Assembly (NCBI GenBank): GCA_048268245.1 | Contig: JBLWVX010000034.1 | Coordinates: 1 to 27,728, forward strand | Length of the DNA: 27,728 nt | From: Arcobacteraceae bacterium | GTDB lineage: Bacteria > Campylobacterota > Campylobacteria > Campylobacterales > Arcobacteraceae | Direction: 5' to 3' | In this document: positions 1 through 27,728 of the stretch, piece after piece | Layout of the letters: every line of letters starts with the position of its first letter | Numbering within the stretch: the stretch's first letter is position 1 | Notes under the pieces: generated by a model | Database searches by the model: none | The model's input: only the letters and a program-made list of their open reading frames with translations | What the model was told of the DNA's origin: nothing | Program-made: the position numbers and the translations under genes

Positions 1-66
1 TCAGTGAGATTATGGAAAAATATACTAAGTGATTAAAAAGTAACTGGTGGGTTTACACAGTTTAAT

Positions 67-1047
67 TTACAGGGTCATAAAATCTACTCCATTTATAAGT
101 CCCATCTTGCCATTCTCTTTTATAAAAAAGCTTGATTGTTTAAGATGGGCAAATTTATTTTCAATAGATTGATGATAATTAAAATCTGTTTTAGAATCTC
201 CTAAATAAATAGCTCCAATTCCTGCTTGAGATAAAGATATTAGTTTGTCATCACCTATGTCATTCTTTTCCCAAATTACTAAATCTTTAAATATTGAATC
301 ATTTTCATCTAACCAGTTATTATTATCTTTATCATATGTTTTTAAGTCTTTAAATCCATCTCCACTTTTAGTTCCAAATAGTTCATTTGAACTATCTATT
401 GCTTTATTACTATTTTTGTCTAAAGCTAAAAATCCTGCTCCATCTCTTAAAAGAGGTATTCGTTCAACTTCTCCATCATTATTTAAATCAAAAGCAAATT
501 TCAAAGTAGGATTTATATTATCAAAACTATTTAAACTATCTTTATAGTTTATAATAAGTGGGTCTATAAACTTTTCATTTCCAAGATTTAGCTTCTCTTC
601 ATGAACTTCGTAAAAGCTTTTTGAAAAAAAGATAGATAAATCTATTTCAAACTCTTTATTTGAAGTTTTTATTATAGCTTTTGTATTAAACTCAATACTA
701 TTTTCTAGTTGATACTGTGTTTTTGTATGTAGTCTAAAGCCCCAATTTACTTCATCATTTTTAAACTTATCTTTATTGTTAGGGAAAAAACTAGTTTGCT
801 TATCATTATTTAGTTTAGAAGTAATCTCTTCTAATATTTGTTTTTTAATTTTATCTTCTGAAGAAAGCTTTGATTCATCATTTGAGGCTAAATATATACC
901 TCTTAAGTCTGCAAGTACGGTTGTTTTTATAGCTTTTGTTTCTCTTGCAGTTTTGAGTTCATTCATCCAAGAAGCAGAGCTTATTGAGCTATTTGTTAGA
1001 GAGTTTGAAATAGTATTTATAGTAACTTCAGATGATTCTATTTTCAT
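67..1047 (-). CDS. Hypothetical protein with C-terminal Asp-rich Ca-binding-like repeats (DxNxDG/DxDxN)
   Basis: 326-aa ORF with an AAAGG SD-like site upstream. The C-terminal half reads DPLIINY...FDLNNDG...GFLALDKNSN..ID..NELFG...DGFKDLKTYDKDNNNWLDEND..F..L..W, a pattern typical of a widespread uncharacterised Ca-binding-repeat domain. Function unknown. Confidence 0.75.
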   Translation of the reverse strand: MKIESSEVTINTISNSLTNSSISSASWMNELKTARETKAIKTTVLADLRGIYLASNDESKLSSEDKIKKQILEEITSKLNNDKQTSFFPNNKDKFKNDEVNWGFRLHTKTQYQLENSIEFNTKAIIKTSNKEFEIDLSIFFSKSFYEVHEEKLNLGNEKFIDPLIINYKDSLNSFDNINPTLKFAFDLNNDGEVERIPLLRDGAGFLALDKNSNKAIDSSNELFGTKSGDGFKDLKTYDKDNNNWLDENDSIFKDLVIWEKNDIGDDKLISLSQAGIGAIYLGDSKTDFNYHQSIENKFAHLKQSSFFIKENGKMGLINGVDFMTL

Positions 1048-1112
1048 AATAAAGCCTTTTTTCTTTCTATAAAAATTTTATGATAGCTTTATGAAAAGAA
1101 AGCTTAAAGATT

Positions 1113-1751
1113 TTATATAGCTTCTAAAAGTTCTTCTAGTTCATCAAGTTTGTTTATAAAAAAATCTGCTTTTGAAAAGTCATGTTTAACTGTAAAGTCA
1201 TTGTGTACAATAGCACATTGAATATTAGCATTAAAAGCAGATGTTAAACCTCTTTGAGAGTCTTCTATTATTATAGCTTCATCTTTTTTGGCATTGAACT
1301 TTTTAAGACCTGCTAAATATGGATCTGGGTAGGGTTTAGCTCTTTTGTAATCTTCAACACATAAACTAAATTCCATAAAATCAATAATACCTCTATTCTT
1401 GTGAATAAGGTCAAAATCAACTCTTCTTGAAGTTGTAACAATGCCCATTTTGTATTTTTTTGATAGTTTTGTTAAAGTTTTTTTTACATTTGGAATTTCA
1501 ATATTTTTGGTTTTTAAAAAGTTTTGATAGTAGTCATCTCTTTGAAATCTTTTGTTATCTACTATCTGTTTTGAGAAGCCTTTTTCAAAAGCTAATTCCC
1601 AAGCAGTACCGCCTCTTGCCATAATTTCAAGGTAGATATCTAAGTGTAAAGTAATTCCTAGTTCTTTTAGGGCTATTTTATTGGCTTCATAGTACCACTT
1701 TTCAGTTTCTACTAATACACCATCATTATCAAATAGTATATATTTTTTCAT
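1113..1751 (-). CDS. HAD-superfamily hydrolase/phosphatase, subfamily IA
   Basis: Motif I FDNDGVLVET, motif II VTTS, motif III KPYPDPY, motif IV EDSQRG. Starts 3 nt after the stop of the upstream 138-aa gene. Confidence 0.92.
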   Translation of the reverse strand: MKKYILFDNDGVLVETEKWYYEANKIALKELGITLHLDIYLEIMARGGTAWELAFEKGFSKQIVDNKRFQRDDYYQNFLKTKNIEIPNVKKTLTKLSKKYKMGIVTTSRRVDFDLIHKNRGIIDFMEFSLCVEDYKRAKPYPDPYLAGLKKFNAKKDEAIIIEDSQRGLTSAFNANIQCAIVHNDFTVKHDFSKADFFINKLDELEELLEAI

Positions 1752-1754
1752 ATA

Positions 1755-2171
1755 CTATTTTTTTCTTACCTTATCAAAATTGTCAAATTCCTCATCATAA
1801 AAAACTCCTAATTGACAATGAGTTACTTTAATATCAGAATTTTTGATTGATGAACCAACCTTTTTAAGAGTTGACCCTTTTTCTTGTGCAAGTTTCCATG
1901 CTATTTCACATTGAACTTTTTTGTTATTTGCAGAGTTCTTAGCTAATGTATTATAAATATCATCATTCATTTGAGAAAATCTTAATTTACCAAATACACC
2001 TAGTTCACAATTTGTAATTTTAATATTCATATCTTTTGCAATTTGTGCCATATTTTTAGGTTTTATACCCATAAGTTTTGCAGCTTTAAAAGCTCTTATA
2101 CACGATAGTTCACCGTTTTCATCTAAATTGTTTAAAACTAACTGTTTTTGAGTTGAATCAAGTTTTACCAT
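1755..2171 (-). CDS. Hypothetical protein made of two tandem ~55-aa Cys-containing repeats
   Basis: Internal duplication LSCIRAFKAA...IKITNCELGVF / VQCEIAWKLA...IKVTHCQLGVF. AAGGA and a TATAAT lie upstream on the minus strand. Confidence 0.8.
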   Translation of the reverse strand: MVKLDSTQKQLVLNNLDENGELSCIRAFKAAKLMGIKPKNMAQIAKDMNIKITNCELGVFGKLRFSQMNDDIYNTLAKNSANNKKVQCEIAWKLAQEKGSTLKKVGSSIKNSDIKVTHCQLGVFYDEEFDNFDKVRKK

Positions 2172-2285
2172 TTTGTTATTAAAAATCCTTATATTTATTA
2201 AAATTGTAATTATAGTTAAAAAATATTAATTTTGTTGTTATTTTAGTTCAAATATTATACAGTTTTATATATTAAATTTAAGTAT

Positions 2286-2319
2286 AAAAAAAACAGAACG
2301 CCTAGGGGTAGCGTTCTGT
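2286..2319 (-). terminator. Rho-independent terminator
   Basis: Perfect 9-bp stem ACAGAACGC (2293-2301)/GCGTTCTGT (2311-2319), 9-nt loop, then a U-tract on the minus strand (A run 2286-2293). Confidence 0.85.
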
Positions 2320-2398
2320 CATTGACTTGTATATTATTTGTAGGAGAGTCAAGTTGAAAAACTTGTGTATCAAAATTAAGTCTCTTTACTTAATTGAT
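2286..2398 (-). ncRNA. Candidate small regulatory RNA (~113 nt)
   Basis: Minus-strand TATAAT at 2410-2405 puts +1 near 2398, at the base of a hairpin (AAUUAAGU/ACUUAAUU). A middle stem exposes CUCUCCU, and the RNA ends in an intrinsic terminator. Confidence 0.55.
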
Positions 2399-2474
2399 AT
2401 TATAATTATAGGTTATGAAGATTAATATATTTTAAATAAATAGTTAACAATAAGTAAATAGGATAGTAACTATC

Positions 2475-4103
2475 CTATTTTATGTAAATAGGTAAAGTTA
2501 ATTTAACCTCAAGCCCTTTAAATGACTTTTCATTGTATTTAAAATCTGTATTATTAACTTCAATAATACCCTTTAAATGTTTTTTCATTAAGTCATGAAC
2601 AATAAACAAACTAAGTCCAATTCCAGATGACTTATCATCTTTTGTTGTGAAATAAGGTTCAAAAATTTTATCTAATAAAGTTTCATCAATACCAAATGCA
2701 TTATCTTTAATTGTAATTATGCAACTATCAGTATCTTTTTGTTTTAAATCAATAATAATAATTGGCTCATAAACTTTTTTACTTTCAAGGGCTTCTATTG
2801 AATTGTTTATGATATTTATCAAGATATGTATTAATTCAGTTTCATATGTAAACAAAGTAATATCTTCAATATTTTGTACACATACTATATTTGAGTTTGC
2901 AAATTTTTTATTTAGAACTTTATCAATCTTTGTAAAAGTTTCTTTTATTTTAAACTCTTTTTTTATTGTATCTTTTAGAAAATACTCTCTAAAATCATCA
3001 ATTGTTTTTGATAAAGTTTGTGTTGTTTTTATAATTTTATCTAAGCCTTGATCATATAGTTTTTTATCTTGCATGTAAATATCATAATCTATTTGCATAG
3101 CACTTGAAATAGTTGAAATTAAAGATAGTGGTTGTCTCCAATGATGTGCAATATTTTCTAGTACATTACTTAAAGATACTAATTTTGCTTGATGTGTTAT
3201 AAGATTTTCTTGTTTTTTAATCTCTTCTTGTCTTAAAAACCTATTGACTGCAAGAGAAACTAAGTATGAAAAAGAATCGATTAGTTCAAGTTCAAAACTA
3301 GTAGGATTTTTTGGTTTTTTATAATATATTGCAAATGTTCCTAAAACTTCATTATTTTTTGAAAAGAACGGTTGCGACCAACAAGCATTTAATCCAATAG
3401 GTTTTGTAAGTTCAAGATAGTTAGCCCAAAAAGGATGAGTATTAATATTTTCAACTATTATTCTTTTTTTAGTAAAAGCAGCTGTTCCACAAGAACCAAT
3501 ATTTGGTCCTATTACTAAAGTTTTAACAGCATCATTATAGTACTTTGGAAGACTTTTTGTAAAGCTTTTATTGAACATTTGTTTTTTTTCATCTAAAAGA
3601 AGAATAGAGCATATCATATTGTTATTTATTTTTTCAGCTTCATTGATTATGAAAAGTAAAGTTTCTTCTAAACTATTATCTTTTAGTGTATATTCAAGAA
3701 TTTTTTGAGTTGTAGTATGTAGTGTCTCATACTCTTTTTCTTTAGTAATATCTTTTGAAATACCAATGACCGCTATAATATTATTTTGTTCATCTAAAAT
3801 TACATCTTTTCTAGATTCAAAATAAATTTTACTATCATCATTTAAACTTAGTATTTCACAAAAACTTTGTGCTTCTTTTTGATTTATTACTATTTCGTCA
3901 TTGGCAACAAATAGACTTGCATCTTCTTTTTTAAAAAGTTCAAAGTCAGTTTTTCCGATAACTTCTTCTTTTGTATAGTTTGTATACTTACAAAAAGATT
4001 CATTACATAGTATATATTTACCTTCAAGGTTTTTAAAATATACTAGGTTTTCTAACAAATCAAAAGTTTTTTCTTGGTATAGATATGTTTTTAATGTATT
4101 CAT
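2475..4103 (-). CDS. PAS-GAF sensor histidine kinase (soluble, orphan)
   Basis: N-terminal PAS (FKNLEGKYILCN...IGKTDFELF...GISKDIT), GAF (IGSCGTAA...ACWSQPF...LGTFAIY), H-box ENIAHHWRQPL, N-box NIINNSIEA, DNAFGI, FEPYFTTK, GIGLSL. No TM segment. Confidence 0.92.
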   Translation of the reverse strand: MNTLKTYLYQEKTFDLLENLVYFKNLEGKYILCNESFCKYTNYTKEEVIGKTDFELFKKEDASLFVANDEIVINQKEAQSFCEILSLNDDSKIYFESRKDVILDEQNNIIAVIGISKDITKEKEYETLHTTTQKILEYTLKDNSLEETLLFIINEAEKINNNMICSILLLDEKKQMFNKSFTKSLPKYYNDAVKTLVIGPNIGSCGTAAFTKKRIIVENINTHPFWANYLELTKPIGLNACWSQPFFSKNNEVLGTFAIYYKKPKNPTSFELELIDSFSYLVSLAVNRFLRQEEIKKQENLITHQAKLVSLSNVLENIAHHWRQPLSLISTISSAMQIDYDIYMQDKKLYDQGLDKIIKTTQTLSKTIDDFREYFLKDTIKKEFKIKETFTKIDKVLNKKFANSNIVCVQNIEDITLFTYETELIHILINIINNSIEALESKKVYEPIIIIDLKQKDTDSCIITIKDNAFGIDETLLDKIFEPYFTTKDDKSSGIGLSLFIVHDLMKKHLKGIIEVNNTDFKYNEKSFKGLEVKLTLPIYIK

Positions 4104-4168
4104 AATTATTAATATAACATATTTTACTTATATAAAAGATATAAATTTAAAAAAAGTTAAAAAAGTTA

Positions 4169-4194
4169 AAAAAGTAGCATAAATGCTACTTTTT
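4169..4194 (-). terminator. Probable intrinsic terminator of the mlaA-mlaC-MMPL operon
   Basis: Inverted repeat AAAAAGTAGCA-TAAA-TGCTACTTTTT overlapping the MMPL stop codon, followed by U-rich tracts on the minus strand. Confidence 0.6.
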
Positions 4195-6675
4195 AAATGG
4201 TTTAAATAAGATAATAAGTCTTGGAAGTAAAAGTAATGCAGAAGCTAAAATAGTTGCCATTACTACAACTGTTAATAGTCCAAAATAAATTGTTGGTATT
4301 AGGTTTGATAAAACCAAAATAGAGAAACCAACTATTACTACTAAAGATGTATAGTACATAGCATAACCTATACTTTCATGGGTTCTTTTCATACTATTTA
4401 AATAATTGTGGTCATGTTTAAATTCTTCTTTAAATCTATGAATATAGTGAATTGTATCATCAACACCAATACCTATAGAAATAGCAGCTATTGTAATAGT
4501 CATAATATCAAGAGGGATATTTAGCCATCCCATAATACCAAATATTGCAGATATAGGGATAATATTAGCTAGTATTGCTACTGCTGCTATTTTTATTGAT
4601 TTAAATAGAATTAAAAACATTATAAATAGAATAATTACTACGAATCCTAATGTATTAATTTGAGAATCAAATAAAGATTGAAGCATATTATTATATAAAA
4701 TCATTAGATTTGATAATCTAAATGAAGTATGCTCACTTACGATTAGCTCTTCTAAATCATGATTGATTTTATTTATAAGTTCGTTTCTTCTAAGTTCAGG
4801 ATTTGAATCCATGATTCTTACTGTAATTCTTGCTTCATTATTTTCAATATTAATATATGGGTTTAATATAATATCTTTATATTTATTTGGAAGTTCATTA
4901 TAAAGCAATGCTAAAGTTACACCATCTAAAGTTTCCCCTTCATTTAAAAGCTTTCCTATTCTAAGTAAAGTTTCTAAAGATTGAACTTTGCCAACTTCAT
5001 CAAGAGATTCTAAATAAGAGTGAACTTTCTTTATAACTTCAAGTTTATCTGCAGTAAACCAGTATTGTTCATCATTTGCACTCTCTTCAAATTCACTTTC
5101 AAAATCATCAAAAGCACTAAACTCATCACTACTATTATTTTTAACTACAGAAATTTCTTTTTTCTCTTCTTTAAATTTGATGATTACATCTAAAGGAGTT
5201 GTACCTCCTAATTGTTCATCAATTACTTTCATTCCCTTGTAAATCTCTGTATCTTTCTTAAAGTAGTTAATAAAACTGTTTTCAACGATTAGTTTTGAAG
5301 CACCACTTAGTGAAAATAGTACAAGAAGAATACTTGCAATAATTATAGCATTTCCTCTTTTTTCAACTAGCTTTACACAAGTTGGAATAAGTAAGAAAGT
5401 GTCTTGTTTTTTCTTTGCATTTTTCTCTTCTTTTCTTTTTAAGAATATTAAAATAATAGGAAAAACTATAAAAGCAATAAGTAAAGATATAGCAATACCT
5501 GCACTCATCATTAAACCTAAATTTTTCACAGGCTCGATTTTTGATAAAACAAGAGAAGCAAAACCAGTAATTGTAGTAAGTATAGCAAAGAATGATGGAT
5601 TCAGTTTTGATAATACAGTATTAATTACAAGTTTGTATTGACTTGCATGTTTATATTTATTGTTAAGTTCTCTATATCTTACAATTAAGTGAAGTACAAT
5701 AGACAGAGTAATTATTAGTTGTAGAGATATAAAGTTTGAAGATATAACAGTAACCTCTAAAGCAAATAGTCCTAGAACACCCGCTGTTGATATAACAGAA
5801 AGTAAACAAATAGTAATAGGTAAAACAACCCATCTTAAATTTTTAAAAATTATCCAAAGTATAGTAATAAGTAAAAAGATTAGAGTTGAACCATAGATTA
5901 AAAGGTCATTTTTTACATAGCCAATAATATCATTGGCTATCATATTCACTCCACCTAAAAAGATAGTTCCACTATTTTCATATTTTTTTATAATATCTCT
6001 TATAGCTTGAATATTTTGACTATCATTTTCCCTTGCAAAATCTCTATGTTTTTTAAATTCAATTATTGTTTCATCAAGTTCTTGTTTTTCTTTAGATGTA
6101 ATAGTACCTTCTCTTTGAAGTTTAAGTAAAGAGTTTCTTTTTTCAAGTAATGCTCTATATTTTTCATCATCTTTTAAACTTAAAACTAAAGCAGTTGTTT
6201 TAAAGTCTTTACTAACTAAACTATTAGTATAAAGTTCAGAGTTTAAGAACTCTTTTTTTACTAAATCTTTATCATAGTTTCCATCTTCAATTGTATTTAC
6301 ACCATCAACTAAGCTTGCTATTGGTTTTATAGGAGATTGAAGTAGGGGAGCATTTACTATTGAAGTAACTTTTGTAATTGAATCAACTTTTAAAAAGTCA
6401 TTACTTATTTGTTTTATAGTATCAATACTTTGCTTTGATAGTAAATCACTATTCGGAGTAAAGGTTACAAGTAAAAAGTTTGGATTATGGTATCTTTTAC
6501 TAACTTCTCTTACGAATTTTAAATCTTTATCATCATCTAAAAGTAAAGTCTCAGCAGAAGCGTCAATCTCAAGTTTTGTAGCATAGTACCCTAAAGCTCC
6601 TACAGCTAGTAATAAAGTAATTATTACAGCTATAGGAAATTTGAAGATTATTTTGTCATAAAGTTTTTTAAACAT
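4186..6675 (-). CDS. MMPL/RND-family (HpnN-like) lipid transporter
   Basis: 829 aa with two repeats of 1 TM + large periplasmic loop + 5 TM. GIGVDDTIHY motif in the second half. Directly downstream of mlaC. Confidence 0.9.
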   Translation of the reverse strand: MFKKLYDKIIFKFPIAVIITLLLAVGALGYYATKLEIDASAETLLLDDDKDLKFVREVSKRYHNPNFLLVTFTPNSDLLSKQSIDTIKQISNDFLKVDSITKVTSIVNAPLLQSPIKPIASLVDGVNTIEDGNYDKDLVKKEFLNSELYTNSLVSKDFKTTALVLSLKDDEKYRALLEKRNSLLKLQREGTITSKEKQELDETIIEFKKHRDFARENDSQNIQAIRDIIKKYENSGTIFLGGVNMIANDIIGYVKNDLLIYGSTLIFLLITILWIIFKNLRWVVLPITICLLSVISTAGVLGLFALEVTVISSNFISLQLIITLSIVLHLIVRYRELNNKYKHASQYKLVINTVLSKLNPSFFAILTTITGFASLVLSKIEPVKNLGLMMSAGIAISLLIAFIVFPIILIFLKRKEEKNAKKKQDTFLLIPTCVKLVEKRGNAIIIASILLVLFSLSGASKLIVENSFINYFKKDTEIYKGMKVIDEQLGGTTPLDVIIKFKEEKKEISVVKNNSSDEFSAFDDFESEFEESANDEQYWFTADKLEVIKKVHSYLESLDEVGKVQSLETLLRIGKLLNEGETLDGVTLALLYNELPNKYKDIILNPYINIENNEARITVRIMDSNPELRRNELINKINHDLEELIVSEHTSFRLSNLMILYNNMLQSLFDSQINTLGFVVIILFIMFLILFKSIKIAAVAILANIIPISAIFGIMGWLNIPLDIMTITIAAISIGIGVDDTIHYIHRFKEEFKHDHNYLNSMKRTHESIGYAMYYTSLVVIVGFSILVLSNLIPTIYFGLLTVVVMATILASALLLLPRLIILFKPFKK

Positions 6676-7263
6676 CTATTTTTTTGTATCTTTTAGAATC
6701 ACAAGTAGCTCATCAAAAGTTTTTTCTTTTAAAAGTCCTGCAAATTGTTTTCTATATGTTTGAACGATACTAACTCCAAGTAAGTCTACATCATAGATAA
6801 ACCATTGATTTTTCTTTTTATTATTATAAAAATTATAATTGATTTTATAAACTTCATCTTTTCCTACAACTTCTGTTTTTAGTTGAAGTCTTGTCTTTTT
6901 ATAAGGAGAAAGTTCTATAATTTTTACTTTTTGGTCTGTATAAAGTTCTAATTTATCAACATAAGAGTTTTTAAGTTTAAGCTCAAAAGCTTTTATAAAC
7001 TCTTTTCTTTGAGTATCATTTATACTCAGCCAAGTTTCTTTACCAAGAGAGATTTTTCCCATAAGTTCATAATCAAAAACATCATCTATTAAAGCAAAAA
7101 TTTTATTTGCTTTATCTTGTGTATTTAAATCTTTTTGTTTTAAGATATCTAAGGCATCATCAACTTTAGCTGTCATTTCATTAATAATTTCATCTTTTTG
7201 AAGTGCATTTGCACCTGTAATTAAAAATGTTAGTAAAAGTAAAACTTTTAGTATATTTTTCAT
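6676..7263 (-). CDS. mlaC: MlaC/Ttg2D-family periplasmic phospholipid-binding protein
   Basis: Signal peptide (…GANA|LQK), FDYELMGKISLG..W, WFIYDVDLLGVSIVQTYRKQF motifs. Adjacent to mlaA. Confidence 0.9.
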   Translation of the reverse strand: MKNILKVLLLLTFLITGANALQKDEIINEMTAKVDDALDILKQKDLNTQDKANKIFALIDDVFDYELMGKISLGKETWLSINDTQRKEFIKAFELKLKNSYVDKLELYTDQKVKIIELSPYKKTRLQLKTEVVGKDEVYKINYNFYNNKKKNQWFIYDVDLLGVSIVQTYRKQFAGLLKEKTFDELLVILKDTKK

Positions 7264-7268
7264 TTAAT

Positions 7269-8087
7269 CTATTCCTTTATTTGTTGATTTCTTTTTTGTT
7301 CATAAATATCCCTTAAAAATGGATACAAATCCAATGCATCTTTTTTGATGTTTTCATATTGACCTAGTTTTAATGAAACACTATTTATAGTTTTTACTCC
7401 AGAAATAGCCATAGCTTCTAGGCTATTATTTGGTATTTTATATCCTATATCACTTGAACCAGTAACAGAAATAGGACTTACATAAGCATCTGGAACCATA
7501 CTAAATACATCTCTTAAGTTTGAAGGTCCAAGAAGTGGTAGAACTATATGAAAGCCATTCCCAACTCCATAATGCCCTAGTGTTTGACCAAAATCTTCAT
7601 CATACTGTTTCCATCCAAGCTCAGAAGTAGCTGGATCCATAAATCCACCTAATCCCCAAATAGTATTTACTACAAATCTTCCAAGTTCAACACCTGCATT
7701 TTCAAATTTTAGCTGTAAAACATTGTTTGTAAATCTAATAGGAAATAGTAAGTTATCAAAAAAGTTTGATACGCCAATTCTTACATCTTGAGGTAAAACA
7801 TATGCATAACCTTTCGCAATAGGATTCATTACATATATAAATGCATAATCATTAAATGTTGTCATAACTCTGTTATACCCACTTAATGGATCAAAAACTT
7901 CTGCTTTTGAGTCTTCACTAAACTCATCAGCAAATTCATCACTAAAATCATTCTCAAAACCATCATCGTTTTGTGATAAGCTAGTTGATTTTTCTATTGG
8001 TGCAGTTTTTTCAATATTGCTACTATCTTTAGTTGCACAGGCATTAAAAGAAAAAGCAATAAAAAGTACAAAAATAAGATTTTTCAA
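7269..8087 (-). CDS. mlaA: MlaA/VacJ-family lipoprotein
   Basis: TTG start with GAGGA SD, lipobox FNAC, motifs DPLSGYNR, RFVVNT, EDFGQTLG.YG, LPLLGPSNLRD, DLYPFLRD.Y. Confidence 0.93.
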   Translation of the reverse strand: MKNLIFVLFIAFSFNACATKDSSNIEKTAPIEKSTSLSQNDDGFENDFSDEFADEFSEDSKAEVFDPLSGYNRVMTTFNDYAFIYVMNPIAKGYAYVLPQDVRIGVSNFFDNLLFPIRFTNNVLQLKFENAGVELGRFVVNTIWGLGGFMDPATSELGWKQYDEDFGQTLGHYGVGNGFHIVLPLLGPSNLRDVFSMVPDAYVSPISVTGSSDIGYKIPNNSLEAMAISGVKTINSVSLKLGQYENIKKDALDLYPFLRDIYEQKRNQQIKE

Positions 8088-8153
8088 ATTAGTTCCTCAT
8101 AATTTTATTAAATATTATATAAAAAAAATGTGAAATATATGTTGAAAGGTTTT

Positions 8154-9026
8154 TTAGTTATTTAATTTATTTAAAATCTCAATTGATTGAAGTGGGTCTA
8201 CTTGAATACCATTTATTCTAAAAGCGTAGTGTAAGTGTGGTCCTGTAATTCTTCCTGTTGCACCACTAAGACCTATTATTTCACCTTTTTTTACAAAATC
8301 TCCCACTTTAAAATTTATTTTACTCAAGTGATAATAACAAGAATAAACTCCATGTCCATGGTCAATTACTATTGAGTTCCCTGCATAAAATCTATCTTGA
8401 GCAATTTTTATAATTCCTGAGTTTGAAGCAATTATAGGTGTACCTATTTTTGCTCTAAAGTCTGTTCCACTATGATAAGATTTTAGTTGATTATTATAAA
8501 CTCTTTTTGTTCCAAAAGCACTTGTGATTTTTGAATTCATAGGATAAATAAAATCTTCATTCCACAAAATTTTATCACTTACACTTCTATAGATTTGCAT
8601 AGCTTCTTTATACTCTTTTTTAGTTCTTTCTTCTCTTTGTTTACTTGGTTTAAACTTTGACTTTGAAACGGTAATAGTTTCACTTTTATATTTGCCATCA
8701 ATTACATTTAGTTTTATTGATTTGAAATATTTTTTATTATGTTTAAAATATGAAATAATAATTTTGTAGCTTTTTGGTTTTTTATAGTATGAAATTGGAA
8801 TTAATGCATAGTACTCATTTTTTTTGAAACTGTTTTTTCTGAAATTTAAATTTAGTGGGTCTTCGTCTAAAAGTGTTAATTTAGCATTAGAAATGTTCTT
8901 GGCTTGAAGCTTTAAAAGTGCAGTTTGTGCATTTTTAATAGTATTTTCTTCAAAGAAAAGTTTTAACTCTTGGGCGTACGTAAAATTGAATAATAAAGTA
9001 AGTAGTATAAGTTTTTTAATCATCAT
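8154..9026 (-). CDS. M23 family metallopeptidase (peptidoglycan endopeptidase)
   Basis: HSGTDF (HxxxD), YYHL and TGPHLHY motifs, N-terminal signal peptide. Start moved from TTG 9041 to ATG 9026 (or 9023) because 9040-9032 looks like the promoter. Confidence 0.9.
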   Translation of the reverse strand: MMIKKLILLTLLFNFTYAQELKLFFEENTIKNAQTALLKLQAKNISNAKLTLLDEDPLNLNFRKNSFKKNEYYALIPISYYKKPKSYKIIISYFKHNKKYFKSIKLNVIDGKYKSETITVSKSKFKPSKQREERTKKEYKEAMQIYRSVSDKILWNEDFIYPMNSKITSAFGTKRVYNNQLKSYHSGTDFRAKIGTPIIASNSGIIKIAQDRFYAGNSIVIDHGHGVYSCYYHLSKINFKVGDFVKKGEIIGLSGATGRITGPHLHYAFRINGIQVDPLQSIEILNKLNN

Positions 9027-9119
9027 GCGAAATTGTAACAAAATCTCTTTAAAGTTTAAACAAACTAATATAAAAACACAGTAGAATTAATGATTATAAA
9101 ATTTTTGCTGAGGTTATTT

Positions 9120-10538
9120 ATGAAAAAAAAGTATAGATTAGAGTGTGATTTATTAGGTGAAAAAGAGATATCAAATAAGTATTATTATGGAATCCAAACA
9201 TTAAGAGCTAAAGAAAACTTCTCAATATCAGGTGTTCCTTTGTCAAACTTTCCTAAACTTATTATTGCCCTAGCACAAGTTAAAAAAGCTTCTGCCCTAA
9301 CTAATAATGAACTTGGATTACTTGATGATGAAACTTGTGATGCAATTTGTAGTGCTTGTGATGAGATTTTTGCAAAAAAATACCATAAACAGTTTATAGT
9401 TGATGTTATTCAAGGAGGAGCAGGAACTTCTACAAATATGAATGCAAATGAAGTAATAGCAAATATTGCATTAGAGTTAATAGGAAAGAAAAAAGGTGAG
9501 TATGAATTTATTCATCCAAATAATCATGTAAATATGTCTCAATCTACAAATGATGTTTATCCTACAGCTGTTAGACTTGCTCTTTATGAATACCTTTGTA
9601 AACTTCAAAATAAGATGGAAGTTTTAAAAGAGTCATTCTCAACTAAAGCAAAAGAGTTTGAAAATATTATTAAAATGGGTCGAACTCAACTTCAAGATGC
9701 AGTACCTATGACTTTAGGGCAAGAGTTTAACTCTTTTGCTTTAATGATAGATGATGATATAAAAGTAATTGAAATGGTAAAAGATTTAGTTGCACAGATG
9801 AACTTAGGAGGAACTGCAATTGGTACAGGAATAAATACAGATTCAAAATATGCAGCTTTGGTAAAAGAAAAACTTGAAAAAGTTACAAATAGACCATTTG
9901 TTACAGCTTGTGATTTAGTAAAAGCAACACAAGATACTTCTACTTTTGTTCATGTATCGGGAGTTTTAAAATCAATTGCTACAAAAATTTCTAAAATTTG
10001 TAATGATTTAAGATTATTAAGCTCAGGTCCTAGAACAGGAATAAATGAAATAAATCTACCAAAAATGCAGCCAGGAAGTTCAATTATGCCTGGAAAAGTA
10101 AATCCAGTAATTCCTGAAGTTGTAAATCAAGTAGCTTTCCAAGTAATTGGTTATGATACAACTATTTCTCTTGCTAGTGAAGGAGGGCAATTACAACTTA
10201 ATGTATTTGAGCCAATAATAGCCTATAACCTTTTTCAATCAGTAAATATGATGTGTAATGCCTTTGAGACCTTGGCATTTAAATGCGTGGATGGAATTAC
10301 AGCAAATGAAGATGTATGTAAAGACCAAGTTTTAAATTCAATTGGTTTAGTAACAGCTTTAAACCCTTATATTGGCTATCACAATGCAACAGCAGTTGCA
10401 AAAGAAGCATTAAATACAAATAGAAGTGTATATGATATAGTTTTGGAGAAAAAATTATTATCAAAAGAGCAGTTAGATGAGTATTTGAAACCAGAAAATA
10501 TGACTCATCCCTCATTTTCAGGTGAATGTAAACTTTGA
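9120..10538 (+). CDS. aspA: Aspartate ammonia-lyase
   Basis: [68 protein letters not shown] precedes ATG 9120. Confidence 0.95.
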   Translation: MKKKYRLECDLLGEKEISNKYYYGIQTLRAKENFSISGVPLSNFPKLIIALAQVKKASALTNNELGLLDDETCDAICSACDEIFAKKYHKQFIVDVIQGGAGTSTNMNANEVIANIALELIGKKKGEYEFIHPNNHVNMSQSTNDVYPTAVRLALYEYLCKLQNKMEVLKESFSTKAKEFENIIKMGRTQLQDAVPMTLGQEFNSFALMIDDDIKVIEMVKDLVAQMNLGGTAIGTGINTDSKYAALVKEKLEKVTNRPFVTACDLVKATQDTSTFVHVSGVLKSIATKISKICNDLRLLSSGPRTGINEINLPKMQPGSSIMPGKVNPVIPEVVNQVAFQVIGYDTTISLASEGGQLQLNVFEPIIAYNLFQSVNMMCNAFETLAFKCVDGITANEDVCKDQVLNSIGLVTALNPYIGYHNATAVAKEALNTNRSVYDIVLEKKLLSKEQLDEYLKPENMTHPSFSGECKL

Positions 10539-10562
10539 ATAATGGCATCTTTATTACAAACT

Positions 10563-10571
10563 TGTTATAAT
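10563..10571 (+). promoter_or_regulatory. Extended -10 promoter of yebC
   Basis: TGTTATAAT ending 31 nt upstream of ATG 10603. GGAG SD at 10591. Confidence 0.6.
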
Positions 10572-10602
10572 CCCCACAAAAAACATAATTGGAGTATTTT
10601 TT

Positions 10603-11313
10603 ATGGGTAGAGCCTTTGAGTATAGAAAAGCCGCAAAAATGAAAAGATGGGGAGCAATGTCTAGAGTTTTCCCTAAACTAGCAAAGACTATTGAGATAGC
10701 AGCAAAAGCAGGTGGAGCTGATCCTGAGATGAACTCAGCATTAAGAACTGCTATTTTAAATGCAAAAGCTGAAAATATGCCAAAAACAAATATTGAAGCA
10801 GCTATTAAAAGAGCAACAGGAAAAGATTCTGCAAACTATACAGATGTAAACTTTGAAGGTAAGGGACCTCATGGTGTACTGATTTTTGTTGAAACTGCAA
10901 CAGATAACAACACAAGAACAGTTGCAAATGTAAAAATGCACTTTAATAAAAATGGTGGTTCAATGGCACCAACTGGTTCATTAGAGTTTATGTTTGATAG
11001 AAAAGCTATCTTTGAATTTAATAAAACTGATGATATGGATTTAGAAGAATTAGAGTTAGAACTAATCGATGCTGGTCTTGAAGAGATTGAAGAAGAAGAC
11101 GGTATTGTATTAGTTACAGCTGATTATAAAGATTTTGGTACTTTAAATAAAGCCTTTGAAGATATGGGAATTGAACTTACGAAAGCTAAATTAGAGAGAA
11201 TTTCAAATAATCCTCAAGAATTTACAGAAGAACAACAAGAAGAAATTGGAAAGTTATTAGAAAAACTTGAAGATGATGATGATGTTCAAGCTGTATATAC
11301 AAATATGGCTTAA
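10603..11313 (+). CDS. yebC: YebC/PmpR family protein
   Basis: MGRAFEYRK...[44 protein letters not shown]. Confidence 0.95.
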
Positions 11314-11322
11314 TAGATTTAC

Positions 11323-11354
11323 TTAAAACAAAGAGTAAATTCTCTTTGTTTTAA
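11323..11354. terminator. Bidirectional terminator between convergent yebC and M48 genes
   Basis: Perfect 13-bp inverted repeat TTAAAACAAAGAG-TAAATT-CTCTTTGTTTTAA. Confidence 0.7.
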
Positions 11355-12181
11355 TATACTTGTTTACCTAAAAGACTACTTTTACTACTATTTTGAGTAT
11401 TTAAACTTCTTGATTTTGAAATACTTTTAGCTTCTATTTTTTCAATAACTCTTTGTATATTTGCTATTCTTGTACTTGAACTTGGGTGTGTTGAGAAAAA
11501 CTCATTTGTTTGTTTTTTGCCTTTACTCATATTTTTCCAAAAATTTAAAGCTTCATTTATATCATAACCTGCTTTTGCCATAAGATAAATACCTATTTCA
11601 TCAGCTTCGTTCTCTTGAAGTCTTCCATAAGGAAGCATAACTCCAACTTGGCTACCGATACCATAAGCTTGATTAAATACATTTGTATACTCAGGTGCAG
11701 TTGAAGCTAATACTACATTTCCAATTACTTGAATTCCTTGTTGAACCATAGCAGAACTCATTCTCTCAGCTCCATGACGTGCTAGTGCATGTGCAACCTC
11801 ATGAGCCATAACAGTAGCTAATTGGTCATCGTTTTTTGCAACTTCAAGTATACCAGTGTAAACTACAACTTTTCCACCTGGCAAACAAAAAGCATTTTTA
11901 GCTTCATTATTTACTAATTTAAATTCCCATTTAAAATCAGGTCTATTTGCTACTTGTGCAATTTTAAGACCAATGTTTTGAACTCTTCTTGCATCAGTAG
12001 TGTTTGTAATAACTTCTGATTTTGAAAGGGCTTGTTTATATGACTTTTCACCTAAAGCTAATTCTTCTTTTGGAGACATAAAAATCATTTGAGATCTATT
12101 TGTATAAGGTGTTTTTTGTGTACAACCTAAAATGATTAATGAGAGCAGTGTTATAAAAATTAGATTTTTTAAGAACTTCAT
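11351..12181 (-). CDS. M48 family (Oma1/YfgC-like) metalloprotease lipoprotein
   Basis: Lipobox ILGC, NAFCLPGGK, HEVAH zinc motif, ENEAD, FFSTHP. Confidence 0.92.
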   Translation of the reverse strand: MKFLKNLIFITLLSLIILGCTQKTPYTNRSQMIFMSPKEELALGEKSYKQALSKSEVITNTTDARRVQNIGLKIAQVANRPDFKWEFKLVNNEAKNAFCLPGGKVVVYTGILEVAKNDDQLATVMAHEVAHALARHGAERMSSAMVQQGIQVIGNVVLASTAPEYTNVFNQAYGIGSQVGVMLPYGRLQENEADEIGIYLMAKAGYDINEALNFWKNMSKGKKQTNEFFSTHPSSSTRIANIQRVIEKIEAKSISKSRSLNTQNSSKSSLLGKQVY

Positions 12182-12222
12182 TTTTGTTCCTTATGTGTTT
12201 TTTCTTATTATACTAAAACTTT

Positions 12223-14355
12223 TTAGTGTAAAAACTGTGGATATAGATTGTTTTTAATAAATTTTAAAATTATCTCAAAAAGTTCGTCTTTCCCATCACC
12301 TTTAACTATTATATGTCTATTTGCTTCGATGATTTGTATATTTTTATTTTGTGAGTTTATTTTCTCATATATTTCATAAGCACTACTGGCATTTACTACT
12401 GGGTCATCTTTTGCTTGAAGTATTAAGCAAGGTTGAGTTACATTTTTTAGGTTTTTTCTTGTAGTTTCCATTAATAAACTTAGTTGTTTGATAGATTCAA
12501 TATAAAATTTATCATAGTTTACTTCAGGATTTTCTGAGTTATTATCTATATAGTCTTTTGAATAGTCATTGTTATTGAATCGTTTTACTAAATCATTCCA
12601 AAAAGATATGGCAGGAAGTAAGGCTTTTACTCTTATATCTTTTAGATTTAGTGCTGCATTTATACAAACAATACCACTAAATTCATGATATTTCTTATTT
12701 GAGCTTAAAAGGCTTAATAATCCCCCTGTAGAAAAGCCTACTATAAATACTTTTTTGTATTTTATGGAAGCTATAGTTATAGTTTGAGACACACTTTTAT
12801 ACCAATCTTCCCATTTTTTATCTTTTAAATCTTCTGGACTAGTTCCATGACCATCAAGTCTTGGAGAATAAACAGCAAAACCATTTGAGTGTAAATATAT
12901 ACTTAACTCTTCAACTTCTTTGGGGCTTGAAGAAAAACCATGTACAGTAATAATACAAGTGTCACTTGATTCTAAATCTAGATATTTATTCTCACCAATA
13001 TTTATATCTTTTACATCAGCAAATTCTTTAAACTTCATATAGCTTTTTAAATATGAGTTTTTTTGTTGTTTTAGAAGATGTTTAACTATTTTTTTATTTA
13101 TTTTATCTTCACTATTGTATACATAAGATTTTGTGACTTTTACTACATTTTCATTTACTAAAACTTCATTTAATATAACTTTTAATACATTCTTTAATCT
13201 AATTGTATTGTGTGTATGATTATTTAAAAGTTTTTGTTTGTTAATTATATATTCATCATTTGAATTATAGATAATTTCATCTTTTAAAGCAATTTTTAAA
13301 ACTTCTTCATACTGTTCATATTTTTCATAGGAGATTAAGTATATTAAATCTTTATCAATATCATCATCTAAGAAATAAGCTCTATTTCTTAGTTTATTTA
13401 TTACAAGATAAATTAGTCTTTTAAATATCTTTATATTAATTCTTTTTTTTGGATATAAGAAAAGTATTAATATAAAAATATGATCAAAATTAATAGTTAG
13501 AGATTGATAAATTGTATTCATAAAGTTATGTGTAGTTTCATATCTTATTGAACTAATAGTTTTTGCATGATTAGGCTCTTTAAAATAGCTTTTTAAAAGT
13601 TCTTTTGTACTAATAGGTTCTAAAACTTGAATGATAATTTTTGAGTTTAAAACTATATTACTCTCTATTTCTAACTCTTCTTTAAAATTATCTCCTATAC
13701 TATCCATTAGTTTTTCAACCATATCAACTAAAAAGTTTCTGCCATTTCTAATTTTAGAGTATGAAATATTTATAGGAACTATCATAGTGTCATTTTCATT
13801 TATCTCACTACAATCATTTATAAAATATTTTCTTTGAAATTTTTTAAAGTTCTTAATCTTATGATTAAAATAGTCTTGTCTTAATGCTTGAGAAAGTAGG
13901 GCAAAATAACTAGCTCCCGTATACACTCTTTGACAAGTTCCATCTATTTTTACACAGAAGTGTTTACCTATTTTTTCAATATCTTTAGCTTTTACCATTC
14001 TTCCTTCTGGAAAAACCATCCAATCCTTGCAAGATGTAATTAAATCTCCAAGGATGTGGTTGTTTCTTAGGGGATCTGATTTTTTCATAGCCCCAAGGTT
14101 ACTTAAAAAGTTTCCAAAATAGGTTTTAAAAAGTGAATCATCAGCAATAACTCCTACTTTTTTGCCTGTAAGATTATACATAGTATAAGGTACAAGCATT
14201 GCTTCTGTTCTTGTAAAATGATTTGCTACAAAAATTCTAGGGTTGTTTTTAGGAATATTTTCAATTCCTTTAATTTCTACATTTGCATCTAGAATTTTTT
14301 CTAACAAACTCAAAATATACCCATTAGTATCTATTAACAAATCTTTATTATTCAT
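12223..14355 (-). CDS. Fusion of a glycerolipid acyltransferase (PlsB/PlsC-like) and a C-terminal alpha/beta hydrolase (carboxylesterase/monoacylglycerol-lipase-like)
   Basis: N-terminal ANHFTRTE and FPEGR blocks. C-terminal VHGF, GHGT, GFSTG nucleophile elbow, DDPVV and a distal His. ATGA overlap with fadE. Confidence 0.85.
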   Translation of the reverse strand: MNNKDLLIDTNGYILSLLEKILDANVEIKGIENIPKNNPRIFVANHFTRTEAMLVPYTMYNLTGKKVGVIADDSLFKTYFGNFLSNLGAMKKSDPLRNNHILGDLITSCKDWMVFPEGRMVKAKDIEKIGKHFCVKIDGTCQRVYTGASYFALLSQALRQDYFNHKIKNFKKFQRKYFINDCSEINENDTMIVPINISYSKIRNGRNFLVDMVEKLMDSIGDNFKEELEIESNIVLNSKIIIQVLEPISTKELLKSYFKEPNHAKTISSIRYETTHNFMNTIYQSLTINFDHIFILILFLYPKKRINIKIFKRLIYLVINKLRNRAYFLDDDIDKDLIYLISYEKYEQYEEVLKIALKDEIIYNSNDEYIINKQKLLNNHTHNTIRLKNVLKVILNEVLVNENVVKVTKSYVYNSEDKINKKIVKHLLKQQKNSYLKSYMKFKEFADVKDINIGENKYLDLESSDTCIITVHGFSSSPKEVEELSIYLHSNGFAVYSPRLDGHGTSPEDLKDKKWEDWYKSVSQTITIASIKYKKVFIVGFSTGGLLSLLSSNKKYHEFSGIVCINAALNLKDIRVKALLPAISFWNDLVKRFNNNDYSKDYIDNNSENPEVNYDKFYIESIKQLSLLMETTRKNLKNVTQPCLILQAKDDPVVNASSAYEIYEKINSQNKNIQIIEANRHIIVKGDGKDELFEIILKFIKNNLYPQFLH

Positions 14356-16712
14356 CTTGAAGCCTTATACTCCTCAACATTGAAAGAATCTACACTTATT
14401 ACTTCTTGTTTTAATTCATGAGCTTCTTTCATAGATGCTGCTTTATCTTCGTTGATTAAACCTTTTTCTATAAGCTGTTTAATCATATCATCAAATTCAC
14501 CTACAACTACAGTTTTCTCTTTGATTGCAGTTTTTAAGATTTTGAAATTATCTTGATTTAATCTATTTAATTTAACTGCTTTTTGTAGTTTTGCAAATCT
14601 ATCTTCTTCATTTTTATCCACAAAGATGTTTGAGCAAAGTTCACTTAAACTATTTTCATTTTTTAGAGTATCTATAATTTTTGCATTTAGTTTATCATCA
14701 GCTTTAACTCCAAAAGGATTTAATTTTACTATTGGTAAAAGCCAAGATAATCCACCAAGATTTGAGATAATCTCTTCTCTTGCTATTTGAATATCATTAA
14801 AACAGTAATCACAAACATATGTTACTAAAGCCTCATGCTCTTTTTTAGGATTATTTTCAAACTCTCTTAATGTTGCAGTAATTAAGTAAAGGTTTGAAAG
14901 TATATCTCCAAATCTAGCACTTATATTTTCTCTTTTTTTAAGAGCAGGTCCTAAAATACCTAATGCAACATTTGCTAAGAATGTAAACTCAGAACTAACC
15001 CATGTAACTTTTTGTTTGTATCTAGTAAACTCACCTTTCTCGCAAATAATATGTCCTCTTGTGATGTAATAGAATAGCGTTTTACAAAATGAATTATATC
15101 CAAGATTAATATGTGCAAAGAATCCTTTATCAAAACTTTCTATGTTATTTGATCTTAAAGAATTTATTTCTTTATAAATATATGGATGTGATTTTATTAA
15201 ACCTTGTCCAAACTGCATTAAGTTTCTAGTTAAAATATTTGCTCCCTCAACTGTAATAGAAATAGGTAGAGCAAAATAAGCATGTGCTAAAAGGTTGTTT
15301 TTACCTCTAATAATAGCACTTCCTCCTAAAACATCCATAGAGTCATTTATAACTTCTCTAAACTTTTCAGTTGCGTGGTATTTCATAACTGAGTTAATAA
15401 CACCTGGTTTCTCACCATTGTCAATTGCATCAAGTGTATAGTTTCTACTTGCATTTAACATATAAGTAAAAGCAGCTACTTTTGCAATTTTTTCTTCTAC
15501 ACCTTCAAAGTGGTCTATACTTAATCCAAATTGTTCTCTTAATTGTGAGTATGAACTTACAATATTTAAAGCATATTTACTTCCACCTAAAGATACAGAA
15601 GGAAGTGAAATACCACGACCAATTGATAAAGACTCAACTAACATTTGCCAACCTTTACCAATTCCATCAATCCCACCAATAATATCTTCTAAATCAATAA
15701 TTACATCTTTACCGTATAAAGGTGAGTTTACAAAAGGAATAGTTAATGGATCATGTCTTTTTGAGTTATCAACACCATCTTTTTTATGGTCAACTAAACC
15801 AAAAGTAATCCCAAGATTTTCTTCATCTCCTAGTAAATGTTCAGGGTCTTTTAAAACAAAAGCAAGACCAATAAGTGTTGCAATATTTCCTAAAGTAATA
15901 TATCTTTTTTCAAAGTTAAGTTTTATTCTGATTCTTCCAGACTCGTCTTTAAATAAAACACCATTTGACTTTATAGATGTTGCATCACTACCTGCATTTG
16001 GTTCTGTAAGACCAAAACAAGGTACTTGTTTACCTGTTGCTAAATCTTTTAGATATTTATCTTTTTGTTCATTTATACCGTGTTTTTCTATTAATTCAGC
16101 AGGTCCAAGTGAATTTGGAACCATAACTGTAATAGCTAAAACTTGAGATCTTGATACTAGTTTTTCAATTACTCTTGAGTGCGCTGTTGCACTAAATCCA
16201 AGACCACCATATTTTTTAGGAATTATCATTCCAAAGAATTTTTTATCTTTGATAAATTGCCAAACCTCTGGACTTAAATCTCTATCTTGGAAAATCTGCC
16301 AATCAGTAGTCATAGCACATAATTGTTCAACTTCATTATCTAAGAAAGCTTGTTCTTCTTCTGTAAGTTCAGTTATTTTTTCTTCTAAAACTTTATTAAA
16401 ATCAACTCTTCCTTTGAAGTAACTTGATTCAACCCAGTTAGTTCCCGCTTGAAGTGCTGCTTCTTCTGTTTGAGAAATTTGTGGAAGTAGACCATTTTTA
16501 TTTATAAAATCTACAAGTTTCTTTGTAATAAATTTTATTCTTAAAGGCTGAATTAAAAATAGTGCAGCTAAGCCAAAGAATATAATCCAAGATATTACAC
16601 CAAAGTCAAAGAATATTAACGAATAAACTCCAACAACTGTAAAGTAAGTATATAAAGGGAAACTCATATATCCCAAAACTAAAAGTATTAAAATTAAAAT
16701 TAGTGTTTCCAT
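14352..16712 (-). CDS. fadE: Membrane-anchored acyl-CoA dehydrogenase, FadE type
   Basis: N-terminal TM pair, MVPNSLGPAEL, CFGLTEPNAGSDA, GRGISLP, ITVEGANILTR, long C-terminal extension as in E. coli-type FadE. Confidence 0.93.
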   Translation of the reverse strand: METLILILILLVLGYMSFPLYTYFTVVGVYSLIFFDFGVISWIIFFGLAALFLIQPLRIKFITKKLVDFINKNGLLPQISQTEEAALQAGTNWVESSYFKGRVDFNKVLEEKITELTEEEQAFLDNEVEQLCAMTTDWQIFQDRDLSPEVWQFIKDKKFFGMIIPKKYGGLGFSATAHSRVIEKLVSRSQVLAITVMVPNSLGPAELIEKHGINEQKDKYLKDLATGKQVPCFGLTEPNAGSDATSIKSNGVLFKDESGRIRIKLNFEKRYITLGNIATLIGLAFVLKDPEHLLGDEENLGITFGLVDHKKDGVDNSKRHDPLTIPFVNSPLYGKDVIIDLEDIIGGIDGIGKGWQMLVESLSIGRGISLPSVSLGGSKYALNIVSSYSQLREQFGLSIDHFEGVEEKIAKVAAFTYMLNASRNYTLDAIDNGEKPGVINSVMKYHATEKFREVINDSMDVLGGSAIIRGKNNLLAHAYFALPISITVEGANILTRNLMQFGQGLIKSHPYIYKEINSLRSNNIESFDKGFFAHINLGYNSFCKTLFYYITRGHIICEKGEFTRYKQKVTWVSSEFTFLANVALGILGPALKKRENISARFGDILSNLYLITATLREFENNPKKEHEALVTYVCDYCFNDIQIAREEIISNLGGLSWLLPIVKLNPFGVKADDKLNAKIIDTLKNENSLSELCSNIFVDKNEEDRFAKLQKAVKLNRLNQDNFKILKTAIKEKTVVVGEFDDMIKQLIEKGLINEDKAASMKEAHELKQEVISVDSFNVEEYKASR

Positions 16713-18808
16713 AATGTCTCTCCTGTATTGAAGTCCTTGTCTTGTTCTTGAAGTTTTAATAATAAAGAACTTGGTTTAAATCTTTCCCCATAACTCTTTT
16801 CATATTTTTCTAAACTTTTTACAACATTTTTGATTCCAATTTTATTTGCTAAAGTACAAAGTCCACCTTTATAAGGAGGGAAACCTGTTCCTGTAATCAT
16901 AGCAAAGTCTATAATATTTGGATCATCAACAATTCCTTCTTCTAAACATCTTGAGGCTTCATTTATCATAATAAATATACATCTATTAATAATATCCTCG
17001 TCATTTAAAATTTTACTCTTCTTATCTAGCAATTGCGTAACAATCGGGTTTACATCTTTTGCTTTTTTACCTTTATATGTATAAAAACCAGAACCTGTTT
17101 TAACACCTAATTCTTTTTTGTTGTAGATTTTCTCTATTATAGGTGCTACTGGCATTCTTTGACCATAAGCCTCATTTAAAATATTTGCAACTTTATACCC
17201 TATATCAATTCCAACTGTATCAGCTAAAGTAAAAGGTCCCATTGGCATACCAAAGTCTTTGATAAGTTTATCTATATGTTTAATATCTCCATGCTCTTCT
17301 AAAATAAAAGCTGCTTCATTTAAGTAAGGAAGTAAAATTCTATTTACAATAAACCCTGCACAATCTCCAACTAAAATAGGAGTTTTACCACAAGAGATTA
17401 GAAGTTCAAAAACTTTGTTTATAGTCTCTTTCGATGTATGTGAAGTAGGTATTACTTCTACAAGGGGCATCATATTTACAGGATTAAAGAAATGAACTCC
17501 TAAGAAGTTTTCTTTATTTTTTATATCACTTGAAAGTTTTTCTATAGATATAGATGAGGTGTTTGTAGCAATTATTGCATCATCTTTCATACTGTCTTCT
17601 AAGCTTTTAAAAGCATCTTTTTTTGCTTTTTCATCTTCAATAATAGCTTCAATAGCAATATCACTAGTTTTTAAACCTTCAAATTTATCAGTATAAGTGA
17701 TTTTATTTAGTTTAAAATCAACTTGATTTGCTGTCATTCTTCTAGTTTTTACTAAGAAGTCATATATTTTAGATACATCTTTTAGTATGCTATGAATTTG
17801 CTCAATTTTTCTAACTTTGATTCTTACATTTTGAAGATATTTTGAAAATAGCCAGATAATACCTTTACCCATAACTCCATTCCCTAAAATAACAGCATTG
17901 TTTATAGGATTAACAGTTTTCTCGTAATTTTTATTTAACTTCTGAAAAGTAAAAAATAGTTTAATCATATTTTTTGATTCATGAGTTATAGCTATTTTTG
18001 AAAACTCTCTTGCTTCTACTTTCAAACCTTCATTAAAAGATCTAGCAAATGTATCTTTGATAACTTCTAAAGCCACATATGGAGCTTTGAAATCTTTGTT
18101 TACTTTTTTTTCTAAGTTTTTATAGGCTTTTGAAAATACTATTTCTCTTAAAGGCCATGTTTCAAGTAAAGCAAATTTTTTTCTATTTTTAACTTCTTTT
18201 TTTATGGCTTTTTGTATAAACTCTTCAAGTTTAAACTCTTTTTGTCCATCATCAAAAATCTCATCTACAAGTTTTATTCTATATGCTTTTTTTGCATCAA
18301 GATTTTTTCCACTTAAGATAATATCTAAAGCATTTATAAGTCCTACAATTTTAGGGGCTCTTAAACATCCTGCAAAACCTGGGAATATTCCTAGTTTTAT
18401 TTCAGGAAAAGCAAGTTTAGTTTTATCACTTGTTGTTGCAATTCTATATGTACAAGCTAAAGCTAACTCTAAACCTCCACCCATACAAGCACCATTTATA
18501 TATGCAATAGATGGAAAAGGAAGATTTTCTAATTTATTAAAAATAGAATGAACTTTCATAAGAAGTTCGTAAATATCTTCTTCTTTACTCAATGTTTCAA
18601 TCTCTTCAATATCAGCACCAGCAATAAAAATATTTCTCTTTGCGCTTTGAACTACTAGGGCTTTGATTGAAGAATTGTTTTTTATAACATCTAAAGTTTC
18701 ATCAAATTCACTTAAGACATTTGTAGATAGTTTATTTACTTTTTCATTTTCTAAATCAAAAGTAATTCTTGCAATACCGTCTTTTATTTCTAAATTTAAA
18801 TTCTTCAT
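16700..18808 (-). CDS. Fatty-acid oxidation complex alpha subunit (enoyl-CoA hydratase/3-hydroxyacyl-CoA dehydrogenase, FadB/FadJ type)
   Basis: FIAGADI, GGGLELALAC, PEIKLG, GNGVMG, NTSS, HFFNP, GFIVNR. GGAGG SD in the end of the thiolase gene supports ATG 18808. Confidence 0.93.
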   Translation of the reverse strand: MKNLNLEIKDGIARITFDLENEKVNKLSTNVLSEFDETLDVIKNNSSIKALVVQSAKRNIFIAGADIEEIETLSKEEDIYELLMKVHSIFNKLENLPFPSIAYINGACMGGGLELALACTYRIATTSDKTKLAFPEIKLGIFPGFAGCLRAPKIVGLINALDIILSGKNLDAKKAYRIKLVDEIFDDGQKEFKLEEFIQKAIKKEVKNRKKFALLETWPLREIVFSKAYKNLEKKVNKDFKAPYVALEVIKDTFARSFNEGLKVEAREFSKIAITHESKNMIKLFFTFQKLNKNYEKTVNPINNAVILGNGVMGKGIIWLFSKYLQNVRIKVRKIEQIHSILKDVSKIYDFLVKTRRMTANQVDFKLNKITYTDKFEGLKTSDIAIEAIIEDEKAKKDAFKSLEDSMKDDAIIATNTSSISIEKLSSDIKNKENFLGVHFFNPVNMMPLVEVIPTSHTSKETINKVFELLISCGKTPILVGDCAGFIVNRILLPYLNEAAFILEEHGDIKHIDKLIKDFGMPMGPFTLADTVGIDIGYKVANILNEAYGQRMPVAPIIEKIYNKKELGVKTGSGFYTYKGKKAKDVNPIVTQLLDKKSKILNDEDIINRCIFIMINEASRCLEEGIVDDPNIIDFAMITGTGFPPYKGGLCTLANKIGIKNVVKSLEKYEKSYGERFKPSSLLLKLQEQDKDFNTGETLWKH

Positions 18809-18809
18809 T

Positions 18810-20084
18810 TTACACCTCCAGTAAGAAAGCTGCACCTTGACCACCACCAATACATAGTGTTGCTAAGGCTTTTTTAGCTTTTCTTCTTCTAAGTTCTTTA
18901 AGTGCTGTTAAAACTATTCTTGCTCCACTCATACCAACAGGGTGACCAAGAGCAATAGCTCCACCATTGATGTTTAAAATTGATTCATCAATTTGTCCAA
19001 TTGCCTCACTTCCAAAAGTTTTTTTGCAAAAGCTTTTTGATTTGAAAGCTTCAAGATTTGCTATTACTTGTGCTGCAAAAGCTTCGTTTATTTCGATTAC
19101 ATCAATATCTTTTAAAGAAGTGCCTGTTTTATCAAAAAGCTTTTTAGTTGCATAAACAGGTCCTAATCCCATTCTTGAAGCTTCTAATCCTGCATAAGAA
19201 TAGTCACTTATAAATCCAAGTGGTTCAAGATTTAACTCTTTTGCTTTTGATTCCGTAGTAACTATTAAGCTACAAGCTCCATCTGATACTTGGGATGAAT
19301 TACCTGCTGTAACTGTTCCACTTACTCTATCAAAGATAGGTCTTAGTTTTTGAAGACTTTGCATGTTTTGATTAAATCTTACTCCATCATCATCAATAAT
19401 TGAAGCATCTTTTGTCATGATAGGGTGAATCTCATCTTTTAATACACCATCTTCTATAGCTTTTTGAGCTTTGAGATGAGAATTTAATGCATATTCATCT
19501 TGAGCTAACCTACTTATTTTAAACTCATTAGCTAGATTTTCAGCAGTAATTCCCATAATTCTTCCTGAAATTGGGTCTGTTAATCCTGAGATTAAACCAA
19601 TCACAGGTTTTAAAAAGCTTGGTCTAAAAGTTCCTAATATTTTCAGTTTCTCTTGGAAACTTCTAGCATAAGTTAGTTTTGTAATAAGTCTTCTTAATTT
19701 ATCACTATGAAGTAGAGGAATATTACTCATAGATTCAACTCCACCTGCTAGGTATAAATCACCTTGGTTTGTTTGAATCTTTTCAATTGCTGATGAAATT
19801 GCTTGCATTCCAGAAGCACAGTTTCTATGAACTGTATATGCAATTGTACTTTGAGGGAAACCAGCTTTTATAGCTAAGACTCTTGCTATGTTTGCTGCGT
19901 TTGCTGGTTGTGCTACGTTTCCTATTATTACTTCATCAAAAAGTTTGTAATCAAGATTGTTTCTACTTACAAGCTCTTTTGTAATAATAGCTCCTAATGT
20001 ATCCGCACTTACTAAATCTAATTTGCCATTTGCTTTAGCTATAGGACTTCTAAGTCCGTCTATTATTGCTATTCTTTCTTTCAT
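18810..20084 (-). CDS. Acetyl-CoA C-acyltransferase (3-ketoacyl-CoA thiolase, FadA/FadI type)
   Basis: NCASG, NEAF, GHPVG, CIGGGQG motifs. AGGAG SD. Confidence 0.95.
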   Translation of the reverse strand: MKERIAIIDGLRSPIAKANGKLDLVSADTLGAIITKELVSRNNLDYKLFDEVIIGNVAQPANAANIARVLAIKAGFPQSTIAYTVHRNCASGMQAISSAIEKIQTNQGDLYLAGGVESMSNIPLLHSDKLRRLITKLTYARSFQEKLKILGTFRPSFLKPVIGLISGLTDPISGRIMGITAENLANEFKISRLAQDEYALNSHLKAQKAIEDGVLKDEIHPIMTKDASIIDDDGVRFNQNMQSLQKLRPIFDRVSGTVTAGNSSQVSDGACSLIVTTESKAKELNLEPLGFISDYSYAGLEASRMGLGPVYATKKLFDKTGTSLKDIDVIEINEAFAAQVIANLEAFKSKSFCKKTFGSEAIGQIDESILNINGGAIALGHPVGMSGARIVLTALKELRRRKAKKALATLCIGGGQGAAFLLEV

Positions 20085-20094
20085 GATGGCTCTC

Positions 20095-21828
20095 CTAATA
20101 CATACTGTTTATGTCATTTTCATACTTTTGTTCAATCACGGCTCTACAAACTTTCATTGAAGGAGTTAATTCTCCTGTTTCAATTGAAATATCATTTGTT
20201 ATTAATTTGTATTGAACTACTTTCTCCCATTGATTTAAGTCTTTATTTACTTCTTTGATATAATTATTTATTTTAGAAGTAATTTTTTCATTATTATAAT
20301 ACTCTTGTATTGTTAAGTGTTTATTTAGTCTTTTTGCTTCATTAAAAATCTCCTTATCTACAAAAAGTAGGGCAGTTGTGTACTTTCTATTATTTGCTAT
20401 TACTACAGCAAACTCAATGTATTTATTTTTTGCTAATTTTTGTTCTATTTTCACAGCCGCTACATATTCTCCTGTTGATGTTTTAAAAACTTCTTTTTTT
20501 CTACTAGTGATATATAAATAGCCTTGTTCATCTACTCTTGCTATATCGCCTGTATGTAACCACCCTTGATTATCAATAGTTTCATTAGTTAGTTTTTCTT
20601 GATTTAAATAGCCTTTCATTAAAGAAGGGCCTTTTACTAATAGTTCGCCTTCTTGGGAAATCTTAATTGTAGCACTTGGAATTACTCTTCCTGAAGAGCC
20701 TAATTTATTGTTATTTGGATAGTTTGTAGAAATAACTGGTGAAAACTCTGTAAGTCCATAACCTTGGTAAATAGGTACACCAATATTATTAAAAAATACT
20801 GCTATATCTTTTGGAAGTGCAGCCCCTCCACTTACAAGTTTAGTAATTCTTAATCCAAAAATTTCTCTAAATTTACTATAAACAACTTTATCGAAAATCG
20901 TAAAATAAAAGCTATCTTTATTCATATTTTCATCTTGAGCATATTCAAAAGCCTTTGAGGCTAAAATCCTACTAATAAAAGGTTTACTTGAAATATTTGT
21001 TTGAATCTTGTTATAAATTTTTTCAAGTAGTCTTGGAACAGCAGTCATAATAGTAGGTTTTACCACTTTTAATAAATTTGCTACATTTGTAATCTCATCT
21101 ACAAAATATATGCTAATTCCTCTACTTAAATAGTAGCTCATCACCGTTCGCTCAAAAATATGAGCTAATGGTAAAAGGGACAAGGCTGTTTCATTTTGAT
21201 TTAGTGATATGAGCGTATTTATATCATGAAGTTGTGAAGCTATGTTTTTATGTGTAAGCATTACACCTTTTGGGGTACCTGTATTTCCACTTGTATAAAT
21301 AACTGAAAAAACTTCATCTTCATCTGGAATATGTGGTTCAAAACCTTTTGAATCACATATTTGTTGACCTATTACTAAAATATCATCAATATTAAAAAAT
21401 CTATCTTCTTTTATACAAAAGTTGTGAGTAATAAAAACAAGTTCACTATTTTCATCCTCTATATCTTTTATTCTTTCTTCATTATCAATAAAAATATATT
21501 TTATATTTGCATCTTCTATTTCAAAATTTAGATTTTTTGAAGATATATTTGCAAAGATAGGAACACTAATTGCTCCTACTTCATGTATAGCAAAATCAAA
21601 GATTAGCCAAAAAGGTGAGGAGCTCGCAAAAATAGCAACAGTATCACCTTTTTTAACTCCTAAATCTTTTAAAGCTAAACTTAAACATACTACTTTATTT
21701 TTAAAGGTTTCAATTGAGATAGACTTATATTTATTATTTTCTAAATAGTTTAGAAAAGTCTCATTTTTATAATTATTTGTGATGTGAGAAAATAGCTCAC
21801 TGTAAGTTTTAAAATTATAAGAATCCAT
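20095..21828 (-). CDS. fadD: Long-chain fatty acyl-CoA synthetase (AMP-dependent)
   Basis: YTSGNTGTPKG, LPLAHIFER, GYGLTE, WLHTGD motifs. AAAGGA-TACACT-ATG supports a start at 21828 rather than 21846. Confidence 0.92.
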   Translation of the reverse strand: MDSYNFKTYSELFSHITNNYKNETFLNYLENNKYKSISIETFKNKVVCLSLALKDLGVKKGDTVAIFASSSPFWLIFDFAIHEVGAISVPIFANISSKNLNFEIEDANIKYIFIDNEERIKDIEDENSELVFITHNFCIKEDRFFNIDDILVIGQQICDSKGFEPHIPDEDEVFSVIYTSGNTGTPKGVMLTHKNIASQLHDINTLISLNQNETALSLLPLAHIFERTVMSYYLSRGISIYFVDEITNVANLLKVVKPTIMTAVPRLLEKIYNKIQTNISSKPFISRILASKAFEYAQDENMNKDSFYFTIFDKVVYSKFREIFGLRITKLVSGGAALPKDIAVFFNNIGVPIYQGYGLTEFSPVISTNYPNNNKLGSSGRVIPSATIKISQEGELLVKGPSLMKGYLNQEKLTNETIDNQGWLHTGDIARVDEQGYLYITSRKKEVFKTSTGEYVAAVKIEQKLAKNKYIEFAVVIANNRKYTTALLFVDKEIFNEAKRLNKHLTIQEYYNNEKITSKINNYIKEVNKDLNQWEKVVQYKLITNDISIETGELTPSMKVCRAVIEQKYENDINSMY

Positions 21829-21860
21829 AGTGTATCCTTTCACCAATGAATATTTAAACT

Positions 21861-21869
21861 ATTGTACCA
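21861..21869 (-). promoter_or_regulatory. Extended -10 promoter of the fad operon
   Basis: TGGTACAAT on the minus strand ending 32 nt upstream of the fadD ATG. Confidence 0.5.
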
Positions 21870-21990
21870 TTAAAATTAAAAAAATATGAAAATAATTTTT
21901 TTAATATAGAAATTTTATTATTTCTTAAGAAATCACATATTAAACAAAAAAGTTGTAATATTCCTTCAAAAAATTAGTATTTCAACTGCT

Positions 21991-22693
21991 ATGTCTTTTT
22001 TTGTTGCTTCCTTTATTGGAATTACTGGATTATTTGGCTATCACTTTTTTTACTTTTTAGCTATGAAAAATGCACCTGCAGTAGAAGCAAATCTTTTAAA
22101 CTATTTATGACCTTTGCTAATTGTAGTTTTTTCTGCATTATTACCAAATGAAAAACTTAAGTGGTATCATATTTTAGGGACATTACTTGGTTTAGCAGGA
22201 GCTTTTCTTTTACTTTCAAAAGATGGGAGTTTTAATTTTGAAGTTCAGTATATGTGGGGATATGTGTTTGCTTTAATTGCAGCATTAACATGGTCTTCAT
22301 ACTCTGTTATTTCAAGAACTCTATCTCATATACCAACGCTGTAATCGGTTTTTGTATAGCAACAGTTCTTTTTTCAACTCTGTGTCATTTAATTTTTGAA
22401 GTAACTGTTATTCTTTCATTTTTAGAGCTTTTAGGTGCTTTAATGTTAGGCTTAGGACCAATAGGAGGAGCTTTTTATCTTTGGGATTATGGTGTTAAGA
22501 ATGCTGATATCAAACTACTTGGTTCAATTTCATATTTTACACCTTTATTATCTATTTTACTATTAGTATTTTTAGGTTATGCAAATTTTACTTTAGGGAT
22601 AGTTTTAGCATGTTTTTTATTGTTTTAGGCTCTTTTGAAAGTTCAGCACAATATCTAAAGTTGATAAAAAACTTATTATTTAATAGAAAATAA
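21991..22693 (+). pseudogene. Degraded EamA/DMT (YddG-like) transporter
   Basis: GLFGYHFFYFLAMKNAPAVEANLLNYL*PLLIV with in-frame TGA at 22108-22110 where the family has Trp. Frameshifts near 22336 and 22618, missing N-terminus, original stop likely TAA 22691-22693. Confidence 0.88.
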
Positions 22694-22706
22694 AAGGAAT
22701 ATCCTT

Positions 22707-22961
22707 TTATTTATCTAATCTCATTTCATCTAAAGCTTCGATAATTTCAATAGCTTCATCTTCTTCTATATCATTGTTATCTAAATCTTCAACAAGTTTA
22801 TCAAAGAATTTTTTCATTTCTTTTAATTCTTCAAACTCTTCCTTATCATCACTCGTTGCTTTCCATGACTGAGTAATATTTGCAAGTTCTAGTAAACTTT
22901 CATCAAGTTCAGGAATAAACTCTTCTTTAAGTATTTTTTCTAATTTTTCAATATTTGACAT
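22707..22961 (-). CDS. Small acidic helical hypothetical protein
   Basis: 84-aa ORF, AGGA SD, upstream TGCTATAAT, native-looking codon usage. Confidence 0.8.
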   Translation of the reverse strand: MSNIEKLEKILKEEFIPELDESLLELANITQSWKATSDDKEEFEELKEMKKFFDKLVEDLDNNDIEEDEAIEIIEALDEMRLDK

Positions 22962-23028
22962 GATATATCCTAATTTTTTTGAGATTATAGCAAAAATAGC
23001 TTTATTTCTAAAGAAGTTGTCATAAGTA

Positions 23029-24375
23029 TTATTCCTTAATATCTAATTTATTTTTCAATATTTTAATATCGCTTGTACTTGCTATAATTTTTCTATTTTT
23101 AATTGCTTCATCATATAAATTTATTAGTTCTATAATATCTTTTTCAAATAAGATATTTTTTTCCTTTGCATTACTTACAGTTTGTACTATTTTATTTATA
23201 AGTAATTTGGATTTTATATTAGATACTCGTTCTATTAAAAAAAATGACTGTGCATTAGTTGGTTCTTTAATAAGCTCATTCCAAAAATAATTCATTGCTT
23301 CAGTAATCCCAAATACACTTTTTTCAAATCTTACAGCTGAGAGATAAACTTCTAACTGATCATTTTTAGAAATTATTCTATTAAACCATATTGCTAACAT
23401 TATTTCTATAATTTTTCTTCTATAAGTTTTATTTAAGTCTTGAATAAATAAAGTTCTTACAATTTGTTGTGTAATTGTTGAACCTCCTGCCTTTGATGTA
23501 CCATTAAGTATGCTTTTTAAACCTCTTGCTAATCCTTTGAAGCTTACCCCTATATGATTTTTAAATTCTTTATCTTCAATAAAAATCAATATGGTTTTTA
23601 AGTTATTTAAATTTATATTTTGACGATTTGTTTCATATCTTGCTAGTTTTGCCCTATATATAACGTACTCAAAATTATTGACTAAATTTAAATTTATTAT
23701 TTTAGAAATATTTTTTGTAAAAATATAAAGAGGTTTTTCATGTATATCAAGTAAAGCCATTCTATAAATATACATATAGAATATAAAAAGTATAAGAAAC
23801 ATTATAATTGTAAAGTAATTTATAAAAGAGTTATCTATTGGTTTTAGAGTTATTATTAAAATAACAATTACTATACTTGATATGATAGATAAAATATAAA
23901 ATGGATAAGCTACATATGTAGACCATCCAGGAAATAGTTTTACTGATAAAGGCTGATCTGCTCCTTCAATACGCCATTTAGGTAGTATTAATTGAATAGT
24001 TCCATATGTTATTCCTAGCATTCTTCTTAATATTATAACTTTCCTAGTAGCAAATAATATAGATTTTTGTCGGTCTGCAAAATATTTTAATGTAATACTA
24101 GTGAAAAACATTATTAGTAAAATAATAAAAGTAATTACAAATTCAGTTGATAAGGTATTTTTAAATAAATTTGATATTTTTTCATTATAACTTACTATAA
24201 GGGATCCAACTGCTGTACTAAATATTAAGGTTATATTTGAAGCATTAATAAAGATACGTTCTTCCGATTCAAGTAATTTAGATGAAACTTTGTACTCTTC
24301 TAAAGCAATATCTCGATCGTTAAATGTATAAGTAGGAAAATGTTGTTTCCATTCACTATTTAAATCTTTTTCTAT
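23029..24375 (-). CDS. 4-TM membrane domain fused to a GT51 (peptidoglycan transglycosylase-like) domain; 448 aa if started at ATA 24375
   Basis: GT51 motifs IEDKEFKNHIG, GGSTITQQ, RRKIIE, KNDQLEVYL. The frame is open from 24405, and AAAGGA SD at 24388-24383 lies 7 nt before ATA 24375. Confidence 0.8.
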   Translation of the reverse strand: MEKDLNSEWKQHFPTYTFNDRDIALEEYKVSSKLLESEERIFINASNITLIFSTAVGSLIVSYNEKISNLFKNTLSTEFVITFIILLIMFFTSITLKYFADRQKSILFATRKVIILRRMLGITYGTIQLILPKWRIEGADQPLSVKLFPGWSTYVAYPFYILSIISSIVIVILIITLKPIDNSFINYFTIIMFLILFIFYMYIYRMALLDIHEKPLYIFTKNISKIINLNLVNNFEYVIYRAKLARYETNRQNINLNNLKTILIFIEDKEFKNHIGVSFKGLARGLKSILNGTSKAGGSTITQQIVRTLFIQDLNKTYRRKIIEIMLAIWFNRIISKNDQLEVYLSAVRFEKSVFGITEAMNYFWNELIKEPTNAQSFFLIERVSNIKSKLLINKIVQTVSNAKEKNILFEKDIIELINLYDEAIKNRKIIASTSDIKILKNKLDIKE

Positions 24376-24580
24376 AGTGTAATCCTTTATGTTTAAATTT
24401 ATAATTTATTAATTATATATTAAATAACTTAAGAGTTCTATTTTTATTTATTGTGAAAAATATTGCTATTGATAACAGCTTAAAAAAATATATTATATGA
24501 ATTAAGAGTTATTTAAATCTCTATTATATATAATGATAATTAATATCATAAAAGGAAAATAGGATGAAACTCTTATAATA

Positions 24581-24730
24581 ATGTTAATATGTATCTTAGT
24601 TGTTGGTATAAGTTCATTAGTTCTTGTAGTAAAATTGGATAAATTTTTAAATGTTCAGAACTTATATCTTAATAGAAATGAAAATAAAAATAAATCTTTT
24701 AAAAAGGATAGTTTATGCAATATAGAATAG
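24581..24730 (+). CDS. Possible small single-TM protein (49 aa), possibly with a frameshifted start
   Basis: [49 protein letters not shown]. Hydrophobic N-terminus, overlaps the fumC start by 16 nt. Confidence 0.3.
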
Positions 24731-26112
24731 AAAAAGACACGATGGGTGAAATGCAAGTACCAAATGATAAGTATTGGGGTGCTCAAACTCAAAGAAGCGT
24801 AGAAAACTTTCCAATTGGTGAAGAAAAAATGCCAAAAGAAATAATTGAGGGTTTTGCATATCTTAAAAAAGCTTGTGCATTGGTAAACAATAGTCTTGAC
24901 AGATTAGATAAAGAAAAAACAGATGCTATTTCTCAAGCTTGTGATGAAGTAATTGATGGTAGGCTAGGTGGAAACTTTCCTTTAGTTGTTTGGCAAACAG
25001 GTTCAGGAACACAATCAAATATGAATATAAATGAAGTTGTAGCAAATAGAGCTAGTGAAATTTTAGGATGTGATTTTAGAGTAGATAAAAAAGTTCATCC
25101 AAATGATGATGTAAATAAAGGTCAAAGCTCAAATGATACATATCCTACAGCTATGAGAATTGCTTTTGTTTTGGATTTACAAAAAAGATTGATCCCTGCC
25201 ATAAACAAATTAAAACTTACATTTGAAAATAAAGTAAAAGAGTTTGAAGATATTGTAAAAATAGGAAGAACTCATTTACAAGATGCTACACCACTTACTT
25301 TAGGGCAAGAAATATCAGCTTATGTTGATATGCTTGATAAAGCAATAATGCAAATTGATGATGCTATGAAGTATATAGTAGAACTTGCTATTGGAGGTAC
25401 TGCTGTTGGAACTGGACTTAACTCTCATCCTGACTTCTCACCAATGGTATCAGAAGTTTTAAACAATCTTACAAATACAAAATATAAGTTTAAATCCCAT
25501 CCAAATAAATTTCATGCCCTAACAGCTCATGATGGTGAAGTTGTATTAAGTGGAGTTTTAAACGCTCTTGCCTCAAATTTAATGAAAATAGCAAATGATA
25601 TTAGATGGCTTTCATCAGGTCCTAGATGTGGAATAGGTGAAATAAGTATTCCTGAAAATGAGCCAGGAAGTTCAATTATGCCTGGAAAAGTAAATCCAAC
25701 ACAAAGTGAAGCAATGACAATGGTTGCTGTTCAAGTTATGGGAAATCATACAACAGTAAGTGTTTCAGCATCTCAAGGTAACTTTGAATTAAATGTATTT
25801 AAACCAGTTATTGCTTTAAATATTTTGCAATCAATTAGACTATTAAGTGATACAATGCTTGCTTTTAATGATAAGTGTGCAGTTGGTATTGAAGCAAATA
25901 AGTTTAATATTGAAAAATATTTAAATGAGTCATTGATGTTAGTTACAGCTTTAAATCCATATATAGGTTATGAAAAAGCAGCACTAATAGCAAAAACTGC
26001 TCATAAAAATGGAACTTCGTTAAAAGAAGAAGCTATGAATTTAGGTATTTTAACTTATGCCCAGTTTGATAAGTATGTAAAACCTTATGAGATGATAAAA
26101 GCGAAAGTGTAA
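24715..26112 (+). CDS. fumC: Class II fumarate hydratase
   Basis: [62 protein letters not shown]. Confidence 0.96.
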
Positions 26113-26120
26113 GAGAAATC

Positions 26121-26561
26121 TTACACTTTTATAACATAGATACCTTCAAAATCTACACAAGTTTGATTATCTTCAATTATTGAAGAGTTTATTTTTAAAG
26201 AAGCACTACCTTTTTCTTCTAGTTTTTTAGCTACTTTTTTTATTTCATCTTCTGATGGTTTGATTGTGTAGCAATATATATCTTTTGTAACAGGTTTTTT
26301 ATATGAGTTCTCATTTTTTATTACAACTATATTTTTACTATCAATATTTAACTCTTGAGAAATAAGCCAACACATACTCCATGATGAGATAATTGTCATA
26401 GTACTTAAACTACCACCAAAAGCTGTTCCCTTATCATTTATATTTATATCAAGTGGTGCTTTTGTGATTAGTTCTTTTTCATTATAATCTTCAATATTTA
26501 TTTTCATCAACTTTGTAAGTGGTATTTCATTATGTAGTTTATCTTGTAATTTTTTTATCAA
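26121..26561 (-). CDS. Stand-alone YiiD C-terminal-type hotdog-fold protein
   Basis: LHNEIPL, APLDININDKGTAFGGSL, YKKPV, FEGIY motifs. TTG start with AGGA SD. Confidence 0.8.
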   Translation of the reverse strand: MIKKLQDKLHNEIPLTKLMKINIEDYNEKELITKAPLDININDKGTAFGGSLSTMTIISSWSMCWLISQELNIDSKNIVVIKNENSYKKPVTKDIYCYTIKPSEDEIKKVAKKLEEKGSASLKINSSIIEDNQTCVDFEGIYVIKV

Positions 26562-26887
26562 AACTGTTCCTATTATAGTAATATGAATAAAATTATAGTC
26601 ATAAATACTTTAAATAATAGAAAATCTTGCTTTTACAATTTTTGTCATGTATAGCACAAAAGTTGTACAAAGCTAATAGAAACTAAAATTTAAGATTTAG
26701 AAGAAAATTATACAAATACTTAAAGAAATGTAAAGATAGCTTTGCTTTATTGCCCTAAAATACTATTTTTCACTAGTATAAGCTTTTAAATATAGCTTAA
26801 CAATAGCTGTTTTTGTAACTTTTATTTACATAAATTAAAACTTGTACAACAGTTTACAATTTTTGTACATACTAATTTTTTTGTTTA

Positions 26888-26896
26888 TGTTATAAT
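26888..26896 (+). promoter_or_regulatory. Extended -10 promoter of acnB
   Basis: TGTTATAAT, followed by AGGAG SD at 26921. Confidence 0.65.
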
Positions 26897-26932
26897 ATTT
26901 CCAAACTTTTTAAATCAAATAGGAGATAATAT

Positions 26933-27728
26933 ATGAGTTTATTAGCTGATTACAAAGCACACACGCAAGAAAGACTTAATGAGGGTGGATTACCTCCATT
27001 AGCTTTAACTGCTGAGCAAACTGCTGAATTAGTAGAATTACTAAAAGCAGATTCTGTTGAGGAAGCAGAGTACTGTTTAGAATTATTTAGAAACAAAATC
27101 AACCCAGGTGTTGATGACGCTGCTTACGTTAAAGCTGCATTTTTAAATGACGTTGTTCAAGGAAATGTTTCTTGTTCTGTAATTTCTAAAGCTGATGCTA
27201 TTGAAATTTTAGGAACAATGATGGGTGGATACAACGTATCTCCATTAGTTGAAGCTTTAAAAGTTGAAGAAGTAGCTGAGTCTGCTGCTGAGCAATTAAA
27301 AAACACTATCTTAGTTTATGATGCATTCAATGATGTAAAAGATTTAATGGATGCTGGAAATGCAAAGGCTAAAGAAGTTATCGAGTCTTGGGCAAATGGT
27401 GAGTGGTTCACTAACAAGCCAGCTTTAGAAGAAGAAATTAAATTAACTGTTTACAAAATTCCTGGTGAAACAAATACAGATGATTTATCTCCTGCAACTG
27501 TTGCATTTACAAGATCTGATATTCCATTACACGCAACTGCGATGTTACAATCAAGAATGGAAAATCCTTTAGATACTATGAAAGAACTTAAAGAAAAAGG
27601 TAACCCATTAGCATACGTTGGTGATGTTGTTGGTACTGGTTCTTCAAGAAAATCAGGTATTAACTCTGTTCAATGGCACATGGGTAGAGATATTCCAGGT
27701 GTTCCTAATAAAAGAACAGGTGGTGTTG
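26933..27728 (+). CDS. acnB: Aconitate hydratase B, 5' part (runs off the window)
   Basis: Own translation: MSLLADYKAHTQERLNEGGLPPLALTAEQTAELVELLK...PGVDDAAYVKA...LGTMMGGYN...SWANGEWF...GETNTDDLSPA...GDVVGTGSSRKS. Absent from the ORF track only because there is no stop in the window. Confidence 0.96.
   Translation, partial: MSLLADYKAHTQERLNEGGLPPLALTAEQTAELVELLKADSVEEAEYCLELFRNKINPGVDDAAYVKAAFLNDVVQGNVSCSVISKADAIEILGTMMGGYNVSPLVEALKVEEVAESAAEQLKNTILVYDAFNDVKDLMDAGNAKAKEVIESWANGEWFTNKPALEEEIKLTVYKIPGETNTDDLSPATVAFTRSDIPLHATAMLQSRMENPLDTMKELKEKGNPLAYVGDVVGTGSSRKSGINSVQWHMGRDIPGVPNKRTGGV

Follow-up and report, generated by a model that had tools for sequence, protein, structure and literature searches.

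The window, by which we mean the whole 27,728-nucleotide stretch of Arcobacteraceae DNA analyzed here, carries a gene that is, on well-supported grounds, intact, horizontally acquired and stand-alone. Its 448-amino-acid product comprises two modules, a four-helix membrane domain (residues 1–256) and a GT51 transglycosylase domain (residues 257–448), and the protein family that joins them is undescribed. From the sequence, the GT51 domain is predicted to face the cytoplasm. To our knowledge, every characterized GT51 enzyme is extracytoplasmic; a conserved family with GT51 inside would, if true, contradict what textbooks say of wall synthesis. We propose, tentatively, that the gene encodes a self-contained enzyme of conflict or abortive infection whose target is lipid II that has yet to be flipped, a reading that we regard as a real possibility, short of likely. 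The interpretation offered in an original prediction, made by a model from the letters of the window, is supported in part.

Reading frame, start codon and insertion

The features of the gene, its product and its insertion site are collected in Table 1. The minus-strand frame carries all four of the hydrophobic segments attributed to it in the original prediction. This long form is a real gene and, to judge from its pattern of substitution, one under selection. Homologues of 446–468 aa align over 98–100% of the 448-aa frame, and those of ~452 aa span the long form from end to end. Comparison with the orthologue from Arcobacter sp. YIC-310 gives a dN/dS of 0.19 overall (dS 0.22), 0.19 for each of the two modules, and 0.15 for codons 1–88, the part upstream of the first ATG.

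Table 1. Features of the four-helix–GT51 gene, its protein and its insertion site (window coordinates; residues numbered in the 448-aa protein)
Feature	Position	Strand	Basis
4-TM + GT51 coding sequence, 448 aa	23029..24375	-	Open frame; stop codon 23029-23031
Shine–Dalgarno AAAGGA (24383-24388) and non-canonical ATA start (24373-24375)	24373..24388	-	Sequence
Soluble N-terminus, conserved and predicted cytoplasmic, residues 2-45	24241..24372	-	Invariant residues; AF2 helix
TM1, residues 46-62	24190..24240	-	Charge-free in 36/36; hydropathy maximum 1.5; inside helix 21-71
TM2, residues 77-95	24091..24147	-	Hydropathy, AF2 model, charge count
Basic TM2-TM3 loop, residues 96-154, predicted cytoplasmic	23914..24090	-	Charge count; conservation
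TM3, residues 155-175	23851..23913	-	Hydropathy, AF2 model, charge count
TM4, residues 186-204	23764..23820	-	Hydropathy, AF2 model, charge count
Conserved linker, residues 205-256	23608..23763	-	R..LLD.HE ... N.EY.IYRA.LA.YE..R
GT51 domain, residues 257-400	23176..23607	-	Pfam PF00912; Glu267 23575-23577, Glu324 23404-23406
C-terminal helical tail, residues 401-448	23032..23175	-	Helices 411-426, 434-443 (AF2 model)
Single-gene insertion, 1,479 bp, absent from congeners G055 and G057	23003..24481		blastn vs L010, L011; junctions
Left copy of imperfect 15-bp direct repeat, ending AGCTT	22988..23002	+	10/15 identical to right copy
Right copy of imperfect 15-bp direct repeat	24467..24481	+	Junction comparison

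A point missing from the original prediction is the absence of a canonical start codon. The frame contains no ATG, GTG or TTG before codon 89, and the first of these, at 24111, lies within TM2; a start there would yield 360 aa. The Shine–Dalgarno sequence stands 7 nt upstream of an ATA codon, and both are kept in locus L001. ATA is an accepted initiator in translation table 11. Throughout the clade to which the window belongs (six members), ATT, ATC or ACT followed by ATA stands at the position that in 12 further homologues is occupied by ATG or TTG (TTG in five of these 12). Within the clade, ACT occupies the family's methionine position in the window alone, and ATT or ATC does so in the rest. 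The ACT–ATA start in this genome may mean that the gene is very poorly expressed, and the ATT, ATC and ATA starts across the clade are a minor regulatory puzzle in their own right. A scan for promoters and terminators, uninformative in DNA this AT-rich, returned 12 promoter-like sites versus 19.2 expected, and no terminator.

That this is a lone gene is confirmed by the insertion itself, 1,479 bp long, with an empty site in two congeners. The empty site in L010 has a single repeat copy, with matches of 13/15 and 12/15, and apart from the imperfect 15-bp repeat no long inverted or direct repeats were found around the gene. The GC content of the insertion is 0.224, versus 0.275 for the window as a whole. 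The gene was also said to use codons that are rarer in its neighbors: this holds for CGA and CGT (6 of 449 codons, versus 6 of ~8,000 in the 20 other ORFs of the window), whereas TCG (1 versus 6) occurs too seldom for a verdict. Homologues are patchily distributed, being present in two of 184 genomes of the family and seven of 401 of the phylum. Identity is ~48–54% to copies from Gammaproteobacteria and from Geomonas (Desulfuromonadota), and 59% to a copy from Sulfuricurvum, of the same phylum. Empty sites, patchiness, cross-phylum identity, foreign arginine codons and low GC all bear out the suggestion of horizontal acquisition. Carriage on plasmids or phages was sought in two collections. 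PLSDB plasmids held no full-length copy at E 1e-20. In GenBank phages, the matches (27 records) are confined to the GT51 core, none with coverage of at least 80% (35% or less among the 20 matches listed); these are other GT51 genes, and we rejected them as carriage of the family.

Domain content and predicted topology

PF00912 is the only Pfam domain that passes in the protein (E 1.3e-29; 103.3 bits versus a cut-off of 27; residues 257–386, model positions 24–153 of 178), and a genome scan with the same profile scores 105.7 bits at 23218–23607. Three sequences correspond to the GT51 motifs EDxxFxxHxG, GGSTITQQ and RKxxE: EDKEFKNHIG (residues 267–276), GGSTITQQ (297–304) and RRKIIE (319–324). 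In the family alignment of 36 sequences, on which our statements of invariance and charge are based, E267/D268, H274, G276, G297-G298-S299, Q303-Q304, R320-K321 and E324 are the same in every member. The protein ends at residue 448, only 48 residues past the GT51 core, with no second domain and no PF00905. The description of a GT51 domain that retains both conserved glutamates (E267 and E324) and lacks a transpeptidase was thus accurate. The domain aligns motif by motif with Acinetobacter baumannii PBP1a and Staphylococcus aureus MGT. In the AF2 model (pLDDT 79.6), Foldseek finds a fold that agrees with those of S. aureus MGT and Aquifex PGT: 3vmt_A is matched with E 1.1e-4 and TMt 0.59 over 178 columns, and 3nb6, 2oqo and 3d3h with TMt 0.69–0.71. 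The GT51 domain is complete and appears catalytically competent. The genome has a canonical class-A-type GT51 of its own, on another contig (212 bits; 664-aa open frame).

Parts of the protein outside the GT51 domain are conserved as well. The N-terminal soluble segment has 13 invariant residues (Q11, P14, Y16, F18, D22, E27, Y28, E36, E38, E39, F42, N44 and A45), and its residues 21–45 make up the initial half of a helical stalk, within a continuous helix (21–71) in the AF2 model. TM1 and TM2 are modeled as extending into a two-helix stalk, after which comes the basic loop, where conservation is extreme; residues 96–119 prolong the TM2 helix, and pLDDT falls below 50 at residues 132–143 (10-residue blocks over 121–150 average 43–55). 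The loop has the consensus KYFADRQ..RK..LRRMLG..LP.WR.EGAD.P..LFPGW, in which many of the G, P, W and R positions are invariant. It was originally described as strongly basic, and so it is: over its 59 residues the family mean is 9.2 K+R versus 3.3 D+E, a net charge of +5.9. The linker, modeled with helices at 215–226 and 235–251, has invariant R205, L208, D210, E213, E236, Y240, R241, L244, E248 and R251; in the C-terminal tail, D413 and Y421 are invariant.

Across the 36 sequences, the four transmembrane segments are all but free of charge, with a mean per segment of 0.0 for K+R and no more than 0.1 for D+E. By family mean hydropathy TM2–TM4 are clearly transmembrane-like and TM1 is weaker, and no hydrophobic segment occurs past residue 205. 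The AF2 model has two transmembrane hairpins, TM1 lying within one continuous helix that pairs with TM2. Within 15 residues of the ends of the segments there are 8.1 K+R on the proposed inner side versus 2.1 on the outer. Four transmembrane helices with this distribution of charge predict an N-in/C-in protein, and the GT51 domain is therefore predicted to be cytoplasmic. This agrees with the earlier appeal to the positive-inside rule, which assigned the N-terminus and the basic loop, along with the GT51 domain, to the cytoplasm; the predicted number of segments, four, is even, as that placement needs. If, instead, TM1 does not span the membrane, the GT51 domain would be periplasmic like its characterized counterparts. 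Four long variants (P0199, P0212, P0214 and P0219) have 5–7 segments by a crude count of charge-free stretches.

The N-terminal module had been likened to the membrane effectors of anti-phage or toxin systems, and for such a likeness, be it to SLATT, 2TM or similar modules, we found no support. No Pfam family recurs among its matches (at most three of 28 members match any one; E 0.13), the whole protein matches no family in PADLOC-DB 2.0 at E up to 1, and an N-terminal profile finds none among PDB sequences. A wide VIA-align comparison returns generic helical bundles alone (Z up to 9.5), the top match being a designed transmembrane nanopore, which is unspecific. Foldseek detects no known relative of the module, and a search of the ESM Atlas returned the protein's own family alone, at 0.75. 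The module profile matches 147 clusters at 50% identity, all of 596 aa or less, and Transgly is present in 26 of the 27 checked; we have accordingly dropped the idea of an effector module shuffled onto other domains. The GT51 half might have had short relatives that stand alone, but the 32 matches of 245 aa or less are fragments of family members or short calls of them.

Neighborhoods, proposed function and alternatives

All-against-all blastp of 141 ORFs flanking 29 loci found no family common to the loci, barring near-duplicate sites and one CN-hydrolase pair, and the conserved synteny of a core wall gene is thus not seen. Lack of synteny, empty sites, rarity within family and phylum, and the canonical GT51 elsewhere in the genome support the view that this is not a core wall polymerase. 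The neighborhoods of relatives tend to be rich in defense genes. PADLOC matches occur at 16 of the 29 loci, versus two of 14 control loci centered on canonical GT51 genes (Fisher p 0.019), and in 24 of the 141 flanking ORFs versus two of 68 controls (Fisher p 0.003); both comparisons use small, non-independent samples, a crude ORF caller and HMM matches rather than called systems. A few of the matches are probably housekeeping proteins (RecB/RecD in L019, an ABC ATPase in L025 and a RidA-like protein in L054). Neighbors of relatives include a TIR protein, an MBL protein beside a NACHT NTPase, DISARM DrmD, AriA/OLD-like ATPases, PD-Lambda-2, putAbiC and toxin–antitoxin pairs. A Type IIG R–M enzyme lies one to three genes away in three of five further Campylobacterota genomes, and a 34%-identical copy is cargo of an HK97-like prophage, between its HNH and terS genes. 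Other loci of relatives look like housekeeping regions (L002, L024, L030, L032 and L055). Relatives show a tendency toward defense islands; in this window, PADLOC matches none of the six nearest ORFs and the neighbors are housekeeping genes throughout. One of them, an adjacent EamA-type gene, is split into three frames. A downstream acidic ORF of 84 aa (22707–22961), considered as a partner or antitoxin, was rejected, being present in congeners that lack the GT51 gene; it has no Pfam match, and its PADLOC matches are insignificant.

How might such a protein act? With the GT51 domain inside the cytoplasm, the sole substrate available to it would be new lipid II, before flipping. Expression would be held very low by the near-cognate start codon, and the N-terminal module would keep the GT51 domain inactive by putative autoinhibition. 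That such a mechanism would be needed counts against the proposal: a polymerase in the cytoplasm that is constitutively toxic and lacks an antitoxin could not do without it. A trigger would then cause lipid II to be polymerized or sequestered on the wrong side of the membrane, undecaprenyl phosphate would be trapped, and wall synthesis would be shut down. In its most specific form, which we consider possible although doubtful, the proposal is of a single-protein abortive-infection system whose effector would be the first cytoplasm-facing GT51: upon phage attack, the four-helix sensor would free the polymerase to make inner-leaflet glycan from unflipped lipid II, the Und-P pool would be locked, and the cell would be stopped or lysed.

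One alternative, unlikely in our opinion, is that this is an accessory periplasmic GT51—a mobile, supernumerary MtgA-like polymerase, with TM1 non-spanning or the protein inserted N-out. Such an enzyme might strengthen or mend the sacculus in the face of phage tail lysozymes (superinfection exclusion), lytic effectors or GT51-targeting antibiotics. The extracytoplasmic location of the GT51s characterized so far, the retention of every catalytic motif and the only moderate hydrophobicity of TM1 fit this reading, and carriage by a prophage is compatible with superinfection exclusion at the envelope. The charges do not fit: a three-TM form puts the 59-residue basic loop in the periplasm, and so does an N-out four-TM form, which must in addition export a 45-residue tail (~6 K+R) with no signal peptide. 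TM1, moreover, is free of charge in all 36 sequences and is modeled as a continuous helix paired with TM2, and beyond TM4 there is no further hydrophobic segment. Alternatively, the roles of the modules might be reversed, the GT51 domain being a cytoplasmic sensor of lipid II or muropeptide precursors (for example, of their accumulation once MraY or MurJ has been blocked by a phage lysis protein) and the four-helix module oligomerizing to permeabilize the membrane. We think this distinctly unlikely. The N-terminal module and loop are the most conserved parts, above the GT51 core, and the hairpin-plus-stalk architecture, with its unspecific nanopore match, would suit a pore; preservation of both catalytic glutamates and every GT51 motif throughout the alignment suggests catalysis rather than binding alone, and in PADLOC and Pfam the module resembles no known pore-forming defense effector.

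Two further readings are very improbable to our minds. The gene in this genome might be a barely expressed or decaying passenger, functionless now, in keeping with its missing canonical start, the ACT found in the window alone, the broken EamA-type neighbor and the calls of family members in other genomes that comprise the C-terminal half only. Against this stand 448 intact codons, dN/dS values of 0.19 over the whole frame and 0.15 over its first 88 codons, and a Shine–Dalgarno sequence and ATA, an acceptable initiator, kept in both genomes. Or the GT51-like domain, as the product of an envelope-variation gene, might polymerize or trim some other Und-PP-linked glycan (capsule, O-antigen or a glycoprotein precursor) at the cytoplasmic face. 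Cytoplasm-facing enzymes normally use Und-P(P)-linked sugars ahead of flipping, and a patchy, mobile distribution is compatible with variation of surface glycans; no glycan-biosynthesis genes are conserved alongside, however, the peptidoglycan-type motifs are all retained, and we know of no GT51 that acts on another substrate.

If the GT51 domain does face the cytoplasm, the family offers a natural tool to manipulate lipid II ahead of flipping. If the defense reading is true, sequestering the carrier of wall precursors is a new effector chemistry in immunity; and if the abortive-infection reading is true, a cell-wall synthase serves as a weapon that the cell turns on itself. At one gene of ~450 aa the family is compact; it is also widespread (the 147 clusters above) and readily testable.

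Comparison with known systems

In full-text searches of the literature we found no description of the four-helix–GT51 family and no published precedent for a wall-precursor polymerase as a defense effector. In PMC12839542 and PMC12191111, the term ‘transglycosylase’ denotes tRNA-guanine and archaeosine transglycosylases.

Among known proteins, MtgA and SaMGT (GT51; TIGR02070; PDB 3vmt, 3hzs and 6ftb) are likewise stand-alone GT51s that lack a transpeptidase; EDxxFxxHxG, GGSTITQQ and RKxxE align, and the folds agree (E 1.1e-4; TMt about 0.6). The 448-aa protein differs in scoring only 70.4 bits against the TIGR02070 equivalog model (cut-off 182.65), and in its architecture: MtgA has one transmembrane anchor and an extracytoplasmic GT51 domain, whereas the protein described here has four transmembrane segments in a 256-residue N-terminal module and a GT51 domain predicted to be cytoplasmic. 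Furthermore, mtgA is a core gene and this one is accessory and mobile (two of 184 genomes). The class A PBPs (PBP1a/1b; PDB 3udf, 2oqo and 3vma) have identical catalytic residues, and A. baumannii PBP1a is the best PDB sequence match (E 5.7e-17). The 448-aa protein, in contrast, has no transpeptidase, UB2H or OB domain and falls far below the cut-offs of the NCBIfam PBP models (e.g. TIGR02074, 93.5 bits versus 508.75).

Between the 448-aa protein and single-gene, membrane-anchored defense proteins such as AbiZ-type and CBASS 2TM/Cap15-type effectors we found no sequence or profile similarity (PADLOC; Pfam for the N-terminal module). Shared features would be a stand-alone gene, a multi-TM N-terminus, patchy distribution and weak translation signals and, among relatives, residence in defense islands and prophages. 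Phage single-gene lysis proteins block MraY, MurA or MurJ; if the defense reading is true, the family described here would be their mirror image on the side of the host.

Reading frame, insertion and flanking genes

The frame of the 4-TM + GT51 gene is open from an ATA codon to the stop, and its first ATG, GTG or TTG (translation table 11) would yield a protein of 360 aa whose N-terminus lies inside the second hydrophobic segment. Used as a database query, the 448-aa translation retrieves a tight family; the best 120 matches all score at least 470 bits, are mostly 446-482 aa in length, and cover 94-100% of the query. Homologues begin M-I-E-E-D...W(K/R)QHFPTY, much like I-E-K-D-L-N-S-E-W-K-Q-H-F-P-T-Y in the window. 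The orthologue in Arcobacter sp. YIC-310 (L001) is identical at 409 of 448 residues. dN/dS between the two is 0.19 for the whole gene, 0.15 for the 88 codons 5' of the first ATG and 0.20 for the rest, so the 5' part shares the purifying selection acting on the remainder. By these sequence measures the long form is a real protein, though one without a canonical start.

Both genes keep AAAGGA followed by ATA. When the codon at the Met position was compared across 18 homologues, none of the six members of the window's clade had a canonical start. ATA comes next in each, preceded by ATT (L001, L017, L026 and L053), ATC (L018) or ACT (window). The 12 homologues outside this clade have ATG (7) or TTG (5). 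ATT, ATC or ACT and then ATA, behind a good Shine-Dalgarno sequence, thus characterise a whole Campylobacterota clade of the family, and because its members lack ATG or TTG at the start, gene callers truncate them, giving calls of 336-428 aa. AUU and AUA codons initiate poorly and are discriminated against by IF3, as in infC and pcnB. Initiation in the window genome must, it appears, occur at the ATA, and since the weak start is clade-wide, it suggests selection for a low protein level. Some copies are shorter: the open frame in genome G498 is only 200 aa, apparently truncated or split, and two proteins from Aeromonas salmonicida and Vreelandella aquamarina (P0270 and P0271, 236-245 aa), encoded on large contigs, are calls of the C-terminal half only. 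Pseudogenes or mis-called starts may account for these short copies.

Housekeeping genes fill the window, among them a beta-oxidation operon, Mla genes, fumC and aconitase B. In G055 and G057, congeners without the gene, an 84-aa ORF directly adjoins fumC; G055 lacks 1,479 bp of the window, and G057 a slightly larger stretch. The edges of this insertion are an imperfect 15-bp direct repeat ending in AGCTT (copies 10/15 identical), present as a single copy in the empty site. The insertion holds the gene, a leader of ~100 bp, and nothing else. GC content is 0.230 for the gene and averages 0.285 (sd 0.032) over 20 other ORFs, and CGA/CGT codons, said in the original prediction to be rarer in the neighbours, occupy 6 of its 449 codons versus 6 of ~8,000 elsewhere. 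Distribution is patchy: of 184 genomes in the taxonomic family two have the gene, and in a sample of 401 genomes (64 genera) across the phylum its N-terminal module (residues 1-256) is present in 7 (6 genera), G000 included. Among the carriers are Halomonas, Aeromonas, Shewanella, Vibrio, Salinivibrio, Photobacterium, Marinomonas, Maricurvus, Geomonas, Pelobacter and Sulfuricurvum, with copies 48-59% identical to the window protein. The horizontal acquisition proposed originally is well supported by the insertion, the empty sites in G055 and G057, patchiness, low GC and foreign codons. The gene is intact, selected, mobile and stand-alone.

Beside the insertion, an EamA/DMT-type transporter gene is broken; in tblastn the intact 297-aa YIC-310 orthologue matches it in three frames, and poorly at the 5' end. 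This gene is wholly absent from G055. Being broken here and absent there, it marks the stretch from acyl-CoA synthetase to fumC as a variable, decaying spot. The 84-aa ORF is very acidic and matches no Pfam family; as a partner it is ruled out, being ~90% identical in DNA in congeners without the GT51 gene. Just upstream of the fumC start, and overlapping it, is a 49-aa ORF whose N-terminus is strongly hydrophobic; the ORF's DNA is conserved in L001, and it could encode a small membrane protein or leader peptide. The window has two Lyase_1/FumaraseC_C genes, and congeners have three paralogues.

Coordinates of features in the window and in loci (L) of relatives
Feature	Sequence	Coordinates	Strand
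4-TM + GT51 frame, ATA (24375) to stop (23029-23031)	window	23029-24375	-
First ATG/GTG/TTG of the frame	window	24111	-
ACT at the Met position, then ATA	window	24373-24378 region	-
Insertion, relative to G055	window	23003-24481	
Broken EamA/DMT-type gene	window	21888-22690	+
tblastn frames of the EamA orthologue	window	21985-22338, 22332-22613, 22583-22690	
84-aa ORF	window	22707-22961	-
49-aa ORF	window	24581-24730	+
Lyase_1/FumaraseC_C genes	window	9090-10538, 24715-26112	
200-aa family member, G498	L109	8287-8886	
Type IIG restriction-methylase (E 1.2e-46, partial at contig start)	L105	40-1161	
Type IIG restriction-methylase (E = 0)	L107	94-3894	
Type IIG restriction-methylase (E = 0)	L108	10130-13642	
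Prophage cargo region with the 34%-identical copy	L012	7418-11120	
CN-hydrolase sites	L019, L030	6856-9974, 8455-9903	

The GT51 domain, the N-terminal module and predicted topology

The four hydrophobic stretches and the GT51 motifs originally described are all found in the translated frame (EDKEFKNHIG, GGSTITQQ and RRKIIE), and the absence of a transpeptidase domain holds by Pfam over the 448-aa protein, whose sole match is PF00912 (Transgly; E 1.3e-29, residues 257-386). AlphaFold2, given an alignment of 36 sequences, yields a model (mean pLDDT 79.6, pTM 0.71) whose C-terminal half resembles 3vmt_A, the monofunctional glycosyltransferase of S. aureus (E 1.1e-4, TMt 0.59), and, with TMt 0.69-0.71, the PGT domain of Aquifex. 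Sequence alignment to A. baumannii PBP1a and SaMGT agrees motif for motif. The domain is a GT51 member by profile, motifs and fold, and to judge from its sequence it is complete, with every catalytic residue present. A canonical class-A-type GT51 occurs elsewhere in the window genome (212 bits, 664-aa open frame), making this copy supernumerary.

The N-terminal module is conserved at least as strongly as the GT51 core, in the stretches W9/Q11/H12/P14/Y16, EEYK...LE.EER.F.NASN, KYFADRQ..RK..LRRMLG..LP.WR.EGAD.P..LFPGW, R205..LLD.HE and N.EY.IYRA.LA.YE..R. Pfam has no family for it (of 28 members scanned singly, at most three share any family, E 0.13), PADLOC and PDB sequences give no match, and an ESM Atlas search returns only its own family. 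VIA-align against 48,161 chains finds only generic helical bundles; the top match, a designed TM nanopore, has Z 9.5, under the meaningful level for helical proteins. Against 1.84 billion representative proteins, the module's profile finds 147 clusters at E <=1e-3, none longer than 596 aa, and Transgly is present in 26 of the 27 longest or most divergent, which were scanned. This makes the module specific to the present architecture and, contrary to the original likening to membrane effectors, not a shuffled effector module. It is unique and highly conserved. Residues 132-143 have pLDDT <50, and blocks across 121-150 average 43-55; because they are nevertheless near-invariant, residues 121-150 may form an interaction surface or regulatory element.

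Family-averaged hydropathy gives strong segments at 77-95, 155-175 and 186-204, a weaker one at 46-62 (maximum 1.5), and no hydrophobic stretch past residue 205. All four are essentially charge-free in 36 of 36 family sequences. In the AlphaFold2 model, residues 21-71 and 77-119 are unbroken helices, forming a TM hairpin prolonged as a two-helix stalk, and a second hairpin consists of helices 154-177 and 182-208; when residues 1-245 are modelled separately, the same two hairpins result. Mean K+R within 15 residues of each TM end is 1.9 before TM1, 2.9 after TM2, 1.0 before TM3 and 2.2 after TM4, all proposed to face in, and 1.2 and 0.9 in the TM1-TM2 and TM3-TM4 loops, proposed to face out. 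The TM2-TM3 loop (59 residues) has net charge +5.9, as basic as had been noticed. The positive-inside rule is established, and with this charge distribution it again predicts that the N-terminus, this loop and GT51 are cytoplasmic. Were TM1 not to span the membrane, GT51 would be periplasmic, but the protein's most basic loop would then be exported. Four divergent variants (P0199, P0212 and P0214, 587-596 aa; P0219, 496 aa) have an additional hydrophobic insert separating TM3 from TM4, of ~130 aa in the first three, which probably forms further TM helices; counting charge-free segments gives 5-7 in these variants, compatible with either a kept or an altered TM parity.

Neighbourhoods of relatives

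At 29 loci of relatives we called 141 ORFs, up to three per side, with a simple greedy caller. No flanking family recurs among them, except in the near-duplicates L047/48/49 and one CN-hydrolase pair, so the gene stands alone, as originally described, with no core synteny. Many neighbours are conflict or mobile genes by Pfam and PADLOC: an HNH effector, putAbiC and DUF6119 (L018); an AriA/OLD-like ATPase and YoeB (L019); PDC-S31 and an IS110 element (L022); a metallo-beta-lactamase protein adjoining a NACHT NTPase (L026); DUF2326 (PDC-M68B; L027); a Gp49/HTH pair (L031); a TIR protein (L033); DUF3800 (L035); PD-Lambda-2 A/B and ParD (L040); an integrase (L041); a Y2 transposase (L045); PDC-S01 (L048/49); RhuM and Bro-N (L056); and DISARM DrmD with two HNH proteins (L064).

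PADLOC matches at E <=1e-8 comprise 24 of the 141 ORFs, at 16 of the 29 loci. Around canonical GT51 genes found in the same scans, they comprise 2 of 68 ORFs at 2 of 14 loci (23 loci minus 9 near-duplicates of one conserved site: L077, L080, L085 and L087-L092). Fisher's test gives p 0.003 for ORFs and p 0.019 for loci, on crude ORF calls; after hand-pruning of likely housekeeping matches and merging of duplicates the figures are 12/28 versus 1/14 (p 0.03). The comparison is rough, resting on related loci and on HMM matches rather than called systems. The relatives tend towards the expected defence-island enrichment. The window itself, where 0 of 6 flanking ORFs match, goes against this trend, as do L002, L024, L030, L032 and L055, which look purely housekeeping. 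A defence-rich context is nonetheless found in many relatives. In three of five further Campylobacterota genomes a Type IIG restriction-methylase (PADLOC PDLC03612) lies within one to three genes, in L107 with a split AriA/OLD-like ATPase too.

IMG/VR holds a full-length, 34%-identical copy in an HK97-like prophage, between HNH endonuclease and small terminase genes and with 52-aa and 282-aa unknown ORFs, in what looks like an accessory 'moron' position, a cargo slot. Neither PLSDB plasmids nor GenBank phage records yielded a full-length copy. L019 and L030 share a CN-hydrolase flank; between hydrolase and GT51 gene lies a 645-aa AriA-like ATPase in the former and a 162-aa unknown ORF in the latter, and these different ORFs suggest a recombination hotspot collecting accessory genes.

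Possible function and relation to known enzymes

Lipid II is made by MraY and MurG and then flipped by MurJ, and sequestration of Und-P in dead-end intermediates is deleterious. On the inner leaflet, GT51 would meet lipid II ahead of flipping, in a geometric mirror of the normal arrangement, since the domain still follows a TM helix end. Polymerising or holding lipid II there would trap undecaprenyl pyrophosphate. Given that harm, we tentatively favour, as a reading somewhat short of probable, an abortive-infection or conflict enzyme that needs no partner and would stay scarce and autoinhibited until something triggers it. If the topology prediction is wrong, the protein would be a periplasmic accessory polymerase; the weak TM1 leaves room for this and the charge distribution speaks against it, and we think it rather unlikely. 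It is more doubtful still that GT51 is the sensor and the helical module a membrane effector. There is little to be said for a poorly expressed passenger in the window genome, where the start is weak and the gene is under purifying selection, and equally small is the chance that the GT51 domain, which keeps its motifs, acts instead on a different Und-PP-linked glycan.

No PADLOC-DB 2.0 model matches the protein, and full-text literature searches brought up no account of a multi-TM or defence-associated GT51; the 'transglycosylases' in PMC12839542 and PMC12191111 are unrelated enzymes. NCBIfam PBP and MtgA models all score far under their cut-offs (TIGR02070, 70.4 versus 182.65 bits). The protein differs from MtgA in this score, in its four TM helices and in being a non-core gene, and from class A PBPs, which are ruled out, in having no transpeptidase. 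What is new is the conserved architecture around a catalytic domain of known type, whose location is predicted to be inverted, and, if topology and phenotype are confirmed, the protein could represent a categorically new defence mechanism.
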